Shown here in pieces: positions 1 to 64,000 of a stretch of 64,000 nt of DNA (positions are counted from its first letter, which is position 1; the number at the start of each line of letters is the position of its first letter). Both the position numbers and the translations under genes were made by a program. Below the pieces are notes generated by a model that was not told the DNA's origin, made no database searches, and saw only the letters and a program-made list of their open reading frames with translations. The DNA comes from an uncultured Dehalococcoidia bacterium (GTDB lineage: Bacteria; Chloroflexota; Dehalococcoidia; DSTF01; JACRBR01). Where the stretch lies: NCBI GenBank assembly GCA_964371095.1, contig CAYJMJ010000008.1:8278-72277 (forward strand). Direction: 5' to 3'.

Positions 1-1
1 T

Positions 2-553
2 GCGGCCTTCGCGGCGTCGCTTCCCCTCGACGGCGCACCCGACACGATCTTCAACTACTCGAGCGGCACCTCGAACATCATTTCCGCGATCATCAAACGG
101 CTCGTCGGCAGAGATGACGCATACGGCGCGTTCCTGCGCCGCGAGCTGTTCGATCGGATCGGCATGGCGAGCGCCACGCCCCGCTACGACCGCTCGGGTT
201 CCTGGATCGCGTCGTCGTTCTGCTTCTGCACGCCGCGGGACTTCGCCAGGTTTGGCCTGCTCTACCTGCGAGACGGCATATGGGACGGCGAGCGCATTCT
301 TCCCGACGGATGGGTGGACTACGGGCGTACGCCGGCGCCCGTCCAACCCGTCGACGCCGGCTACGGAGCCCACTGGTGGCTGCTCGGCGACGATCTCGGC
401 ACGTTCTACGCGAGCGGCTACGTCGGCCAGCGCATCATTCTCGTGCCCGCGCTTGACCTGATCATCGTCCGCAACGGGAACACGCCGGTCGAGCGCGCGC
501 CGCACATTGCCGCGATGGCGCGGGAGATCATCGACCTGTTTCGCGACGCGTGA
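2..553 (+). CDS. Serine hydrolase, beta-lactamase family; 5'-truncated by the window edge
   Basis: Frame from position 2 reads AAFAASLPLDGAPDTIFNYSSGTSNII...TPRDFARFGLLYLRDGIWDGERILPDGWV...YGAHWW...FYASGYVGQRIILVPALDLIIVR, the typical C-terminal half of this family. Confidence 0.85.
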   Translation, partial: AAFAASLPLDGAPDTIFNYSSGTSNIISAIIKRLVGRDDAYGAFLRRELFDRIGMASATPRYDRSGSWIASSFCFCTPRDFARFGLLYLRDGIWDGERILPDGWVDYGRTPAPVQPVDAGYGAHWWLLGDDLGTFYASGYVGQRIILVPALDLIIVRNGNTPVERAPHIAAMAREIIDLFRDA

Positions 554-604
554 CGTCGGCCGCCCGGCGGTAACATGAGCCCGTCGCCAGCAAGGAGTCC
601 GTAC

Positions 605-1156
605 ATGCCCCGCATCAAACCGATCGACTACGCAGCATCCAGCGCGGAGATCCGCGCCGCGCACGATCAGGTCGTCGCCGAGCACGGGCGCGTCACCAAC
701 ATGAAGATGACGCTCTTGCGCTCGATGCCCGCGTTCCGGGCACTGATGGAGTGGTACCCGCTGCACGACACGGTGCAGACGTTCCTCGGCGAGCGGCTCA
801 CCAACCTGTTCACCCACGCCATCTCGACCGAGAACGACTGCCTCGTCTGTTCGACGTTCTTCCGGCGGATTCTCATCGACGCGGGCGAGAATCCGAACGA
901 CTTCGCGCTCGACGATCGCGAGCGGGCCGTCGTCGAATTCGGACAGCACCTCGCGAAGCCGTACGCCCGCGTCCCGGACGACGTCTACGCGCGCGTCGCC
1001 GCGCTGTTCGCGGAGGAGCAGGTCGTCGCGCTCACGGCCTTCGGCGCGATGATGGCGGCGACCAACATCTTCAACAACGCGCTCGATGTGGACCTCGATG
1101 GCTACCTGGAGCCGTATCGCAAGTCCGAATCGTCGCAGGCGCGGGGGGAGGCCTGA
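605..1156 (+). CDS. AhpD-like / carboxymuconolactone decarboxylase family protein
   Basis: SD AAGGAG before ATG 605; CxxC in 'ISTENDCLVCS'; C-terminal 'EQVVALTAFGAMMAATNIFNNAL'; TGA overlaps the next ATG. Confidence 0.75.
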   Translation: MPRIKPIDYAASSAEIRAAHDQVVAEHGRVTNMKMTLLRSMPAFRALMEWYPLHDTVQTFLGERLTNLFTHAISTENDCLVCSTFFRRILIDAGENPNDFALDDRERAVVEFGQHLAKPYARVPDDVYARVAALFAEEQVVALTAFGAMMAATNIFNNALDVDLDGYLEPYRKSESSQARGEA

Positions 1157-1965
1157 TGCCGGAGCGTGAATTCGAGGGAAAGGTCGCGTTCATCACCGGA
1201 GCGGCGCACGGACAGGGCCGCGCGGCGGCGCTGTCGCTTGCGCGCGCGGGCGCCCGTATCGCCGCCTTCGACGTCGCCAGGCCGATGACCTATCCGGGCT
1301 ACGCGCTCGGCTCGAGCGACGACCTGCGCGGCCTGCAGGCGGCGTGCCGCGATGCTGCCTCGGACTGCCTGACATTCGAGGGCGACGTGCGCGACGATGC
1401 GTCGATCAGCGCCGCGGTCGACGCCACGGTCTCGTCGTTCGGCCGCATCGACGTGCTGTTCAACAACGCCGGCATCTGTGCCTACGGCCTCGCCCACGAG
1501 CTGACCGAAGAGGCGTGGGACGCGATGATCGATATCAACCTCAAGGGCGCATGGCTCGTCGCCCGGCGGATCATCCCGATCATGATCGGACAGCGTTCGG
1601 GCGTGATCATCAACAACTCGTCGGTTGCCGGGTTGCGTGGCATGAACCGGCTAAGCCACTACGCGGCGTCGAAGTGGGGACTGACCGGCCTCACGCGATC
1701 CTGGGCAATCGAGCTGGCGCCGCACGGCATTCGCGTCGTCTCGATCCACCCCACTGGCGTCAACACGCCGATGAACGACGGCCTGGCCGCGCTCGAAGGC
1801 GCGACGGCGCAGGAGATCGCCGAGCGATCCGCCGGCAACCTGCTGCCCGTGCCGTGGATCGAGCCGGAGGACGTGGCCGAAGCAGTGCTCTACCTCGCCT
1901 CCGACCGCGCGCGGTTCATCACCGGATCCCAGTTCGTGATCGACGCCGGCCTGCTGGCGCGGTAG
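1156..1965 (+). CDS. SDR oxidoreductase, mycofactocin-coupled subfamily-like
   Basis: TGAAHGQG, NNAG and YAASK motifs; insertion after beta2 ('FDVARPMTYPGYALGSSDDL') typical of mycofactocin-associated SDRs; 'SIHPTGVNTPM'. Confidence 0.8.
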   Translation: MPEREFEGKVAFITGAAHGQGRAAALSLARAGARIAAFDVARPMTYPGYALGSSDDLRGLQAACRDAASDCLTFEGDVRDDASISAAVDATVSSFGRIDVLFNNAGICAYGLAHELTEEAWDAMIDINLKGAWLVARRIIPIMIGQRSGVIINNSSVAGLRGMNRLSHYAASKWGLTGLTRSWAIELAPHGIRVVSIHPTGVNTPMNDGLAALEGATAQEIAERSAGNLLPVPWIEPEDVAEAVLYLASDRARFITGSQFVIDAGLLAR

Positions 1966-2310
1966 CGACCCCGGCGGCACCACCGGCCATGCCTCGGCAC
2001 ATGACGCGCGCATTTGGAGTTCCTGCCCGACCTGTGCGACGTTCCCCTGATGACGCGACGCGAATGCCCGCCGCTCATCAACAATGCCGGCTGGCCACGA
2101 TGCTCAACCGGCACGCCGGGATCGCCCCGCCCGGGGAATAGTGAAGATTCCAATAAATGTCGACTATCGCTCGCCGGCCAATCCATAGACGGCGCGCGCT
2201 CGCACAGAACGACGCCTCCGGGGCGAATCGGGCGTTGGAGCGGCAGGGAATTCCGCGAGTCCTGGCGCGACCCGGGATCGGTCCCGGATCCTGCCTGTCG
2301 CTCGTGTCGC

Positions 2311-3561
2311 CTAGTTCCCGAAGTCCCAGCCCTGGCCGCTGTGGTATCGCTTGAGCACGTTCTTCGCGATCAGGATCTTGTGCACCTCGTCCGGTCCGTC
2401 CGCGAGGCGCAGCGTGCGCGCGCCCTGGTACATGCCGGCCAGCGGCAGGTCGCCCGTCACGCCCGCGGCGCCCCACACCTGGATCGCCCGATCGACGACG
2501 CGCTCGTACGCCGCGGGCACGAAGATCTTGATCGCAGAGATATCGGTCCGCGGGTCGACGCCGCTCTCCATCTTCTCGGCGCAGTGGATCGTCATCAGCC
2601 GCGCCGCCTGGATGTCGATGTACGAGTCGGCGATGAAGCCTTGCATGAACTGCTTGGTCTCGAGCATGCCGCCGTGAACCTCTCGCGTCATGGTCCGCTC
2701 GACCATCAGGTCGAACGCGCGCCACATCTGGCCCACCGAGTTCATGCAGTGGAACACGCGTCCCGCGCCGAGCCGGTCCTGCGCCGCCTGGTGCCCCGTG
2801 CCCGTCTGACCGAGCTGGTTGGTGACCGGAACGCGCACGTTGTCGTAGATGATCTCGCAGTGGTCGCTGTCGACGCCCCAGACGTTGATGCCGCGCACGA
2901 TCGTCACGCCGGGCGTCTCCTTCGGCACGATGATCTGCGTCATCTTGCCGTTCCGCTCGGCGGGCCCATCCGGATCGTCCGTCCGGCACATCACGATGAA
3001 GAAGTCGGCGCGCTTGCCATTCGAGGTGAACCACTTGTGGCCGTTGATCACCCACTCATCGCCGTCGCGGCGGGCGCTGGTCTTTATGGCACGCGGGTCG
3101 GAGCCGGGCGCGTCCGGCTCCGTCATCGAGAAGCCCGACTCCATGCCCTTCTCGATCATCGGGAGGAGCCACTTGCGCTTCTGCTCCTCGGTCCCGTACT
3201 TGACGAGGATCGTCTGGTTGCCGGAATTCGGCGCGACGACGCCGAACAGCGCGGCCGCGCCGACGGCGTACGCCAGCACCTCGTTCATGTAGGCGTGCTC
3301 GAGGAAGTTCAATCCCGCGCCGCCGTACTCGACCGGCAGGTGCGGCGCCCACAGCCCCGCGTCTTTCACCTTCTGCTTGATGCCCTCCCTCAGCTCGTGG
3401 GCCTGCTTCACATCGCTCTCCGTGAAGCGCTTATCGTGGCGCCAGGCCCAGAGGAAGTTCTCGTTCGGGAGAATCTCCTTGTTGACGATCGACGCCGTCA
3501 GCTGGCGGATCTCGTTCACGCGTTCGTTAATCGTCGGGATCGGTTGGACGTTCATGCGCAT
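2311..3561 (-). CDS. Acyl-CoA dehydrogenase (ACAD10/11-like subgroup)
   Basis: 'APNSGN', 'FSMTEPDAPGSD', 'WVINGHKWFTSNG', 'AQDRLGAGRVFHC', 'RLADGPDEVH'; SD GAGGAG 8 nt before ATG. Confidence 0.92.
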   Translation of the reverse strand: MRMNVQPIPTINERVNEIRQLTASIVNKEILPNENFLWAWRHDKRFTESDVKQAHELREGIKQKVKDAGLWAPHLPVEYGGAGLNFLEHAYMNEVLAYAVGAAALFGVVAPNSGNQTILVKYGTEEQKRKWLLPMIEKGMESGFSMTEPDAPGSDPRAIKTSARRDGDEWVINGHKWFTSNGKRADFFIVMCRTDDPDGPAERNGKMTQIIVPKETPGVTIVRGINVWGVDSDHCEIIYDNVRVPVTNQLGQTGTGHQAAQDRLGAGRVFHCMNSVGQMWRAFDLMVERTMTREVHGGMLETKQFMQGFIADSYIDIQAARLMTIHCAEKMESGVDPRTDISAIKIFVPAAYERVVDRAIQVWGAAGVTGDLPLAGMYQGARTLRLADGPDEVHKILIAKNVLKRYHSGQGWDFGN

Positions 3562-3685
3562 GGCAGATTCTCCTCTAGCGCCAAGTCCGGGCGCGATCCG
3601 ATTCTAGGCCGGATCATGCGCGAGGGGAACCTCCATTGACGCCGTTTCCGGAACTGGATTGAGGCCGTCCCGTTGCGTGTTCGGC

Positions 3686-4574
3686 CTACGCCTGCCAGAG
3701 CGGCGACGAGGCCTTCATGAATCTGAGCATCATGATCATTGAAGCGACGTCCTGCGTGCCCGATGCCTCGCGCATGAGCGTCTCGAACCAGACGTATTCG
3801 GTCTTCGGCGTCTGCCCCACCGCGAGGATCGTCGCGCCAACGTCGTACGCGCGATCCGAAAACACCGGCCCACGAAGGTGGCGTATCTCGATCGCCCCGT
3901 ATAGCCCGACGGCCTGCGCCCGGCCCAGGCGCATGCCCTTCTGCGCCTGCGTCATCAGATGCACCAGCAGGCCGGGTCCGACGATCGGACCGCCCCACGG
4001 AGATGGGCTGCGGTACCAGTCCAGCGGCTCGGTGATCGCGTCGAGCCGCGGCCCGGCGTCGGCTTCACTCAGTCGCACCGACACCGGCCCTATGCGGTCG
4101 CCCGGCGCGAGGTGCGAGAGCATGCGCATCTCGCCGCTCTCCCGCGGTTCGGCCAGCTTTCGGCGCAGCATCGACGGCTCCGGAGGAGCGCCGATTGAAG
4201 CCGTGCCCTCGAGGACCTGCGTGCCGTCGTCTTTCTCCATCCAGACGTCGACCTGGGCGTCCTTCGCATTGCGGGACGGCATGCGTACATACGCGCGGAC
4301 GGGTTCGCCGTCCGTCGTCGCGCTCCGGAAGTACGTGGAAAGGCCACCCGACTGGAACCACCGTTGACCGAAAGCCGCGAGCATGAGCCGGGGGGAACTG
4401 CTCCATGTGGATCGAGCCGGCGACCGTGCCGCCGCGAAACCCGAGCCGTTGCGCCGTGCTGTCGTCGTGGATACTACCGCGCTGCGACGCCGCGAGATTG
4501 CGCGGCTTCCGGTACGGGCCGATCAGTACGCCGTCCCGCTCGACGATGCCGGTGTCGACTGCCTCGCTGGTCAT
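3686..4574 (-). pseudogene. Double hot-dog-fold (MaoC-like) protein split by a one-base frameshift near 4389-4395; true pseudogene or assembly error
   Basis: ORF 4574 ('SIHDDSTAQRLGFRGGTVAGSIHMEQFPP') continues coherently in another frame as 'LMLAAFGQRWFQSGGLSTYFR...' if one base is removed from TTCCCCCCGGCTC; the span is 889 bp = 3n+1. Confidence 0.7.
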
Positions 4575-4662
4575 CGCGACGCCCCCTTTCCGGCTGGAGC
4601 CGTTCAGGGCGCTATCTTACACCCGCCGGCGGCGGCGGAACCGCGCCATTCCGGCCCGGCTG

Positions 4663-5916
4663 CTAGGTGGCCGCCGCCTCGGCGCTGACGTCGTCGCCGT
4701 ACGTCGCCGCCTTCGTGCTCTTCTCGGCATGGTGCTCCGCGGCGAAGCGCAGGTCGGCGAGGAACTCGTCGATCACATCCTTGTGCCGCGGGCTGGCCAT
4801 CAGGTGGAGCGACGGCGGCCCCTCCTGGCGGTCGAAGTGCCAGCCGCGCTCGTTCATGACATCGCCAATGGCGAAGATGTCCTGCGTGTGCGAGCCGACC
4901 GCCGTCACGGTCATGTCTGGCTCGCCCCACACGTGCACGCCGTCGATCGCGCGCACGCCGTCGATCAGCCGGCGCGTCGCTTCGAGCGTGTCTTTCGCCA
5001 GCCGCAGGTATCCGTCTTCGCCGAGGAACTGCAGAACGGCCCAGCATGCCGCGATCGGCGGCGCCGGCTTCGTGCCGAGAAAAGCGAGCGTCCCGTAAAG
5101 ACCGCCCGGCCAATCGTTGAACATGAAGATCTGGTGGCGCAGGTTCGCCTTCGGCCGGTGCAGGATCACCGAAGCGCCCTTGATCGCGTAGCCGTACTTG
5201 TGGACGTCCGCCGAGATCGACGATACGCCCGGCACGCGGAAGTCCCACGGCGGCACCGGGTGCCCCAGCCGCTCGAGGAACGGCAGCATGAACCCGCCGA
5301 GGCAGGCGTCGACGTGAAACGGCACGCCGGCATCCGAGGCGATCTTCGCCATCTCCGGGATTGGGTCGATCATGCCGAACGGATACGCCGGCGCGGACCC
5401 GACGGCCAGCACGGTGTCGTCGGTGATCATGCCGGCCAGGTCCGCCGCCGACGTCCGCAGGTCGTCGCCGAGCGGCATGTGCGCCCACTCCAGGTCGAGC
5501 AGGTGAGCCGCCTTGATGAAGGCCGGGTGCGCCGTCCGCGGCAGGATGATCCGGCCGTGCCGGATGCCCTTCTCCTCCCGCATCCGATCGCGTGCGGTCT
5601 TCACGCCCATGAAGATCGACTCGGTGCCGCCGGAGGTCATGGTGCCGCCGACGTCCTCGCCGCCGTGGAGCAGGTCCGCCGCGATCTCGACGACCTGCCC
5701 CTGCATCTCCCGCAGGCTCGGGAAGGCGAACGGATTGAGCGCGTTCTCCACGAGCACGTGCCCGGCGGCCGCGTGCAACATCTCGTCGACCTCGGGTCCT
5801 GCGTTATAGATGAGGCCCCACGTGCGGGCGCTGTGGTAGTCCGCGTCATTCGTCTGCATGGAGCGCAGGCGCGCCATGACGTCGTCGACCGAGGATCCGT
5901 TAGCAGGCAGTTTCAT
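4663..5916 (-). CDS. PLP-dependent group II decarboxylase family, sphingosine-1-phosphate lyase-like
   Basis: 'TSGGTESI', 'TAHPAFIKA', 'HVDACLGG', PLP lysine in 'SADVHKYG', C-terminal 'TYG'; SD GGAG before ATG 5916. Confidence 0.85.
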   Translation of the reverse strand: MKLPANGSSVDDVMARLRSMQTNDADYHSARTWGLIYNAGPEVDEMLHAAAGHVLVENALNPFAFPSLREMQGQVVEIAADLLHGGEDVGGTMTSGGTESIFMGVKTARDRMREEKGIRHGRIILPRTAHPAFIKAAHLLDLEWAHMPLGDDLRTSAADLAGMITDDTVLAVGSAPAYPFGMIDPIPEMAKIASDAGVPFHVDACLGGFMLPFLERLGHPVPPWDFRVPGVSSISADVHKYGYAIKGASVILHRPKANLRHQIFMFNDWPGGLYGTLAFLGTKPAPPIAACWAVLQFLGEDGYLRLAKDTLEATRRLIDGVRAIDGVHVWGEPDMTVTAVGSHTQDIFAIGDVMNERGWHFDRQEGPPSLHLMASPRHKDVIDEFLADLRFAAEHHAEKSTKAATYGDDVSAEAAAT

Positions 5917-6025
5917 GCGGCGTCTCCAGGCTGTGGGCTGTTGCGCATGGCGGGCGGCCCCAGAATAGCACGGTGTTCGCCGGCGAAAACGCGATCGGCG
6001 CGAACCGATGCTACAATCGCGTGCC

Positions 6026-8197
6026 ATGCCGCTGGATCGACCCTCGCCACGGCCGCGTGACGACGGCCACGTCGTCGAGGTGGTGACCACAGCCTACGCG
6101 TGGCGCTGGTCGCCGGGTACCGATGAGTTCGTGCTATCCGATGAGCAGGGCCGGACCATCCTTTCGTCGCAGCTGCAGCCGGCCGTCGAGGCGACGCGAC
6201 GGCACCTGCCCGGCCCCGGCCGCTGCATCGAGCGCGCGATCGACGGCCCGCACCTGCGCATCCGGTACGCCGGCGTCAACGAGATCGATGGGCTGGAGAT
6301 GGTGATTCGGTTCGAGGCAGCGCATTTCGTCGTCGAGGAGACGACCTTCACGCCGTCCGACGACGCCGCCGTCGTGCGCATCGCCTGGCTTGCGGCATGG
6401 GAGGATGGCGTCCTGCGTCCTGCGGGAACGGCCGGTACCTGCCTGATCCCGGGCGGCCGCCAGGATCCCGAGCAGGCGATCTTCCCGACGGCCGGCCTCG
6501 AGGATCATCGCTTCTCCGTCGGCGCGTTCGGGCTCGACGTGGGGACGTACCACCAGCAGTGGGCGCTGCCGCACTATCTCGTCGTGGCGTACAACGCCGG
6601 CGACGCGCCATCGGGCGCGGCGTGCATCGGCCTGGGCGCCGCGCCCGACGGCAACGTGCTCGTGCGCATGCATCGGGGCCGCTTCTCGTACGAGACCAAC
6701 GTACGGGGTGACCTCTGGGGCCACCGGGCCGGTCCCGGCGAGGTGCGGTTCGACGCGCCACTGGTCGTCGCCGTGGCACGCGACTGGTACGACGCCGGCC
6801 TCGCGTACTTCGACGCGCTGCACGACGAGGGCTACGCGCCGCGCCGCCGCGCCGATGACGTGCCCGCCGCCGCCTTCCTGCCGCAGTACGACACGTGGGG
6901 CGACCAGGGGGCGCGCCGCTGCTTCCTCGAGCGCTTCGACGAGGAGCACCTGCGCGAGATCTACCGCAACTTCCGCGCCTCCAGACTTCGGTCGAGGCTC
7001 TTCGTCATCGACGACAAGTGGGAAGGAACGTACGGCTCGCTCGTCCACGACGAAGAGCGTTTCCCGCGGTTCACCGAATTGCTCGACGAGATTCGGACCG
7101 ACGGCCACGAGATCGGGATCTGGACGGCCTTCCCGCGCTGCGAAGACTACGCGGCGCTCGGACTCACCGCCGACGCGGTGCTCCGGGACCCGGACGGCAC
7201 GCCGTACGTGTATCGGCAGCGCAAACGATCGTGGTACATCTTCGACCCGACGAATGCCGAAGCGGCGGCGTACCTGGCGGATCGCGCGCGTCACCTTGTC
7301 GAGACGTACCGGCCCGCCCTCGTCAAGATCGACTTTGGGTACGAGATCCCGCCGCCCGACGTCGCCGCTCCGCACGACATGGCCTGGGCGGGCGAGCGGC
7401 TCTTCCAGCGCTTCCTGGAGGTCGTCGTCGGCGCGATGAAGGAGGCCGCCCCGCGAGTGGCCGTGCTGTACTACTGCCTGACGCCGCTGTTCAGCCGGTA
7501 CATGGACCTGTCCGGCGCCGACGACCTCTGGATGTCGCGCGGCGCGTACGACGCCGGATTCGCGCGCCGGGCGCTGCTTTCATCGTGGTGCGGCGCGTTC
7601 GGCGTGGTGCCGTACGCTTCGAGCGGCTATGACTGGCGCTCGATCCGGGAGATCTGGCTGGACACCCCCGTTATCGGCACGCCCGGCGTCATCGCCCCGC
7701 TCGCGGGCGACGAGTACGGCGAGACGATCACGCCGGCGCTCGCGGCGATCTACAACGGCGTCGCCCGCATCACGAGATCGAATCCCTTCTACCGCGTTCA
7801 GTTCTTCGATGCCGACCTCGTCGATCTGGCTGCCGGGCCGCGCGCACGCACGTGGGCGCGCATCGAAGGTGGCCAGACGGTGGTCCTGACGCTGCGCCCC
7901 GGCCCCGACGGCGTCGCGCGCGCGGCTGGAACCGCCGAATCCGATTGCCCGGCAATGATCGCATCGCTGACGGCAATGGACGTCCGGTCATCGCCGACGA
8001 TCGGCATCGTGCCGTTTGAACGCGGGCGCGTGACCGTGGAGCGCACCGAGGCGGGCATCGCGCACGGCGTGGCCCATCTGCTATCGGGCGCGGCTGTGCC
8101 GTTCGAGGTGCGTCAGTCCGGAGGCCGCCTCTTCGTCGAAGTCGCGTGCGAGGTGGGCGGAGATCCGGTCGAGTTGATCGAGGTGCGTTTCACGTAG
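6026..8197 (+). CDS. Divergent clan GH-D glycoside hydrolase (GH31/GH36-like TIM barrel)
   Basis: 'FVIDDKWEGTYGSLVHDEERFP', 'GIW', 'FDPTN', putative nucleophile in 'VKIDFGYE'; TACAAT 8 nt before ATG. Confidence 0.65.
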   Translation: MPLDRPSPRPRDDGHVVEVVTTAYAWRWSPGTDEFVLSDEQGRTILSSQLQPAVEATRRHLPGPGRCIERAIDGPHLRIRYAGVNEIDGLEMVIRFEAAHFVVEETTFTPSDDAAVVRIAWLAAWEDGVLRPAGTAGTCLIPGGRQDPEQAIFPTAGLEDHRFSVGAFGLDVGTYHQQWALPHYLVVAYNAGDAPSGAACIGLGAAPDGNVLVRMHRGRFSYETNVRGDLWGHRAGPGEVRFDAPLVVAVARDWYDAGLAYFDALHDEGYAPRRRADDVPAAAFLPQYDTWGDQGARRCFLERFDEEHLREIYRNFRASRLRSRLFVIDDKWEGTYGSLVHDEERFPRFTELLDEIRTDGHEIGIWTAFPRCEDYAALGLTADAVLRDPDGTPYVYRQRKRSWYIFDPTNAEAAAYLADRARHLVETYRPALVKIDFGYEIPPPDVAAPHDMAWAGERLFQRFLEVVVGAMKEAAPRVAVLYYCLTPLFSRYMDLSGADDLWMSRGAYDAGFARRALLSSWCGAFGVVPYASSGYDWRSIREIWLDTPVIGTPGVIAPLAGDEYGETITPALAAIYNGVARITRSNPFYRVQFFDADLVDLAAGPRARTWARIEGGQTVVLTLRPGPDGVARAAGTAESDCPAMIASLTAMDVRSSPTIGIVPFERGRVTVERTEAGIAHGVAHLLSGAAVPFEVRQSGGRLFVEVACEVGGDPVELIEVRFT

Positions 8198-8266
8198 CCG
8201 CGGTCGCTCGTAGGTCGCGACGTCCGTACACTTCCCACCTGCCATCAGCCGGTGAAGGAGGCCACC

Positions 8267-9553
8267 ATGACCGACATACGCGATCTCTCGGAACGCCTGT
8301 GGAACGCCACCCTCGAGTCGGCCGACGCGCACCCGGTGCACGCGCGCTACCCCGAGGGCGACGAGATCCTCGACGGCGTGCTGTTCTACAAGGGTCTCGC
8401 CAGCGCCAACACCATCGACACGGGCGACGGCCTGATCATGCTCGATACGGGCGCGGTCAACGATACGAAGCCGCTCCATGAAGCCGTGCGTCGCTGGCGC
8501 CCGGAGACTCCGCTCGCCGGGGCGATCTTCTCCCACCACCACGTCGACCACATCTTCGGCGTCGCGCCGTTCGAGAAAGAGGCAGAAGAGCGCAGATGGC
8601 CCCGGCCGGTCGTGTACGGCCACGCCGGCCTCGCGCCGAACTTCGACCGGTACAAGAAGACGCGCGGTTGGAACGCCGCGATCAACGTCCGCCAGTTCGC
8701 GCTGCCCGTCGCCCGCTTCCAGTGGTTCGCCGAGTATCGATATCCCGACGTCGAGTACCACGACCGCATGACGTTTCGGCGCGGCGACCTGACGTTCGAG
8801 CTGCATCACGCCCGCGGCGAGACCGACGACGCAACCTGGACGTGGATCCCGGAGCGCCGCATCCTGGCGCCGGGCGACCTGTTCATCTGGGCCGCGCCGA
8901 ACGCCGGCAACCCGCAGAAGGTGCAACGCTTCGCGTCCGACTGGGCCGTCGCGCTGAGGGAGATGGCCGCGCTCGGCGCCGAGACGATGATCCCCGGTCA
9001 CGGCATGCCGATCTTCGGCGCGGACCGCGTCCGCACCGCGCTCGGCGACACGGCCGAGCTGCTGGAGTCGCTCGAAGCGCAGACGCTCGCGCTGATGAAC
9101 GCCGGCGCCACCCTCGACCGCGTGCTCCACGAGGTGGAGATGCCGCAGCACCTTCTGGCGAAGCCGTACCTCAAGCCGATCTACGACCACCCGCAGTTCA
9201 TCCTGCGGAACATCTGGCGACTGTACGGGGGCTGGTACGACGGCGAGCCCGACAACCTGCTCCCGGCGCCGCGCGCGGAACAGGCGCGCGAATGGATCGC
9301 GCTCGCCGGCGGACTCGATCGCGTGCTCGAACGAGCGTCAGCGCTCAAGTCCGAGGGCAACCTGCGGCTCGCCTGCCACATCGTCGAGTTCGCCGTCATC
9401 GCATCGCCCGATTCGTCCGCTGCGCACGCCGTCCGACGCGACATCTACAGTGCGCGCGCGAAACTCGAGGAATCGTCGATGTCGCGGAACATCCTCAACC
9501 ACGCCGCACTCGCGAGCGCCGAGGGGAAGCGCGACCTGGCCGGACAGCCATAG
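8267..9553 (+). CDS. Alkyl-sulfatase-like metallo-beta-lactamase-fold hydrolase with dimerisation domain
   Basis: 'SHHHVDH', 'HARGETDD', 'PNAGNPQKVQR', 'PGHG', 'IWRLYGGWYDGEP'; SD AAGGAGG before ATG 8267. Confidence 0.85.
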   Translation: MTDIRDLSERLWNATLESADAHPVHARYPEGDEILDGVLFYKGLASANTIDTGDGLIMLDTGAVNDTKPLHEAVRRWRPETPLAGAIFSHHHVDHIFGVAPFEKEAEERRWPRPVVYGHAGLAPNFDRYKKTRGWNAAINVRQFALPVARFQWFAEYRYPDVEYHDRMTFRRGDLTFELHHARGETDDATWTWIPERRILAPGDLFIWAAPNAGNPQKVQRFASDWAVALREMAALGAETMIPGHGMPIFGADRVRTALGDTAELLESLEAQTLALMNAGATLDRVLHEVEMPQHLLAKPYLKPIYDHPQFILRNIWRLYGGWYDGEPDNLLPAPRAEQAREWIALAGGLDRVLERASALKSEGNLRLACHIVEFAVIASPDSSAAHAVRRDIYSARAKLEESSMSRNILNHAALASAEGKRDLAGQP

Positions 9554-9568
9554 GGACAGCGCCGGAGG

Positions 9569-10258
9569 TCACACGACCCACGCCGCGACGACGGCGAAGT
9601 GGATTGCGCTGCCGGCAATAACGAACGCGTGGAACACCTCGTGGTAGCCGAACACGCGCGGCCAGGGGTCCGGGCGGCGCCGCGCGTACACGACTCCGCC
9701 AATCGAGTACATCGCCCCGCCAACGATCATCAACAGGATCGCGGGCGGCGCGAGCGACGAGACCACCTGCACGACCGGAATGATGCCGATCCACCCCAGC
9801 GCCATGTAAAGGGCCACGCCCAACGTGCGGGGCGCGTCCGGCCAGACGACCTTGAGCAGCGCGCCGACGCCGGCAAGCGACCAGGTCACGGACAACATCG
9901 AGATACCCCAGGCGTTGCTCAACACAACGAGGCAGAACGGCGTGTACGTGCCGGCAATCAACACGAAGATCATCGCGTGGTCGACGCGTTTCCAGACCCG
10001 CCGCAACCCATGCGGCCATGGCGCGAGGTGGTAGTTGGCGCTCGAGGCGTAGAGGAGGATCAGGCTCGTCGCGAAGATCGCCGCGCCGACGTAGCGTTTC
10101 GGCGAATCGGCGAGCAGCAGCAACACCACCAACGCGAACGGCGCCGCAATCGCGACGATCAGGTGCGAAACGCCGCGCAGAATCGGCCGTGGCTCCGCTG
10201 TGACGGAGTTCGGCGTGCCCTGCCCGGATCGAGCGAGTTCTTGGCCCATAACGCTCAC
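9569..10258 (-). CDS. Hemolysin III / PAQR family membrane protein
   Basis: 'SANYH', 'RVDHAMIFVLIAGTYTPF', 'YMALGW', 'FGYHEVFHAFV'; about 7 hydrophobic segments. Confidence 0.92.
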   Translation of the reverse strand: MSVMGQELARSGQGTPNSVTAEPRPILRGVSHLIVAIAAPFALVVLLLLADSPKRYVGAAIFATSLILLYASSANYHLAPWPHGLRRVWKRVDHAMIFVLIAGTYTPFCLVVLSNAWGISMLSVTWSLAGVGALLKVVWPDAPRTLGVALYMALGWIGIIPVVQVVSSLAPPAILLMIVGGAMYSIGGVVYARRRPDPWPRVFGYHEVFHAFVIAGSAIHFAVVAAWVV

Positions 10259-10593
10259 TCGGGTTCGGGGCCAGCAGCACCGCCGGACGGCGGGCGCATG
10301 AACGACTGTAGGAACGTGTCCGGCCGCAGGCTCAGGAGTGCCTCCGACCAGAGGAGATAGCGCCGGAACGTGTCCGTGCCCATCCGCATCAACTCGACCT
10401 GGAAACGCATGGATTCGGCGCGCGCGCCGAGGAACTCACCCAGCGCCAGCATCGCTTTGCTCTCCGACTCCCACACCTTCTGGTAGTTCTCGACGAACGT
10501 GATCATGTCATCGCCCGCCTCGATCAGGTCGCTTATCCGAGGCAGGTGCGGCCTGCGTGCCCGCGACCCGCCGCGCTCGCGTACTTCCGCCAT
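10255..10593 (-). CDS. Hypothetical helical protein, 112 aa
   Basis: SD GGAGG before ATG 10593; stop overlaps the hemolysin III start (GTGA); no recognisable motif. Confidence 0.55.
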   Translation of the reverse strand: MAEVRERGGSRARRPHLPRISDLIEAGDDMITFVENYQKVWESESKAMLALGEFLGARAESMRFQVELMRMGTDTFRRYLLWSEALLSLRPDTFLQSFMRPPSGGAAGPEPE

Positions 10594-10677
10594 GGTTTCG
10601 TCCGCCTCCGTCGTGACGCATGCCGCGCGGGCCTGCCGCGCCCCCGCGTGGATCAGGCTCACGGTAATCGTATGCGA

Positions 10678-11610
10678 TCAGCGGGGATCGCCGCCCGCCC
10701 CGCCGGGAACTGCTTCGGTGCGCACAGTGGCGACGAACGGCAGGTTCCGGAATCGTTGCCGGTAATCCAGCCCGTAGCCTACGACGAACTCGTCCGGTAC
10801 CTCGAAGCCCACGTACTCGAGCGGCAGGTCGACGAGCCGCCGCACTCGCTTGTCGAGCAGCGCGCACACCGCGAGGCTCGCGGGCTCGCGTGCCCGCAGT
10901 TGCTTCAGCAGGTGGTTGAGCGTCATGCCGGTGTCGACGATGTCCTCGACGATCAGGACGTCGCGCCCGGCGATGTTCTCGGTCAGGTCCTGCACGACGC
11001 GCACCGCCCCGCTGCCATCGCCCTCGTACGACGAGATCGTCATGAAATCGATGCTCACCGGGAGCGCGATGTGGCGCATCAGGTCCGCCATGAAGCAGGT
11101 GACGCCCTTCAGCACGCCGACGAGCAGCAGCTCGCGTCCGGCGTACGCCCGCGCGATCTCGCTGCCCAGCTCACTCAAACGCCGCTCGATCTCCGACGCG
11201 CTGTACAGCACTTCGTGTACGCTCATCTGCTCCTGCTCGTTGACGACGCCGATGCCGTATTTCGTCAGCAGGCTCAGGTAGTCGCGCTTGTACAGCAGCT
11301 TCACGTCGACGTCGGGATAGATCTCCCGCATCCGCCGAAGCTTCCGGTGCTTGTCCGTCACAAGACCCTGCTTCAGAGTGGTCAGCTCGATGTAGAGGTC
11401 CAGATCGACGAGGTAGAAGTCGGGCGAAAACGCCTCGAGAATGCGGCCGTCGTCACCGCGCTGGAGCGGAAACGTGCGCGGCTCGTACTGCCATCGTACG
11501 CCGTAGAAGTCGAGGAGTCGGGCGAACTCCTCCTCGCTCTCGTGAGCAAAGCGCGCCTCCTCGATGGTGGATGGAGCCGGTGAGCGTGCTTCAAAGGGGC
11601 GGGGGCTCAT
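10678..11610 (-). CDS. hpt: Hypoxanthine phosphoribosyltransferase fused to an N-terminal PD-(D/E)XK-like domain
   Basis: C-terminal 'VGVLKG', 'LIVEDIVDTGMTL', 'FVVGYGLDY'; N-terminal 'FAHESEEEFARLLDFYGVRWQYEP...PDFYL...IELTT'. Confidence 0.88.
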   Translation of the reverse strand: MSPRPFEARSPAPSTIEEARFAHESEEEFARLLDFYGVRWQYEPRTFPLQRGDDGRILEAFSPDFYLVDLDLYIELTTLKQGLVTDKHRKLRRMREIYPDVDVKLLYKRDYLSLLTKYGIGVVNEQEQMSVHEVLYSASEIERRLSELGSEIARAYAGRELLLVGVLKGVTCFMADLMRHIALPVSIDFMTISSYEGDGSGAVRVVQDLTENIAGRDVLIVEDIVDTGMTLNHLLKQLRAREPASLAVCALLDKRVRRLVDLPLEYVGFEVPDEFVVGYGLDYRQRFRNLPFVATVRTEAVPGGAGGDPR

Positions 11611-11617
11611 GCGATGC

Positions 11618-12286
11618 TCAGGTGATCCCCTGCACGATGTTCTGTATGGAGCCTTCAACCTGCTCCATCAGCTCGCGCGGCGGGGTGTCAGGCTTCGGCG
11701 CGACGGTCGGAGACATCAGGTAGTCCTCGAAAGCGCCGAGGACGGTCAGCACGAGCTGCTTCGCGAGGACGTCGATTGCCGCGGTGCGCAGCAGGCCCTG
11801 TGCGGCGTAATACCTCAGGATGCGCGCCTCGGCCCGCTCCCAGCGCTCGACGAGGATGCGATACTCCTCGCTCGCGACCGGGTCCTCGGCCAGCGCCTCG
11901 ACCATCAGCACCTTGAGGAGGTCGCGGTTCTGGTAGATGAAGTTGAGCGCGCTCGAGGCGATGGCCGGGATGACCTCTTCGGGCCCAAGCGTGATCTCGG
12001 CGCGTTCAAGCCCTGCCAGGACGGCGGTGAATCCGCGCTCTTCGATTAACGCTTCGAATAGGTCACGCTTCGATGCGAAGTGGTAGTAGATCGCGGCATC
12101 GGTGATGCCGGCCGCCTGGGCGATGTCGCGCACGCTCGTGCGCACAAAGCCCTTCTCCGAGAACAGCCGGAGGGACGCGTCGAGGATCTGCTTGCGCGTG
12201 TGGGGGCCGCGGCGCAGCTTGCGCGGCCGAGCCGCCGGCGACCCGGTCGCCGCACGGAGAGCTTCCGGGGCCGTCGCGATATCCAT
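11618..12286 (-). CDS. TetR/AcrR family transcriptional regulator
   Basis: 'TRKQILDASLRLFSEKGFVRTSVRDIAQAAGITDAAIYYHFASKRDLF' HTH. Confidence 0.95.
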   Translation of the reverse strand: MDIATAPEALRAATGSPAARPRKLRRGPHTRKQILDASLRLFSEKGFVRTSVRDIAQAAGITDAAIYYHFASKRDLFEALIEERGFTAVLAGLERAEITLGPEEVIPAIASSALNFIYQNRDLLKVLMVEALAEDPVASEEYRILVERWERAEARILRYYAAQGLLRTAAIDVLAKQLVLTVLGAFEDYLMSPTVAPKPDTPPRELMEQVEGSIQNIVQGIT

Positions 12287-12312
12287 GCTCCCCTCGCCGT
12301 CTGGGTGACCTC

Positions 12313-12341
12313 AGCGTATGGCAGTCCCGGCACGCTGTCAA
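12313..12341 (-). promoter_or_regulatory. Sigma70-type promoter for tetR-hpt
   Basis: TTGACA-17 bp-TACGCT on the minus strand. Confidence 0.7.
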
Positions 12342-12373
12342 TCTATATGGTTAAGGAATCTGCGCCGTTTCCG

Positions 12374-12402
12374 TTGTCCGAACGCATCGGCAGGCGTACG
12401 AT
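12374..12402 (+). promoter_or_regulatory. Sigma70-type promoter for the MaoC gene
   Basis: TTGTCC-17 bp-TACGAT. Confidence 0.55.
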
Positions 12403-12447
12403 ACGCGGGTCGGGGCAAGGCGGCGTGGCCCCGAGAAGGAGGGACCC

Positions 12448-12864
12448 GTGCCAGAGCTTCCCGTCAAGATCGGCGACAAGGCGACGTTCACGAAGACCGT
12501 GACCAACGAAGACATCCAGGACTTCGCGCGCGTCAGCGGCGACAACCAGCCCCTTCATCTCGACGACGCGTTTGCGGCGAAGACCCGCTTCAAGAAGCGC
12601 ATCGCCCACGGCATGCTCTCGGCGGGGTTCATCTCCGCCGTCCTCGGCACGAAGCTCGCGCCGAACGCCGTCGTCGTCTACCTGGGACAGCAGATGCGCT
12701 TTCGTCTGCCGGTGGGCATCGGCGACACGATCACGGCCGAAGCCGAGGTGACCGGCATCGACGAGAACCGGCGCATCGTCACCGTGCGCACCGACTGTCT
12801 GAACCAGAACGGCGACGCCGTCCTGACCGGCGAGGCCACCGTGCTCCTCGACCCGTTGCCGTAG
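12448..12864 (+). CDS. MaoC family (R)-specific enoyl-CoA hydratase, PhaJ-like
   Basis: 'FARVSGDNQPLHLDDAFA', 'IAHGML', 'YLGQQMRFRLPV'; SD AAGGAGG. Confidence 0.9.
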   Translation: MPELPVKIGDKATFTKTVTNEDIQDFARVSGDNQPLHLDDAFAAKTRFKKRIAHGMLSAGFISAVLGTKLAPNAVVVYLGQQMRFRLPVGIGDTITAEAEVTGIDENRRIVTVRTDCLNQNGDAVLTGEATVLLDPLP

Positions 12865-12912
12865 GCAGACACCGCCCCAGCAGCCTGCGCCGAGCCACCG
12901 CGGGCCACGACG

Positions 12913-14313
12913 TCAGCGCGGGTCGATGGGCGTGACCACGCCGAGCCGGTCTTCGATCGCCTCCGCCGCCGCCAGGCACAGGTCCTCGCGATAGCGATCA
13001 CCGATGATCTGCACGCCCTGCGCCAACCCGTTCGCGACGCCCACCGGGACGACGGCCGCCGGCAGGCCGAGCAAGTTCACCAGCCCCGTCAGCCGGAACG
13101 CCGTCATTACCGCGGAGAACTGGTCGGGGCCGGCCACGTCGAACCCGACGGGGAACGGCTGCATCGTGACCACGGGCCCGAGCACCAGCGGATACTGCGC
13201 GTGGAAGATCCGCCACGCGCGCGCTACGGCGCTGCGGCTCGCGAACGCCGAAACGTATCCCGCGTAGTCCAACTGCGGCACGACCTCGAACGAAAGCTCG
13301 AGAAACCGCAGCGCATCCGCCGAGGCGACGCCCTTCAGCAGCGGATACAGCGTCAGACGCAACTCGGCCGTTATCAACCGCGCGAACAGGTCGCGACCCT
13401 GGCTCACCATCGGTGGTTCCACCTCTTCGACGGTGTAGCCCGCGTCGCGCAGCGCCGCGGCCGCCGACCGAATCCCGGCAGCGATGTCAGGATCGACGCC
13501 TTCGCCGGCCGGGTCGACCGTCACGGCCACGCGTCGCGGCACCTCGGGTCCCGTGAGCGGTGCCGGCGTCCACCATGGATCGCGAGCGTCGCCGCCGGAC
13601 ATGCACGACAGTGCGAGACGGAGGTCGCGCACGTGCCGCGCCATCGGTCCGTTCACGCTGAACAACTGCGATGTGATCGCCGCGTCCTCCGGCGGCAGCG
13701 CCGAAGCCCGCGGCACGCGCCCCAGCGTCGTCCGCAGCGACGCGACCCCGCAGCACTGCGCGGGCCATCGCAGCGAGCCCCCGTAGTCGTTGCCCATGCC
13801 GAGCGGCGACATTCCCGTCGCCAGTGCGGCCGCCTCGCCGCCGCTCGATCCGCCCGCCGTGCGGCCGGCGTCCCACGGATTCTTCGTCGGACCCCGGAGC
13901 GCGTTATCGGTGTGATAGCGCAGCCCGACGTCAGGCATGTTCGTTCGCCCGATGGGGATCGCGCCCGCCGCCTTCATCTGCTTGATGTGGGGCGCGTCGA
14001 TGGCCGGCAGGGCGTCTTTCATCGCCACGAGGCCCTGCGTGGTGGCGGAGCCCACGAGGTCGATGTTCTCCTTGATGGTCATCGGCACGCCGTGGAGCGG
14101 ACCGAGATCCTGTCCGGCGGCCACGGCGCGGTCGGCTGCGTCGGCGGCGGCGCGAGCCGAATCGGCCAGTACGACGGTGACGGCGTTCACCGACGGGTTT
14201 ACGGCTTCGATGCGGGCCAGGTGCGCATCGACCGCCTCGCGGCTCGATGCCTTCTTCGTACGAATCGCCTGTGCCAGCTCCGATGCGCCCATGCGCCACA
14301 GCTCAGCGCTCAT
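12913..14313 (-). CDS. Amidase (amidase signature family)
   Basis: 'PMTIKENID', 'GGSSGGEAAA', 'GNDYGGSLRWPAQCCG'. Confidence 0.93.
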   Translation of the reverse strand: MSAELWRMGASELAQAIRTKKASSREAVDAHLARIEAVNPSVNAVTVVLADSARAAADAADRAVAAGQDLGPLHGVPMTIKENIDLVGSATTQGLVAMKDALPAIDAPHIKQMKAAGAIPIGRTNMPDVGLRYHTDNALRGPTKNPWDAGRTAGGSSGGEAAALATGMSPLGMGNDYGGSLRWPAQCCGVASLRTTLGRVPRASALPPEDAAITSQLFSVNGPMARHVRDLRLALSCMSGGDARDPWWTPAPLTGPEVPRRVAVTVDPAGEGVDPDIAAGIRSAAAALRDAGYTVEEVEPPMVSQGRDLFARLITAELRLTLYPLLKGVASADALRFLELSFEVVPQLDYAGYVSAFASRSAVARAWRIFHAQYPLVLGPVVTMQPFPVGFDVAGPDQFSAVMTAFRLTGLVNLLGLPAAVVPVGVANGLAQGVQIIGDRYREDLCLAAAEAIEDRLGVVTPIDPR

Positions 14314-14490
14314 GTGATCACCCCCTTCTGTGCTGCGGCGATGCTACGACACCGCGTCGCGGCGCGACAGGTGCCAGACGGCCCGCGCCAATCGTCGAAG
14401 CCCGGCCTGATGCGGCCGGACAGCCGCTGCGATACCATCAACACACATTCGTGCGTTCCGTCCGGGCGCGCGGACGCGCAGGAGCCTGGC

Positions 14491-16173
<1,683 letters not shown>

Positions 16174-16213
16174 CCGACGCCGGGCGCCGGCGACCCCTAA
16201 GACCAAGCCCTAA

Positions 16214-16257
16214 GGGAACACCTGCGGCGCTGGTACCCAGCGCCTGCCGGTTTTCCC
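16214..16257 (+). terminator. Hairpin downstream of the mutase gene; probable terminator
   Basis: GGCGCTGG-TAC-CCAGCGCC (16226-16244), flanked by GGGAAC...GGTTTTCCC. Confidence 0.5.
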
Positions 16258-16325
16258 CCGATCTCCTGCTGCCGGTCCCCTTCGCGCCTTCATCGCCAGG
16301 CGCAGGGTGACGATACTCCGGAGTG

Positions 16326-16757
16326 ATGAAGTCAGCCGTCTTCCTCGCTCTCCTGGCGTTGCCCTTCGCGGCCTGTTTCAGCGCCGAAGCCCGGTCCGTT
16401 CCCGCGCCCGAAGAGATCGATCCGGTCGAGGCGTCGCCGGCGGCCGTGCACGTCAGCGCGACGGACTACCAGTTCAACCTGACGGCTGCGAGCGCGCACG
16501 CCGGCACCATCGACTTCGTGGTCCACAACGACTCGCTGAACGAGCACGAGTTCATGATCGTGCCGATCGAGGGCGGTCGGTACGGCACTCCCATAGGCGA
16601 GATCGAGCCGTTCGGGGGCGGTGAGACATTGGCGCTCCGCGCGCAGCTCCCGCCCGGCAATTATCGGTTCGTCTGCTTGATCATCTCCGTCATCGATGAC
16701 AAACCACGGTCCCACATGTCGCGCGGCATGAACGTCGCGTTTACGGTGACCTCGTGA
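16326..16757 (+). CDS. Cupredoxin (blue-copper) lipoprotein
   Basis: Signal peptide ending in lipobox-like 'FAAC'; ligands His (NEHEF) and C-x12-H-x4-M (CLIISVIDDKPRSHMSRGM). Confidence 0.75.
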   Translation: MKSAVFLALLALPFAACFSAEARSVPAPEEIDPVEASPAAVHVSATDYQFNLTAASAHAGTIDFVVHNDSLNEHEFMIVPIEGGRYGTPIGEIEPFGGGETLALRAQLPPGNYRFVCLIISVIDDKPRSHMSRGMNVAFTVTS

Positions 16758-18475
16758 GACGCCTCTCAACCGTCTTGCGGCACGCGCTGAATCCTCTCGT
16801 CGTCCAGATCGCGACGGTGGCGGTCGCCGGCGTCTCCGTCGCAGGGATCGCGCTCTTCGCCTCCAGCATCGTGGAGAGCAACTCGCGCCTGGCTAACGGC
16901 GACTCGAACGCGGCGCTTCTGGTGGCAGAGATACGGGCGGATGTCGACAGGGTCTCGCTGCTCCGCCTCGACGATGCCCTGACGGACAGTCCCGCATCGG
17001 CCGGAGCGCCGACGCGAATCTCCCTGCAGGATGCGATCGCCGCCCATGACGCGCTCGCCGAAGGCACGTCGGAGGCGGAGCAGCTCCACGCGCTCGTCGG
17101 CTCCGACGTCTCACTTCAGATTCTCGGCGCCGTCGGCGAGGCAACGGACGCATTGCACCGGTACCTGGACGTACAGACGTCGGACGCGCTCGCGACCCTC
17201 GAAATGCGGCTCGATGCGCTCCGCATCCTCACCGCGCACGAGATGCCGCTGCTCACCGCCGACGCCCGGAGCCACCAGGCGACGCTGCGGCGGGCCACCA
17301 ACCTCGCCCGCATCGCAAGCATCATCGCCGCGGCGACGGCCACCGCCCTGATCGCCGGCACGACGCTCGTCATCGGGCGCCGGCTGCGTCACGCGCTCGC
17401 CGCCGCCGAGGACGAGAAGGCGAGGCTGCTCGCAACCACGGCTGCCATGCAGCGCCGCAACGATCAGTTCGCCGCGCTGTATCAGGTGGGCTCGGAGGTC
17501 GGCGAGTCCCTGAACATGCGCTACGTGGTGGACACGACCGTGCGCGAAGCGCGAAAGCTCGTCGGCGCCGACCTCGTGGCGGTGCGGCGCGTCGTAAACG
17601 GCGCACTGCTCCTCGCTGGAACGTCGCAGGAGGCTGGCTCCGACATCACCGGCCTGCGCACGGTCGCCCTCGGCGCCGGCATCGTCGGGCGCGTCGCCAA
17701 GCGCGGCAAGCCGATACGCATCGACAACGGCGCCGAGGTCCGCATGTCGGAGGCCGAGCGCGTCCGCGGGATGGAGTCGGGGATCGTCGTACCTTTGATC
17801 GTGGGCGCTCGGGTCGTCGGCACGCTCGGCTGCTGGTCGCGTCTGCCGGGTCGGTTCGACGCCGATGACGAACGCATTCTCGAGATGATGGCCTCGCAGG
17901 TGGCGACGGCCATCGCCTCGGCAGACACGCACGAGCGGAGCGAACGGGACGCGCACATGGACGCGCTGACCTCGTTGCCCAACCGGCGGCAACTCAGCGA
18001 GGATCTCGTCGGCGTGTGGCACGAAGCAGCTTCGGGCGGCCAGCCGCACGCGATTGCGATGGTCGATATCGACCACTTCAAGCGCTTCAACGACGACTAC
18101 GGCCACCGCGTCGGCGACATCACGCTGCAAAAGGTTGCCGAGGTGCTCAGATCGTCCATCCGGGACACCGATCAGCTGTATCGCTTCGGCGGGGAAGAGT
18201 TCCTGATTGTCTTCGCGAACGTCGGCGGCGAAGTGGCGCTGGGGCTGGCTGAGCGTGCGCGTGCATCCGTCGAGCGCACGCCCCTGACGGGCGAGACGTT
18301 GCAGCCGGTGGGCCCCGTCACGGTCTCGATCGGCATCGCATTGTTCCCTGATCATGGCCCGGACTTCGCGGCGCTGATCGATGTCGCGGACCGCGCCATG
18401 TACGCATCCAAGGAGACCGGCCGCAATCGCGTGACGCTCGCCGGCACGGACTCCGAGCACCTCGCAGCCGCCTGA
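16754..18475 (+). CDS. Membrane diguanylate cyclase (TM-sensor-TM-GAF-GGDEF)
   Basis: 'DALTSLPNRR', 'DIDHFKRFNDDYGH', I-site RDTD, 'RFGGEEF'; GAF region 'GIVGRVAKRG...VPLIVGARVVGTL'; GTG overlaps the cupredoxin TGA. Confidence 0.92.
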   Translation: MRRLSTVLRHALNPLVVQIATVAVAGVSVAGIALFASSIVESNSRLANGDSNAALLVAEIRADVDRVSLLRLDDALTDSPASAGAPTRISLQDAIAAHDALAEGTSEAEQLHALVGSDVSLQILGAVGEATDALHRYLDVQTSDALATLEMRLDALRILTAHEMPLLTADARSHQATLRRATNLARIASIIAAATATALIAGTTLVIGRRLRHALAAAEDEKARLLATTAAMQRRNDQFAALYQVGSEVGESLNMRYVVDTTVREARKLVGADLVAVRRVVNGALLLAGTSQEAGSDITGLRTVALGAGIVGRVAKRGKPIRIDNGAEVRMSEAERVRGMESGIVVPLIVGARVVGTLGCWSRLPGRFDADDERILEMMASQVATAIASADTHERSERDAHMDALTSLPNRRQLSEDLVGVWHEAASGGQPHAIAMVDIDHFKRFNDDYGHRVGDITLQKVAEVLRSSIRDTDQLYRFGGEEFLIVFANVGGEVALGLAERARASVERTPLTGETLQPVGPVTVSIGIALFPDHGPDFAALIDVADRAMYASKETGRNRVTLAGTDSEHLAAA

Positions 18476-18603
18476 CGCGCCCGCTCCATGAGGGGCTATC
18501 CAAAGCGCTTGACGCGAATCGGCGCTCCGAATCTACTCCCTGCCCGAACAATCCGATACAGTCTCCGCCGAACGGAGCGCCCGCAGAACGGCACGGAGGG
18601 GAC

Positions 18604-19353
18604 ATGTCGGAACAGCGACTCGCAGGCCAGGTGGCCGTCGTCACGGGGGCATCGCGCGGCATCGGCCGTGCCTGCGCCGAGGAACTCGCCCGTGAGGGTG
18701 CCGCGATCGTCGTCAACTACTTCACCAACCAGGAAGCCGCCGACGCCCTCGTTGGCGAGATCGTGTCCGCGGGCGGCCGCGCCATCGCCGTGCGCGCCGG
18801 CGTGGGCCACCCCGACGACTGCAAGGCGCTCATCGAGAAAACGATGGAGACGTACGGCCAGATCGACATCCTAATCAACAACGCCGGCGTGAACCGCGAC
18901 CGTACGCTAAAACGCCTCTCGGTCGACGAGTGGCAAGAGGTCATCAACACCGACCTCAACAGCGCGTTCTACTGCACCTCGGCCGCGATACCCCACATGG
19001 TCGAGCGGAACTACGGCCGGATCATCGTTATGTCGAGCATCATCGGCCAGATGGGCAACCCCGGGCAGTCGAACTACGCAGCGGCCAAGGCCGGCCTTAT
19101 CGCCTTTGCCAAGTCCGCCGCCAAGGAGCTTGCCCGAAACAACATCACCGTCAACGCCATGTGTCCCGGCTTCGTCGAGACCGACATGGTGACCGCGCTC
19201 AGCGACGACGTCAAAGAGGCGCTGATCAGGCAGATCCCGCTTGGCCGGTTCGGCCGGGCCGAAGAGGTCGCCGCCTTCGTCCGGTTCCTCTGCACCGAGG
19301 GAGACTGGATCACCGGCCAGCAGTTCAACCCCAACGGCGGCCAGTACATGTAG
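18604..19353 (+). CDS. Acetoacetyl-CoA reductase (PhaB-like) / 3-oxoacyl reductase SDR
   Basis: TGASRGIG, 'NNAGVNRDRTLKRL', 'SSIIGQMGNPGQSNYAAAK', C-terminal 'TGQQFNPNGGQYM' closer to PhaB than to FabG. Confidence 0.8.
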   Translation: MSEQRLAGQVAVVTGASRGIGRACAEELAREGAAIVVNYFTNQEAADALVGEIVSAGGRAIAVRAGVGHPDDCKALIEKTMETYGQIDILINNAGVNRDRTLKRLSVDEWQEVINTDLNSAFYCTSAAIPHMVERNYGRIIVMSSIIGQMGNPGQSNYAAAKAGLIAFAKSAAKELARNNITVNAMCPGFVETDMVTALSDDVKEALIRQIPLGRFGRAEEVAAFVRFLCTEGDWITGQQFNPNGGQYM

Positions 19354-19379
19354 CCGCGCCACGCCGACACGAGGCAACC

Positions 19380-20054
19380 GTGGACGACGACGAATCCCTG
19401 GAGACACCCGGCCAGGACGCGACGCCAGCCTGGGTGGCCGCGCTTCGCAGCGACGACGGGCTGTTCGTGGCCGACGAGCATCAGCGCATCGTCGCCTGGT
19501 CGCCTTCGGCCGAGGCGGCGCTCGGCTACCGCGCTGAAGAGGTCATCGGGCGGCCCTGCTTCGAGGTAGTGGCCGGCAAGGACATCCGCAGCCACCCCGT
19601 GTGCCGGCCGCACTGCACCGCCGTCACCAACGCGCTGCGCGGCCGCGGCACCGCGCCGTACGACCTCGCCTCCCTCATCAACAAGGAAGGCGAGCGGATC
19701 TGGGTGAACAACACCATCATCGTGGGCCGGGACGACCGAAACCGGCCGCTCATCGTTCACGCGTTCAGGCCGGTGAAGGAGCCGCCGCGGCACACGCCCG
19801 CGACGCGCTTGCCGCCGCGGCCGCGCGCTTCCCGCCGAGCGGACACGCAGCCTGGCGGCCTGAAGCCGCTCAGCCGGCGCGAACTCGAGGCGCTCCGCAT
19901 GCTCGCCGCGGGCCTGAGCACGGCCGAAATCGCCGCGGCAATGACGATAAGCCCCCTTACGGCGAGGAACCACATCAACACGGTGATGCGCAAGCTGGGC
20001 GCCCGCAACCGCGTCGAGTGCTTGCTGGTGGCCGCCGAACGCCGACTAGTCTGA
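19380..20054 (+). CDS. PAS domain + LuxR-type HTH regulator
   Basis: GTG 19380 with GAGG SD; PAS 'IVAWSPSAEAALGYRAEEVIGRPC'; HTH 'LSRRELEALRMLAAGLSTAEIAAAMTISPLTARNHINTVMRKLG'. Confidence 0.9.
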   Translation: MDDDESLETPGQDATPAWVAALRSDDGLFVADEHQRIVAWSPSAEAALGYRAEEVIGRPCFEVVAGKDIRSHPVCRPHCTAVTNALRGRGTAPYDLASLINKEGERIWVNNTIIVGRDDRNRPLIVHAFRPVKEPPRHTPATRLPPRPRASRRADTQPGGLKPLSRRELEALRMLAAGLSTAEIAAAMTISPLTARNHINTVMRKLGARNRVECLLVAAERRLV

Positions 20055-20186
20055 GAAACTTCAAATAATTCGTGCGTACGGGTTAGTGCGTCCGTACCAT
20101 GTATTGGCGCAGCTTTCGCCTGAGAATTCTTCGCAAACGCCCGCCCGGGCCGCGTGGCTAACCCATGGCCCGGAGAACCGAGGTGC

Positions 20187-21245
20187 ATGAAGCGGCAACT
20201 GGTCCCCGCACTCTTGCTTTGGCTCGCGCTCACCGCCGTGGGCGAGGTCTTGGCCGCCACAGTAGACCTGTACATCGTCCCGAAATCGAACAAGGGCGAG
20301 GAGATCGACTTCGCCTTCCGTTTCCTCGTCTACATGGCGGTACCCGTCTTCACGATGGTCGTGGCCGTGCTCGTCTCGTCGGTCGCCCTACACTCCTCCG
20401 TTGACTTCCCGGAGGAGGACGGTCCGCCCATGCACGGGCGAGGCGCGGCGCCACTGGTCTGGGTGGGCCTCACCTCGTGCCTTGCGGCTGTTGTGATGGT
20501 CTACCCCGGCCTCATCGGGATCCCCCGCGTCGTGCGCCAGACGAGCAACCCTGACGTGCTCGTCAAGGTCGAGGGCGTCCAGTGGACCTGGCTCGTCAGC
20601 TACCCGAACGAAAACATCGACGGCGCGAGAGAGGTCGTTCTCCCCGTCGATTCCACGGTCCGATTCGACATCACCAGTCGTGACGTGCTTCATTCGTTCT
20701 GGGTCCCGTCGTTCTTGCTCAAGATCGACGCGGTGCCAGGCCTGACGACGAGGCTCTCGCTCAAGCCCACGAAGATCGGCTCGTACGACGCGGATCCAAA
20801 CCTGCGCGTGCAGTGCGCGCAGCTCTGCGGGTTGAGCCACTCGCGCATGCAGATGCCGGTTCGCGTCGTCAGCCGAGCCGACTACGATGCCTGGGTGAAG
20901 GAGCAAACCGGTGCTCCCACGGCTGACGTCACGCCCACCGGTCCCGTGACCGAACTGACGATCATCGCGAAGAACATCAAGTGGAACACGGACACGCTGA
21001 CGGCGCCCTCGGGCAGCACGGTGAAGCTCAACATCGACAACCAGGACAATGCGATCCCGCACAACTTCTCGCTCTACGCGAGCGAGCAGGCCGCGTTGAG
21101 CGGCGAGAAGCCGTTGACCACGACCAAGATCCAGTCCGGCCCGCTGCAAGAATCGGTGGTGTTCAACGCACCGGCGGCCGGCACGTATTTCTTCCGGTGT
21201 GACGTGCACCCAACGGCGATGACCGGCACGTTTGTCGTCCAATGA
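20187..21245 (+). CDS. coxB: Heme-copper oxidase subunit II with CuA site and fused C-terminal type-1 cupredoxin domain
   Basis: Two TM helices; 'DVLHSFWVP' and 'CAQLCGLSHSRM' (CuA); extra domain with 'PHNF' and 'YFFRCDVHPTAMTG'. Confidence 0.92.
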   Translation: MKRQLVPALLLWLALTAVGEVLAATVDLYIVPKSNKGEEIDFAFRFLVYMAVPVFTMVVAVLVSSVALHSSVDFPEEDGPPMHGRGAAPLVWVGLTSCLAAVVMVYPGLIGIPRVVRQTSNPDVLVKVEGVQWTWLVSYPNENIDGAREVVLPVDSTVRFDITSRDVLHSFWVPSFLLKIDAVPGLTTRLSLKPTKIGSYDADPNLRVQCAQLCGLSHSRMQMPVRVVSRADYDAWVKEQTGAPTADVTPTGPVTELTIIAKNIKWNTDTLTAPSGSTVKLNIDNQDNAIPHNFSLYASEQAALSGEKPLTTTKIQSGPLQESVVFNAPAAGTYFFRCDVHPTAMTGTFVVQ

Positions 21246-21273
21246 AACTCGCGATGAACGCAGAGGTAATCGT

Positions 21274-23184
21274 ATGACGAGCTCGCCAGACGCGATGGTG
21301 ATGCAGCCTCCGAGTCCCATATCCGCCCTGGTGCCGATCCTGCGCGGCCTCGTGTGGGGCCTCATCGGGTTCGGAATCGGCGCCGGCCTCACTGCCCTGG
21401 CACGGGAAGCGATGGGCGACAGCCCGTGGGCGATCGAGACGAACCTGACGTTCGGCTACATGCTGGGGCTTCCCGGCTGGCTCTTCGGCGTCGGCGTCTG
21501 GGAACGGTGGGGACGCGAATGGTTTGGATGGTCGGTCAAGTCCGAGGAGCCGACGGGGCTGCGCCGATTCCTGGCATTCTCCTTCGACCACAAGGTCATC
21601 GGTATCCAGTACCTGACGACGTTTCTCCTCCTGTTCCTCGTAGCCGGTCTCTTCGCCATGGCAATCCGATACCAGCTGCTGAAGCCTGAAGGTGCGGCGT
21701 TCAGCGACGGCGTGTACAACCGCATCATGAGCATGCACGGCATCATCATGATCGCGGTCGCCGTCGCGTCGGTGATCGGCGGCTTCGGCAACTACTTCAT
21801 CCCGATCATGATCGGCGCGAAGGACGTTGCCTTCCCGCGACTCAACGCACTGACATTCTGGCTCGTGCCGCCCGTCGCCATCCTCCTGCTCGCGTCGCAA
21901 GCCGCAGGCGGCTGGGACGCCGGGTGGACGTCGTATCCGCCACTCAGCCTCCACAACGCCTCGGGCCAGGTGTTCTTCTGCCTGGCGATCATCACGTTCG
22001 GTCTCTCATCGATCCTCGGCGGATTGAACTTCCTGGTGACGATTATTCACCTCCGCGCGCCGGGCATGAGCTGGGGCCGCCTGCCGATCTTCGTCTGGGC
22101 CATGTTCGCCACCTCGATCCTGTCCCTGACGTTCACGCAGTTCTTCGCCGCAGCGATGATGATGGTCCTGATGGAGCGGATCGCCGGATTCGGCTTCTTC
22201 AATGCATCGACGGGCGGCGCGCCGTTGCTGTACCAGCACGTGTTCTGGTTCTATTCCCACCCGGCCGTCTACATCTTCGTGCTGCCGGGCCTCGGCATCA
22301 CGCTCGAGGTGCTCGCCCACTTCTCGCGCAAACCGCTGTTCGCGTACAAATGGGCGGTTGGGGGTCTCCTCGGCATCGTCTCGCTCAGCGGATTGGTGTG
22401 GGCGCACCACATGTTCGCCAGCGGCATGGACGCGAAGCTGCTGTCGCCCTTCCTTGTGTCGACGGAGATCATCTCCATCCCGACCGGCCTCATCTTCCTG
22501 TCGGCGCTGGGCACGATCTGGATGGGCCGCCTCTGGCTGCGCGCACCCATGCTGTTCGCATTGGCTGTGATCTTCAATTTTCTGATCGGCGGCATCACCG
22601 GCATCTTCCTTGCTGATGTTCCGACCGACATCAACGTGCAGGACACGTACTTCGTCGTCGCTCACTTCCATTACACCATCATCGGCGGCGAGATCTTCGC
22701 CCTGTTCGCCGGCGTCTATTACTGGTTCCCGAAGATGTCCGGCCGCATGTACAACGAGAAGCTCGCCCAGCTCCATTTCTGGGTCATGTTCCTCGGATTC
22801 AACTTTGCCTTCATCCCGATGTTCTGGACGGGCCTGCACGGCATGAACCGGCGGATCGCGACGTACCAGCCCGACCTCCAGGGCGTCAATATCTTCATCA
22901 GCATCGCCGCCTTCTCGCTGGGTGCGAGTTTCATCCCGTTCGTGGCGAACATGGTGTACTCGGTAGTCCGCGGGCCGAAGGCGGTCCCCGATCCGTGGCA
23001 CGCACGCTCGCTGGAATGGCAGGTGTCGTCGCCTCCGCCCCTCGAGAACTTCCACGCCATCCCGCTGATCAGCGGCAATCCATATGACTACGGCGTGCGC
23101 GGTGCACCGGCCTACGCGATCGTGCCGATCGCGGGCGGAAGCGGTGAGATCGAGCCGCCAATCGGAGAGGGAACACCGCAATGA
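21274..23184 (+). CDS. coxA: Heme-copper oxygen reductase subunit I, A2-type, with non-canonical K channel
   Basis: 'MHG', 'DVAFPRLN', 'WFYSHPAVY', 'WAHHMF', 'AHFHY', 'GMNRR'; SD GAGG before ATG 21274. Confidence 0.95.
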   Translation: MTSSPDAMVMQPPSPISALVPILRGLVWGLIGFGIGAGLTALAREAMGDSPWAIETNLTFGYMLGLPGWLFGVGVWERWGREWFGWSVKSEEPTGLRRFLAFSFDHKVIGIQYLTTFLLLFLVAGLFAMAIRYQLLKPEGAAFSDGVYNRIMSMHGIIMIAVAVASVIGGFGNYFIPIMIGAKDVAFPRLNALTFWLVPPVAILLLASQAAGGWDAGWTSYPPLSLHNASGQVFFCLAIITFGLSSILGGLNFLVTIIHLRAPGMSWGRLPIFVWAMFATSILSLTFTQFFAAAMMMVLMERIAGFGFFNASTGGAPLLYQHVFWFYSHPAVYIFVLPGLGITLEVLAHFSRKPLFAYKWAVGGLLGIVSLSGLVWAHHMFASGMDAKLLSPFLVSTEIISIPTGLIFLSALGTIWMGRLWLRAPMLFALAVIFNFLIGGITGIFLADVPTDINVQDTYFVVAHFHYTIIGGEIFALFAGVYYWFPKMSGRMYNEKLAQLHFWVMFLGFNFAFIPMFWTGLHGMNRRIATYQPDLQGVNIFISIAAFSLGASFIPFVANMVYSVVRGPKAVPDPWHARSLEWQVSSPPPLENFHAIPLISGNPYDYGVRGAPAYAIVPIAGGSGEIEPPIGEGTPQ

Positions 23185-23399
23185 GCAAGCCGCATGGCGA
23201 GAAGAGCGCATCCCGTATCGGCTGGTGGATCTTCATCGGCCTCGCGATCGTCACGCTGATCGAGTACATCGTCGCGGTTGCACTCTCGATCAACCTGTTC
23301 TTCCTCGCCCAGATCGCCGTGCTCAAGGCCGGGCTCATCGCCGTGTACTTCATGCACATCGGTCGCGCGTTCGAGCGCACCGGGGAGGACGAGGACTAG
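23181..23399 (+). CDS. Cytochrome oxidase small subunit IV-like, 2 TM
   Basis: 72 aa; 'IAVLKAGLIAVYFMHI' matches the prokaryotic subunit IV pattern; ATGA overlap with coxA. Confidence 0.8.
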   Translation: MSKPHGEKSASRIGWWIFIGLAIVTLIEYIVAVALSINLFFLAQIAVLKAGLIAVYFMHIGRAFERTGEDED

Positions 23400-23975
23400 A
23401 TGGCCGTCGCGACGCTGCACCAGGAACACGCCGTCCACCACGAGGAGCCGCAGCGCCCCGCGATGAACCAGCTCGGCCTCTGGCTCTTCTTCCTGTCCGA
23501 GTCATTCCTGTTTGGCGCTCTGCTGTCGGCGCGATTCTATCTCGCGGGCACCGACCGGCCGCACGTCAACCAGCTGCTTGGACTCGCTATCACGGCGATC
23601 CTGCTGGTCAGCAGCCTTACCGCCTACAGGTCTGAATCGTCGATCGCCCGGGGCGATCGGAAGGCATTCCTTCGTTACCTGCTGGCGACAATTGCGCTCG
23701 GCATCATCTTCGCAGTCGGCGTGGGATACGAGTGGTCGACTGCCGAGTTCCACCGATCGGAGCCGTACGGCGCGGCCTTCTTTTCCATGACCGGGCTGCA
23801 CGCGTCACACGTGGTCAGCGGCGTGGTGATGCTGGGGATGGTCTACTACCTCGGCGCACGAGGCCACTTCTCGGCGGATAGTCACTGGGGCGTCGAGGCC
23901 GTCATCAAGTACTGGCACTTCGTCGACGTCGTCTGGGTGTTCTTCTACCCTGCGCTCTACCTGATCAAGCTGTAG
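23400..23975 (+). CDS. coxC: Heme-copper oxidase subunit III
   Basis: 'GLWLFFLSESFLFGAL', 'FFSMTGLHASHV', 'YWHFVDVVW'. Confidence 0.92.
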   Translation: MAVATLHQEHAVHHEEPQRPAMNQLGLWLFFLSESFLFGALLSARFYLAGTDRPHVNQLLGLAITAILLVSSLTAYRSESSIARGDRKAFLRYLLATIALGIIFAVGVGYEWSTAEFHRSEPYGAAFFSMTGLHASHVVSGVVMLGMVYYLGARGHFSADSHWGVEAVIKYWHFVDVVWVFFYPALYLIKL

Positions 23976-24036
23976 CAGACGGCCGCACCCCTTCCGGCAT
24001 CGACGCAAGGCGACGCACGTTCAGTTGGCGCGCCGC

Positions 24037-24633
24037 CTACGCCCGCGCGAAGAACCGTAGCGCCGTGCGAATGCGCTCCTCGAGCGGCGCCTCGCCGTCG
24101 CGGGGCAACCGCCCGGCCGCGGAAGACGCCTCTGCCTGCGAGTACCCCAGCCCCATCAGCGCGGCGATGACTTCCGCGTCGGCCTTCGGCTCGACCTCCG
24201 CCGGCGGCGTGGCGTCAATACCGGCTGCGGGCGGCGTCACCTTGTCGCGCAGCTCGAGCACGAGCCGCTCGGCCGTCTTCTGTCCGATGCCGGGCACGCG
24301 CCGGAGCACGTCTGAGCGCCCGCCGGCGATTGCCGTCGTGAGCTGCGGGTGGTCGAGAGCCGACAGGAGCCCAAGCGCCACCCTGGGCCCGACGCCGCTG
24401 ACGCCGATGAGCTGCTCGAACAGCACGAGGTCATCACGCGTCGAGAAGGCGAAGAGCGTGAGCACGTCCTCGCGCACGTGCAGGTGCGTGAATAGCGCCG
24501 CATCGTCGCCCGCGGCCAGCGCGTCGGCCGTCGTCGCCGGCACGGCGGCGAGCAGCCCGACACCGCCGACGCCGACGATCACCCAGTCGTCGCCCTTCTC
24601 CTCCACGACGCCCCGGAGCCGGGCTATCGGCAT
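24037..24633 (-). CDS. ruvA: Holliday junction branch migration protein RuvA
   Basis: 'MPIARLRG', 'LFTHLHVRED', 'IGVSGVGPRVAL', 'VPGIGQKTAERLVLELRDK', 'ALMGLGY'. Confidence 0.95.
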   Translation of the reverse strand: MPIARLRGVVEEKGDDWVIVGVGGVGLLAAVPATTADALAAGDDAALFTHLHVREDVLTLFAFSTRDDLVLFEQLIGVSGVGPRVALGLLSALDHPQLTTAIAGGRSDVLRRVPGIGQKTAERLVLELRDKVTPPAAGIDATPPAEVEPKADAEVIAALMGLGYSQAEASSAAGRLPRDGEAPLEERIRTALRFFARA

Positions 24634-24727
24634 CGCACCGCCACGCATCGTGTGTGAACCCGAAGACAGACCATGATGGACCGAGTATAGGAGAAGCCGC
24701 CGCTTCCCGATAACACCGGCGACGCCG

Positions 24728-25528
24728 TCAGCCCGCGAGGCGCTCGGAAGACGGCGCGCGCCATTCGGCGGCGCTCTCGCGAAGTCGCACCTGGTCGTAG
24801 CCAGCCGCCTTCGCATCGAGCAACGCCGCCTCGGCCGCCCGCAGCAGCGCCTCCGGCGAATCGACGTCGGCGCCTGGCGCGACGGCGATCCCCTGCGAGA
24901 GTGTGAGCCCGAGGGCCGCGCCGAACCGGCGTCCGAAGAACTCATGCGTCGTCAGCTGGGACCGGATCTTCCCCGCAACCACGCACGCTTGCGTCCCGTT
25001 CGTCTCGGGCAGCAGGACGGCCAGCGTCTGCGCGTCGTAGCGGCAGCCGATGTCGTGCGCTCGCACGGTCGACCGGACGATCGCACCGACTTCCGAGATG
25101 AGGTAGTTCTTGCTGAGCTTGCTCGACTGCACACCGGCCTCCGTCGCCTCGTCGAGCTGGATGAGAAGCAGGGCCAGGGGCCGCCCGAAGCGCTGGGCGC
25201 GCGTCCATTCGAGGTCGAGGTTCTCGTCGAGATGCTGGCGGGTCGAAAGTCCCGTCAGCTCGTCAACGGTGGACAGGCGATCGATCTGGATCTCTTTCCG
25301 AACAAGCTCCGCGCTGAGCTCGTTGACGGTCCCCTCAACGTCGCGCTCCCTGCGCAGGTCCCATGCGATGTACGCCGTCATGACGAGGCCGCAGACAAGC
25401 GCTGGCAGCGCGATGCTCGCGATCGTCGTGGCATTGAAAACCGGTTCTGAGCCCTGCCCGAACAGCACCGCCAGATACGACAGGCCGACCGACACGCCAC
25501 CGAAGACGACGAACGCGAAACGCTTCAC
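24728..25528 (-). CDS. Membrane protein with degenerate GGDEF domain
   Basis: Two TM segments; 'DELTGLSTR'; RAHD I-site; active-site motif reads 'RYDAQTL' instead of RxGGDEF. Confidence 0.8.
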   Translation of the reverse strand: MKRFAFVVFGGVSVGLSYLAVLFGQGSEPVFNATTIASIALPALVCGLVMTAYIAWDLRRERDVEGTVNELSAELVRKEIQIDRLSTVDELTGLSTRQHLDENLDLEWTRAQRFGRPLALLLIQLDEATEAGVQSSKLSKNYLISEVGAIVRSTVRAHDIGCRYDAQTLAVLLPETNGTQACVVAGKIRSQLTTHEFFGRRFGAALGLTLSQGIAVAPGADVDSPEALLRAAEAALLDAKAAGYDQVRLRESAAEWRAPSSERLAG

Positions 25529-25646
25529 GCAGTTATGTTCGACCGCGAGGCGGTATGAACGCACCCCTCCGGAGGCACACGGAGCCTTCGGTGCGCCGTT
25601 ATGTCAACTCATGAACTGAGGACGCGCCCCGACCGATGCTCGCCAC

Positions 25647-26552
25647 CTACCACGCCGCAATGGGCCGGAGAACGCGCTCGGCGACATATTCGAGCGTCTC
25701 CGGGCGGTCGACGTCCGGCATGTTGAAGATCGGCTGCTCCACGCCGGCGTCCCGGAACTTCCGCAGCAGCGCCAGCGCCTGATCCGGCGTTAGCCAACGG
25801 CCACCGCCTTCGGGCCGCACCATGAGCGTCAGGAGCACGGTCTTCTCGATCTGCTCGTACGGGCGCCCCTCGCGGGCGCAGTGTTCCTCAAGGACCTCCA
25901 GCTTGTGTCTCACGGTCTCGACGCCCTCGTCGCTCATCTGGACGCCGACCAGGTTCGTCGCATCGCCGTACCGCGCCACGAGCCGAAGCGTCTTCTTCTC
26001 TCCCTGGCCGCCAATCAGGATCGGCGGATGGGGCTTCGACACGGGGCGGGGAACGCAGATCGTCTCAGCGAACTGATAATGTCTGCCCGTGAATGCGCCG
26101 TTCTCGTCGCTCCACATCTGGAGCGCGACGCGGAGTGTCTCTTCGAGCCGCTCGAAGCGCTCCTTCAGCGGCGGAAACGGCACTCCGAGGCCGAGGTGCT
26201 CGCGTTCGAACCAGGCCGCGCCGATGCCGAAGTACGCACGCCCGCCCGACAGTACGTCGAGCGTCGTCGCCGTCTTCACGAGCACGCCGGGATGGCGATA
26301 GGTGACGCCCGTGACCATCGTCCCCAGCTTGATGGTCGATGTCTTCGCGGCCGCGAACGCGAGCGCGGAATAACCCTCGAGCATGTCGAGATCGGCCGTG
26401 CCGAGGCCGGGTAGCTGGAAGAAATGATCCATCACCCAGAAGCTGTGAAAGCCGACGTCCTCCGCGCGCTTCGCGAGGTCGCCGAAGGTGCGCGCGAGCC
26501 CCTCCGGACCGGACGGCCACGTGAAGTACGGCACCTGTAAGCCCGCTCGCAT
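25647..26552 (-). CDS. LLM-class F420-dependent oxidoreductase (Rv1855c-like)
   Basis: 'FHSFWVMDHFFQ', 'GVTYRHPGVLVKTATTLDVLSGGR', 'PPILIGGQGEKKTL'; SD GGAG before ATG 26552. Confidence 0.9.
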   Translation of the reverse strand: MRAGLQVPYFTWPSGPEGLARTFGDLAKRAEDVGFHSFWVMDHFFQLPGLGTADLDMLEGYSALAFAAAKTSTIKLGTMVTGVTYRHPGVLVKTATTLDVLSGGRAYFGIGAAWFEREHLGLGVPFPPLKERFERLEETLRVALQMWSDENGAFTGRHYQFAETICVPRPVSKPHPPILIGGQGEKKTLRLVARYGDATNLVGVQMSDEGVETVRHKLEVLEEHCAREGRPYEQIEKTVLLTLMVRPEGGGRWLTPDQALALLRKFRDAGVEQPIFNMPDVDRPETLEYVAERVLRPIAAW

Positions 26553-26653
26553 TCCAACTCCCTTCACATCGTCTACACGTCGCCGACGGGTGCCTACGGG
26601 CATCCGTACCGTAAGACACAGCCTAACGTAGTACCGCTGTGTCGCGCGATTCC

Positions 26654-26687
26654 TTGAACCAAGCAAAGTGCTGTGATACGTTTCACG
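26654..26687 (+). promoter_or_regulatory. Candidate sdh promoter with an overlapping CRP/FNR-family box
   Basis: TTGAAC-17 bp-TACGTT; TGTGA-TACGTT-TCACG (26672-26687) matches 9/10 of TGTGA-N6-TCACA. Confidence 0.5.
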
Positions 26688-26866
26688 CGCCTCTGGAGGG
26701 CGGATGAACGACGCATCCCGACGGCTCATTGACTGCCCCCGTGCGAGCCTCCATTCCGGCGCAGCCCGAGGCCCGGAATCTGTAATTTCAGACACTCCGC
26801 CGGTCGCCGGCGTTCCGCATCCCCAAGAAGACAGGCACGATGTAAGAAGGAAGGTGTAGACGAGCT

Positions 26867-28567
26867 ATGGCTGTCTACGAGCACGACATCCTCGTCATCG
26901 GAGCCGGCCTCGCCGGCATGCGCGCCGCCATCGCCGCCCAACAGATGGGTGCCGACGTGGCGATGATCTCGAAGGTCCATCCCGTCCGCTCTCACTCGAA
27001 TGCCGCACAGGGCGGCATCAACGGACCCGGCGTTGGCGAAGACGGCGGTCCGTGGGAGGAGCACGCCTTCGAGACGACCAAGGCCTCGGACTACCTGGGC
27101 GACCAGGATGCCATCGAGGTCCTCGCCAAAGAGGGCGGTCGCGAGGTGCTCCAGACCGAGCACTGGGGCGTCGTCTACAGCCGCAAGCCCGATGGCACAA
27201 TGGCGGTTCGCCGCTTCGGCGGCATGGGGAAGGCGCGGACCTTCTTCGTCGGCGCGATCACCGGACAGGCGATCCTCCACGTGCTCTACGAGCAACTGAT
27301 GAAGCCCAGTATCTACCGGGCGATGCGCAACTACGAGGAGTGGTTCGTCACCAGCCTGATCATGGATGAGGGGCAGTGTCGCGGCGCCGTCGCCATGAAC
27401 ATCCGTACCGGCGAACTCCACGCGATCACCGCCAAGGCAACGATCGTCTGCACGGGCGGCCTCGGCCGCGTCTACGAGCCGTCGACCAACGCCCTCATCT
27501 GCACGGGCGACGGCATCTCGCTGTCCTACCGGGCGGGCGCGCCCATCATGGACATGGAGATGGTCCAGATTCACCCCACGTCCCTTAAGGGCTCGGGCGT
27601 GCTCATCACCGAGGGTGCGCGCGGCGAAGGCGCCTACCTCCTCAACAAGGACGGCGAGCGCTTCATGTCGAAGTACGCGCCCAACATGATGGAGCTGGCC
27701 TCCCGTGACGTCGTCTCACGCGCCGAGCAGACCGAGATCGACGAGGGGCGTGGCGTCGACGGCTGCGTGTTCCTCGACATGCGCCACCTCGGCGAGCAGC
27801 TGATCAAGGAGCGGCTCGAGGAGATCTACGAGATCGCGCGCGACCTCGTGAACATCGACATCACGAAGGAGATGCTGCCGATCTTGCCTGGCATCCACTA
27901 CTCGATGGGCGGCGTCAAGACCGACGTCGACGGCCGGACGGCCGTGCCCGGTCTCTACTCCGCCGGCGAGGCCGCCTGCGTCAGCGTGCACGGCGCCAAC
28001 CGCGTCGGCGCGAACTCGCTCCTCGACACGCTCGTCTTCGGCCGCAAAGCCGCCGAGCACGCAGTGCCATGGCTCAAGGGGAAGACCTTCAAGCCGATTC
28101 CCGAAAGCGTGGTCGAGAAGGACCGGCAGATGATTCGGGGTGTGCTCGACCGGCCGCTCAATGGCGATCGGATCGCCAAGATCCGCCGCGACATGGGCGT
28201 CTCGATGAGCGCGAACGTCGGCCTGTTCCGCACTCCGGAGCGCATCGAGCAGCAGCTGGCGCAGCTCAAGGAACTCCGCGCGCGCTATGAGAAGGTCGGC
28301 GTGGAGGACAAGGGCAAGGTGTTCAACACCGACCTGTTGTTCCACATCGAACTGGGCTACATGCTCGACTGCGCCGAGATGATCACGAAGAGCGCACTCG
28401 AGCGGAAGGAGAGCCGCGGCGCCCACACGCGCCTGGACTACCCGAAGCGTGACGATGAGAACTGGCTCAAGCACATCGTGCTCACCAGGCAGTCCGACGG
28501 CAGCGAGAAGATGAGCTACACACCTGTGACGATCACGCAGTGGCAGCCGCAGGAAAGGAAGTACTAG
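26867..28567 (+). CDS. sdhA: Succinate dehydrogenase/fumarate reductase flavoprotein
   Basis: GAGLAG, '[10 protein letters not shown]' (covalent-FAD His), 'QIHPT', 'ITEGARGEG', '[11 protein letters not shown]', 'HYSMGG', '[11 protein letters not shown]'. Confidence 0.96.
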
Positions 28568-29569
28568 GTGAAGATCAAGCTCAACGTCAAGCGGACTGAC
28601 TCTGAATCCGGCAAGACAGGCTACAGCGACTACGAAATCGAGGCGCCTGAGAGCACGACGCTGCTCGACGCCCTGATCCAGGTGCGCGAGTACGAGGACG
28701 GCTCGCTCGCGCTCCGCTGCTCGTGCCGAAGCGCGATCTGCGGCTCTTGCGCCATGCGCGTCGACGGCCGCGCGCGCCTCGCCTGCCGCGCCAAGGTGAT
28801 CGCCATCACCGGCGGCGACGAGAACCACGTGATGAAGGTCGAGCCGATGGGCAACATGCCGGTGATCAAGGACCTGGTCAGCGACATGGAGACGTTCTGG
28901 TCGAAGATGCGCTCGGTCGACCCGTACCTGCGGCCCGTGGGCCAGGAGCCGACGGACGAGTACCGCGTCCCGAACGAGACGATGATCGACCTGACGCACA
29001 CCATGAACTGCATCATGTGTGGCGCCTGCGTCAGCGACTGCACGGTACTCGAGGTCGACAAGAGCTTTACGGCGCCGGCAGCGCTCGCCAAGGCGTACCG
29101 GGTCGCCGCCGACCCTCGCGACGGCCACACGCACGAGCGCCTGACGAAACTCAGCGAGGCGGGCGGCATCTGGGACTGCACGCGCTGCAACATGTGCGTC
29201 GAGGTCTGCCCCAAGGGCGTCGCCCCGATGAACCGCATCCTCCAACTACGCGAAATGGCGATCGAGGAGGGCCTGACGAACAACACCGGCGCCCGCCACA
29301 CCGCCATCTTCACGAAGTCGATTACCGACGGTGGCCGCCTCAACGAGATCTGGATGGTTCCCGGCTCGGTCGGCATGTTCAACCTGCCCCGCATCCTCAC
29401 GGAGATGCCGGGCGCGCTCAAGATGGCGCGCGCCGGCAAGCTGCCGTTCAACCAGCTCATTCCGCCGGGCATGCCCGGATCGCACAAGATGCACGGGATG
29501 GAGCGGGTGCGCAACATCATTCGCAAGTCCAGCTCGTTGAAGGCGCCCAAACCGGAGGTAACGAAATAA
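28568..29569 (+). CDS. sdhB: Succinate dehydrogenase Fe-S subunit, type-E signature
   Basis: 'CRSAICGSC' [2Fe-2S]; 'CIMCGACVSDC'; third motif 'CTRCNMCVEVCP' has four Cys. Confidence 0.95.
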   Translation: MKIKLNVKRTDSESGKTGYSDYEIEAPESTTLLDALIQVREYEDGSLALRCSCRSAICGSCAMRVDGRARLACRAKVIAITGGDENHVMKVEPMGNMPVIKDLVSDMETFWSKMRSVDPYLRPVGQEPTDEYRVPNETMIDLTHTMNCIMCGACVSDCTVLEVDKSFTAPAALAKAYRVAADPRDGHTHERLTKLSEAGGIWDCTRCNMCVEVCPKGVAPMNRILQLREMAIEEGLTNNTGARHTAIFTKSITDGGRLNEIWMVPGSVGMFNLPRILTEMPGALKMARAGKLPFNQLIPPGMPGSHKMHGMERVRNIIRKSSSLKAPKPEVTK

Positions 29570-30465
29570 TGGCACTCAAGTACGCGTTCTGGCCCGGCTG
29601 TGTCGCGAAGGGCGCCGCCCCCGAACTGTACGTATCGATGAACCGCGTCGCGAAGGAGCTCGGCATCGAGCTCGTGGAGCTGGACCAGGCGGCCTGCACC
29701 GGCGCCGGCGTCATCCAGGAACAGAACCCGGAAATGGCCGATGCGCTGAACGCGCGCACCTTCGCCATGGCGCAGCGGCTCGGGCTGCCGCTGATGAACA
29801 TCTGCTCCACCTGCCAGGGCATCGAGAGCATCGTGCAGGACAAGCTGGCGAAGGACCCCGGCTACCTCGACAAGGTCAACGCCATCCTCGCCGATGAGGG
29901 GCTGACCTACACCCCGGGACTCGCGGTCAAGAACTTCCTCTGGGTGCTGGTGGAAGACCTCGGGCTCGATAAGCTCAAGGCCGCCATCAAGCGGCCGCTC
30001 AGCGGCCTGCGCGTCGGGCCGTTCTACGGATGCTACATCCTTCGCCCCAGCTCGATTCTGGGCAAGGAGGAGCACCCGGGCCGCGACCACTACCTGGAGG
30101 ACGTCATCGCCGCGCTCGGCGCGACCGTCGTCGACTACGAGGGCGCCAAGAAGTGCTGCGGCTTCCCGATCCTGACGATCAACCGGGAGAATTCGCTCAC
30201 GCAGACGGGCAACCACATCCACGAGGCGCAGGATCTCGGCGCAGACGCGCTCGTGTCCCCGTGCCCGCTCTGCCACTTGAACCTCGACGCGCAGCAGCCG
30301 GCGGCGAAGGCCGTGACGAAGCACGACATCGACCTGCCCATCCTGCACCTGCCGCAACTGGTCGGACTTGCGCTGGGCATCGATCCGAAGGAGATGAGGC
30401 TCGACCACCACGTCGTCTCGACGCAGAAGCTGCTCGACAAGATGACAGCTCCAGCCCGCGCGTAG
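29569..30465 (+). CDS. HdrB-like CCG-domain subunit; anchor of type-E succinate:quinone oxidoreductase
   Basis: 'WPGC', 'ACTGAG', 'CSTC', 'FYGC', 'KCCG', 'CPLCHLNLD'; TAATG overlap with sdhB. Confidence 0.9.
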   Translation: MALKYAFWPGCVAKGAAPELYVSMNRVAKELGIELVELDQAACTGAGVIQEQNPEMADALNARTFAMAQRLGLPLMNICSTCQGIESIVQDKLAKDPGYLDKVNAILADEGLTYTPGLAVKNFLWVLVEDLGLDKLKAAIKRPLSGLRVGPFYGCYILRPSSILGKEEHPGRDHYLEDVIAALGATVVDYEGAKKCCGFPILTINRENSLTQTGNHIHEAQDLGADALVSPCPLCHLNLDAQQPAAKAVTKHDIDLPILHLPQLVGLALGIDPKEMRLDHHVVSTQKLLDKMTAPARA

Positions 30466-30490
30466 ACGTACGCACACATTCAGAGAGAAT

Positions 30491-30516
30491 GGGGGCGCAG
30501 CGATCGCTGCGCCCCC
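30491..30516. terminator. Bidirectional terminator hairpin
   Basis: Perfect 26-bp palindrome GGGGGCGCAGCGATCGCTGCGCCCCC between convergent genes, followed by TTCACGTTTCTCTT on the + strand. Confidence 0.8.
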
Positions 30517-30535
30517 TTCACGTTTCTCTTCCGCG

Positions 30536-31786
30536 TCACGCGCGCCGCCGCCGCAACGCGAGACCGGCCGCCATGGCGACGATGCCCGATGCCGCGAGCC
30601 AACCGACGGTAGCACCACCGCTACGGCCAGCCGGTCCGCCGCCGGCATTTGGCGCGACGATACGGGCTGCGACAGCGGGGACGGCGCATCCCGGCCGCGG
30701 CCCGAAACGCTGCTCGGCCGGTGGTGATGTGCCGAATTGCGTGACCGAAGCAACGCGGACGGTGATCGTGACCTCCGGCCAGTTGACGCCGAGCCTGCCC
30801 GGACAAGCTGGCAACAGATCGCGGGGCACATCGAACCCGTTCGCGCCGGTGATGTGCAGCGCTCGCATCCGGGGAGGCTCGCCCGGAATCTCGACGGTCA
30901 ACACAACGTCGAATGCCTCAGCGCCTGCGGGCCTGTCCCAGTAGACGTAGAATCCGCCGCCATCCGTTATCTCGTTCATACGGATTCCGCTCGGCACGGC
31001 GATATCGGTGTCGGACGGGGGTGGAATCGTCGGTTCGGCAAGCGGCGGGCGGTCCGTCGGCGCGACGGAGGCGAACGCCGCGACGTGTTGGACGTGGCGC
31101 TTGCCCTGGGCGTCAGGCCGGCTGGTGAACGTGTACTGGAACGCGACTTTCGGCTGCGGCCGTGGATCCGGCGACGTGAGCAGCGGCGTCCCGGCGGGGG
31201 TGATGCCAAACAGTGTGTTCGCGCTCTTCTGCGGAGTACACGACGTGAACTGCTTCGGCGGATGCGGTGGATCGCCCACGAACACCGTCCCGACGATCGC
31301 CTTCGAGATCGGATCGATATCGAACAGGTAGTTGATCAGGATCGGGATGGTAGGCGATGGCGATACGTCGGCGACGAGTCGCAGCCGGTGTGGCCCCGGC
31401 GCGAGGGCGCGCAGGTACGCGGGATAGGACTCGGATGAGATGTCGGTCGTCGCCTCACGGATAGGCACCGTGAAAGCGACGTGGCTGTTGCACTCCGGCA
31501 GCGTGATCGCGTTCGTCGTGGCTTCCGCATCGAGCCTGCCGACGACGGTGCCGTCCGGTATATCGCCGTCAGACGCGATGCCGCTGTCCGGCGGCGACAC
31601 GATGCGAACCTGATCGAAGCCCGCGCCGGTCGGTGCTTCGAAGATCACCTGGAGATCCGGATGTCCCCCCGGCGTCGCAGACGAAAGCGACACGCTGACC
31701 AGCGGCGAGGGGAATTCGTGAGCCTCAGCGGCGCGGACGACAACCAGCATCACGCAGATCACGACCAGGCCAAACAGACGTATCAT
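30536..31786 (-). CDS. Secreted hypothetical surface protein with C-terminal sorting-like signal
   Basis: N-terminal signal ('MIRLFGLVVICVMLVVVRAAEA'); Pro-rich linkers; C-terminal 'APNAG'...hydrophobic stretch...'RRRRA'. Confidence 0.75.
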   Translation of the reverse strand: MIRLFGLVVICVMLVVVRAAEAHEFPSPLVSVSLSSATPGGHPDLQVIFEAPTGAGFDQVRIVSPPDSGIASDGDIPDGTVVGRLDAEATTNAITLPECNSHVAFTVPIREATTDISSESYPAYLRALAPGPHRLRLVADVSPSPTIPILINYLFDIDPISKAIVGTVFVGDPPHPPKQFTSCTPQKSANTLFGITPAGTPLLTSPDPRPQPKVAFQYTFTSRPDAQGKRHVQHVAAFASVAPTDRPPLAEPTIPPPSDTDIAVPSGIRMNEITDGGGFYVYWDRPAGAEAFDVVLTVEIPGEPPRMRALHITGANGFDVPRDLLPACPGRLGVNWPEVTITVRVASVTQFGTSPPAEQRFGPRPGCAVPAVAARIVAPNAGGGPAGRSGGATVGWLAASGIVAMAAGLALRRRRA

Positions 31787-31888
31787 GGTGTGCACCTCGC
31801 AGGAGTGAGAACGCCCCAACGATAGCGAAGGTTAACCACGCAAGACCCGACGTTTGCGAACCGACGCCGCATCCATCGACAATGCCCC

Positions 31889-32647
31889 ATGACCGCATCC
31901 GAACGCCCGAAGAAGCAGCGCCTCGACGTCGCGCTCACCGACCGCGGCATCGCGCCGTCGCGGGAGAAGGCGCGCGCCTACATCCTGGCCGGCGACATCT
32001 CCGTCGACGGCCAGACGGAGACACGCGCCGGGGCGATGGTCGCTCCCGATGCCTCGATCGCACTCGCGCAGCCGGCGCGCTTCGTCAGCCGCGGCGGCGA
32101 AAAGCTCGAGCACGCAGTGTCCGCCTTCGCGATCGACGTCGCCGGACTGATTGCCCTGGACGTCGGCGCGTCGACCGGCGGCTTCACCGACTGCCTGCTG
32201 CAGCGCGGCGCCGCGCGCGTCTACGCCGTCGACGTCGGCTACGGCCAGCTCGACCAGCGCCTCCGCGACGACCCGCGCGTCATCGTCATGGAACGCACGA
32301 ACATCCGCGACCTGTCGTCGCTCCCGGAGCGGCCGGACATCGCGACCATCGATGCGTCCTTCATCTCGCTGACGAAGGTGCTCCCCGCCGTCATCGCGCT
32401 CGTCCGTCCCGGCGCCGCGATTGTCGCGCTCGTCAAGCCGCAGTTCGAGGCCGCGCGAGCCGAGGTGAGCCGCCGCGGCGTGGTACGCGACCCTCTGGTT
32501 CACGCCTCCGTCATCGGCCGTGTCGCGTGGTGGTGCGTGAACCACGAGCTGCGTGTGCGCGGCGTCGCGACGTCGCCCTTGCTGGGACCCGCCGGCAACA
32601 AGGAGTTCTTCCTTTGGCTCGAAGCACCCATTCGGAGGGTGGCATGA
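31889..32647 (+). CDS. tlyA: TlyA family rRNA methyltransferase
   Basis: S4 domain 'RLDVAL...SREKA', 'FVSRGGEKL', 'LDVGASTGGFTD', 'LVKPQFE', 'GPAGNKEF'. Confidence 0.95.
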   Translation: MTASERPKKQRLDVALTDRGIAPSREKARAYILAGDISVDGQTETRAGAMVAPDASIALAQPARFVSRGGEKLEHAVSAFAIDVAGLIALDVGASTGGFTDCLLQRGAARVYAVDVGYGQLDQRLRDDPRVIVMERTNIRDLSSLPERPDIATIDASFISLTKVLPAVIALVRPGAAIVALVKPQFEAARAEVSRRGVVRDPLVHASVIGRVAWWCVNHELRVRGVATSPLLGPAGNKEFFLWLEAPIRRVA

Positions 32648-33336
32648 AGACCTACGACCTGTATCTCGACTCCGGTCCGATGAAGAAGAAGACGTTCGTG
32701 CACGTGCCCGCCCTCCTGGGCTGCATCGCTCGCGGAGATACGACCGATCAGGCGGTCGAGCACGCGCCCGACGCGATCCGCGCGTTTCTCACGTTCCTGG
32801 CGCGCGGCGGCGAGCCGGTCCAGCCCGACGCGCCGTTCCGCGTCCGCGTGGCAGAGCATGTCACCGACCAGCAGTGGCCGGGTAACGGCGGCGGCTTCCT
32901 CCCGACCGATGCGAGGCCGCTCTCGGCGGGCGAGAGCGACGCGCTGATGCGACGCCTGGCCGCGATCCACGCCGCGCTGCGAAGCCTGACGGGCGGCCTC
33001 ACTGCGCGTCAGATCGACGCGGCGCCGGCCAAGGGACGCCCGATACGGCGCATCCTTCAGCACGTCTGCGTCGAGGGCGCGTACCTGCGCGGCATCACCG
33101 GCTCGTCGCGGTTGATGAGCGAAGTGGAGAAGCGTGCCCTCAATCCGCACGATGCGCTCGACCAACTGTTCGCCCTCGAACAGGAGCGGCTACGTGCCAT
33201 GTCGAAAGAGGAGCGCGCCCAGGTCATCATGCGTGGCCAGACGCCGTGGAGCGCTCGCGCCGCCGTGCGTCGCATGGTCGAGCACGCGTGGGAGCACTAC
33301 GTCGAAATCGCGGAGCGACTCAGGCAGGCGCCCTGA
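32644..33336 (+). CDS. HicB-like N-terminal domain + DinB-like C-terminal domain protein
   Basis: 'VHVPALLGCIARGDTTDQAV' (HicB-like); 'IRRILQHV' and 'RRMVEHAWEH' (DinB His motifs); ATGA overlap with tlyA. Confidence 0.7.
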   Translation: MKTYDLYLDSGPMKKKTFVHVPALLGCIARGDTTDQAVEHAPDAIRAFLTFLARGGEPVQPDAPFRVRVAEHVTDQQWPGNGGGFLPTDARPLSAGESDALMRRLAAIHAALRSLTGGLTARQIDAAPAKGRPIRRILQHVCVEGAYLRGITGSSRLMSEVEKRALNPHDALDQLFALEQERLRAMSKEERAQVIMRGQTPWSARAAVRRMVEHAWEHYVEIAERLRQAP

Positions 33337-33528
33337 TCGCCGCGGAGTCGCGCTCGGCCCGCTGATTCACGCCTCCCTCATCGTCACCGCTGCGAGGTAG
33401 TGCGTGAACCATGGGCTGCGCGTGCGCGACGTCACGACGTCGCCCCTCCCCGGTCCGGCGCCCGATATGGAGCCCTTCCTCTGGTCAGCCCTGCCACGCG
33501 CCATGTTGCCGTCGCACGCAGCCCTGCC

Positions 33529-33597
33529 CTCTGTTGTCTGTCCTCCGTTGTCCGTCGTGGCCCTCTGCTCTCTGCTCTCTGCCGTCTGCTCTCTGAA
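33529..33597. repeat. Degenerate heptamer tandem array
   Basis: CTCTGTT GTCTGTC CTCCGTT GTCCGTC (GTGGCC) CTCTGCT CTCTGCT CTCTGCC GTCTGCT CTCTGAA. Confidence 0.75.
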
Positions 33598-33615
33598 ATG
33601 CTATCGTTCTCGCAC

Positions 33616-34452
33616 ATGAAGAAGATCGGCGTCACGTACCACCCGAAATCCGAGGCCGCGCGTAGCGTGGCCGAAGAGATTCGCCGCCGCATCGCCGCGC
33701 CGGATCGCGATGTATGGGTCGCATCGGCGTGGGACGACGCCATGCGCGAGGAGCATGTCCCGGAAACGAGCCTCATCATCTGCTGCGGCGGCGATGGCAC
33801 CGTCCTCCGCGCCGCGCGAGCCGTCATCCCGTATCCAGTACCGCTCCTCGGCGTCAACCTCGGCCGCCTCGGCTTCCTGACCGAGATCACGCCGGCCGAG
33901 CTGTTCGAGAAGCTCGGCGACGTTCTCGGCGGCGCCGGCCGCATCGAAACGCGAGCGATGGTGGTGACAGAGACACTGCGGGGCGGCGAGGAGATCTGCG
34001 AGCACTTCCACGCCCTCAACGACGCCGTCGTCGGCCGGTCTGCCATCGGACGCACGGTCCAGTTCACCGTCCGCACCGATGGCACGACGATCGGCAGCTA
34101 CCGCGCCGATGGCGTGATCATCGCCACCGCGACCGGGAGCACGGCGTACTCGCTGAGCGTCGGCGGGCCGATCCTGCACCCGGAGTCACGCGAGATCATC
34201 GTCACGCCCGTGGCGCCGCACCTGGCGCCCGCGAACAGCATCATCCTGCCCGAGGGATCGCGCGTCGAGGTCCAGATCGCCCCGCGCCAGACCGCGATCC
34301 TGAGCGTCGACGGCGAGCCGGACCAGGACCTTGCCGGCGGCGACATCGTGCGCGTCCGCACGAGCGAGCACGCGGCCCGTTTCCTGCGTCTCGGGCCGCC
34401 CGGCGACTTCTTCATTCGCGTCGGGCGGCGCCTCAACTGGCTCAACGAATAG
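33616..34452 (+). CDS. nadK: NAD(+) kinase
   Basis: 'GGDGTVL', 'GVNLGRLGFL', 'ALNDAVV', 'ADGVIIATATGSTAYSLSVGGP'. Confidence 0.95.
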   Translation: MKKIGVTYHPKSEAARSVAEEIRRRIAAPDRDVWVASAWDDAMREEHVPETSLIICCGGDGTVLRAARAVIPYPVPLLGVNLGRLGFLTEITPAELFEKLGDVLGGAGRIETRAMVVTETLRGGEEICEHFHALNDAVVGRSAIGRTVQFTVRTDGTTIGSYRADGVIIATATGSTAYSLSVGGPILHPESREIIVTPVAPHLAPANSIILPEGSRVEVQIAPRQTAILSVDGEPDQDLAGGDIVRVRTSEHAARFLRLGPPGDFFIRVGRRLNWLNE

Positions 34453-34544
34453 CCGTTCTCGCGCAGGCGAACCTGAACCGATACAGTGGACGGGCGGGCG
34501 CAGAGCCCGCCTCGCCGTTCCCGCGAGGGCCGACGAAAGGACAC

Positions 34545-35024
34545 ATGGCGACCATGACCGCCTCCACATTCCAGCTCGTCCGCGCGTCGATCGCCGATGC
34601 GCAGGCGATCCACGACCTGGTCAACACCTTCGCCCGCGAAGGCGAGATGCTCCCGCGCACGATGGCCGAGGTGTACGAGAACCTCCGCGACTTCTACGTC
34701 GTCCGGGACACCGACGGCGCGGTCGTGGCCTGCGGTGCACTGCACATCCTCTGGGAGGACCTTGCCGAGATCAAGTCGCTGGCCGTCCGTGCGGACGTGC
34801 AGGGCCACGGGCTCGGCGCGCGCGTCGTCCGGGCCTGTCTCGACGAAGCGCGCCAGATCGGGCTGGCGACCGCGTTCGCGCTCACCTATCGCCCCGGCTT
34901 CTTCGAGAAGCTCGGCTTCGCACAGGCGGACGTCATGACGCTGCCACGCAAGGTCTGGGGCGAGTGCTACCGCTGTCCCAAGTTCCCCGGCTGCAACGAG
35001 ATCGCCATGGTGCTGCCGCTGTGA
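34545..35024 (+). CDS. GNAT N-acetyltransferase, short ArgA-like amino-acid acetyltransferase
   Basis: 'MLPRTMAEVYENLRDF', 'LAEIKSLAV', 'FALTYRPGFFEKLGF', 'KVWGECYRCPKFPGCNEIAM'; SD AAAGGA. Confidence 0.85.
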   Translation: MATMTASTFQLVRASIADAQAIHDLVNTFAREGEMLPRTMAEVYENLRDFYVVRDTDGAVVACGALHILWEDLAEIKSLAVRADVQGHGLGARVVRACLDEARQIGLATAFALTYRPGFFEKLGFAQADVMTLPRKVWGECYRCPKFPGCNEIAMVLPL

Positions 35025-35103
35025 CCGCCGAACTCCGCAACTCCGGAGAGGCCCGCACCGACAGCTCGCCGGTTTCCAGTTCTAGGTTTTAGGTTCCCCC
35101 ACG

Positions 35104-35640
35104 ATGGACATGCCCGAAGTCATCAGCAGCGACCGGAAGTTCGACGGCAGGATGATCGGCGTGCGCGTCGATACGCTCCGCCTGGCGGACGGGACCTCGT
35201 ACGCACGCGAGATCGTCGAGTACGGCGTGGCGGTCGTCCTCGTGCCGGTCGACGGCGACGGGCGCCTCCTGATGGTGCGCCAGTACCGCCATCCGGCCGG
35301 CGCGTGGCTGCTCGAGCTGCCGGCGGGCGGCGTCGACGACAGCGACGCGTCGTTCGAGGCCGCCGCCCAGCGCGAACTCCGCGAGGAGACCGGACATCGT
35401 GGCACGCTCGTGCGCATCGGCGGTATGTACCTGGCTCCGGGATACTCAGAGGAGTACCAGCACGTCTACGCGGCGACCGACCTCGTCGAGGACGCGCTCG
35501 AGGCCGACGATGACGAAGACCTTGTGCTGGAGCGCGTCTCGCTCGCCGATGCGCTCGCCCTCGTGGATCAGGGCGAGATTCGCGACGCCAAGAGCATCGC
35601 CGCGCTGCTCATGTACCTGCGCCACACCGGACGCGCCTGA
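35104..35640 (+). CDS. NUDIX hydrolase, ADP-ribose pyrophosphatase-like
   Basis: 'VRQYRHP', Nudix box 'ELPAGGVDDSDASFEAAAQRELREETG', 'IRDAKS'. Confidence 0.92.
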   Translation: MDMPEVISSDRKFDGRMIGVRVDTLRLADGTSYAREIVEYGVAVVLVPVDGDGRLLMVRQYRHPAGAWLLELPAGGVDDSDASFEAAAQRELREETGHRGTLVRIGGMYLAPGYSEEYQHVYAATDLVEDALEADDDEDLVLERVSLADALALVDQGEIRDAKSIAALLMYLRHTGRA

Positions 35641-35769
35641 CCGGCGCCGCCGTCGATCTTCGTCATCGACCGGCCATCACGCGGCATGGGGCATAAAGAA
35701 GGACCAGCGCGCTCCCCGCGGCGCTGGTCCTCGTCTCGACAAGATCAGCCGGCTCACGCCGGCGGGCGA

Positions 35770-36267
35770 CTATCCGGACGTCCCCAGGACATCCTCGATG
35801 GACAGGCTCCCGCCGTTCGGCGTGTGCAACACGAGTCGCAGCGGGTTCCCGGGGTGCACGCTCGACCGCGCCGGAAGGTCGACGGTCAGCAGCGCCGTCT
35901 CGCCCGGGTCGAGCAGGTCGTCGCCGTTGCCGTTCGTCCACGCGATGGCGTACGCCGCCGGAACCGCAGCCGCGGCCGTCTCGCTCATCTCGGTCTCGGC
36001 GCTGATGGCGCCGCCGGCGTCGGTCAGGACGATGCCCTCGTTGCCGCGTACGGCGAGCGGCACGACCAGCCGTGTCACGACGTTGTCATGGCTCTCCACC
36101 TGCACCTGGCCGGCGACTTTGAGCGACGGCGGCAGCTGGGCGCCAGCGCCTCCCGAATCCAGCCCGGCGCCCCATGGCGCGAACAGCCAGAGCGACACCG
36201 CGCCGAACGCGGCGAGCATCAGCATCGAAACGAGGCGAGTGGAGTAGGTCGCGCGGTTTGCTGCCAT
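35770..36267 (-). CDS. Membrane-anchored protein with an archaellin-like C-terminal domain
   Basis: One N-terminal TM; 'SLKVAGQV', 'GNGDDLLDPGETALLTVDL' and 'LHTPNGGSLSIE' resemble the archaellin globular domain (recalled pattern DxDxLLEPGExxxITVxL...PPxGAxLxIER). Confidence 0.55.
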   Translation of the reverse strand: MAANRATYSTRLVSMLMLAAFGAVSLWLFAPWGAGLDSGGAGAQLPPSLKVAGQVQVESHDNVVTRLVVPLAVRGNEGIVLTDAGGAISAETEMSETAAAAVPAAYAIAWTNGNGDDLLDPGETALLTVDLPARSSVHPGNPLRLVLHTPNGGSLSIEDVLGTSG

Positions 36268-36378
36268 GCGGTCAATGCCTTCGGAGGCCTTCACGTCGGC
36301 CGTTCAAGCATAGAACGCCGCAGGGGACCGAATTGTTACCCGCCCAGGAGGCCAGTCCCGAAGCTGATCAGCCGGGGC

Positions 36379-36897
36379 TCAACCCAGTCCGGCGAGCAGC
36401 GCCGCCGCCCGGTGCTGCACCGCATGACAAAGGGCCACCGCCAATGCATCGCTCGCGTTGAGGTCGTGCGGCGCGTCGGCCATGCCCAGCTGAAGCCGCA
36501 GCATCTCTCGCACCTGCACCTTGTCCCCCTGGCCGTATCCGGCGACGACCTGCTTGATCCGCGCCGGCGGATAGTGGAACACGGCGATCCCGGCGAGCGT
36601 CGCCGCCAGCATCGCCACTGTCCGCGCCTCGCCAATGGCCATCGCGGAGCGGACGTTGGCGCCGACGAACGGCTCTTCGATCGCAACCGTCGCCGGCGCG
36701 AAGCGCGCTATCAGGTCACGCAGATCCAGGAAGATTCGTTCCAGCCGGCGCTCGATCGGCCAGGAGGCGCTCGGCGCGATGACGTCGCACGCCAGCGCGC
36801 GCGGTTCTCCGCCATCGAGTGCGATGACGCCCCAGCCGGTCACGCGCGTGCCGGGATCGATGCCGAGGATGATTGCCGGCGGTCCCTCGCCGGTCAC
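36379..36897 (-). CDS. ruvC: Crossover junction endodeoxyribonuclease RuvC
   Basis: 'ILGIDPGTRVTGWG', 'VAIEEPF', 'GYGQGDKVQV', 'ASDALAVALCH'; GTG 36897 just after the yebC stop. Confidence 0.95.
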   Translation of the reverse strand: MTGEGPPAIILGIDPGTRVTGWGVIALDGGEPRALACDVIAPSASWPIERRLERIFLDLRDLIARFAPATVAIEEPFVGANVRSAMAIGEARTVAMLAATLAGIAVFHYPPARIKQVVAGYGQGDKVQVREMLRLQLGMADAPHDLNASDALAVALCHAVQHRAAALLAGLG

Positions 36898-36901
36898 CTG
36901 A

Positions 36902-37651
36902 TCAGCTCGTGTACGACGCGAGGACGTCGTCGCTGAACTCGGCGTTGAAATAGACCCTCTGCACGTCGTCGAGCGCCTCCAGCTTCTCAACGAGCCGCAG
37001 CATCTGGATGGCGCTCTTCTCGTCGAGTTGCACCGTCGTCTTCGGCACGCGCGCCGACTCGGCGGACTCAACTTTCAGCTTGTGGTCTTCGAGCGCCTTC
37101 TTCACCTTCTCGAGGTCGCCCGGCGCCGTGTACACCTCGATCGTGTCGTCGCCGACCTGGACGTCCTCCGCACCGGCGTCGATGGCGTACAGCGCTACTT
37201 CATCGGAGTCCTGGCCGTTGGAGACGACGCTGATCAGCCCGCGCGAGTCGAAGTTCCATGCAACTGACCCCGATTCGCCGAGACTGCCGCCCGCTCGCGC
37301 GAAGACGTTCCGGACCTCCGCGACCGTGCGGTTGCGATTGTCGGTCGCGACCTCGACGATCACCGCCGTGCCCGCCGGACCGTACCCCTCATACGTGATC
37401 TCCGACATCTCGATGCCGTCGCCGCCGCCGGTCGCCCGCTTGATGGCCCGATCGATGTTGTCGGCCGGCATGTTGTTCTCGCGCGCCTTCTGGACGGCCA
37501 TCCGCAGGCGGAAGTTACCGTTCGGGTCCGGCCCGCCCTGCTTCGCCGAGATGATGATCTCCTTGGAGAGCTTCGTGAACAGCTGGCCGCGCTGGGCGTC
37601 CGCGACGCCCTTCTGGCGCTTGATGGTGGACCATTTGGAGTGGCCGGACAT
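36902..37651 (-). CDS. yebC: YebC/PmpR family protein
   Basis: 'MSGHSKWSTIKRQKG', 'YEGYGPAG', 'TDNRNRT', 'DDVQRVYFN'. Confidence 0.97.
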   Translation of the reverse strand: MSGHSKWSTIKRQKGVADAQRGQLFTKLSKEIIISAKQGGPDPNGNFRLRMAVQKARENNMPADNIDRAIKRATGGGDGIEMSEITYEGYGPAGTAVIVEVATDNRNRTVAEVRNVFARAGGSLGESGSVAWNFDSRGLISVVSNGQDSDEVALYAIDAGAEDVQVGDDTIEVYTAPGDLEKVKKALEDHKLKVESAESARVPKTTVQLDEKSAIQMLRLVEKLEALDDVQRVYFNAEFSDDVLASYTS

Positions 37652-37810
37652 GTGTTGTATGTGCTCCCTGGCTTAACATCGATGCCGTGCGGGCGAGCGC
37701 CCTACGGGCGAACCCGCGCCATTGTAACAAGCGGCCTCGGGCGCTCTCCAGAAACGTCCGGAAGGAGCAGTCGGCGCCTCCGGCCGGCCGCATCGCCGCG
37801 CCAGCCTCAG

Positions 37811-38644
37811 TCAGCCGAGCGTCGTGTTGTCGATCAGGCGAGTCGAATCGAACCGGACCGCGAGCGACACCAGCGCCGGCCGGTCGATGCGCTCCAACTC
37901 CTCGAGCGTCTCCGAATCGGCCACGCTCAGGTAATCGACGGCGGCCAGCGGCTCGCCCGCGACCAGCGCCGCCATGGCGGACCGAAGCGCGCCCGCGTCA
38001 CGCTCGCCACCCTCGTACAGCTCCTCGGCGAGGCCGAGCGAACGCGACAACACGGGCGCGGCGCGCCGCTGGTCGGGCGACAGGTAGACGTTGCGGCTGC
38101 TCATCGCCAGCCCGTCCGGCTCACGCACAATCGGCATGCCGACGATCTCGACGGGCACGTCCAGATCACGCACCATGCGGCGGACCACCGCGAGCTGCTG
38201 CGCGTCCTTCCGGCCGAAGTACGCCCGCCGCGGCTGCACGATGTTGAGCAGCTTGAGCACCACCGTCGTCACTCCGCGAAAGTGCGCCGGCCGGCTCGCG
38301 CCTTCGAGGCGCACCGTCAGCTTTTCGACGGTGACGTACGTGCGGAATCCTTCGGGATACATCTCCTCCGGCGCCGGCGCGAACACGGCGTCAACGCCCT
38401 CCGCCTCCAGCAGCGCGAGGTCGCGCGCCTCGTCGCGCGGGTAGCTCGCGAGGTCTTCGGCGGGGCCGAACTGCGCGGGATTGACGAAGATGCTGACGGC
38501 CACACGCTCGTTCGCCTCGCGGGCGGCGCGCACGAGCGAGAGGTGACCATCGTGCAGGTACCCCATCGTCGGCACGAGGCCGAGGTCGCCGCGCAGACCG
38601 CGGCGCCACGTCCGGAACGCGTCGATCGTGCGGAAGATCTCCAA
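37811..38644 (-). CDS. panC: Pantoate--beta-alanine ligase
   Basis: '[11 protein letters not shown]', 'SIFVNPAQF', 'FGRKDAQQ', 'GLAMSSRN', 'RLIDN'. Confidence 0.97.
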
Positions 38645-38652
38645 GGCGGCGA

Positions 38653-39534
38653 TCAGGAGTCTAGGCCGAGCGCGTGCCGGCGGTGGATCGCGTCACCCCG
38701 GTCCGGCCGCAGTTCGGCGAGCGAGGCCGGGTCCATCTTGAAGCTTTCTTTGTCCGTCGGGAACGCGCCGGCACGTACGTCGGATGCGTACCGCGCCACC
38801 GCGTCGCGGATCACCTTGCCGACGTCGGCGTAACGTTTCGCATGCTTCGGCACGAAGGCCTCGAACATCCCGAGCATGTCGTGGAAGACCTGCACCTGCC
38901 CGTCGCAGTGTACGCCCGCGCCGATGCCGATGGTCGGCACGCTCAGCCGCTGCGTCAGCAGCTCCGCGAGCGGTGCCGGGACCGTCTCGATGACGATCGC
39001 GAACGCGCCCGCCTGTTCGAGCGCCTGCGCGTCGTGCATGAGCTGCACGGCTGCCGCCGGCGTCTTGCCCTGGACCTTGAACCCCCCGAACTGGTTCACA
39101 GACTGCGGCGTCAGTCCGATGTGCCCCATGACCGGAATGCCCGCCTCGACGAGCTTCTGCACGATTTCGGCCGACCGCACGCCGCCTTCGAGCTTCACGG
39201 CGCCGCAGCCGGCCTCCTTCATGAAGCGCGCCGCGTTGACCATCGCCTCCTGCCAGCCGGTCTGGTAGCTCATGAACGGCATGTCGCCCACGACCATCGC
39301 CCGCTGCGAGCCGCGCACGACCGCCTTTGTGTGGTGGATCATGTCGTCCATGGTCACGGGTAGCGTCGAGTCGTAGCCCAGCACGACCATGCCGAGCGTG
39401 TCGCCGACGAGGATGACATCCGCTCCACCCTCCTCGACCAGCCGCGCGGACGGGAAGTCGTACGCCGTCATCATGACGATTTTCTCACCGCGCTTCTTCA
39501 TCTCGCGGATGTCGGTGGTCGTGATGCGTGCCAT
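38653..39534 (-). CDS. panB: 3-methyl-2-oxobutanoate hydroxymethyltransferase
   Basis: 'MTAYD', 'LVGDTLG', 'VKLEGG', 'GHIGLTPQS', 'IGIGAG'. Confidence 0.97.
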
Positions 39535-39557
39535 GTTCGTCGCTCCGTTCGCGCGCG

Positions 39558-39938
39558 CTAGACGGCGTGCGCCCGCTCGATGTGCTTGCCCGTCCGCGTG
39601 ATACGGTTGGTCTCGTCGACATACACCAGCGCTGGTTTCAGCGTGCGCGCTTCCTCTTCGCTCGCCGTCCGGTACGAAAGGATGATCACGGTGTCGCGAG
39701 GCTTGACCAGCCGCGCCGCGGCGCCGTTGATGCAGATCTCGCCGCTACCGCGCGCACCCTCGATGGCATAGGTGGTCAGGCGCGCTCCGTTGTCGACATC
39801 GAGCACGTGCACCTGCTCGTATGGCAGCACGTCCGCGGCCTCCATCAGGTCCGCATCGATGGTGATGCTGCCCTCGTAGTGCAGGTCCGCCTGCGTCACC
39901 CGCGCGCGGTGAATCTTGCTCTTCAGTACCGTCCGCAC
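39558..39938 (-). CDS. panD: Aspartate 1-decarboxylase
   Basis: '[11 protein letters not shown]', self-cleavage site 'YEGSITID', '[10 protein letters not shown]'; GTG 39938 with GGAGGG SD. Confidence 0.96.
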
Positions 39939-39953
39939 CCGCGTCCCTCCCCC

Positions 39954-39987
39954 AACAAAAACGCCCCTCCGGTGACACCGAAGAGGC
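39954..39987 (-). terminator. Intrinsic terminator (attenuator) in the panDBC leader
   Basis: Minus strand GCCTCTTCGG-TGTCA-CCGGAGGGGC followed by GTTTTTGTT, ending 15 nt before the panD start. Confidence 0.8.
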
Positions 39988-40060
39988 ACGCCGAGACGCG
40001 ATCCGTCTCGCTGTATGTGCCGTCTCGGTCCGTCCGGATCCAAGCAGCCTGGTCGTTGCT
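39988..40060 (-). ncRNA. Cis-regulatory leader of panDBC; probable pan RNA motif
   Basis: Lies between the promoter and the terminator; contains GCTGCTTGGATCC...GACCGAGACGG and a repeated CGAGACGG. The pan motif is known upstream of pan genes in Chloroflexi; identity is from recollection, not a covariance search. Confidence 0.55.
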
Positions 40061-40110
40061 CACGTCCCTCGCGCTGACCGTCCGCCGCAGCGGATCGATG
40101 GCGCGTCTGC

Positions 40111-40140
40111 ACGATAGATCGCCGCGATTCGGCCTGTCAA
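40111..40140 (-). promoter_or_regulatory. Sigma70-type promoter of panDBC
   Basis: TTGACA-18 bp-TATCGT on the minus strand. Confidence 0.65.
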
Positions 40141-40402
40141 CGGCATGAGCGCCACGGCAGTCATCGATCGGCGGATGAGCTTGACGGCGCCCGTTTGCCG
40201 GAACTCGCGCGATTGAAGCAATTCGCGCGCCCGCGCGCCGCGATGCCCCGAGTCGAGCGCCTGTTCGCCGTCGATCTGCCGGCTCATAGCCGGCCGCTCA
40301 CCGGCCGATAGCTCACCGTGGCACGCATCGAAAGATCTGATCACACCTGTGATCGAGAGGGGTAGCCAGATTCGATCCCGCCAGTTATACTCGGCCCCAA
40401 GT

Positions 40403-41377
40403 ATGGGAGAACTCAACCGCGCTGCCCGTGGCGGGGTGGGTGCGGCAGTCCTCGGGATCGCCCTCGTCGTGCTCGCGCTCACGGCCGGCTGGGCGTCCGG
40501 CGCTGTCTACGACGGCCACCTTGCGCCAGGTGGCTGTAGCGGCTGCTCCTCGTCCGTGGCAGCAGCGTCAGCGCACGCTGCCGGCCCCCCCCACGACAGC
40601 TTCTTCCCGACGCCCGCGCCGACCGAGCCATCGGGCTTCCCGTTCGTGAGCGCCCGCTCGATCGCCATTCTCGACGGAGCGTGCGGCGCCGAGATCTACG
40701 GCCGCGACGAACACCTGCAGCTTCCCCCTGCGAGCCTCACCAAGCTCATGACCGCCGCAGTCGCCACCGACCAGGCCGGCACCGACACGATGATTACGTC
40801 TCACGTGGACGGCACGAAGCTGTACGACGACACGGGCTCCACGATCATGGGATTGAAGCCGGGCATGGAGCTCTCACTCCTCGACCTCCTGTACGGCCTC
40901 CTGCTCCCGTCCGGCAACGACGCGGCGATCGCCATTGCCGAGGGCATCGCCGGGACGCAGAACAAGTTCGTCGAGTTGATGAACGAAAAGGCACAGTCAC
41001 TCGCGCTGAACGACACGCACTTCGCCAACCCGCACGGCCTCTACGACAAGGATCTCCGCTCGAGCGCGCACGACATGGCCATGCTCGCGCGGTACGTCAT
41101 GCAGAACCCGACGCTCCGGACGATCGTTTCGACGCCGTCGTGGCAGCCGAAATGGGACGGCCCACCCGTCTGGAACGGCAACCGCCTCATCGGCGAGTAC
41201 GCCGGCGCCGATGGCGTGAAGATCGGTTACACCGAGGAGTCTCAGCAAACGATCGTCGCCTCGGCCACGCGCGACGGCCGGCGCATCATCGCCTCGCTCA
41301 TGCGCAGCCAGGATCGGTACACCGACTCCGAGCGCCTGCTGGACTGGGCATTCGCCCAGCCCTCCGCTTGCCCGTAG
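40403..41377 (+). CDS. D-alanyl-D-alanine carboxypeptidase (peptidase S11)
   Basis: SxxK 'ASLTK', SxN 'SGND', 'HFANPHGL', third motif 'VKIGYT'; N-terminal TM/signal; TATACT upstream. Confidence 0.9.
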   Translation: MGELNRAARGGVGAAVLGIALVVLALTAGWASGAVYDGHLAPGGCSGCSSSVAAASAHAAGPPHDSFFPTPAPTEPSGFPFVSARSIAILDGACGAEIYGRDEHLQLPPASLTKLMTAAVATDQAGTDTMITSHVDGTKLYDDTGSTIMGLKPGMELSLLDLLYGLLLPSGNDAAIAIAEGIAGTQNKFVELMNEKAQSLALNDTHFANPHGLYDKDLRSSAHDMAMLARYVMQNPTLRTIVSTPSWQPKWDGPPVWNGNRLIGEYAGADGVKIGYTEESQQTIVASATRDGRRIIASLMRSQDRYTDSERLLDWAFAQPSACP

Positions 41378-41408
41378 CCCATCGTTTGGGAGTGACGGCG
41401 GTCGGACC

Positions 41409-42404
41409 CTATCCTCTGCGGCTTCGTGTGGGCGCCACGACGAGATCTCGAGCCGCCGGTACGCCACCGAGCGTCTCCGCCATGAGCACGCCGCGGACGA
41501 TCGCGCGCTCCACCGCGCGCGTCGCGAGCGCCTCGACGACGCGGTAGTCGGATCCGGCGATGGCCCGCTCGCCCGTGGCGAGCGTGAACACGACGTCACC
41601 GTCGCTGGGTGTGTGCGCCGGCCGCACGGCCCGCGCCAGACCGTCGTGGCAGACGGTCGCCAACCGGTTGGCCTGCTCCTTCGTGAGCGCCGCGTTCGTC
41701 GCGACGACAACGAGCACGGTGTTCTCCCGCGCGGTCTCCGGTTGCCACAGCCGCCCCTCGCGCATCACCTCCGTCGTATCCTCGATCGTGCCGTCGTCGC
41801 GCCGCGCCCCGGCGATGATCTGGCCGGTGGCCGGCTCGACGACGTCGCCGGCGGCGTTTACGGCCGCAAGCGCGCCCGCGATCAGCCCGTTGTGGGCGCG
41901 CTCGCTCGCCGTGCCCAGGCCACCCTTCATCGCACGCTCGGGACCTCGCGCCTTGCCGACGGTCGCGCCAGTGCCCGCACCGACGTTTCCCTCGTCGGTG
42001 CGGCGCATGGCCCTCGAAGCAGCGCGGTAGCCGGCGTCCGACGTCGGCCAGCGGTCGTGGCGGCCGATGCCGAGATCGAACAGGATCGCTGCCGGGACGA
42101 TCGGCACGACGCCCCGCCCGAACGCGAAGCCGCGGCCGCGATCCGCGAGAAATCGCATGACGCCACCGGCCGCGTCGAGGCCGAACGCGCTGCCGCCCGC
42201 AAGCACGATGGCGTGCACGTGTTGCACGAGATTTCCCGGCCGCAACAGGTCCGTCTCGCGCGTGCCCGGCGCGCCGCCGCGCACGTCGACGCCGGCCACT
42301 GCCGGCGCGTCCGGCAGCACGACGGTGCAGCCCGTGATCGCCCGCCTGTCGGTCCAATGCCCGACGCGGATACCCGGGACGTCCGTGATCGACCCCTCGC
42401 CCAT
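41409..42404 (-). CDS. P1 family peptidase (DmpA/S58-like)
   Basis: 'ITDVPGIRVGH', 'VRGGAPGTRETDLL', 'LAGGSAFGL', 'ENTVLVVVATNA', 'HTPSDGDVVF'. Confidence 0.92.
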   Translation of the reverse strand: MGEGSITDVPGIRVGHWTDRRAITGCTVVLPDAPAVAGVDVRGGAPGTRETDLLRPGNLVQHVHAIVLAGGSAFGLDAAGGVMRFLADRGRGFAFGRGVVPIVPAAILFDLGIGRHDRWPTSDAGYRAASRAMRRTDEGNVGAGTGATVGKARGPERAMKGGLGTASERAHNGLIAGALAAVNAAGDVVEPATGQIIAGARRDDGTIEDTTEVMREGRLWQPETARENTVLVVVATNAALTKEQANRLATVCHDGLARAVRPAHTPSDGDVVFTLATGERAIAGSDYRVVEALATRAVERAIVRGVLMAETLGGVPAARDLVVAPTRSRRG

Positions 42405-42429
42405 CGCGGGGAGTGTAGCCGGGCCGGTC

Positions 42430-42499
42430 GTTAGAGGTTAGAGGTTGGAGGTTGGAGGCTGGAGGCCGGAAGCTCGAGGCTGGAAGGTGGACGTCAGAT
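42430..42499. repeat. Heptamer tandem array decaying with distance
   Basis: GTTAGAG GTTAGAG GTTGGAG GTTGGAG GCTGGAG GCCGGAA GCTCGAG GCTGGAA GGTGGAC GTCAGAT. Confidence 0.85.
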
Positions 42500-42502
42500 G
42501 TC

Positions 42503-42742
42503 GGCGGCTCGCCCCATCGCAATCTGCGCCCATCTTCCCAATCTGGAGTTCCACCGCCCCTCGGCCGCAGAGAACCGAAGATGGAGGCGCGACGCGCGTG
42601 GGGTAGCCGCCCTCGGCTGCCCATCCGGCGCAGCCGGATCTTACGCAGCACACTCGCCGTGGGAGCACGATGCAATGCGTGCGCGGCTAACTCGTCCACT
42701 GCACGCCAGAAGGCGATGTTCGCGTCAGCCTCCGTGCTTCCC
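42503..42742. other. Structured intergenic segment: 109-nt rod, short hairpin and 82-nt closed stem; candidate ncRNA
   Basis: Nested complementary pairs 42503-09/42605-11, 42512-16/42599-603, 42526-29/42587-90, 42530-37/42577-84; hairpin 42623-39; 42661-69/42733-42. Confidence 0.35.
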
Positions 42743-42747
42743 CCGCC

Positions 42748-43605
42748 CTACCGGCGAGCCTTCGCGGGTTCGGCCAGCCGCTGCGCCCGCTCGGCCTCCT
42801 GGTGCATGGTCAACACGCCGTAGATGAGGCTGCGGGCAGCGTTCGTCATCGCGTCGATGACGCCGACGATGTTCTGCAGCCGTTTCTCGTCCACCGAGAT
42901 GGCCGCCACGTTGATCGTGCGCCTGCGCTCGTCGATGGCAATCGCGGCAACCTGATCGTGCCGAAGACCGACATTGTCGAGCCATGCCGACTGCTTGACC
43001 AGCGCCGGGCCGGCATGCCGCTCGCCCGCCATCTGCGCGAGCGCGAGGGCGGCCGTCTCCCCCATGTCTCCCGTGCGCTTCAGGTCGCCGAGCATCTGCA
43101 CGAGGGCCTTCTTCAGGTCTCTGACGTCGCTCTTCGACAGCGACGGGCAACGCCGCGCGATGTCATCGGTACGCGGCAGACCGAGCCGGCCGAGGAGGTC
43201 CGGTCCGGGCGTCGTCGCCACCTCGTGAAGGAACGCCAGCGCCGACGTGCGGTCGAGCCGGTAGCCGAGGAAGCGGCGCATGATTGGCGCCCGCCCGCGC
43301 TGTTTCACCGCCTCGTAGAGGCCGATGAGGTCGCTGGCGGCGAGCACGTACTGCTCGGTGATCTGCATCGCCAGCACCTTACGATGCGACGGCGGCGCCG
43401 TCACGAGCGCGCGCATGCACGTTTCCGCCATGATGCGCCGGCTGGTCAACCCCAGTTCGGCATAGCTGCTCAGGAACTCGGCGTCACGCGCCTGCATAAA
43501 GCCATCGAAGCACCCGGCGCAGCGCGCCGGCGTCGTCTCCCCGGCGTGGAACGACACGGGCCGCCCGCAGTCCCGGCACAGAGATTCGAGGGATGCGTCG
43601 CTCAT
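42748..43605 (-). CDS. Hypothetical protein with N-terminal zinc ribbon
   Basis: C-x2-C-x15-C-x2-C (CRDC...CAGC) followed by about 250 aa of helical sequence; SD GGAG. Confidence 0.7.
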   Translation of the reverse strand: MSDASLESLCRDCGRPVSFHAGETTPARCAGCFDGFMQARDAEFLSSYAELGLTSRRIMAETCMRALVTAPPSHRKVLAMQITEQYVLAASDLIGLYEAVKQRGRAPIMRRFLGYRLDRTSALAFLHEVATTPGPDLLGRLGLPRTDDIARRCPSLSKSDVRDLKKALVQMLGDLKRTGDMGETAALALAQMAGERHAGPALVKQSAWLDNVGLRHDQVAAIAIDERRRTINVAAISVDEKRLQNIVGVIDAMTNAARSLIYGVLTMHQEAERAQRLAEPAKARR

Positions 43606-43688
43606 CAGTCGCGGCTCCGTCAACCAAACTGAATTCCAGCGTGAAGCGGCATGCGCAGGAAGTCAAGCAGACATATGGCGGCGCGCGC

Positions 43689-44594
43689 TCACGTCACGTT
43701 CCGCGCATATAGCCGCGGCTTGTTTCGGCCCCCAGGCGTCGTTCGCCGGCGGCTGGCCCGAGGCGCTGGCTGGCATTTCGGGCAGAAGACGCTGCTGCGG
43801 CCCGCAACCCTGATCCGGCGCATGACGGCGCCGCATTCGAGGCACGGCTCGCCCTCGCGCCCGTATGCCCGCACGCTCTCCTGGTTCTGCCCCGGCTCGC
43901 CGTCGACGTTGATGTGGTCGCGCAGCGTCGTTCCGAGGCTGCTCCCGCGCGCGGCCAGCCCCATCCGCAGCGCTCGCACGATGCCCGCGTGCAGCCGCTC
44001 GAAGTCGGCCGCCTTCAGCCGACTCGCCGGTCTCAGGGGGTGGAGCTTTGCGTGGTGCAGCGCCTCGTCGGCGTAGAGGTTGCCCATGCCGGCCAGCACC
44101 GATTGATCGAGCAGTACCGACTTGATCGATGCCGAGCGCTTGCCCGCGCGCTGCCGCAGCACGTCAGGCGTGAACTCGGCATCCAGCGGCTCAGGCCCAA
44201 GCCCGTCGATGACCATCGCCGCGTCCTCGACGATCCACATCGTCCCGAACTTGCGGAGGTCCGTCCACCGCAACTCGTGGCCGTCGTCGAGCGCGAACAC
44301 GGCCCTCATGTAGTCGTCCGGCGGTGCGTCCGCCGCGCGATACAGGATGTTCCCCGACATGCGGCGGTGCACCACCCACACCCGCCCATCGTCCAGGTCG
44401 ATGATCAGGTACTTGCCGCGGCGTCGCAGCCCGGCGATGGTGCGGCCGGTGAGCTGGCGGCAGAATTCGCCGGGCGTAACCAACTGCACGAGGCGCGCTG
44501 CGTCCGGCGCGATCCGGCACGACACCACGCGCCGTCCCGTCACCAGCCGTTCCAGGTCGCGCCGCACGGTCTCTACTTCGGGCAGTTCAGGCAT
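43689..44594 (-). CDS. mutM: Formamidopyrimidine-DNA glycosylase
   Basis: 'MPELPEVE', 'RRGKYL', 'LAGMGNLYADEAL', zinc finger 'CLEC...CPKCQ'. Confidence 0.97.
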   Translation of the reverse strand: MPELPEVETVRRDLERLVTGRRVVSCRIAPDAARLVQLVTPGEFCRQLTGRTIAGLRRRGKYLIIDLDDGRVWVVHRRMSGNILYRAADAPPDDYMRAVFALDDGHELRWTDLRKFGTMWIVEDAAMVIDGLGPEPLDAEFTPDVLRQRAGKRSASIKSVLLDQSVLAGMGNLYADEALHHAKLHPLRPASRLKAADFERLHAGIVRALRMGLAARGSSLGTTLRDHINVDGEPGQNQESVRAYGREGEPCLECGAVMRRIRVAGRSSVFCPKCQPAPRASRRRTTPGGRNKPRLYARNVT

Positions 44595-44595
44595 G

Positions 44596-45066
44596 CTACG
44601 GAGTACCGACGCCCGGCGTCTCAATGCCGAGCAGCGCGAGATAGTGGAAGATGTCCGCGCGATGGTGGATGTCGTGCTCGATCAGGTGGAACACGATCCA
44701 GTGGCCGCTGACCACGTCGCCTTCATCCTCATACGTCGCCGCCAGTTTCGCTTCATCTCGAAGGAACGGCGCGAGGTAGTCCCAGCTGCGACGGTATGCG
44801 TCCTGGATCTCCGCCTTCGACCGCAGTTTCTGCAATACGTCGCGAGCTAGCTGCGCTCCCTCTGGCCTGTCGAGGCTCATCCAGTTGAAGCGAGTCTCGG
44901 CGATGTGCAGGAGGATCCCGCGGAAGTTCCACAGCTCCGGCTTCGGTGACCAGTTCAGCTTGTCATCGGGTACGTACTCGACGAGCCGGATCAGCTCGTC
45001 GTTGAACCGCGCCCAGATCGGCACGATGTCGAGGCGCGCGAATTCTGAGTCACCCACTCCCGTCAC
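44596..45066 (-). CDS. DinB family protein
   Basis: 'LNWSPKPELWNFRGILLHIAE', 'HLIEHDIHHRA'. Confidence 0.85.
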   Translation of the reverse strand: MTGVGDSEFARLDIVPIWARFNDELIRLVEYVPDDKLNWSPKPELWNFRGILLHIAETRFNWMSLDRPEGAQLARDVLQKLRSKAEIQDAYRRSWDYLAPFLRDEAKLAATYEDEGDVVSGHWIVFHLIEHDIHHRADIFHYLALLGIETPGVGTP

Positions 45067-45127
45067 CTCCAGCTATGCCCACGGCGCCCCGCTCACCAGC
45101 GAGAACAACTCGAGTTCCGAGCGACGA

Positions 45128-47962
45128 TCACCCCGCGCTCTCCGCGAACTCCAGCGCCGCTTCCTCCGCGACGAGCGGTCCGCGCGCCACCTCCAGCTCG
45201 CCCCAGTTCTTGCCCGTCTTGACGTCGACCTTCAGCGGCACCACGAGATCGAGCGACGCCGGCATCACACGCAGGCACATGTCGCGTATCGCATCGATCT
45301 CCGAACGCGGCCCCTCGAAGATCAACTCATCGTGCACCTGTAGGATCATCTTCGTCTCGAGCTTCTTCGCGGTCAGCTCCTCGTCGACCCGGTTCATCGC
45401 CACCTTGATGATGTCGCTCGCCGTGCCCTGGACCGGCATGTTGATCGCCATCCGCTCCCCCGACGAGCGGATCTGGAAGTTCGGCGACTTGATCTCCGGG
45501 ATGTAGCGCCGCCGGCCCAGCAGCGTCTCGGCGTAGCCTAACGCCCGGCAGCTCTCGATGGCGCCGTCGCGCCAGTCGCGTACCTTCGCGTACTTCTCGA
45601 AGTAGCGGCGGATGAACGCCGCCGCCTCTTCGCGCGTGATGCGTTCGCGCGACGACAGCCCGAACTCGCTCAGCCCGTACATGACGCCAAAGTTGAACAC
45701 CTTCGCCCGCCGCCGCTGCTCCGGCGTGACCTCGTCGAGCGGCACGCCGAACACGCTCGCCGCGGTTGCGGCGTGGATGTCCTCGTCGAGCCGGAACGCT
45801 TCGATCAGCGCCGGGTCCTGGCTCAGGTGCGCCATGATCCTCAGCTCGATCTGCGAATAGTCGGCCGCCAGCAGCATCGGATCCTTGCCGACGTCGCGCG
45901 CGATGAACGCCCGCCGGATCTTGTTCCCGTACCCGGTCCGCACCGGAATGTTCTGAAGGTTCGGGTCGATCGACGACAGCCTGCCCGTCGCCGCCGTCGC
46001 CTGGTTGAACGTCGTGTGGATGCGGCGCGTCTTCGAGTCGATCAGCGCGGGTAGGGCATCGACGTACGTCGACTTGAGCTTCGACACGCCGCGGTACCGC
46101 AGGATCAGGTCGATGGCCGGATGCAGGCCGCGCAGCGTTTCCATCGCCGCGGCATCGGTCGTGTAGCCGAGCTTCGTGCGGCGGGTCTTCGGCAGTCCCA
46201 ACTCCTCGAACAGGATGACCGACAGTTGCTGCGGCGAACCAATGTTGAACTCGTGCCCCACGACGGCGTAGATCTCCCGTTCGATTTCCGCCATCTCCGA
46301 CTGCATCTCTCGCGACATGTCGACGAGTGGCGCCGGATCGACGGCCACGCCGGTCAGCTCCATGCCCGCGAGCACGCGCATGAGCGGCATCTCGACGTCG
46401 TCGAAGAGGGGCCAGAGGTTCCGTGCCTTCAGCTCACCCGCGAGCACGTCGGCCGTCCGAAGCTGGGCGTCGGCCTGCAGGCAGCAGTACTCGGCAGCCG
46501 TATCGATGGCCACGGACGACATCGTCAGCTGGTTCTTGCCGGCCTTGCCGATCAGGTCGTTCAGCGCGGGAATCCGCAAGTGGATACGGTCGAACGCCAG
46601 ATCCTGTATCGAGATGTTCGCCTCGCCGAGCAGGTATGCCGCGATCAGCGTATCGAACCGCATGCCGCGCATCACGACGCCGTGATTCGCGAGCACGAGG
46701 AAGTCGAAGTGCCCGTTGTGCGTCACCTTCGCCACAGAGTCATCTTCGAGAATCGGCCGCAGCGCGCCCAGCACGGCCTCCAGCGAGAGTTGCGTCGCTT
46801 CGCCGAGCGCGAGGTTGTGCCCGACCGGCACGTATGCCGCCTGGCCCGGACCGGTCGCGATCGCGATGCCGACCACAACGCCGCGCATGCCGTTCGCGTC
46901 GGTGTTCTCGACATGCACGGCGATGCGGCCCGCCGCCTTCGCCTGCTTCACCAGCGCCTTCAGGTCCCGCTCGCTGGCGACGGTTCGATAGGTGCGTCCG
47001 CCCGGCTCGGCAACGGGCGCCGCGGGTTCCTCCTTTGCGCCGTCCGCCACGCCGAGCGTCGCAGGCAGCCGGCCGACGAGCGAGCGGAACTCCAGCTCGT
47101 GGAACAGTTCTTCGACGCGCTTGCGGTCGAATCCGCGCAGCCGGCACGCCTCCAGGTCGAGCTGTGCAGGCACTTCGCGGTGGATCGTCGCCATCTCGGT
47201 ACTCAGCCGCGCCGCCGCCTCGTTCGCGCGCAGGTTCTCGCGCAGCTTCTCCGGCATCACCTCGTCGAGGCGCTCGTAAATCCGCTCGACGGAGTCAAAC
47301 TGCTGCAGCAGCTTCGTCGCCGTCTTCTCGCCGATGCCTGGCACGCCGGGAATATTGTCCGAGGGGTCGCCCTTCAGCCCCTTGAAGTCGGCGATCTGGT
47401 CGGGCCGCAGCCCGTACCGCTCGATGACCGCGGCGTCGTCGTACTCCACCGCGGGCGCGCCCTTGACGTACGGTCGGTACAGGAACACCTCGACGCCCGG
47501 CTCCACGAGCTGCAGCAGGTCCGTGTCGAGGGAGACGATGCACACCGGCACGCCCTGCGCCTTCGCCTGCTTTGCGAGCGTGCCGAGCAGATCGTCGGCC
47601 TCGAATCCCGGCTCCTCGAACACCGGCATATTGAACGCCCCGATGACCTCGCGGATGCGGGCGCTCTGGCGGCGCAGGTCGTCTGGCATGGCGGCGCGCG
47701 TAGCCTTGTACGTCTCGTCCTTCTCGTGCCGAAACGTCTTTCCCGGCGCGTCGAGACAGATCGCCGCCAACGACGGCTTCAGTTGTTCGAGGATGCTCAG
47801 GAACACACTCGTGAAGCCGTAGACGGCGGTCACGATCTCGCCGGTGCGGCGGATCGTGAATTCGACGGGGCCCGACGTGCGACTGCCCTGGAACGCGAAA
47901 AACGACCGGTAGATCAGGCTGTGACCGTCGATCAGGACGAGGCGCTGCTTGTCATCTGGCAC
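45128..47962 (-). CDS. polA: DNA polymerase I
   Basis: 5'-nuclease 'LVLIDGHSLIYR...EADD...GDPSDNIPGV'; motif A 'DYSQIELR'; motif B 'RRAKVFNFGVMYG'; motif C 'QVHDEL'. Confidence 0.98.
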   Translation of the reverse strand: MPDDKQRLVLIDGHSLIYRSFFAFQGSRTSGPVEFTIRRTGEIVTAVYGFTSVFLSILEQLKPSLAAICLDAPGKTFRHEKDETYKATRAAMPDDLRRQSARIREVIGAFNMPVFEEPGFEADDLLGTLAKQAKAQGVPVCIVSLDTDLLQLVEPGVEVFLYRPYVKGAPAVEYDDAAVIERYGLRPDQIADFKGLKGDPSDNIPGVPGIGEKTATKLLQQFDSVERIYERLDEVMPEKLRENLRANEAAARLSTEMATIHREVPAQLDLEACRLRGFDRKRVEELFHELEFRSLVGRLPATLGVADGAKEEPAAPVAEPGGRTYRTVASERDLKALVKQAKAAGRIAVHVENTDANGMRGVVVGIAIATGPGQAAYVPVGHNLALGEATQLSLEAVLGALRPILEDDSVAKVTHNGHFDFLVLANHGVVMRGMRFDTLIAAYLLGEANISIQDLAFDRIHLRIPALNDLIGKAGKNQLTMSSVAIDTAAEYCCLQADAQLRTADVLAGELKARNLWPLFDDVEMPLMRVLAGMELTGVAVDPAPLVDMSREMQSEMAEIEREIYAVVGHEFNIGSPQQLSVILFEELGLPKTRRTKLGYTTDAAAMETLRGLHPAIDLILRYRGVSKLKSTYVDALPALIDSKTRRIHTTFNQATAATGRLSSIDPNLQNIPVRTGYGNKIRRAFIARDVGKDPMLLAADYSQIELRIMAHLSQDPALIEAFRLDEDIHAATAASVFGVPLDEVTPEQRRRAKVFNFGVMYGLSEFGLSSRERITREEAAAFIRRYFEKYAKVRDWRDGAIESCRALGYAETLLGRRRYIPEIKSPNFQIRSSGERMAINMPVQGTASDIIKVAMNRVDEELTAKKLETKMILQVHDELIFEGPRSEIDAIRDMCLRVMPASLDLVVPLKVDVKTGKNWGELEVARGPLVAEEAALEFAESAG

Positions 47963-48074
47963 GGATCGATTATACGACGGCGGCCGGCCGGGCGCGCATT
48001 CCGCCTTACGCTGCCGGCCCGCATAATGGTGCCGTTCCGCACGTCGCCCGTCCCGCACCGAAGGAGCCGTCACC

Positions 48075-48872
48075 ATGCCTGCCTACGAACACATCCTGTA
48101 CGAGACGCACGGCGCCGTTGCGCTGATCACACTGAATCGGCCCGAGCGGCTGAACGCGTGGACAAACACGATGGAGAATGAGTTCATCGACGCGGTCAAC
48201 GTGGCAGCGAAGGATCCGGACGTCGGATGCGCCGTCGTGACGGGCGCTGGCCGCGGCTTCTGCGCCGGCGCCGACATCGGCGGCTGGGACCGCGGGCAGA
48301 AAGGCGATGCGCCGCGTCGCGTGTCGAAGATGCTCTCCGAGGGCGGCAGCCCGGAGGTGCCGATTGCGCTCAGCCGCGGCAAGCCGATCATCGCGGCGAT
48401 CAACGGCGTCAGCGTCGGCGTCGGGCTGACGATGCCGATGGCGTGTGACATCCGCATCGCCTCGATCGAGGCGCGCTTCTCGGCGCGCTTCGTGAAGGTG
48501 GGGCTGACGCCGGAGTGCGGCAGCAGCCGTTACCTGCCGCTCGTCGCCGGGTTGCCGAACGCGCTGTTTCTCGCCCTTACGGGCCGCATCATCGACGCCG
48601 AAGAGGCGCTGCAGCGCCGGCTCGTCGATCGCCTCGTGCCGCCCGACCAGCTCATGCCAGAGGCGATGAAGCTCGCCGAGGAAATCGCCGCGAACCCGCA
48701 CGAGGCCGTCTGGCAGGCCAAGCGCCTGCTCCACATGAACGCGACCGAGACGGACCTGCGCCACGTGACGACGCTCGAGTCCTACTCGATCCGCGAGCGC
48801 CAGTCCGAGCCCGACCACCGCGAAGCCGTCAGGGCCTTCATCGAGAAGCGCCCGCCGGTGTTCAACCAGTAA
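48075..48872 (+). CDS. Enoyl-CoA hydratase/isomerase family protein
   Basis: 'LNRPERLNA', 'FCAGADI', 'IAAINGVSVGVG', 'DIRIAS'. Confidence 0.93.
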   Translation: MPAYEHILYETHGAVALITLNRPERLNAWTNTMENEFIDAVNVAAKDPDVGCAVVTGAGRGFCAGADIGGWDRGQKGDAPRRVSKMLSEGGSPEVPIALSRGKPIIAAINGVSVGVGLTMPMACDIRIASIEARFSARFVKVGLTPECGSSRYLPLVAGLPNALFLALTGRIIDAEEALQRRLVDRLVPPDQLMPEAMKLAEEIAANPHEAVWQAKRLLHMNATETDLRHVTTLESYSIRERQSEPDHREAVRAFIEKRPPVFNQ

Positions 48873-48886
48873 GGAGCCATTCCCTC

Positions 48887-49741
48887 GTGACCGCATCGAC
48901 AACGGCCGAAGAGGTCGTCGCCCGCTTCGTGCGCCAACTCGACGTCGAGCCCATCGGCATCGACCGGTTCGCCGGGTTGTCGCAGGCCGACGAGCGGTAC
49001 CCGCGCCTGTTCGGCGGCCTCGTGCTCGGCCAGGCGGCCATCGCGGCCGGCCGTACCGCGCCAGATCCCACACTGCACTCGTTGCACGCGTACTTCCTCC
49101 GCGGCGGCCGGTCCGGCGTGCCGATCGAGTACACCGTCGAGCGCGTGCGCGATGGCCGCACGTTCACGTCCCGGCGCGTGCTCGCCCGCCAGGCCGGCGA
49201 GCCGATCTGCGACATCACGGCCAGCTTCGTGCACCCGGAGGAGGGAATCGCGCACCAGGGATCGATGCCCGCGGTGCCCGGCCCAGACGCTCTGCGCGAC
49301 GCCCGGGAGCAGTATCCCCATCCGGACGGCTCCCTCCGGCCGGTCGATGCGATCGAGTGGCGACTGCTGGAGTCGCCGGAGAAGGTCGCCGGTCCCGGCG
49401 AGGAGCCGGTCGTGTACTCGTGGTTCCGCATACGCGCGCCGCTGCCCGATGATCACGTCCTGCACACGGCCGCGCTCATCTATGCCAGCGACGACGGCTC
49501 GTTCGACGCGATCGAGCGGCGATACGGATGGGCCGGGTTCAGCGATTATGCATCGGCGAGCCTGGATCACGCACTCTGGATTCACCGGCCGATTCGCTGG
49601 GATGGATGGTTCCTCAGCGTGACGTACAGCCCGGTGGCGCACGCCGCGCGCGCGCTCAGCCTTCGTGACTTCTACACGCAGGACGGCACGCACGTCGCCA
49701 CGATGGCGCAGGAGGCCGTCGTCCGCCGCGAGCGCGGGTGA
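48887..49741 (+). CDS. tesB: Acyl-CoA thioesterase II family
   Basis: 'LFGGLVLGQA', 'HSLHAYFLR', 'RDGRTFTSRRV', 'ASLDHALWIHR', 'MAQEA'. Confidence 0.9.
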   Translation: MTASTTAEEVVARFVRQLDVEPIGIDRFAGLSQADERYPRLFGGLVLGQAAIAAGRTAPDPTLHSLHAYFLRGGRSGVPIEYTVERVRDGRTFTSRRVLARQAGEPICDITASFVHPEEGIAHQGSMPAVPGPDALRDAREQYPHPDGSLRPVDAIEWRLLESPEKVAGPGEEPVVYSWFRIRAPLPDDHVLHTAALIYASDDGSFDAIERRYGWAGFSDYASASLDHALWIHRPIRWDGWFLSVTYSPVAHAARALSLRDFYTQDGTHVATMAQEAVVRRERG

Positions 49742-49754
49742 AGCGCGACGAGCG

Positions 49755-50906
49755 TCAGCGCGGCCCCGATGCGGCGTTGTAGTAGAGCTCCTCGTGGGCG
49801 TCCGTCACGCGCTCCCACGAGAAGTGCTCGCGCGCGTGCGCGAGCGACCTCGCCCGCTGGCACGCCACCACATCCGGAGACGCGATCAACTCGACCAGCC
49901 GCGCCCGCAGCGACTCGACCGGACGGTTGATGTCGAACGTCAGCCCTGCTTCGCCTACCGTCTCGACGTTCTCGGCGATGTCGCTGACCAGCACGCAGTT
50001 GCCGTACCCCATCGCCTCGACGACCGACAGCGCCGTGCCCTCGACCTCAGATGGCTGGACGTAGACGTACGCGTGCGCGAACAGCTCGCGCACCGGCTCG
50101 CCGTACACGGGTCCGAGCAGCTTCACATTCCGGCGACCGGCCGCGCGCATGTGGAGTGACTTCCAGTACTCCGGGTCGCCGGACCCGTCTCCGACGATGA
50201 CCAGAACCTTCTCCGTGTCGAGGTCCCGGAACGCCTCGATCAGGTGGTGCACGCCCTTTTCCGGGGTGACGCGACCGACGAACAGCACGTAGCCCCGTTC
50301 GTCGAGCCCGTACGTCCGCAGCGCGCCGCGTCCCGCGATCTCACGCATGTCGACGCCGTGGCTGATGTAGTGCGGCGCCCGGCCGTAGCGCGCGACGTAC
50401 CACCGCGCGACCTCCCGTGAGTCCGTGATACACGCCGACGACGCCCGCATTGCCAGCAGCGACGAGCGCTCGAGCAGGTTGCGCGCCAGCCAGCCCCACT
50501 TCCGCCGTCGCCAGTCCATCCCGTCCACGGAGATGACCGTTGCGCCGCCTGCCAGCCTGAGCATCGGAAGCCAGGGAGCATTCCCCACGCCGAACACGTG
50601 CACGATGTCCGAGCGATGCGCGAGCGCGTGAACGGCAGCTGTCGCCGTGTGCGTGGGTGTGTCGAAGTGCTTTCGGTGGAGCGACGGCATCTCGACCCGC
50701 CGAATACCCCGGTACACCGGGTCGCGGCGCGTGGCATTGTGGGTGCGGCAGTATGCCGTCACCTGGTGCCCGCGCTCCACGAGGCGCGCACCGACCTCCT
50801 CGGCAACTTTCTCGAGGCCGCCGTAGTTGGCCGGAACGCCGCGCATTCCGAGCATGGCGATCCGCAGCGGACGCCGGAGCGGCGGCTCATTGGACGGAGG
50901 AGGCAT
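49755..50906 (-). CDS. GT4 family glycosyltransferase
   Basis: 'GMRGVPANYGGLE', 'FVGRVTPEKG', 'EGTALSVVEAMGYG'. Confidence 0.92.
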   Translation of the reverse strand: MPPPSNEPPLRRPLRIAMLGMRGVPANYGGLEKVAEEVGARLVERGHQVTAYCRTHNATRRDPVYRGIRRVEMPSLHRKHFDTPTHTATAAVHALAHRSDIVHVFGVGNAPWLPMLRLAGGATVISVDGMDWRRRKWGWLARNLLERSSLLAMRASSACITDSREVARWYVARYGRAPHYISHGVDMREIAGRGALRTYGLDERGYVLFVGRVTPEKGVHHLIEAFRDLDTEKVLVIVGDGSGDPEYWKSLHMRAAGRRNVKLLGPVYGEPVRELFAHAYVYVQPSEVEGTALSVVEAMGYGNCVLVSDIAENVETVGEAGLTFDINRPVESLRARLVELIASPDVVACQRARSLAHAREHFSWERVTDAHEELYYNAASGPR

Positions 50907-50909
50907 GGA

Positions 50910-51938
50910 CTAGAACACTCGTGAATAGGGCTTGAGCGACTCGTGGACCTCGGACAGCAGCTGCATCCAGCGCAGATTGTAGTAGCGCGGGTGCAACAGC
51001 TCCTGGCCGTCGACGTTCTTCATCCGCGCGAGGACGCTGTCGACCGAATCGCGCGGCGTGCGCTCCGGCGTCCACCCGGTCGCATCGGTCAGGCGGGCGT
51101 TCGTGCAGCGGTAATCCCGCTTCCGCCCCGTCGCCGGCACCGACGTGATCTCGACCGGCCCCACGACGGGCCGCACGGCTTTCGCCACGACCTGCGCCAG
51201 ATCGCGGACCTGGTAGTTCGCCTGCAGGACGTTGAACAGCTTTCCGGCCACCTTTTCCGCCGGCGCCTCCATGACGACGATGTGCGCCGTGGCGACGTCT
51301 TTGACATCGACGAGCGGGCGCCACATGAGGCCTCCGTCGTGCAAGAAGAGCTGCTTCTTTATCAGCGCGTCCTTGAGGAACGTGTTGACGACGAGGTCGT
51401 AGCGCATGCGACGGCTGTATCCGCCGACCGTCCCCTGGCGCAGGACCACGACGTCCAGGCCGCCTGCCGCCGCGACGGCGAACAGCTTGCGCTCAGCCTC
51501 GAACTTGGATTGCGCGTACGCCCCGATGGGCTCCACGCGCGCGTCCTCATCGAGCACGTCTTGCGTCGACAGCCCGTCGTAGATCGAGCCGCTCGAGCCG
51601 AACGTCAGGCGCCGCACGCCCATGCGAACGCATGCCTTCGCAAGTTCCTCGGTCGCCACGGTGTTCATTTGCCAGTTCGCGTGGGGATCCAGGTCCGCGG
51701 TCGGGTCGTTCGACAGCCCGGCGAGGTGGCAGACGGTGTCGACGCCCTCCAGGTCGCTGTCGCGCATCTCTCGCACGTCTCGCGAGACAAGCTCGACGTT
51801 CGGCAGGCGATCGAGCCCCGCCGTGCCCCAGAAGAAGCGGTCGAGGACGCGCACCCGGTCGCCGCGGTGGACGAGCTGTTCGACCAGCTCCACCCCGATG
51901 AACCCGGCGCCGCCCGTTACGCAGACCAGCCTATCCAC
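50910..51938 (-). CDS. NAD-dependent epimerase/dehydratase
   Basis: 'TGGAGFIG', 'LAGLSND', 'YAQSK', 'RMRYDLVVN'; GTG 51938 with GGAG SD. Confidence 0.9.
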   Translation of the reverse strand: MDRLVCVTGGAGFIGVELVEQLVHRGDRVRVLDRFFWGTAGLDRLPNVELVSRDVREMRDSDLEGVDTVCHLAGLSNDPTADLDPHANWQMNTVATEELAKACVRMGVRRLTFGSSGSIYDGLSTQDVLDEDARVEPIGAYAQSKFEAERKLFAVAAAGGLDVVVLRQGTVGGYSRRMRYDLVVNTFLKDALIKKQLFLHDGGLMWRPLVDVKDVATAHIVVMEAPAEKVAGKLFNVLQANYQVRDLAQVVAKAVRPVVGPVEITSVPATGRKRDYRCTNARLTDATGWTPERTPRDSVDSVLARMKNVDGQELLHPRYYNLRWMQLLSEVHESLKPYSRVF

Positions 51939-52227
51939 AGTGGCTCCCCTCGATTCCGAGCACCCCGCGTCCGGTTCGCACGACGGCGTCTCAAGAGAAC
52001 AACGCCCGCCGTCCGGATTCCATTGCACGGTCTGCCCTCCGCCTTCAGCCGATGCGCCCACGCCGAAGCAGCACATCTGACGTTCGGCGGGGAGTCGGGC
52101 GGCGCGGTTCCGTTGCGATGGAAGTTCACTCTATCACGAGCCGCTCACAAAATGTCGATACTCACGTTGAACTTGACAGACGAGACCACCGCTCCATCGC
52201 ATGATACTCTTCTCTCCATCGCGCGGC

Positions 52228-53637
52228 TCAGGCTGCCCGGTCAGCCGGCGGCGCCGGCTCCGCCTCATCGCCGCCGCGCTGCCCGACGCGCCGCCGCCGG
52301 TATGAGCCGCCCGTAGCGACGACGAACCCGGCCGCCGCCCAGAAATACCAGTCGAGCGCCGGGTGCACGATCACGTTGTCGGAGAGCGCGATCGCCGCCC
52401 GGGCGATGAATGCCACCATGAACGCCAGCAGGACGTCACGTTCGAACGCATGCTCCGCATTGTGACGCGCGTCGCGCGCCAGCCTCCATAAGCGGCCGTA
52501 GAGCGACACGGCCGCGACAAGGCCGACCACGCCAGTCTCCACCAGGAGCCGGAGGTACTCGTTGTGTGTCGGTTCCTCGAGAACCGTTTGCACGGCTCCA
52601 AGCCCGGCGCCCACGGTGGCCAGCTGCGGCGTCGATGCCACGCCCAGCGCCTTCTGCCATTGCTGCTGCCGCCACAGGACCGAGCCCGTGGTGTCGGTCA
52701 CCTCGCTGACGCGCGCGCGAAAACTCGGGACGCCGAAGTACATCGCGCCCACGATGAGCGGAACGAAGATGAGCGTCCACCGCGCTCGCACCAACGAGAA
52801 CACCATGATCGAAACGACGAGCCCCACCCACGCACCGCGCGTCTGCGCGGCATAGATACAAAACACCATCGCCGGAATCATCAGGCCGAGCCCGAGGCGG
52901 GCGAACTTCGAGCGGGTGTGCAGGAAGAAGGCCGCGGCGAACGGCGCCATCTGCACGAGGTAGAACGAGAACGGCGATGGGTGCGTAAACGTCCCGTAGA
53001 TCCGCATCAGCCCCGGAGTGTCGGTGTTGCCGGTATTCGTCAGGTACTGCCACACGCCCATCGCCAGCGGTCCAATCGCCGACAGCAGCAACACGCGGAT
53101 GAGCCAGCGCTGCTGGCTCCGCGTCTGGATCAGGTCGACGATCAGCACGTACATGGCGAACGAGCCGACCATGCGCACCCAGTCCTGAATCGACTCGTTC
53201 TTGTCCGGCGCCAGTGCGACGCCGGCCAGCGCCACCGCCAGGAACAGCGCCATCGGCTTCGTGAGCGGCACCCGCGTAACGTCGATGTGGGCCAATGCGA
53301 CGTGCGTGAACGCCAGGCCGATCGCGAGAAAGCTCATCATCGCGGCCGCGTTCACGTTCGCACTGCCGGACGCGGACAGCAACGGTACGGTCGACGTCAC
53401 ATCCATGCTCGATCGCACGAGCAACAGCGACAGCACGGCGACGCGCGTGTCGACGAGCGCGAGGATCACGAAGGCGCCGACGATCGACGACGCGAGCGCG
53501 GCCTCCATGGGCAGCACCACGATCAGGACGGCGACAAGGCCGCCCATGACCAACGATAGCCAGACGTCGCTGCTCCGCCGGAGCCCGCCGAACGGGCGAC
53601 CGCCGAGCTGCGGCAGTGCGGGCACACGCACAGTCAT
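52228..53637 (-). CDS. O-antigen ligase / Wzy polymerase family membrane protein
   Basis: About 12 TM; 'RIYGTFTHP', 'TRGAW', 'HNEYLRLLVETGVVG'. Confidence 0.85.
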   Translation of the reverse strand: MTVRVPALPQLGGRPFGGLRRSSDVWLSLVMGGLVAVLIVVLPMEAALASSIVGAFVILALVDTRVAVLSLLLVRSSMDVTSTVPLLSASGSANVNAAAMMSFLAIGLAFTHVALAHIDVTRVPLTKPMALFLAVALAGVALAPDKNESIQDWVRMVGSFAMYVLIVDLIQTRSQQRWLIRVLLLSAIGPLAMGVWQYLTNTGNTDTPGLMRIYGTFTHPSPFSFYLVQMAPFAAAFFLHTRSKFARLGLGLMIPAMVFCIYAAQTRGAWVGLVVSIMVFSLVRARWTLIFVPLIVGAMYFGVPSFRARVSEVTDTTGSVLWRQQQWQKALGVASTPQLATVGAGLGAVQTVLEEPTHNEYLRLLVETGVVGLVAAVSLYGRLWRLARDARHNAEHAFERDVLLAFMVAFIARAAIALSDNVIVHPALDWYFWAAAGFVVATGGSYRRRRVGQRGGDEAEPAPPADRAA

Positions 53638-54872
53638 CGGCTTTGCGCCGTTCCCCGGGATGGCGCGGGCGCCAGGGCACCCGCATGCAATGCCCGTTCC
53701 CTCAGCATCGGCTCGAGAATCTCGGATATCTCTTCGACGCGATGGTCCCAGGACTCGAGCGCCGTCGCGCGCACACGCTCCGCGGCGCGCTCGGGCGAAT
53801 CCTGCGCGATCGCGTCGCGCACCGCCTCGTGGAACGACTCCTTCGACCGCGCGATGGTCAATCCCTTGCCGTCGTAGGCGCGCATCTCCTCCATGTCCGT
53901 CGCCACGATTGGCTTTCCCGCGGCCATGTACTCGTACAGCTTCAGCGGAAAAATGTGGTGCGTGAAGTCGTTCAGCACGTACGGGATCAGGCAGGCATCC
54001 ATCGCCTTCAGGTACGCCGGGAGCTGATCGATGCGTCGATTGCCGAAGAAGCGGACGTTCCGAATCCCCTGAAGGCGCTCCAGCCCTTGCACGTCGCCTT
54101 TCACGGGACCGATGATTGCGATCGACCAGTCCGGCTGCCGCTCGGCCATGTATGCCAGCAGCTCGGTGTCCAGCCGGAAGTCGACGACGCCGACGTACCC
54201 GACGATCGTGCCCCGCAGTTCCGCGATGTCGTCGGGCACCTTCGTCTCGGAAAGCCCGGCGGTCGCAAACAGGTCGACGTCCGCCCCTTCCGGAACGAAG
54301 TGGATGTTCTCATTGAGCGAGCGCCGTTCCTCGACGAGCATCCTGCCAGTGCAAATGACGACGTCCGCTTCACGGCAGCAGGCGGCCTCGCGGGCGCGCA
54401 CGCTCGCCGGCATGTTCCACCAGTGGGGGATGCCGGAGAAATCATCGACACAGTGGTAGATCGACAGCGCCGGCTCGACCGCGCGGCCCAGACCTGGCAT
54501 CGTCGGCTGGAAGTTCCAGTAGATCGGATCCCGCAGCTTGAGCTGCGCAACCTGCCGCGCAAGCCAGCGACGCAAGATGAACGCGTTGATCATGTTCGCG
54601 AGCTTCAGGTTGCGGAGTGGCAAGATCGGCGACGGTGAGCCCGCGAAAACGTTCTTCGCCACTTCCCGGTACCCGTGCCGCCACCGCCAGAACTGGCGCA
54701 CGACCGCATCGCGCCGGCGTATGCCCGTCAGCAGCGAGAGCGGCGAAATCGGCTGATCGACGAAGAAGATCCGGTTGTGCTTCGCGAGCCGGCTCATCTG
54801 CTGCTGCGGCGTCGCCCAGTGGTCATCCCACGTTACGAACGACAGGCAGACGATGTCACGATCCTTGATCAT
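53634..54872 (-). CDS. GT-B glycosyltransferase (TuaH-like)
   Basis: 'IYHCVDDF', 'GYVGVVD', 'PLKLYEYMAAGKPIV'. Confidence 0.88.
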   Translation of the reverse strand: MIKDRDIVCLSFVTWDDHWATPQQQMSRLAKHNRIFFVDQPISPLSLLTGIRRRDAVVRQFWRWRHGYREVAKNVFAGSPSPILPLRNLKLANMINAFILRRWLARQVAQLKLRDPIYWNFQPTMPGLGRAVEPALSIYHCVDDFSGIPHWWNMPASVRAREAACCREADVVICTGRMLVEERRSLNENIHFVPEGADVDLFATAGLSETKVPDDIAELRGTIVGYVGVVDFRLDTELLAYMAERQPDWSIAIIGPVKGDVQGLERLQGIRNVRFFGNRRIDQLPAYLKAMDACLIPYVLNDFTHHIFPLKLYEYMAAGKPIVATDMEEMRAYDGKGLTIARSKESFHEAVRDAIAQDSPERAAERVRATALESWDHRVEEISEILEPMLRERALHAGALAPAPSRGTAQSR

Positions 54873-54897
54873 CCGGCTCCCGCTCCCGCGCTCTCGC

Positions 54898-56055
54898 CTA
54901 GACCTTCGCCGCCGCCTCGGGGCGGCTTCCGCCGTGCGCCTGCGTCCGATATGACGTCACGCCCTCGATGACCTGCGCGATCTCGTCCTCGGTCAGCCCG
55001 GGAAACAGCGGCAGCGTCACGATGGTCTTCCACAGGCGCTCCGTGACCGGCAGCAGCTCCGTGGCGTAGGGCCGGTAGGCCGGGTGCAGGTGCGTCGGCA
55101 CGAAGTGGACGTGGCTGGCGACGCCGCGCGCCTTCAAGTGAAGGATCAGCGGATCGCGATGCTCGGCGGGCACGCGAATGACGTACTTGTGTTGCGCCGT
55201 CGACGCGTACTCCTTGAGCACCGGCGTCTTGACCCAGTCCAGCGCGGCGAACGCCTCGTCGTAGATGCCGGCGACCTCGCGCCGGCGATCGTTGTGCTTC
55301 TCGAGCTTGCGCAACTGTACGATGCCGATCGCGGCCGACAGGTCATTCATGTGGTGCCGGAAGCCGACCTCCTCCGTCACGTGGTAGTAATCCATCTCAC
55401 CCGGCGCGGCGGGCGTGCCCGGAGGGCGCGCATGTCCGAGCCACCGTAGCTTCCGCATGCGGAGATCCATCTCGGCATCCTGCAAAGTCACCATTCCGCC
55501 GGCGCCCGTCGCCAGGTTCTTGACGGGGTCGAAGCTGAACGTGTTGATCGGCCCGAACGAGCCGATCGGTCGGCCCTTGTACTTCGAGCCGCACGCGTGC
55601 GCGCTGTCCTGCAGCACCGGCAGGTTGTGCCGCGCGGCCAGCTCCATGATCGGATCCATGTCGCATGGATGCCCTGTGTAGTGGACGACGCAGATCGCCT
55701 TCGTGCGCGGCGTAATGCAGCGCTCGATCTCGGCTACTCCGAGGTTGCCGGTGTCTTCCTCCACGTCGGCGAACACCGGCACGCCGCCGCAATACAGGAT
55801 CGCGTGGTTGGTCGCCACGTACGTGAGCGACGTCGTGATCACCTCGCCCCCACCGATGTCGAGCACGGCGAATCCGAGGTGCAGCGCCGACGTACCCGAG
55901 TTCGCACCGATGGCGTGCGGCGCGCCGACGTACTCCGCGAACAGGCCCTCGAATTCCCTTGTCTTCGGTCCGAGGCCGAGCCAGCCCTTCTCCAGCGGCT
56001 CCTTGAGCGCGTACCACTCTTCCTCATCCAGTGAAGGCTTGAACACAGGTATCAA
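54898..56055 (-). CDS. DegT/DnrJ/EryC1/StrS nucleotide-sugar aminotransferase
   Basis: 'NSGTSALH', 'DSAHA', PLP Lys in 'SFDPVKNL'. Confidence 0.93.
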   Translation of the reverse strand: MIPVFKPSLDEEEWYALKEPLEKGWLGLGPKTREFEGLFAEYVGAPHAIGANSGTSALHLGFAVLDIGGGEVITTSLTYVATNHAILYCGGVPVFADVEEDTGNLGVAEIERCITPRTKAICVVHYTGHPCDMDPIMELAARHNLPVLQDSAHACGSKYKGRPIGSFGPINTFSFDPVKNLATGAGGMVTLQDAEMDLRMRKLRWLGHARPPGTPAAPGEMDYYHVTEEVGFRHHMNDLSAAIGIVQLRKLEKHNDRRREVAGIYDEAFAALDWVKTPVLKEYASTAQHKYVIRVPAEHRDPLILHLKARGVASHVHFVPTHLHPAYRPYATELLPVTERLWKTIVTLPLFPGLTEDEIAQVIEGVTSYRTQAHGGSRPEAAAKV

Positions 56056-57347
56056 CTTCGTCTCCTTGCCACGGCGATCTCTCCCGGCTCGGCGCTAACA
56101 CTCACTCGTGCCCCAGGCTCCCGGACCCGCTCCTCCTCGACCACTCCCGCCAGAAGCGCGGCAAGCTCTTCGGCGGACCTGTCAGACGTCCAGCGCCGCA
56201 CCGCGTCCTCGCGGGCCGCCCGGCCCATTTGCGCGCGCAACGCTGCGTCATCGAGCACGCGCACCACCGCCGAACCGAGCGCCGATGCGTCGCGCTCGCA
56301 CAGGAACCCCGACTCGCCGTCGACGACCGTCTCCGCCGGACCCGCTTCGCGCACCGCGACAACCGGCGTGCCGCTCGCCATCGCCTCCAACGCCGCAAGC
56401 CCGAGCGGCTCGAGATGCGGCGTGTACAGGAACACGCCGGCGACCCGGTACAGGCGTTTCAATTCCGAATCCGGCACCCGCTCCCGGACCTCCATCGCGA
56501 CGCCGCAAGCGCGCGCCACCGACTCGACGTAGCGCCGTTCCGCCGCCTCCGTATTGTTTGCGACCAGCACGAGCTTCGGCCGGCGCTCCGCCGGAATCGA
56601 CCCGACCGCGCGCACCGCCCAGTCGAAGCCTTTTCGTGACATCAGCTCGCCGACGCTCAGTACGAACCGCTCGTGCCGCTCATCGCCCGGCGCGAATGCC
56701 TCGGTGTCGACTCCCGCGTAGTTGACGCGGGGCTCCACGCCGTACACCCTCCGGGCGTATTCCGCCGTGTACGCCGAGTTCGTCAGCACGAGCCGGGCGC
56801 GGCGCGTACCCTCGACGTCCCACGCTCGCATCAGCGTGCCGTAGTAGGCGCGATGCCACATCCGCCGGAGCGCCGCCACGGCCGGATTGCGCGGGTAGGG
56901 CCGCGGCACCGGCGTCTCGTAAACCTGGCGCATCGGCTCGTGACAGTAGTACGCCGACGGCGTGCGGAGATGGCGCAACACGAGCGGCGCCTCCGTGTAT
57001 CCGCCGATGCTGGCGAATACGAGATCATACGCCCCGGCGTCGATCCGCGCCGCCATCTCCCGAGACGCGCGATCGAATCGCAGGAAGTCCGCGAACATGA
57101 GCGGCGCGTTCAGCGGCCGGAGGACGCGGAAAGGAACGCGCGGCAGATCGTGGAACGGTACGGAGACGGTTTCGTGCCGCGAGAATTCGCGCACATCCGG
57201 GTATTGCCTGCCGATCGAGTCACGGTCCAGGCAGTACAGGTCCAGGTCGTGATACCGGGTCAGCCGCGACACGCAGTCGTAGAGCCATCGACGCCCGCCA
57301 CCCCAGCCGACGTTGTAGTACACCGCGATCCGCCGCCGCTCGATCAC
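56052..57347 (-). CDS. GT4 family glycosyltransferase
   Basis: 'EPLGLAALEAMASGTPVV'; GTG 57347 overlaps the flippase TGA. Confidence 0.9.
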   Translation of the reverse strand: MIERRRIAVYYNVGWGGGRRWLYDCVSRLTRYHDLDLYCLDRDSIGRQYPDVREFSRHETVSVPFHDLPRVPFRVLRPLNAPLMFADFLRFDRASREMAARIDAGAYDLVFASIGGYTEAPLVLRHLRTPSAYYCHEPMRQVYETPVPRPYPRNPAVAALRRMWHRAYYGTLMRAWDVEGTRRARLVLTNSAYTAEYARRVYGVEPRVNYAGVDTEAFAPGDERHERFVLSVGELMSRKGFDWAVRAVGSIPAERRPKLVLVANNTEAAERRYVESVARACGVAMEVRERVPDSELKRLYRVAGVFLYTPHLEPLGLAALEAMASGTPVVAVREAGPAETVVDGESGFLCERDASALGSAVVRVLDDAALRAQMGRAAREDAVRRWTSDRSAEELAALLAGVVEEERVREPGARVSVSAEPGEIAVARRRS

Positions 57348-58807
57348 GTCCCTCTCCCGGCCCCTGCCGAACCCGGCTGAATCGCCACATCGACTGGCTC
57401 GCGGCGCACCAGGGCGCGAATCTCCTCGACCGATACGACGCGCGACAGCGCGATGCCGCCGAGGAGCAACGCGCACGTGATCGCCGCTTCCTCGAACCAC
57501 GGCAGGCGCAATAAGTAGACCACCGCACCCGCCAGGAAGGCGACGGGCATCAGCCTCCATGCAACCCAGAACGACGGCATATGGCCGATGTATCGGCTCA
57601 GGATCACAATCGCCGGCGCGAGCACCGCCAGTTCCGTCAGGACCGTCGCCGTCGCGGCGCCTTCGCGGCCGTACATCGGAATCAGTATCGCGTTCGACGA
57701 CAGGTTGACGGCGAGCCCTATGAAGGCGATCCAGAGCAGCACGCCCTGCTTGCCCACCGCGATCAGGCTGTAATCCACCAGGTTCGACAGCCAGATCAAG
57801 CCAAACGCCATCGAGAGAATACGCAGGCTCGTCACCGCCGGTGCGTATTCTTCGCCGCCGACCACGGCTACGATCGGCCGGGCGAACAGGATCATCAGCG
57901 TCAGCAGGCTGATGCCGATGATCGTCAGCACGTCCTGCGAGCGCTGGTATAGCTGCCGGAATTCGGCTCGCTCGGACGCCGCATGGTGGCTCGACAACAG
58001 CGGGAAGACCGACCCGATGAACATCAGACTCAAGGGCGCCGCCAGGTCCACGGCGCGATACGCGAAGCTGTAATACCCCACCGATTCGCGATCCGTCAGT
58101 GCCCTGAGCAGCACGATGTCAATCCTGCCGTAGGCGGCGATGACGACGACTGCGAGACCCAAAGGCGCGGCCTGGCGCAGGATGCCGCCCACGAGCGCCG
58201 GATCGAGGCGCAGCGAAGGCCGCACGAACTTGCGCGCGAAGTACAGGCACACTGCGCTGTTCACCAGGAATCCGGCATCGTACGCGATCAGCATCCGGAT
58301 GAGTCCGCCGCCCGAAGCCGCGACCGCGAACATCAACGCAAGGCTGGTCAGCGATTGCGCCACGCCCCCGAGCGCCGCGTATTCCATCCGCAGGCGTGCG
58401 ATGAAGATCGCCGAGTATGTGCTGCTGAACAGCATCAGCGGGAACGACAGCGAGGCGACGGCGATCGCCCGCCGCTCCGCCATCGAGTAATCGGCCACGA
58501 GAGCGACGATGATCGCCAGCGCCATCGAAAACAGCGAGAGCACCGCGCGCATCGCCAGCACGTTTCCCATCACCTGCTCGTCGTCGCGTTCACCAACGGA
58601 GAGGCGGCGGGCCACGATCGTGGAAATGCCCAGATCGCTGAGGTTCAGCAGGACGAGGAACGCGATGACGAGCTGGTACTGGCCGAACTCGTCCGGTCCG
58701 AGATACCGCGACAACAGCGTCAATATCGCCAGCGACACCGCCATCGTGATGCCGCGGCCACCGAACTGCACCAGGCTGTTACGCGCTACGTGTCGTGCGA
58801 CCGTCAT
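57344..58807 (-). CDS. Wzx-type polysaccharide flippase
   Basis: 'SRYLGPDEFGQY', 'GRIDIVLL', 'VGYYSFAYR', 'LIPMYGREGAA'; many TM segments. Confidence 0.92.
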   Translation of the reverse strand: MTVARHVARNSLVQFGGRGITMAVSLAILTLLSRYLGPDEFGQYQLVIAFLVLLNLSDLGISTIVARRLSVGERDDEQVMGNVLAMRAVLSLFSMALAIIVALVADYSMAERRAIAVASLSFPLMLFSSTYSAIFIARLRMEYAALGGVAQSLTSLALMFAVAASGGGLIRMLIAYDAGFLVNSAVCLYFARKFVRPSLRLDPALVGGILRQAAPLGLAVVVIAAYGRIDIVLLRALTDRESVGYYSFAYRAVDLAAPLSLMFIGSVFPLLSSHHAASERAEFRQLYQRSQDVLTIIGISLLTLMILFARPIVAVVGGEEYAPAVTSLRILSMAFGLIWLSNLVDYSLIAVGKQGVLLWIAFIGLAVNLSSNAILIPMYGREGAATATVLTELAVLAPAIVILSRYIGHMPSFWVAWRLMPVAFLAGAVVYLLRLPWFEEAAITCALLLGGIALSRVVSVEEIRALVRREPVDVAIQPGSAGAGRGT

Positions 58808-58827
58808 GCCGGCGGGTTTCCCCCAAG

Positions 58828-60339
58828 CTACGCTTCGGTCGCCTTGCAGTACACGAGCCCCAGCGCGTGCGCTCCAAGGCTTGTGAGCTCGCCCAACGTC
58901 TCTTCGACGCTTCGGCTGCTCGCCTGGCCTTCCGCGGCGACCAGGACGACGCTGTCGACCACAGGGGCGATCACCGCGGATCCGGCCGACACCGACATGG
59001 CCGAGCCGTCGACCACCACCACATCCCACTGGGTTTCCAGATAGTCGAGAAATTGCCGCATCTCGGCAGAAGCGAGCAGCTCCGACGGGTCGTTCATCTT
59101 CGTACCGGCCGTCAGCACGCTAAGACGCGGCACGGGCGACGCATGGATCGCCTCCGGTGCGGCTTCCGCTGGCGGCCTGGCAGGACGCACGCCATTGGCC
59201 GAAATGAAGTTGAACAGGCCCGGCGCCAGCGGAATGTTAAACAGCTTGTGCAGATCGGGCCGGTTGAGGTTCGCATCGAGCAACAGCACCCGGAGTCCGG
59301 CCTGCGCCATCGCCATGGCCGTATAGGTCGCCACCGTTGTGTTGCCCTCTTCGGGGCGGGCGCTCGTGAACAGGACGCTGCGGAAGTGCCCCTCGTGAAG
59401 CCCGGTCTGCAGCTTCGTTGCGAGCAGCCGGTAATCAGGCGACACGGGCGGTGGAGGGTATTTCCAGCGTATCCCGAACGGGATTGATGCCAGCACGGGC
59501 AGCCCCGTGACGCCCTCCAGGTCACGCACTCCACGCAACGTCGGGTCGACGTACTCGAGCACGAGCGAGAGTGCCACGCCGGCGGCCACGCCGGCGAGCA
59601 ACCCCGCGGCGAGATTGAACTTCCAGCGCGGACTGCTTGGCCCCGAAGGCGACTCGGCCGCCTCGACGACGCTGAATGCCCGGGCCGCCTGGCCCTGCTT
59701 CACACGCGCCGCCTCGAGCTGGCTCAACAGGCTCTGATAGGTAGTTCGCGAGGCCTCTACCACGGCCTCCTGGCTCAGGACCTCCGCGCTGGTTCCGCCG
59801 TTCGCCTGCAGGTTCGAGAGCTTCGCCTGTTCGTCTTGCATCACCTTGAGCTGTGCGTCGACCTGCGTGGTCAACGTCGCCGTCTGGTTGGTGATGGTCT
59901 GTGAAATGAACTGCGGGTCCTGCAGCAGGTTGGCGAGATCGTTCGCAATCGCCGCCGCCTCATCGGCCGTGCCGGCCTTTGCCGTCACCTTCACCAATTC
60001 CGTCTCGGCGATCGGCGTGGTTCCCACGTTGTCCGCCAGCTCGACCGGGGTCGTCTTCAGGTTCAGGTCGTCAATGACGCGCTTCATGAACCCGCGCGTC
60101 TTGATGATCCCGGAGTACGTGTTCACGAAGCGGGACGCCGCGTTCGGGTCCTGAACGTCGACGCCGGCCGCCGCAATGTCGACGCGCACGGTCGCGGTTG
60201 CCATGTACACCGGCTTGGTGAAGTAGCTCAACAGCGCCGCTCCCACCACCGCGAGCACGATGGGGATGGCGAGCACGAACTTCCGCCGGTTGACGAGCTG
60301 GAGGTAACGCTCGAGTTGAAGCTGGCTCTCTTCGTTCAC
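58828..60339 (-). CDS. Wzz/Wzc-type polysaccharide co-polymerase with degenerate BY-kinase domain
   Basis: TM-coiled coil-TM followed by P-loop-like 'TSARPEEGNTT', 'LLDANLNRP', 'VVVVDGS'. Confidence 0.85.
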   Translation of the reverse strand: MNEESQLQLERYLQLVNRRKFVLAIPIVLAVVGAALLSYFTKPVYMATATVRVDIAAAGVDVQDPNAASRFVNTYSGIIKTRGFMKRVIDDLNLKTTPVELADNVGTTPIAETELVKVTAKAGTADEAAAIANDLANLLQDPQFISQTITNQTATLTTQVDAQLKVMQDEQAKLSNLQANGGTSAEVLSQEAVVEASRTTYQSLLSQLEAARVKQGQAARAFSVVEAAESPSGPSSPRWKFNLAAGLLAGVAAGVALSLVLEYVDPTLRGVRDLEGVTGLPVLASIPFGIRWKYPPPPVSPDYRLLATKLQTGLHEGHFRSVLFTSARPEEGNTTVATYTAMAMAQAGLRVLLLDANLNRPDLHKLFNIPLAPGLFNFISANGVRPARPPAEAAPEAIHASPVPRLSVLTAGTKMNDPSELLASAEMRQFLDYLETQWDVVVVDGSAMSVSAGSAVIAPVVDSVVLVAAEGQASSRSVEETLGELTSLGAHALGLVYCKATEA

Positions 60340-60424
60340 GCCCCGCGCCCCCCACACCTCGGCGCCGCGTCAGCGCGGCAGGCCTGGGCCGGTGAAATCA
60401 GCCAACGAATGCGCCGGAGCCTCA

Positions 60425-61108
60425 CTACCAGGCGCCGCGACCGTTGGCGACCACGAACGGCGTCCGCACCAGTATCGTCAGGTCGAGCCACAGCGACCAG
60501 CGCTCGATGTACTCGAGATCCAGGTCCACCATCTCTTCGAACCCGAGTTCGCTGCGGCCGCGCACCTGCCAGAGGCCGGTGATGCCCGGCGTCGCTGCCA
60601 GCCGTTGCATGTGGCGAGGCTCGTAATGGGCGACCTCCCGCGGGAGCGGCGGCCGCGGACCGACCAGGCTCATCTCGCCCCTGAGCACGTTCAACAGGTT
60701 CGGCAGTTCGTCGAGGCTGGTCCGCCGGATGAATCCACCCACTGGCGTGATGCGGGGATCCCGCCGGATCTTGAAAATCATCGGCGTGTCGTGGTTGTTC
60801 TCGCATTCAAGCTCATCCCGAGTCTGCTCGGCGTCCTCCCGCATCGAACGAAACTTGTAGAACGTGAACGGTCGCCCGAACCGCCCGACGCGCACCTGGC
60901 GAACCAGGACTGGACCAGGCGACGATAGCTTCACCACGAGGGCAACGACGAGCATCGGCGCGGCGAGCACGATCAGGATGGCGGCCGCCGACAGGCGGTC
61001 GAGGACGTTCTTGACGGCGTAGCCGACGCCGGCGAGGTCCGGGTACTCCGCCGCTTCGGACGAGGCGGCGAAGTCCAGTTCCGCGTCTCTGCTCGACACA
61101 CTTCGCAT
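60425..61108 (-). CDS. Priming sugar-phosphate transferase (WcaJ/PglC-like catalytic domain only)
   Basis: 'YKFRSM', 'DPRITPVG', 'SLDELPNLLNVLRGEMSLVGPRP', 'PGITGLWQV'. Confidence 0.93.
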   Translation of the reverse strand: MRSVSSRDAELDFAASSEAAEYPDLAGVGYAVKNVLDRLSAAAILIVLAAPMLVVALVVKLSSPGPVLVRQVRVGRFGRPFTFYKFRSMREDAEQTRDELECENNHDTPMIFKIRRDPRITPVGGFIRRTSLDELPNLLNVLRGEMSLVGPRPPLPREVAHYEPRHMQRLAATPGITGLWQVRGRSELGFEEMVDLDLEYIERWSLWLDLTILVRTPFVVANGRGAW

Positions 61109-61675
61109 AATTGCTATCCTGCGCGACCGGCGGCGTTCCTTCGCCTGCCACCTACGAAGCCGGAGAGACTGCCGATGTTGCGGGGCGGAGTATTCAGAAT
61201 GAACATAACACCCTTCAGGTAGGCGATCAACGCGGCCCGGCGATGGCCCGGCATGGTGTCAAGTACGCCACGCCCGGCCCGCGGCCATTCCCGTCATGTC
61301 GGGGTCCCGGATCGTCGTTCGCAAGTCCTAACGCGGCACGGCGGTCCGCATTACGACGACGCCGGCCGACGGTACGGCGCAACCCAGCAGACTCTAGAAT
61401 CCCGGCGAACGTAGCACCATGACCCGTGCGACGACGTCGCACGACTGTTAGGTGCATGGCATCCATTATCGTAGCATCTGTTGCGCCGGCGTTATGTGCC
61501 GGGCCACGGAACCGGAGAAATTCGCTGAAGTGCGACCGCGCTACTGGCCGGCCGAGCCTTCACGTGCTGATCCGCTACAATCCCATCGCCTCCGAGACGG
61601 TGCGAGCCGGAGGCGGCGGGTCCGCACCGGAGCCGATGCGTCAGTTCCGCCCACCTTGAAGGAGTCCGGAGTCCA

Positions 61676-62653
61676 TTGGCGTTGACCGACGATCCAGGTG
61701 CCGATGGACCTATCCTCGTGACGGGTGGCGCCGGATTCGTCGGTGCCACGCTCGTGGCGGACTTGCTGGCCGAAGCTCGCTCCGTCGTCGTCTACGACAG
61801 CTTCTTCACCGGCGTTCGCCCGAATTCCGCTTCGGGGCTCACCGTCATCGACGGCGATATCCGCGACGAATTGCGCCTGAGAGCCGTTGTCCAGGAGCAT
61901 GCACCAGCCGCCGTCATCCACCTGGCGGCGCTTCACTACATCCCGTATTGCGACGCACACCCGGTCGACACGATGCTCGTCAACGTGGTCGGCTTGCAGG
62001 CGCTGCTCGAGGCGTGCCGCGGCGCTCGCCTGTCCCGTCTCGTGTTTGCCTCGTCGGCCGCCGTCTACGGCATCTCATCGAGCCCGCATAGCGAGGACAT
62101 CCCGCCGGACCCCCAGGACGTCTACGGATTGAGCAAGCACGTCGGCGAGCAGCAGGTGTCCGCGTTTCATCGAACCACCGGCACGCCGTGCGTCATAGCA
62201 CGGCTCTTCAATGTGTACGGACGCGGCGAGACGAACCCTCACGTCATCCCGGAGATCCTGCGCCAGCTCGCCGAGCACGGCGATGCACTCGAGCTCGGGA
62301 ACGTCACTCCACGGCGTGACTACGTGCACGTGACCGACGTCTCTCGGGCGCTGCGCCTGTTCCTGGGTTCGACGGACCCGGCCTGCCGCACGTACAACGT
62401 AGGCACGTCGCATGCCGTATCCGTCGCCGAGATCGTGGCGGAGCTGGAGGCGATTCTCGGCCACACGATCGCCGTCGAACAAGCGGCGGGCAAGCTGCGG
62501 ACCGTCGATCGGCCCAACCTCCAGGCCGACATCTCGCGGCTGCGCGCGGACTTCGGCTGGAGTCCGAACACGACGCTTTCCGACGGCCTGCGCGACCTCG
62601 CCGCGCAGCTGCCGCCCAGCGCGGCCGCGAAACCAGGACGACCCGAGCGATGA
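61676..62653 (+). CDS. NAD-dependent epimerase (GalE-like)
   Basis: 'TGGAGFVG', 'ASSAAVYG', 'YGLSK', 'RLFNVYG', 'RDYVHVTD'; TTG start. Confidence 0.9.
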   Translation: MALTDDPGADGPILVTGGAGFVGATLVADLLAEARSVVVYDSFFTGVRPNSASGLTVIDGDIRDELRLRAVVQEHAPAAVIHLAALHYIPYCDAHPVDTMLVNVVGLQALLEACRGARLSRLVFASSAAVYGISSSPHSEDIPPDPQDVYGLSKHVGEQQVSAFHRTTGTPCVIARLFNVYGRGETNPHVIPEILRQLAEHGDALELGNVTPRRDYVHVTDVSRALRLFLGSTDPACRTYNVGTSHAVSVAEIVAELEAILGHTIAVEQAAGKLRTVDRPNLQADISRLRADFGWSPNTTLSDGLRDLAAQLPPSAAAKPGRPER

Positions 62654-63816
62654 GGGTCGCCATGGTTGGACCGTATCCGGTGGGCGGCATCGCCACCGGC
62701 GGCATCGCGGCGGTCGCGGCCGCACTCGCCGCGGCCCTCGCCCGGCTCGATGACATCGACCTCCACATTGTCACATCGACCCCGCCGGGCCGCCGGGCCG
62801 AGTCGAGCGGCGGCCCGCCGGTCCACGTCGTCGCGGACTCTGGCCGGTGGCGCCGAATCACGATGTATCGCAGCGAGCGCGCGGCGATCGCCCACTGTCT
62901 TCGGCAGATCAGGCCGGACGTCGTCCACGTTCAGGGCCAGAACTACTTCGCTGTCGGCGCATTGGCAGCGGGCCTGCCGACGATTGTCACGCTGCACGGC
63001 ATGCTGGCGCGCGAAGCCGCCATCACGGACCGCCGGAGCCGCTGGACAGAGCGGCTGTCGAAGCGGGTGCGCGGCCGGTTCAACGCCTCCTTCGAGAAGG
63101 CGACGCTCCGCCGCGCGCAGGACCTGATCGTCATCAGCCCCTACGTAGCCCGCTCAATCGCGGGCCGAACGCACGCGCGGCTCCACACGATCGCCAACCC
63201 GATCGACGATGCCTTCTTCGACGTGCCCGACGCTCAGCAGCCCGGCCGCATCTTCTTCGCAGGCGCAATCGAGCCCCGCAAGGGGCTCCACGACCTGCTG
63301 GAGGCGGTCCGCCTGATGCGGACCCGCCACGTGCCCGTCGAGCTGCGGATCGCCGGCGCCGATGCCGACGCCGGTTACGCCGCGTCCCTGCGTGCCGCCG
63401 CGGCGAGCGCCGGACTTGGCGACGCGGTCCGCTTCCTCGGCGTGATCACGCAGGCTTCTCTGTTCGATGAGTACGCGGCCGCGGCGCTCGTCGTAATGTC
63501 GTCCGTCGAGGAAACGTCGCCAATGCTGCTGCAACAGGCGATGGCCGCCGGCAGAGCGACCGTGGCACCGATGGTGGGCGGGATACCGGACCTGATCGAG
63601 GACGGCGTCACGGGCCGCGTCGTCGCCCCGGCCGACCCTTCGGCCTTGGCTCGCGCGATCGCGGAACTGCTGGCCGACCCTGTCGCCCGCCATCGCTTCG
63701 GCCGCGAGGGTCGCCGCCGCGCCGAGGCGCGCTTCCGTGCAGCCACGGTCGCGGAAAGCACGCGCGACGCGTATCGCGAGGCCATCGCCCTCCAATCGCC
63801 TCGCGGGAACCGGTAG
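62650..63816 (+). CDS. GT4 family glycosyltransferase
   Basis: 'GAIEPRKG', 'EETSPMLLQQAMAAG', 'GGIPDLIEDG'; ATGA overlap. Confidence 0.9.
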   Translation: MRVAMVGPYPVGGIATGGIAAVAAALAAALARLDDIDLHIVTSTPPGRRAESSGGPPVHVVADSGRWRRITMYRSERAAIAHCLRQIRPDVVHVQGQNYFAVGALAAGLPTIVTLHGMLAREAAITDRRSRWTERLSKRVRGRFNASFEKATLRRAQDLIVISPYVARSIAGRTHARLHTIANPIDDAFFDVPDAQQPGRIFFAGAIEPRKGLHDLLEAVRLMRTRHVPVELRIAGADADAGYAASLRAAAASAGLGDAVRFLGVITQASLFDEYAAAALVVMSSVEETSPMLLQQAMAAGRATVAPMVGGIPDLIEDGVTGRVVAPADPSALARAIAELLADPVARHRFGREGRRRAEARFRAATVAESTRDAYREAIALQSPRGNR

Positions 63817-63827
63817 TCTGCGCCGCG

Positions 63828-63998
63828 TCAGTTTCCGATCGGTGGTGCCAGCGGCTGCCGGGGTGAGCCTCCGCCGCCGACGCTCGCGGGGCCGTTGTTG
63901 TCGACGACCGCCAGCAGGCCGAAGACCCTCATCATATCGTCGTACCACGGCCCCGCCGTGGCCTCGATACGGTATCCGAAGGCGTCCCTGAACTCCCC
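63828..63998 (-). CDS. C-terminal end of a gene truncated by the window edge
   Basis: Open frame GEFRDAFGYRIEATAGPWYDDMMRVFGLLAVVDNNGPASVGGGGSPRQPLAPPIGN-stop; protein-like composition; family not named. Confidence 0.6.
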   Translation of the reverse strand, partial: GEFRDAFGYRIEATAGPWYDDMMRVFGLLAVVDNNGPASVGGGGSPRQPLAPPIGN

Positions 63999-64000
63999 GG

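Follow-up and report, generated by a model that had tools for sequence, protein, structure and literature searches.

Introduction

To our knowledge, enzymes of the PD-(D/E)xK group act almost exclusively on nucleic acids. T7 endonuclease I (gp3; PF05367; PDB 1fzr, 1m0d, 2pfj and 3cae) is a phage junction resolver that forms an intertwined, domain-swapped dimer (PMC3424549). In Pa4535 (PDB 1y0k; motif PD-EXX-K), another PD-(D/E)xK protein, the Lys is supplied from helix 2 (PMC3424549). A 2012 survey of PD-(D/E)xK proteins placed sequences of Dehalococcoides and Thermomicrobium in the endonuclease I group (PMC3424549). Given this placement, a cellular branch of the group was already known.

A textbook enzyme and a drug target, HPRT is also known to be targeted by (p)ppGpp. 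The usual neighbours of hpt are tilS and ftsH, and 'bifunctional TilS/HprT' fusions are described in database entries. Nucleic-acid binding accompanies the PRT fold in PurR, which carries a wHTH domain, and in PyrR, an RNA-binding UPRTase. In B. subtilis, tilS and hprT are translationally coupled, and the TilS-HprT complex binds DNA, at the ftsH promoter (PMC8152036). Inhibition of HPRT by (p)ppGpp is governed by its dimer-tetramer equilibrium (PMC6783271).

Here we analysed an ORF within a window of 64,000 nucleotides, the whole stretch of DNA under study, from an uncultured Dehalococcoidia bacterium (GCA_964371095.1). The initial annotation had described it as an HPRT fused to an N-terminal domain of restriction-endonuclease fold, and had proposed a nuclease or nucleic-acid-binding module gated by purines or alarmones, or a device for base recycling. 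The 310-aa protein proved to be the fused version of a conserved module, in which an optional GAF or kinase-like domain is followed by an endonuclease-I-like domain and HPRT. Like TilS-HprT, the module has HPRT coupled or fused on its N-terminal side to a protein that handles nucleic acid, a role that is putative for the endonuclease-I-like domain; TilS, which modifies tRNA and belongs to the PP-loop enzymes, is unrelated to this domain. Any resemblance to PurR and PyrR would be functional only: the query has no wHTH, and its HPRT is fully catalytic as judged by its residues.

Results

The ORF encodes a conserved two-domain protein

Translation of the window at 10678-11610 on the (-) strand yielded an uninterrupted frame of 310 aa (Table 1), and the codons of E26, E75 and T77 were confirmed on the raw bases. 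The motifs pointed out in the initial annotation, YEP (Y42-E43-P44), PDFYL (P63-L67) and IELTT (I74-T78), are all present in the translated ORF. The ATG at 11610 is the true start, as M1 is nearly invariant and the 119 full-length homologues among the best 120 matches listed are 301-321 aa long; all of them carry PF00156. The N-terminal part of the ORF matched 1687 protein clusters, and the identical continuous domain-HPRT frame recurred at 38 independent genome loci. The proposed in-frame join to HPRT therefore agrees with both the 38 loci and the 119 listed homologues, and at the level of sequence the single frame is conserved in them. On this sequence evidence the fusion is a real two-domain protein, neither a chance junction nor an assembly error.

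Table 1. Positions of the features in the window, with the basis of each assignment.
Feature	Positions	Strand	Basis
Whole ORF, 310 aa + stop: endonuclease-I-like domain, linker, HPRT	10678..11610	(-)	Translation
PD-(D/E)xK domain ('NUC', T7 endonuclease I lineage), residues 20-120	11251..11553	(-)	Sequence, profile, AF2, Foldseek
E26, aligned with T7 E20; helix 1 carboxylate	11533..11535	(-)	Alignments; 81/81
P63-D64 ('PD'), aligned with T7 P54-D55	11419..11424	(-)	Invariant in 81/81 and 150/150
E75-L76-T77-T78; E75 = T7 E65, T77 at the catalytic K67 position	11377..11388	(-)	Invariance
K87-H88-R89-K90, start of core helix 2	11341..11352	(-)	Conservation; helix from AF2 models
Interdomain linker, residues 121-130	11221..11250	(-)	pLDDT <50 at 122-128 in the full-length model
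HPRT domain, residues 131-300	10711..11220	(-)	TIGR01203; PDB 1j7j; Foldseek
PRPP / 5'-phosphate motif with catalytic Asp, E222-D223-I-V-D226-T227-G228	10927..10947	(-)	Alignment with 1j7j and 1r3u; conservation
TetR-family gene	11618..12286	(-)	PF00440, E 3.7e-20

The HPRT half retains the canonical residues and is the only HPRT of the genome

The C-terminal ~170 residues matched solved HPRTs at 44-52% identity (best E 3e-51, PDB 1j7j), and residues 134-296 scored 201.3 bits with the TIGR01203 HGPRTase equivalog model (cut-off 150). The PRT fold was recovered by Foldseek with TM values of 0.85-0.94 on HPRT structures; for 2geb, 3o7m and 5knx, E values were 4e-23 to 8e-23, target TM 0.87-0.92 and rmsd 1.4-1.9 Å. 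Loop I (L167-K168-G169) and loop II (S193-S194-Y195) are both intact, and the purine-binding K254, the stacking F275 and the Mg Asp and Arg (D282 and R288) are also present. In these alignments the query HPRT keeps every canonical catalytic and PRPP-binding residue, in line with the complete HPRT reported initially. It shares residues and fold with the canonical enzymes of S. typhimurium (1j7j), T. tengcongensis (1r3u) and B. anthracis (Hpt-1, 6d9q); unlike these, it has a nuclease-like domain of ~125 aa at its N-terminus and belongs to a separate clade that accompanies this domain. PyrR models scored only ~14-25 bits on the query against cut-offs of 138-268, and no HTH domain was found in it.

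Genome-wide (95.5% completeness), no second HPRT scored above the TIGR01203 cut-off, so any HPRT activity of the organism must reside in the 310-aa protein. From the intact residues and this sole occurrence, we infer that the query HPRT is enzymatically active.

The N-terminal domain descends from the T7 endonuclease I lineage

Residues ~20-120 form a PD-(D/E)xK domain that derives from the lineage of phage T7 endonuclease I. As a single sequence, the N-terminal domain gave a weak but specific match to T7 endonuclease I (PDB 3cae, E 8.5e-4). A profile built from 81 genome homologues strengthened this match to E 2.9e-5 for 3cae, with 2pfj and 1m0d at 7e-3, and no other solved family was matched by this profile at E <1, leaving T7 endonuclease I as the only solved match at the sequence level. 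The PF05367 match of the query remained below the gathering score (E 5.6e-3; 16.7 vs 29.1 bits), and 14/150 domain representatives matched this model at E<=1e-3 (best E 4.1e-6). Among phage families, phrog_945 was matched at E 1.2e-6, and PHROG families annotated as 'endonuclease' and 'Holliday junction resolvase' at 1e-6 to 8e-5. Neither Pfam nor NCBIfam holds a model for the N-terminal domain.

An AF2 model of the domain built on the homologue alignment reached pLDDT 84.6 and pTM 0.78, and its topology (helix, strands, helix, strand, helix) corresponds to the alpha-beta-beta-beta-alpha-beta core of PD-(D/E)xK enzymes. Foldseek matches in the PDB were weak (best E 9.6e-3) and nearly all were PD-(D/E)xK nucleases, namely PspGI, Vsr, Bax1, AbaSI and Can2. 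In viral models, 51 matches at E<=1e-3 included 'Endonuclease I', DUF559/Vsr-like and 'Holliday junction resolvase' proteins. T7 endonuclease I itself was not returned by Foldseek against the PDB, probably because its swapped crystal chain was compared with a compact monomer model. The predicted fold is thus nuclease-like, as had been proposed for the N-terminal ~100 residues. The proposed affinity to TnsA did not hold: TnsA (1f1z) ranked 31st in Foldseek (E 0.37, TM 0.37) and gave no sequence match, and T7 endonuclease I is the closer relative.

The domain differs from T7 endonuclease I in its setting, being cellular, single-copy and tied to HPRT, not to phage recombination. The phage enzyme is a swapped dimer that resolves junctions, whereas the domain described here is known from its sequence and a monomer model.

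The active site is conserved and appears remodelled

The domain and T7 endonuclease I share the order of helix, strands, PD, ExX and basic helix, and E20, D55 and E65 of the phage enzyme correspond to E26, D64 and E75 of the query. In the 81 genome sequences, which span about ten phyla, E26, D34, E43, D64, E75, T77, K87 and K90 were invariant (81/81). In 150 representatives (50% identity clusters), E43, P63-D64-F65, E75, T77, K87 and K90 were invariant and E26 nearly so. Unlike T7 endonuclease I, with its catalytic K67, every sequence of both sets carries Thr (T77) at this position (81/81 and 150/150), and the Thr noticed initially in the query is therefore a fixed feature of the domain. In our alignments, the T7 endonuclease I chain that was crystallised with a junction (2pfj) has Ala at the K67 position; this chain is the K67A mutant, which binds junctions without cleaving them.

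Because the carboxylates, T77, K87 and K90 are invariant, the site looks remodelled rather than decayed. By analogy with Pa4535, in which strand 3 likewise lacks the Lys and a conserved Lys stands in the adjacent helix 2, K87 and K90 are candidates for the relocated catalytic Lys. No sequence relationship with Pa4535 is detectable, and K87 and K90 were placed from the alignments and the predicted helix. The domain as a whole is near neutral (median pI 6.3, 81 sequences); a single helix in it, K87-x-R-K-x-R-R-x-R, is strongly basic.

The domain is widespread and is linked to HPRT

At E<=1e-3, the domain was found in 1656 representative clusters from a library of 1.8 billion proteins. The survey of fusion partners showed it on its own, ahead of HPRT, behind a cytidylate-kinase-like domain (PF13189; 25/150 representatives) or a GAF domain, and rarely behind MerR. 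The kinase-like partner has a Walker A of GSGG, without the P-loop Lys. The GAF-domain-HPRT form occurs in Dehalococcoidia (473 aa, L131). These GAF and kinase-like N-terminal partners, which are frequent in the module, suggest a regulated activity. Streamlined Dehalococcoidia are among the carriers, as probably are freshwater Actinomycetota. The initial annotation had placed the domain in other Chloroflexota and in Actinomycetota without an assigned function, and we found it in both phyla, widespread and free of functional annotation. The stand-alone form, probably actinobacterial, was matched by >8000 clusters. JGI names stand-alone copies 'hypoxanthine phosphoribosyltransferase' though they lack a PRT domain, which is an annotation error.

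Linkage was assessed in the 80 best genome loci, 78 of which were resolved. These loci came from Chloroflexota, Armatimonadota, Acidobacteriota, Bacillota, Atribacterota, Latescibacterota, Methylomirabilota, Actinomycetota and Planctomycetota, and from a Patescibacteria-labelled bin. HPRT was fused to the domain or adjacent on the same strand in 75/78 resolved loci: the domain was fused to HPRT in 38, accompanied by a separate same-strand HPRT gene in 18, and fused to a kinase-like domain and then followed by HPRT in 18, while in 1 locus the kinase-like domain, the domain and HPRT were three genes. HPRT was absent within the flank of the other 3 loci. Overlapping stop/start codons (ATGA, GTGA or TGATG) were present in 11/32 split loci.

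Of 201 evenly sampled Chloroflexota genomes, 52 had one strong copy of the domain. At least 36 of these 52 copies were HPRT-fused or adjacent and six were clearly unlinked, the remaining carriers being unresolved or broken at contig ends. The neighbours of unlinked copies were mixed (rpoB, MFS, CNNM, Vut_1 and FhaA). Genomes carried one copy of the domain each. The domain was more conserved than its partner HPRT, with 59-90% identity across phyla; at locus L058, for example, it is 64% identical to the query domain, and the HPRT 44%. These results show that the domain-HPRT partnership is obligate, and it is probably stoichiometric.

Domain-linked HPRTs form a separate lineage

Two HPRTs were present in 29/52 Chloroflexota genomes with the domain, compared to 12/128 without it, and in 12/17 domain-carrying genomes of other phyla. 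In an ML tree of 129 HPRTs, the 86 domain-linked copies fell within one clade (support 94/89). Four genomes with two HPRTs have the domain elsewhere, and each of them contributed one copy to this clade. The opposite side of the tree held 36 sequences, made up of the second copies from these four genomes and of unlinked HPRTs that represent five phyla, and three unlinked HPRTs (two of Atribacterota, one of Armatimonadota) lay just outside the linked clade. Monophyly of the 86 linked HPRTs was not rejected by the AU test (p 0.38), and within the tree the partner HPRTs grouped largely by phylum. A quick tree had suggested that they were each phylum's ordinary HPRT, a view that was revised once the unlinked copies of other phyla were added. 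The evidence that domain-linked HPRTs are a distinct lineage travelling with the domain is strong but not final, because canonical sampling was modest and the eight copies of the four genomes were assigned after a tree had been viewed.

The purine-binding Lys position was K in 63/86 linked HPRTs and R, M or C in the others. Loop II also varied, mainly in the kinase-like and actinobacterial forms, and the PRPP motif was kept. HPRTs that do not adjoin the domain were canonical at both the purine-binding Lys and loop II (31/31), and the query's own HPRT clade was canonical throughout. In some lineages, then, the partner HPRT resembles PurR and PyrR: its catalytic residues vary, but the PRPP motif is preserved. 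A search for signature residues separating partner from canonical HPRTs gave only two weak positions, I192 and P263.

Genomic context of the module

The stop codon of a TetR-family gene lies 7 nt ahead of the ATG of the ORF on the same strand, and this short gap and shared strand indicate that the two are probably co-transcribed. TetR was found upstream in 17/75 related loci, every one of them in the query's clade. Downstream of the ORF, on the same strand, are an unassigned 135-codon ORF and a hemolysin-III/PAQR (HlyIII) gene; the layout with TetR upstream and HlyIII downstream is confined to the closest relatives of the query. Actinomycetota loci have MerR, bifunctional nuclease and gcvT genes nearby. 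In the related loci examined, no neighbour other than HPRT was conserved across phyla. Replacement of tilS by the domain in a tilS-hpt-ftsH cluster was also considered and rejected, as tilS and ftsH lie on other contigs of this genome.

No riboswitch or other Rfam element was detected in 18 module loci, where only two tRNAs were found, and inverted repeats upstream of the module, as expected of an autoregulatory or cruciform site, did not exceed the shuffled expectation. PADLOC defence models were unmatched by the query, the GAF form and the stand-alone form, and the kinase-like fusion gave only marginal PD-DEXK motif matches (E 6e-4).

Discussion

The reading that we tentatively favour is that of a remodelled Mg-dependent nuclease or phosphodiesterase in complex with HPRT, its activity coupled to PRT ligands. 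The domain would be a divalent-metal phosphodiesterase acting on nucleic acid, probably on a structured or branched substrate, and would probably be dimeric, like T7 endonuclease I. E26, D64 and E75 would hold the metal, K87 or K90 would supply the missing Lys from helix 2, and T77 and T78 would contact the phosphate. The domain would form a 1:1 complex with the HPRT domain, and cleavage of nucleic acid would be coupled, in one direction or the other, to whether PRPP, IMP/GMP or (p)ppGpp fills the PRT site. In this bacterium, ordinary hypoxanthine/guanine salvage would have to be performed by the same polypeptide as well. An active phosphodiesterase is favoured because an invariant acidic triad together with the Thr and Lys is hard to explain otherwise. 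Homology to T7 endonuclease I, the PD-(D/E)xK fold and the invariant and seemingly remodelled site are consistent with it, as are the bonds with HPRT (linkage in 75/78 loci, codon overlap in 11/32, at least 36/52 Chloroflexota, and the 94/89 clade), the sensor-type GAF and kinase-like partners, and the intact query HPRT, unique in its genome. The gated nuclease, nucleic-acid binder or base-recycling device proposed initially likewise remains plausible, and a gated activity fits the obligate HPRT linkage and these sensor partners.

Several observations weigh against an active phosphodiesterase. The canonical catalytic Lys is missing in every member, and a median pI of 6.3 is weak for a DNA enzyme. 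The kinase-like partner also lacks its catalytic Lys, hinting at a set of ligand-binding pseudo-enzymes, and in several phyla the partner HPRT varies while keeping its PRPP motif, the pattern of a PRT-fold sensor such as PurR. Neither a substrate, nor a target site, nor a conserved neighbour pointing to a nucleic-acid pathway was found.

Some of these observations suit a non-cleaving regulator or 'trigger enzyme', an explanation nearly as likely as an active phosphodiesterase. On this view the domain would bind DNA or RNA, the PRT would be the sensor for PRPP, purine nucleotides or (p)ppGpp, and the two would jointly control gene expression, much as PurR, PyrR and TilS-HprT do. Replacement of the catalytic Lys in all members and loss of the purine-binding Lys and loop II, with the PRPP motif kept, in partner HPRTs of other phyla would both be expected of such a protein. 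The separate canonical HPRT left for salvage in many genomes (12/17; 29/52 vs 12/128), the sensor-type N-terminal partners, the Arg-rich tails on some Chloroflexota and Actinomycetota homologues, and the precedent for HPRT in DNA binding (PMC8152036) point the same way. However, a domain that only binds would not usually have five invariant acidic residues and a near-neutral pI, neither a conserved operator-like inverted repeat or riboswitch upstream of the module nor a conserved regulon neighbourhood was found, and the query HPRT is fully catalytic by its residues and the sole copy.

A role at the protein level only is less likely. As a dimerisation or allosteric clamp, or as a ligand or metal sensor, the domain would tune the HPRT oligomer, its activity or its sensitivity to (p)ppGpp and PRPP. 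The intertwined, domain-swapped dimer of T7 endonuclease I (PMC3424549) and the setting of (p)ppGpp inhibition by the HPRT dimer-tetramer equilibrium (PMC6783271) make this conceivable, and strict gene order, fusion, translational coupling and co-evolution of the domain with a dedicated HPRT lineage are compatible with it. A structural role would not need an invariant metal-binding triad, though, nor would a clamp be expected to be more conserved than the HPRT that it serves or to occur apart from any HPRT, as the domain does in six Chloroflexota genomes; in the full-length model, moreover, the linker is predicted to be flexible and confident packing is absent.

Improbable, in our judgement, is a small-molecule phosphohydrolase whose E/D/E + TT + K site acts on a phosphoribosyl or pyrophosphate compound connected with the HPRT reaction, such as PPi, PRPP, (p)ppGpp or a nucleotide. 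All of the recurrent partners (HPRT, the kinase-like domain and GAF) are binders of nucleotides or small ligands, and the site keeps its carboxylates beside an invariant Thr-Thr pair, but no precedent for such a substrate was found in the PD-(D/E)xK surveys consulted (PMC3424549, PMC1189080). An artefact (a misassembled or frameshifted pair) or a mobile or defence element (a phage nuclease or toxin beside hpt) is effectively excluded. Phage enzymes are the closest relatives to have been characterised, but 38 loci share the frame, 1687 protein clusters match, genomes carry one copy each, partner HPRTs group largely by phylum, PADLOC is unmatched and phage or defence neighbours were not found.

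The literature that we searched contained no description of the domain-HPRT pairing, of the Lys-to-Thr change or of a dedicated HPRT lineage. Across about ten bacterial phyla, thousands of sequences show HPRT with a fixed, highly conserved partner. The role of the domain would explain the existence of the separate HPRT lineage and may reveal a new link from purine or alarmone status to nucleic-acid metabolism or gene control; work on it would also correct the JGI label on the stand-alone copies. It is conceivable, if less likely than not, that the module is an ancient and hitherto unrecognised two-part system of about ten phyla in which the ligand state of the PRT (PRPP, GMP/IMP or (p)ppGpp) gates nucleic-acid cleavage or regulatory binding. 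If so, it would be a third independent PRT-based nucleotide-status device after PurR and PyrR, and in bacteria like this one the system would also have taken over all HPRT salvage.

Residues of the domain-linked HPRTs

We compared the HPRTs of related loci L044-L082 at the positions equivalent to K254, S194, Y195 and D282 of the query fusion protein. In HPRTs linked to the T7 endonuclease I-lineage PD-(D/E)xK domain (hereafter, the domain), the purine-binding Lys (K254) was often replaced by Arg, Met or Cys, and the loop II Ser-Tyr pair (S194, Y195) was often replaced as well, both in the kinase-like and actinobacterial forms. The Mg-binding Asp (D282) was replaced in domain-linked HPRTs of three Actinomycetota. 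The PRPP motif was kept in the HPRTs carrying any of these replacements, and all HPRTs not adjoining the domain (31/31) were canonical at the four positions.

Gene neighbourhoods

The fusion gene NUC-hpt lies in a same-strand string in the order tetR, NUC-hpt, unassigned 135-codon ORF and hemolysin-III/PAQR gene. Of 75 related loci, 17 had a TetR gene upstream, and a scan of 84 flanking ORFs (73 neighbours on the downstream side and 11 ORFs inside split modules) gave HlyIII downstream in 12 cases; every one of the TetR and HlyIII cases came from the query's clade. PilZ-domain genes lay downstream of the module in four loci. The query's genome (G000) carried ftsH as two pieces at the ends of two contigs, and tilS on the short contig C133.

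Coordinates of the fusion gene, its neighbours and other features
Feature	Sequence	Position	Strand	Remark
TetR-family gene	window	11618-12286	-	7-nt gap before NUC-hpt
NUC-hpt	window	10678-11610	-	310 aa
135-codon ORF	window	10255-10662	-	15-nt gap after NUC-hpt
Hemolysin-III/PAQR gene	window	9569-10258	-	overlaps 135-codon ORF
ftsH, piece	G000:C15	3-857
ftsH, piece	G000:C29	3-962
GAF-domain-HPRT gene	L131 (G021:C1)	3952-8467		region of the gene
Partial second domain copy	G187:C56 (L127)	40185-40313 (5186-5311)		residues 2-44 only, E 7e-17
Weak domain match	G107:C19	57276-57542

In a Dehalococcoidia genome consisting of one 1.5-Mb contig, thrS, infC and rplT directly preceded the GAF-domain-HPRT gene on its strand. 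This genome also encoded a further HPRT, which stood alone at a distance of about 40 kb.

Stand-alone, rare and distant forms of the domain

Many stand-alone copies of about 190 aa (P0290, P0301, P0302 and others) were named 'hypoxanthine phosphoribosyltransferase' by JGI although they lack a PRT domain, having no Pfam match; this label looks like annotation spread from the fused forms. The high-G+C stand-alone forms, which are probably actinobacterial, shared a conserved 'LSGTxGQ' motif directly C-terminal of the domain and carried long disordered C-terminal tails ending in Arg clusters (e.g. RRRRGRR); some domain-HPRT fusions carried Arg-rich tails at the N-terminus instead. Arg-tail proteins comprised a first group (P0134, P0145, P0157, P0164, P0166, P0170, P0202, P0209 and P0240) and a second (P0132, P0154 and P0180). 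In a few proteins of this kind the tail may have arisen artefactually, by frameshifts in high-GC DNA.

Putative fusions to SMODS (second-messenger nucleotide synthetase domain), PilO, SnoaL or alpha/beta hydrolase each occurred in one of the 150 representatives. The partial copy in G187 was separated by about 1 kb from its full-length counterpart and lay within a 284-codon ORF that had no match in Pfam. Weak domain matches (E 4e-11 to 6e-4) were also detected in very long open frames (913-2180 codons) of other Chloroflexota (genomes G107, G058, G156, G198, G174 and G047), and these may represent more distant endonuclease-I-like domains of large proteins.

Follow-up and report, generated by a model that had tools for sequence, protein, structure and literature searches.

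Free blue copper proteins are known to take the place of cytochrome c, and a tethered cytochrome c is known from the caa3 oxidases. The A2 subtype of the A-family oxygen reductases is recognized by the Tyr-Ser pair of YSHPxV, which in helix VI of subunit I takes the place of the Glu of XGHPEV. Among the free blue copper proteins, auracyanins are high-potential carriers in alternative complex III chains, sulfocyanin SoxE is found in the SoxM complex and halocyanin is associated with the ba3 of Natronomonas. Tethered domains, either a cupredoxin or a cytochrome c, are also carried by the three-domain copper nitrite reductases (HdNIR of Hyphomicrobium and RpNiR of Ralstonia). Alternative complex III has been described as passing its electrons to auracyanin (PMC5826079). 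In Acidithiobacillus ferrooxidans the single-domain cupredoxin AcoP belongs to the aa3 oxidase, and its gene, cup, lies directly 5' of coxB (PMC10654088, PMC10804444). Moreover, in Ca. Angelarchaeales two-domain blue copper proteins are encoded just after coxB (PMC9038741).

The locus described here lies on a 64-kb stretch of DNA, which as a whole is referred to as the window. It encodes a subunit II (CoxB) in which the CuA domain is followed, on the same polypeptide, by a domain with the features of a type-1 cupredoxin. The gene and its parts are the following:

20187..21245, + strand: coxB, subunit II (352 aa, then the stop) with a type-1 cupredoxin at its C-terminus
20187..20534, + strand: membrane part at the N-terminus, residues 1-116 (AF2 secondary structure)
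20547..20906, + strand: CuA cupredoxin domain, residues 121-240 (Pfam, alignment, codon check)
20907..20945, + strand: flexible linker, residues 241-253 (TGAPTADVTPTGP), pLDDT <50 at 244-246
20946..21242, + strand: predicted type-1 (blue) copper cupredoxin domain, residues 254-352 (Pfam, alignment, model, codons)

The open reading frame, its limits and all the motifs quoted in an earlier note on this DNA are present in the sequence, and independent gene calls on 23 metagenome contigs placed the ATG at 20187 and the stop at 21245 in each of them. Three Pfam families matched above their gathering scores, namely COX2 at residues 148-226 (E 1.8e-16), Cupredoxin_1 at 255-351 (E 2.8e-10) and Copper-bind at 260-352 (E 1.3e-5). 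The score of CoxB against the PF00116 profile was 60.5 for a cut-off of 22, and the NCBIfam model TIGR02866 (CoxB) was passed marginally, with 149.3 bits for a cut-off of 147.7. Helices were predicted by AF2 at residues 2-25 (a signal peptide or extra anchor), 35-69 and 87-116, a topology that would place the CuA domain on the outside of the cell. The linker that the earlier note had described after the CuA domain does exist, but its extent had to be corrected to about 13 residues (241-253), the cupredoxin taking up approximately residues 254-352 according to the model and Pfam.

The ligand codons of both copper sites were checked individually. The CuA ligands are H169 (20691-20693), C210 (20814-20816), C214 (20826-20828), H218 (20838-20840) and M221 (20847-20849), which follow the pattern H...C-x3-C-x3-H-x2-M. 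Between the two cysteines the window CoxB has a glutamine (Q212), whereas the family consensus at this position is E. The type-1 ligands are H292 (21060-21062), in the motif PHNF, followed by C338 (21198-21200), H341 (21207-21209) and M345 (21219-21221), these last three in CDVHPTAM (C-x2-H-x3-M). In an alignment of 58 homologues with 47-94% identity the nine ligands of the two sites are invariant, as are W133 and W135 of the WxW tryptophan motif of the CuA domain, and the asparagine that follows the first type-1 histidine (N293) is conserved in at least 90% of the sequences.

A search of 5.8 billion proteins listed 120 relatives (47-94% identity), 119 of which are complete. All 119 keep the CuA site and a downstream C-x2-H-x2/3-M loop, which occurs in two variants, C-x2-H-x3-M and C-x2-H-x2-M. 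The mean column identity of the cupredoxin domain (0.62) is close to that of the transmembrane part (0.61). The invariance of the ligands, the retention of the loop in every complete homologue and the conservation of the domain as a whole rule out a chance motif match. The linker varies from 9 to 19 residues, is rich in Ala, Pro, Thr and Gly and has a mean column identity of 0.37; in these alignments a conserved domain behind an unconserved linker is the pattern that a functional domain on a flexible tether would leave. As the earlier note had stated, CxxCH does not occur in the window CoxB, and it is also absent from the 119 complete homologues listed, so this is not a caa3 oxidase even though it is built to the same plan.

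The structure models agree with this division. The full-length AF2 model of CoxB (mean pLDDT 87.4, although with a pTM of only 0.72) consists of three helices and two beta-sandwich domains, and its confidence is low only in the linker, at residues 244-246. Its best fold in the PDB is 2yev_B, the subunit II of Thermus thermophilus caa3 (30% identity), a match that is confined to the membrane and CuA parts. When modelled alone the C-terminal domain reached a pLDDT of 97.1, with eight strands predicted to form the Greek-key beta-sandwich of the cupredoxins. The top Foldseek matches of this model were the auracyanins 6kol, 1qhq and 2aan (TM 0.77-0.83, probability 1.0), followed by amicyanin, AcoP, rusticyanin and azurin, among 449 PDB matches at E <= 1e-3. 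A sequence search of the PDB with the domain returned the same proteins with weak E-values, those of the auracyanins being 6e-5 to 2e-4. The nearest solved structures are thus those of the auracyanins of Chloroflexus and Roseiflexus, and the earlier note had mentioned the Chloroflexus auracyanins as carriers. Its assignment of a C-terminal type-1 cupredoxin (PF00127 / PF13473) with a full ligand set is upheld by the fold, the ligands and the His-Asn motif, from which the domain would be expected to bind copper.

The operon continues downstream of coxB, and a regulatory gene precedes it:

19380..20054, + strand: PAS-LuxR (GerE) regulator, directly upstream of coxB (Pfam, gene calls)
21274..23184, + strand: coxA, A2-type subunit I of 636 aa (motif FWFYSHPAVY), extended at the N-terminus by ~100 aa
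23181..23399, + strand: coxD, small subunit IV, 72 aa, COX4_pro
23400..23975, + strand: coxC, subunit III, 191 aa

The order coxB-coxA-coxD-coxC is kept in every context seen. The PAS-LuxR gene may possibly regulate the cox operon; genes for PAS and/or GerE proteins also adjoin the operon at the loci L085, L087 and L088. The best solved match of CoxA is the Thermus caa3 chain 2yev_A (subunit I/III, E 5e-131), in which FWFYSHPTVY aligns with FWFYSHPAVY of the window protein. This match and the YSHPAV motif bear out the claim that the enzyme is an A2-type oxidase like the caa3 of Thermus and Rhodothermus. Among the coxA genes recovered near close CoxB relatives 51 of 54 are of the YS type, the other three having GHPEV. 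The N-terminal extension of CoxA was considered as a feature specific to the fusion and was ruled out as such, being present across the A2 clade with all types of CoxB tail. A succinate dehydrogenase is also encoded near the operon in the window.

The tails of the 80 closest CoxB genes were compared in GTDB data with one genome per species. Three types were found after the CuA domain: no extension (~22 aa), a CxxCH cytochrome c domain (105-144 aa) and a cupredoxin (125-131 aa), the latter at six full-length loci (L005-L009 and L012). A further locus, L039, is a C-terminal fragment with a cupredoxin tail that matches residues 196-351. A2-type coxA genes accompany all three types. Since the three tails share one C-terminal position, the cupredoxin occupies exactly the place of the haem c domain of caa3. 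The description of the protein as a copper analogue of caa3, put forward in the earlier note, is therefore well supported as architecture by the positional equivalence with the cytochrome c tails. Nevertheless the many close relatives without a tail indicate that the cupredoxin is not obligatory for this clade of oxidases.

The fusion is found in sequences labelled as Chloroflexota (Dehalococcoidia, "Chloroflexia" and unclassified MAGs) and in three MAGs labelled Actinomycetota, with 73-76% G+C. The window sequence itself was found in sediment and groundwater metagenomes, and no RNA runs containing it were found. A second CoxB family in Chloroflexota has the domains COX2_TM and COX2 followed by one or two cupredoxins (~370-500 aa) and is partnered by an A1-type subunit I (GHPEV). 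Of the 119 relatives listed for this family, whose labels include Chloroflexota and Ca. Limnocylindrales, 118 carry type-1 loops in the tail, 117 of them a single loop and one of them two, and none has CxxCH. One operon of the second family also encodes a 399-aa protein with a subunit-IV-like segment and a further cupredoxin. The occurrence of the same domains in an A1-type CoxB family means that the same solution has recurred. Judged from sequence, the CoxB-cupredoxin architecture thus occurs commonly in environmental data. It spans two or more CoxB families, of the A2 and the A1 type, and is conserved over hundreds of sequences. A rough neighbour-joining tree, built on ~160 residues of the CuA core and lacking support values, scatters the fused sequences among unfused ones, a distribution that hints weakly at several origins of the fusion.

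In the databases the fused proteins are always annotated as plain "cytochrome c oxidase subunit II". The earlier note had stated that its reading would be refuted if the architecture proved common and already characterised. The architecture is indeed common in databases, but neither a characterisation nor a description of a CoxB-cupredoxin fusion was found in the open full-text literature. As far as could be found, an A2-type oxidase that bears a tethered blue-copper domain where caa3 has its haem c is uncharacterised.

The 106-residue domain was also compared with 1.84 billion cluster representatives, which gave 2213 relatives at E <= 1e-3, 586 of them at E <= 1e-10. The best matches were not oxidases. 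They comprise proteins with two to five tandem copies of the module, C-terminal fusions to PQQ dehydrogenase propellers and to DUF4399 proteins, and a C-terminal copy on a NirK-like two-domain copper oxidase that is annotated as nitrite reductase (P0238). Free copies have lipoprotein signals or a single membrane anchor. Fusion to other periplasmic redox enzymes together with the existence of free forms is the behaviour of an electron-transfer module.

From this material the most probable reading is an A2-type haem-copper oxygen reductase in which a tethered type-1 cupredoxin replaces the cytochrome c domain as the relay, with a probability of roughly 0.7. The tethered type-1 copper would take single electrons from an upstream donor at the outer face of the membrane and would pass them to CuA in the neighbouring domain. 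From there they would follow the usual path over haem a and the haem a3-CuB site to oxygen. As in caa3, the tether would keep the carrier close to its oxidase. Copper binding, the direction of the transfer from type-1 copper to CuA and the competence of the pair for it are inferred. Candidates for the donor would be a c-type cytochrome or a quinol-oxidising complex, the latter donating either directly or by way of another cupredoxin from this family, free or lipid-anchored. Free anchored proteins with the module are plausible partners of the oxidase.

The cupredoxin-like protein encoded at 16326, which the earlier note had suggested as a possible donor, turned out not to have a conserved type-1 site, which makes it a poor candidate. 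The protein (16326-16757) falls below the Pfam cut-off. It is a lipoprotein and resembles the N-terminal domain of EfeO. In 16 close homologues the candidate ligand Cys117 is replaced by Ser in two and the candidate His130 by Asp in four. The protein is restricted to the closest relatives, and the 3' end of its gene runs into the start of a GAF-GGDEF gene. A 142-aa protein encoded upstream of coxB in L090 is unrelated to it. Nine contexts were searched for a donor gene conserved next to the operon, and none was found; nor was a donor found in the window, which in its 64 kb also contains no second copy of the cupredoxin domain.

The cytochrome-c-free entry route of the earlier note is not supported either. 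No c-type cytochrome is encoded within the 64-kb window, which is only ~2% of a genome; in-frame CxxCH turns up in a plausible coding frame (GC3 0.69) just once, in a cysteine-rich (CCG) succinate dehydrogenase subunit. However, in L090, a family member with 51% identity and alone in this respect among the contexts examined, genes for NrfC-like, NrfD and multihaem cytochrome proteins lie immediately 5' of the operon, and another multihaem cytochrome is encoded downstream.

The same multihaem cytochromes and NrfCD module would fit a different use of the domain, as the entry point for lithotrophic or extracellular electrons (e.g. from Fe(II) or Mn(II)) and not as a relay from quinol to oxygen, modelled by analogy on the rusticyanin/AcoP and aa3 oxidase system of Acidithiobacillus. 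The sediment and groundwater origin of the organism and the presence of AcoP and rusticyanin among the best fold and sequence matches would agree with such a use. It is nevertheless considered unlikely, because neither Cyc2-like nor other iron-oxidation genes were found near the operon in the window and eight other contexts, where the neighbours are ordinary genes of heterotrophs. In addition the auracyanins match the domain better than rusticyanin does, and in the window the succinate dehydrogenase genes are close by.

Cupredoxin-like folds handle copper in some systems, and the close relatives without a tail are evidently functional. The domain could also bind copper away from the catalytic path, either as a store or chaperone for the assembly of CuA and CuB or as a structural cap over CuA. 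This seems very improbable, as His-Cys-His-Met with the adjacent Asn is the signature of a redox type-1 site and is invariant, the assembly genes SCO1 and Caa3_CtaG are already present beside related operons, and the module is also carried by dehydrogenases that have no CuA to assemble. That the fusion is an artefact, with a missed stop or a frameshift joining coxB to a cupredoxin gene, can practically be discounted given an uninterrupted frame on 23 contigs of independent assemblies and the occurrence of the fusion in 119 different homologues, the most distant at 47% identity, and in GTDB genomes that include a closed MAG chromosome, OY969567.1, with a CoxB of 72% identity.

If the relay reading is true, a terminal oxidase with a tethered type-1 copper feeding CuA would join two known ideas, the blue copper protein as a substitute and the tethered cytochrome. 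Copper-to-copper electron transfer from T1 to CuA could then also be studied in a natural system made of one polypeptide. The design is frequent in abundant uncultured Chloroflexota of soil, sediment and groundwater, where the annotation hides it. As a consequence metabolic reconstructions may assign the wrong donor to the oxidase, and the copper dependence or iron saving of the respiration may be overlooked. A wider reading, which we regard as rather doubtful, is that in uncultured Chloroflexota one mobile cupredoxin module replaces c-type cytochromes throughout high-potential, outward-facing electron transport. It would cover the oxidase tethers (A2 and A1, with one or two copies, and the subunit-IV-like protein), the PQQ dehydrogenases and the NirK-like enzyme, the arrays of 2-5 domains as possible copper 'wires' and the free lipid-anchored carriers. 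Were it true, the respiratory periphery of some lineages would be largely independent of haem c and sparing of iron.

Among the systems nearest to this one are the caa3 oxidases of Thermus thermophilus (PDB 2YEV) and Rhodothermus marinus, which likewise have an A2 subunit I with the YS motif and an extra one-electron redox domain C-terminal to CuA in subunit II. In caa3 this domain is a haem c, whereas here it is a predicted type-1 cupredoxin lacking CxxCH. Moreover, subunits I and III are fused in Thermus caa3 and are encoded by separate genes here, and a COX4_pro subunit is present, unlike in the caa3 compared.

The auracyanins (A and B of Chloroflexus aurantiacus and that of Roseiflexus castenholzii; 2AAN, 1QHQ, 6KOL) come from the same phylum, provide the closest solved folds and also have type-1 His-Cys-His-Met ligands. 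However, their identity to the domain is only 24-25%, and the loop of auracyanin A (CTVPGHYPLM) is two residues longer from Cys to His than the C-x2-H-x3-M found here. They are free membrane-anchored proteins, whereas this domain is part of the oxidase polypeptide; with neither the free state nor the longer ligand loop, the CoxB domain does not belong among the auracyanins.

AcoP, too, is a cupredoxin reserved for one A-type oxidase, with its gene next to those of the enzyme, and it is a good fold match. Unlike the CoxB domain it is a polypeptide of its own, its copper site is unusual in being green, and it works in an acidophilic iron-oxidising chain. The blue-copper partners of archaeal oxidases, among them sulfocyanin, halocyanin and the two-domain proteins of Ca. 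Angelarchaeales, also replace cytochrome c as the donor of CuA, often from genes adjacent to those of the oxidase, but they are separate proteins from separate genes and belong to other cupredoxin subfamilies, whereas the domain described here is fused. Although they are a different enzyme, in which the acceptor is the type-1 copper of the reductase and not CuA, the three-domain nitrite reductases likewise have their donor fused as either a cupredoxin or a cytochrome c within one enzyme family.

The proteins most closely related to the cupredoxin module of the fused CoxB (window 20925-21242) are tandem arrays of 200-650 aa, which carry two to five copies of the module and include P0121, P0122 and P0128 among others. 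These tandem-copy proteins may serve as multi-copper electron "wires" or as carriers.

Genes encoding fused CoxB proteins were also found in three loci labelled as Actinomycetota (L008, L009 and L039), on contigs with a G+C content of 73-76%. This can be explained either by lateral spread of the fusion outside the Chloroflexota or by a problem of binning or labelling.

Two details of the window oxidase itself were observed. CoxA is extended at its N-terminus (window 21274-21580), where about 100 residues with two hydrophobic stretches precede the COX1 domain; this extension recurs throughout the A2 clade, in Chloroflexota as well as Actinomycetota, independently of the type of CoxB tail. In the CuA loop of the window CoxB, Gln is encoded at window 20820-20822 (CAQLC); at this position Glu (CAELC) is the consensus residue of the family and the one found in most CoxB proteins.

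Moreover, the Chloroflexota possess a second family of oxidase operons, of the A1 type, represented by locus L089. Its CoxB bears two cupredoxin domains in tandem, and the same operon encodes a 399-aa protein in which a subunit-IV-like segment (PF12270) is linked with a further cupredoxin. The operon is adjoined by CtaA-CtaB and Caa3_CtaG genes.

L089:9087-10586 and L089:13326-14525, features of the A1-type operon

In L090, the locus of a relative, NrfC-like and NrfD genes lie on the flanks of the fused-coxB operon, together with genes for multihaem c-type cytochromes and for two NHL-repeat proteins; this set of genes may form a quinol-linked module.

L090:3255-9030 and L090:14933-16585, genes flanking the fused-coxB operon

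In the window, a succinate dehydrogenase/fumarate reductase cluster (26867-30465) encodes a flavoprotein and an Fe-S subunit together with a cysteine-rich, HdrB-like subunit of the CCG-domain type, the last being present instead of an obvious cytochrome b anchor gene.

A further cupredoxin-like protein is encoded in the window within a gene pair.

Window 16326-16757, EfeO-N-like cupredoxin-like lipoprotein gene
Window 16754-18475, GAF-GGDEF diguanylate cyclase gene

The stop of the first gene overlaps the start of the second and the pair is kept in close relatives. The two genes may constitute a unit that senses metals or redox state. The type-1-like Cys and His of the lipoprotein are not conserved.

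The cupredoxin module of the fused CoxB is also found as a C-terminal fusion in other redox enzymes of the periplasm.

P0231 and P0259, PQQ dehydrogenases
P0238, NirK-like protein
P0240 and P0261, DUF4399 proteins

In other lineages, that C-terminal position of periplasmic redox enzymes is often occupied by a cytochrome c domain.

Follow-up and report, generated by a model that had tools for sequence, protein, structure and literature searches.

How an A-type heme-copper oxidase turns over without the K-channel lysine is a real open question in bioenergetics, since model enzymes mutated at K362 hardly work: in model A-type oxidases the K362M change leaves almost no turnover despite an intact D-channel. 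The question is raised here, though not for the first time, by an operon in a 64,000-nt stretch of DNA (the window) from an uncultured Dehalococcoidia bacterium (Chloroflexota; assembly GCA_964371095.1, contig CAYJMJ010000008.1, positions 8,278-72,277, forward strand). An earlier note on this DNA had described an A2-type oxygen reductase that appeared to have lost its K-channel through three concerted changes in two subunits, and had offered it as a candidate for a new system. Coordinates below are those of the window, and all features lie on its + strand.

The genes coxII-coxI-coxIV-coxIII very probably constitute a functional operon for an aa3-like O2 reductase of the A family and A2 type (YS), which belongs to the "2 extra TM, K-less" clade of Chloroflexota. 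Subunit II is encoded by coxII (20187..21245; Pfam COX2, Cupredoxin_1 and Copper-bind; best PDB match 2yev_B), whose ORF opens at GTG 20154 while gene callers start at ATG 20187. The catalytic subunit I, of A-family A2 (YS) type, is encoded by coxI (21274..23184; Pfam COX1, 2.9e-138; best PDB match 2yev_A, 4.8e-131); its ORF opens at TTG 21232, from which residues are numbered here, and gene callers start at ATG 21274. A small two-TM subunit IV was recognized by translation in coxIV (23181..23399; Pfam COX4_pro, 4e-8, above cutoff), which overlaps the coxI stop, abuts the coxIII start and was called on independent contigs too. The short, five-helix subunit III follows in coxIII (23400..23975; Pfam COX3, 5.4e-28, profile positions 77-255). 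All oxidase ORFs are intact and tightly coupled, with high GC3, and an identical 636-aa COX1 was found on 22 metagenome contigs from separate ENA assemblies, each time in the same operon. In a complete relative, OY969567.1, COX1 is 85% identical. Pfam, PDB matches and the gene calls on independent contigs thus bore out the reading of an A2-type (YS) heme-copper O2 reductase encoded by an intact operon. No other terminal oxidase and no heme A gene was found among the window ORFs scanned with Pfam.

The register of subunit I is fixed by alignment and fold. In phmmer, COX1 aligned without gaps to T. thermophilus caa3 (2yev_A) and mycobacterial aa3 across helices VI-X, and the offset to R. sphaeroides (Rs) numbering was a constant 59 from Y288 to H421. 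The AF2 model (pTM 0.82) gave Foldseek TM scores of 0.86-0.92 to Pd, Rs and bovine subunit I. In it the canonical 12 TM helices are preceded at the N-terminus by two more (residues 31-60 and 68-97; 21322..21522; block pLDDT 91-97); the G/W positions of this pair are conserved across the clade, and "2TM extra" helices are already a named feature in Degli Esposti 2021 (PMC8239418).

The catalytic core and the D-channel are retained, as the earlier note had held. COX1 keeps all six His ligands, Y347 (Rs Y288), T418 (T359), S424 (S365) and the RR pair; five of the six ligands do not vary among the 120 nearest clusters, and the H333-equivalent is present in 119/120. The segment YSHPAVY (22252..22272), which holds the YS motif, a CuB His and the cross-link Tyr (Rs H284, Y288), is invariant in 120/120. 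On helix VI the motif reads FWFYSHPAVY, with Ala at the Rs E286 position, and this replacement of E286 by the YS motif assigns the enzyme to the A2 subtype. The D-channel entrance D198 (Rs D132; 21823..21825) is accompanied by N187 and N205 (Rs N121, N139), all three in 120/120 nearest clusters, and by the S259-S260 motif, for the helix IV Ser pair expected of the A family. O2 reductases of the heme-copper superfamily are marked by six His ligands (two to low-spin heme, one to high-spin heme, three to CuB) and the cross-link Tyr; His at Rs H284, H333, H334, H419 and H421 together with Y288 are all there.

Other family identities were weighed and rejected. The B family, which is without a D-channel and has Thr at the Lys position and Tyr residues on helix VI, does not fit, as a D-channel is present and Ile/Val occupies the Lys position; ba3 chains were absent among the PDB matches of subunit I and matched subunit II only, weakly (E about 1e-3). 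With the K-analogues of ba3 and cbb3 the query would share an input path that has no Lys and is lined by Ser, Thr, Tyr and water; however, B and C enzymes are without a D-channel, and the sequence and fold matches of the query are to the A family. A cbb3 (C-family) identity was rejected because the helix VII position that carries the cross-link Tyr in cbb3 oxidases is Ser386, not Tyr, and the cross-link Tyr of the query sits on helix VI, as in A and B enzymes. The resemblance to the KC-channel of cbb3, which has a His/Ser/Tyr set on helices VI-VII, is partial only. Nitric oxide reductases (cNOR/qNOR and newer families), for which loss of the cross-link Tyr, an FeB Glu ligand or an altered active-site motif are the marks (PMC11214002), were rejected since neither the Tyr nor any of the three CuB His varies and a Glu ligand of the FeB type is absent. 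The oxidase is therefore best classed as a variant rather than a canonical member of the A family: it has the D-channel and lacks the K-channel, and it is kept in the family because its sequence and fold are still those of A-type enzymes.

We next turn to the K-channel itself. Helix VIII of COX1 is STEIISIPTGLIFLSAL, of which the channel-bearing part is T411-E412-I-I-S415-I-P-T418-G-L-I421-F422-L-S424-A425 (22462..22506). Set against Rs T352, M353, A356, T359, K362, I363, S365 and W366, this helix carries the changes M353 to Glu, A356 to Ser, K362 to Ile, I363 to Phe and W366 to Ala. Ile faces the channel Lys in the phmmer alignment ("alia vptgvk" against "eiisiptgli"). At the N-side end of helix VI (22303..22320) lie L358 (Rs S299), E359 (Rs H300) and H363. 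The codons, read directly, are ATC (Ile) at 22492-94, GAG (Glu) at 22465-67, CTC (Leu) at 22303-05 and, in subunit II, CCA (Pro) at 20451-53. The Ile, Leu and Pro proposed earlier at the K362, S299 and E101 positions thus stand at every coordinate given, the first two on gap-free alignment to solved A-family oxidases. A scan for Lys, Arg or His inside helices VI-IX found none save at helix ends, and on this ground, with the gap-free alignments, we rejected both a different register and a concealed basic residue. The positions of the lower channel are hydrophobic or under loose constraint (the S365 position is Ser in 78% and Ala in 18%). The Rs S299 position is a weak marker on its own, because it is already occupied by Ala in caa3, the solved A2 enzyme.

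Subunit II has two TM helices and a CuA domain, to which a type-1 cupredoxin domain is fused at the C-terminus. The Pro at the K-channel entrance (P100; 20451..20453; Rs E101, Pd E78) lies opposite the Glu of 2yev_B (HGRGAAPLVW against HGNDRLEVVW). The segment HGRGAAPLVWVGLTSCLAAVVMVYPGLIG contains no Asp or Glu, whichever register is used, and a hidden acidic residue in TM2 was rejected after a scan of that helix found none. Across the clade the entrance position is P, A, I, V, G, S or L, mostly Pro. On the sequence evidence, the canonical N-side half of the K-channel is gone from both subunits.

To place these changes, we compared a clade set of 142 members from Chloroflexota/Dehalococcoidia MAGs with a sister set of 57 K-bearing Solirubrobacterales/Thermoleophilia loci (L022-L080 range). 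The Lys was absent in 142/142 clade members, and position 421 was I or V in 140; the K-less pattern extended to 120/120 of the nearest 90%-identity clusters and to 22 Chloroflexota genome loci. Loss of the subunit II Glu tracked loss of the Lys across 79 genomes: the Glu was found in 56/56 K-bearing Thermoleophilia loci with the segment present and in 0/22 K-less loci of the Chloroflexota clade. Position 358 was L in 140/142 clade members and S in 57/57 sisters, H363 occurred in 137/142 against none of the sisters, and the Rs W366 position was A or G in 141/142. E359 was invariant in both sets. E412 and S415 were each found in 142/142 and T418 in 100% of the clade. On helix IX, N449 (22576..22578) is a clade-specific polar residue (N in 133/142, M/T in sisters), which the AF2 helix boundaries would put roughly level with the lost Lys in the membrane. 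The alignment check that the earlier note had proposed therefore held the register and recovered a clade sharing the pattern; the three concerted changes are clade-wide in both subunits, and the helix VIII Glu it had pointed out is invariant in the clade and was seen only in K-less enzymes.

A private mutation or an assembly error was rejected, as the pattern is clade-wide and the identical protein occurs on 22 independent contigs. More broadly, the chance that these features stem from misalignment of the register, from a pseudogene or from faulty assembly is negligible. Nothing was found in favor of such an artefact, while the gap-free alignments to several solved structures, the intact, coupled, high-GC3 ORFs and the catalytic residues invariant among homologues (120 nearest clusters, with the H333-equivalent at 119/120) all oppose it. 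Read across these sequences, the pattern shows K-channel loss to be a stable, widespread and strongly selected trait in non-acidophilic Chloroflexota.

The trait is not a new system. A2-type oxidases without a K-channel in both COX1 and COX2, and with the D-channel kept, were described by Degli Esposti et al. (2020 preprint; 2021, PMC8239418), whose list includes Chloroflexi MAGs with two extra N-terminal helices and a Y/L/V/T/S/E pattern. The same inference having been published in 2020/2021, the novelty claim falls, and the accompanying caveat that K-channel variants might exist in other lineages proved justified (PMC8239418). In that work the matching Chloroflexi sequences are classed as "hybrid/KC-channel", not as channel-less, a subclade with 1-2 extra N-terminal TMs (PMC8239418, Suppl. 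Tables S1, S7) exemplified by Chloroflexi bacterium CSP1-4 (KRT60364) and CF_167 (TMB58219). Like the query, its members are of A2 type, come from Chloroflexi MAGs and have Y at Y280, L at S291, V/I at K354, T at T351, S at S357 and E at E292. The query residues at Pd 280/291/354/351/357/292, compared with the table rows for KRT60364 and TMB58219, are Y347/L358/I421/T418/S424/E359 and place it in the 2TM subclade, a match that rests on pattern and taxonomy; a cluster look-up gave no overlap with the table accessions among the 10 clusters compared. One difference stands out: the COX2 entrance is E or Q in these two examples and Pro in the query and most clade loci. Of the caa3_CtaG assembly gene associated with the subclade, no copy was found among the ~45 window ORFs scanned with Pfam. 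The searched texts on the subclade held no mention of a fused COX2 cupredoxin or of the TExxS motif described below. The query is a further member of an already catalogued K-less A2 variant, K-less A-type enzymes having been catalogued since 2020; the comparison here adds that the lower channel has turned hydrophobic and loosely constrained, that the upper half is retained with Ser gains at Rs G327 and A356, and that the helix VIII Glu is invariant in the clade, always paired as in TExxS and never found together with Lys.

Three characterized or sequenced groups set these features in context. The closest solved structure, the model A2 enzyme T. thermophilus caa3 (PDB 2YEV), is the best PDB match for both subunits and shares the YS motif in place of E286, Glu at Rs H300 and a redox carrier fused to subunit II; unlike the query, it has retained both the Lys of the channel (K328) and the Glu of subunit II, carries cytochrome c instead of a cupredoxin, has subunits I and III joined in one chain and is without extra N-terminal helices. 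The Acidithiobacillus ferrooxidans rus-operon aa3 and the "2TM" oxidases of acidophilic iron oxidizers have Ile, Val, Leu, Met or Phe for the Lys. They also resemble the query in the lost COX2 entrance Glu, the kept D-channel, the extra N-terminal TMs and the cupredoxin electron partner, but have HPEVY (E286 present) rather than YS, encode the cupredoxin in a separate gene and follow the order II-I-III-IV instead of II-I-IV-III; their hosts are acidophiles, while nothing indicates acidophily for the query. The Solirubrobacterales/Thermoleophilia A2 "2TM" oxidases (L022-L080), 45-49% identical to the query, share the YS motif, the extra N-terminal helices and the overall architecture, yet keep the canonical K-channel, with K, S299 and W366 in 57/57, and are without E412, S415 and S386.

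If the lower channel is gone, one consequence might be that the K-pathway is dead and that all eight protons per O2, chemical and pumped, pass through the intact D-channel; the conserved upper residues would then be purely structural, for example as hydrogen-bond partners of the heme a3 farnesyl hydroxyl and the Tyr. The three canonical K residues have become non-protonatable side chains clade-wide, the lower wall is bulkier and more hydrophobic (S299L, K362I/V, I363F, P315W), and the D-channel Asp/Asn and the YS motif are 100% conserved, all of which this reading would predict. It is nonetheless rather unlikely, although it is the main rival. The near-loss of turnover in K362M argues against it, and to our knowledge no characterized heme-copper oxidase runs on the D-channel only. 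The state of the upper half of the channel also speaks against it: T359 (T418) and the cross-link Tyr are kept, and two new invariant Ser and a Glu have appeared at or next to K-channel wall positions. Such gains are hard to explain were the region idle.

The gained Ser residues, S386 and S415, map to Rs G327 and A356. S386, on helix VII (22387..22389), is S in 138/142 clade members and G in 57/57 sisters. G327 is listed as a K-channel wall residue, and an MD study delimits the water volume of the K-channel with both G327 and A356 among its corners (PMC10341450). In 149 diverse representatives at 50% identity, a set biased toward relatives of the query and counted without regard to shared ancestry, Ser stood at the G327 position in 46/61 K-less and 15/88 K-bearing enzymes, and Glu at the M353 position in 19/61 and 0/88, respectively. 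This Glu always came with Ser/Thr at i+3 (TExxS) and never together with Lys, and it occurred in at least two separate groups of a neighbor-joining tree, which as a rough guide supports that count only. No description of the TExxS motif was found in the searched literature, though the helix VIII Glu may have been noted elsewhere. The invariance of the upper positions is what selection on a cavity still in use would be expected to produce. This evidence, an upper channel still under selection with hydroxyls gained, favors the "re-routed" option, in which reductive-phase protons would take a re-lined route; it is the likeliest mechanism, at somewhat less than an even chance.

The fullest explanation joins this route to the identity of the enzyme and its electron path, and as a whole we consider it evenly balanced between right and wrong. 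Electrons would probably enter through the blue-copper domain of subunit II and pass by way of CuA and heme a to heme a3-CuB. The CuA motif H...C-x3-C-x3-H-x2-M is present in subunit II (LHSFW ... C221 A Q L C225 G L S H229 S R M232, as read), with the bridging Glu replaced by Gln. The fused domain (20949..21242; residues 266-363; Pfam PF13473/PF00127) scored above cutoffs for Cupredoxin_1 (3.2e-10) and Copper-bind (1.4e-5), matched auracyanin weakly in the PDB and ends in a type-1 ligand pattern, IPH...FRC-DV-H-PTA-M (His...Cys-x2-His-x3-Met). It is thus identified as a type-1 (blue) copper cupredoxin with a predicted copper site, and is the probable electron-entry module; the fusion was seen only in the nearest relatives, L021 and L001. 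The intact D-channel presumably carries the pumped protons and the chemical protons of the oxidative phase.

Reductive-phase protons, for their part, would reach the Tyr and the binuclear centre through the re-lined upper cavity, with the Glu-Ser pair serving instead of Lys as an internal relay or reservoir. The cavity may receive them from an N-side entry that has shifted to the neighborhood of E359, H363, R433 and the gap left by W366-to-Ala, and N449 possibly lies on the route from it; helix periodicity and depth were the basis for guessing this entry and the way the side chains of E412 and N449 point. A Lys-free path has a counterpart in B- and C-family oxidases, where a K-analogue lined by Ser, Thr and Tyr can serve all protons (PMC11214002). 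Two observations weigh on the other side: only aliphatic side chains occur at position 421 and Leu stands for S299, so that a water wire past both is not obviously favorable, and Ser at the G327 position is also found in K-bearing enzymes, as counted above. A more specific proposal, that the TExxS Glu-Ser pair with Ser at Rs G327 functionally replaces the K-channel Lys, we regard as unlikely. The pair would then be a carboxylate-based relay atop the old K cavity, recurring where A-family oxidases lack the Lys, in several bacterial phyla and probably also in archaea, and would represent a third proton-input design among heme-copper oxidases. The search for a replacement route is in any case narrowed to a few mutable residues, E412, S415, S386, T418, N449 and H363, of which E412, S415 and T418 are invariant.

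E412 probably sits about two turns P-side of T418, level with the CuB ligands, and could belong to the exit or loading side. That depth, at the CuB His ligands by AF2 helix boundaries, would also suit a differently coupled enzyme, which draws its reductive-phase chemical protons from the P side, as cNOR does, via the CuB-level Glu and an altered P-side loop with D462, T465 and changed Mg-site ligands; the H+/e- ratio would then be lower, or the enzyme would serve for scavenging or for another substrate. The P-side loop between helices IX and X has indeed made clade-specific acidic and polar gains (D462, 100%; T465, 98%), and the Mg/Mn site is variable in its ligands, with S, Q or H at Rs H411 (Ser in the K-bearing sisters) and Gln here for the COX2 bridging Glu. 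Such coupling is nevertheless very unlikely, as the O2-reductase hallmarks (cross-link Tyr, three CuB His, no FeB-type Glu ligand) are invariant, the query has retained the D-channel and subunits III and IV, as an A-type enzyme that pumps should, and in the locus comparison the Glu-to-Gln change was confined to the query and L002 and is thus not clade-wide. A link between Mg-site ligand loss and Lys loss was rejected on the same distribution of the Gln and on the variability at Rs H411.

Directly upstream of the oxidase operon lies a gene for a PAS and LuxR/GerE-type protein (19380..20054; Pfam PAS_9/PAS and GerE; 224 aa as called). Its synteny with the operon is kept on independent contigs, and it is a possible regulator of the oxidase.

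The oxidase is encoded by a four-gene operon on the + strand in the order II-I-IV-III (ORF list, Pfam and translation), and identical gene calls were obtained on independent contigs. The coxII gene (20187-21245; ORF from 20154) carries a CuA domain, coxI spans 21274-23184 (ORF from a TTG at 21232, where residue numbering starts) and a short coxIII lies at 23400-23975. Between the last two is coxIV (23181-23399), a subunit IV gene of 72 aa, which overlaps the coxI stop and is followed directly by the coxIII ATG; the interval first noted (20401-22500) had missed it.

An earlier note had claimed, from manual alignment, that this A2-type oxygen reductase appears to lack the K-channel in both subunits. 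Codon reading agreed with it at all four positions: ATC (Ile, 22492-94) at R. sphaeroides (Rs) K362, GAG (Glu, 22465-67) at M353, CTC (Leu, 22303-05) at S299 and CCA (Pro, 20451-53) at E101 of subunit II. When COX1 was aligned by phmmer with the T. thermophilus caa3 (2YEV) and mycobacterial aa3 enzymes, there were no gaps from helix VI to helix X, the Ile stood opposite the channel Lys and the offset to Rs numbering was a constant 59. The register is thus independent of the hand alignment, which proved accurate. In subunit II, Pro stood opposite the entrance Glu of 2YEV chain B, and no acidic residue was present in TM2 in any register. The AlphaFold2 model of subunit I (pTM 0.82) had TM-scores of 0.86-0.92 to the Paracoccus, Rhodobacter and bovine subunits. 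The His ligands, cross-link Tyr, YS motif, D-channel Asp/Asn, T359 and Arg pair are kept, as the note had it, and so is S365. Judged from sequence, the O2-reductase active site and the D-channel are intact and strongly conserved, and the canonical K entrance is lost in both subunits.

The substitutions are not peculiar to one assembly, since 22 contigs of separate ENA metagenome assemblies carry the identical protein and the K-less pattern (no channel Lys) was found in 22 Chloroflexota-clade loci among 80 species-representative genomes. The closest genomes, with COX1 identities of 56-85%, belong to uncultured Chloroflexota under the labels Dehalococcoidia, 'Chloroflexia', Tepidiformaceae, Ca. 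Amarobacillus or Ca. Thermoflexus. The channel Lys was absent from all 120 of the closest clusters (clustered at 90% identity; at least 64% identity), Glu stood at M353 in 120/120 and Leu at S299 in 119/120. The next group out comprised 57 Thermoleophilia loci at 45-49% identity, all of which (57/57) had K362, S299 and W366. Subunit II covaried with COX1: HGNTxLE..W with its Glu was found in every K-bearing locus where the segment was present, and the Glu in no K-less locus, most of which had Pro. The concerted loss is real. In the closest complete genome (L021; OY969567.1, ~6001-7939; 85% identity), the COX1 match extends over ~1.9 kb and the longest ORF is only 371 aa; this long-read MAG may contain a frameshift or an error of assembly there.

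The K-less oxidase is not the new system proposed in the note, as its clade is already catalogued; the note's interpretation is borne out in part. The same statement of K-channel loss was made in a 2020 preprint by Degli Esposti and co-workers; Degli Esposti (2021) then tabulated K-channel variants in ~100 COX1 sequences and defined a 'Chloroflexi hybrid/KC channel' subclade with 1-2 extra TMs and without a K-channel (PMC8239418). The entries 'Chloroflexi bacterium CSP1-4, A2 2TM hybrid' and 'CF_167' in that table have the pattern Y/L/V/T/S/E, from which the window differs only by Ile for Val. A cluster look-up gave no tie between the window and the accessions of these tables; residue pattern, extra helices and taxonomy point to membership of this subclade. 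No biochemical work on the K-less Chloroflexota clade was found in the papers searched.

One molecular dynamics study bounds the Rs K-channel by L227, L238, H284, V287, P315, G324, G327, A356, I363, S365, W366 and G398 and, in subunit II, by H96, L100 and E101 (PMC10341450). Onto these residues we mapped the differences between 142 K-less sequences and 57 K-bearing sisters. On the lower (N) side, Ser at S299 is replaced by Leu, Lys at K362 by Ile/Val, Ile/Val at I363 by Phe, Met/Leu at P315 by Trp and Trp at W366 by Ala/Gly; S365, Ser in the sisters, is Ser in only 78%, and the sister Glu at E101 of subunit II gives way to P, A, I, V, G, S or L. On the upper side, T359 and Y288 are invariant in both sets, Gly at G327 becomes Ser (97%), Ala at A356 becomes Ser (100%), and M353 is always Glu (100%), which the sisters (A, M, L, C, V, S) never have. 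The lower half is thus hydrophobic, reshaped and poorly constrained, and the upper cavity is retained, conserved and more polar. An enzyme working with the D-channel only, suggested in the 2020 preprint and, beside a re-routed path, in the earlier note, is the main rival to a re-lined route, and we consider it rather unlikely.

The Glu was then followed through 149 representatives at 50% identity, a set biased toward relatives of the query. Glu at M353 was found in 19/61 K-less and 0/88 K-bearing sequences, and all 19 bearers had Ser/Thr at i+3, forming a TExxS motif. Ser occurred at G327 in 46/61 versus 15/88 and at A356 in 28/61 versus 1/88. These three were the strongest whole-protein correlates of Lys loss, in statistics that ignore shared ancestry, and the association is suggestive only. 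In a rough NJ tree, Glu-bearing sequences fell in at least two groups. One unites the query clade with a neighbouring group in which the helix VI motif keeps E286 and to which a Dormibacterota locus belongs. In the other, T359 is replaced by Phe, which Degli Esposti tabulated for crenarchaeal Aeropyrum and Marsarchaeota oxidases.

By these comparisons, the buried Glu-Ser pair is invariant in the K-less clade and confined to K-less enzymes. B- and C-family oxidases use Lys-free K-analogues. The reading that we favour, tentatively and at somewhat under even chances, is that a displaced N-side opening would feed the re-lined upper cavity, through which reductive-phase protons would reach the Tyr and binuclear centre, with E412 (M353) and S415 (A356), together with S386 (G327) and T418 (T359), as a relay replacing the Lys. 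Such a route would fit both these analogues and the published 'hybrid/KC' label. The TExxS motif and its companion Ser are a concrete, testable candidate for the Lys replacement.

Further polar gains in the K-less clade are H363 and R/K433 (N-side ends of helices VI and VIII), N449 (mid-depth on helix IX) and two residues of the P-side loop, D462 and T465. The clade has another buried Glu of its own, E487 (22690-22692), on helix X, 7 residues past the heme a ligand His480; 96% of the clade carries it, against Ser in the sisters. On this helix it occupies the heme a side, in the bovine 'H-pathway' region. The Mg site is also altered: coxI Q470 (22639-22641) replaces the Rs H411 ligand, and coxII Q223 (20820-20822) replaces the Glu bridging CuA and the Mg/Mn site (CxELC). 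This Gln is shared only with locus L002, and Leu (CNLLC) stands there in many of the Solirubrobacterales sisters. According to the 2020 preprint, only proteobacterial iron oxidisers have lost the bridging Glu. A minor rival, P-side proton supply or reduced coupling, was prompted by the changes in the P-side loop and Mg site and by E412 lying at the depth of CuB; we regard it as improbable.

The C-terminus of coxII is a fused type-1 blue-copper (cupredoxin) domain (20949-21242), weakly similar to auracyanin, at the site where caa3 enzymes have cytochrome c. Among the 80 representative genomes, the only ones with this fusion were L021 and L001, the two nearest relatives. The coxI model has two extra N-terminal TM helices (residues 31-97; 21322-21522) of very high model confidence, with conserved Trp and Gly positions. 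They are also present in the K-bearing Thermoleophilia sisters and are thus not tied to Lys loss.

Directly upstream of the operon is a PAS-LuxR regulator (19380-20054), in synteny with it on independent contigs. The PAS domain includes a Cys-rich stretch, RPCFEV...HPVCRPHC, and the protein may control the oxidase as a sensor of redox state or O2. Downstream lies ruvA on the opposite strand. Elsewhere, the 64-kb window holds the usual housekeeping content of a high-GC chromosome, and Pfam detected no second oxidase among the window ORFs scanned. A 733-aa ORF on the - strand (28630-30831) has coding-like GC3 and no Pfam domain at E<=1e-5. A 144-aa ORF (16323-16757), 3.4 kb upstream of the oxidase, has a sub-threshold cupredoxin-like Pfam match (E 7.6e-4) and might encode a soluble copper electron carrier.
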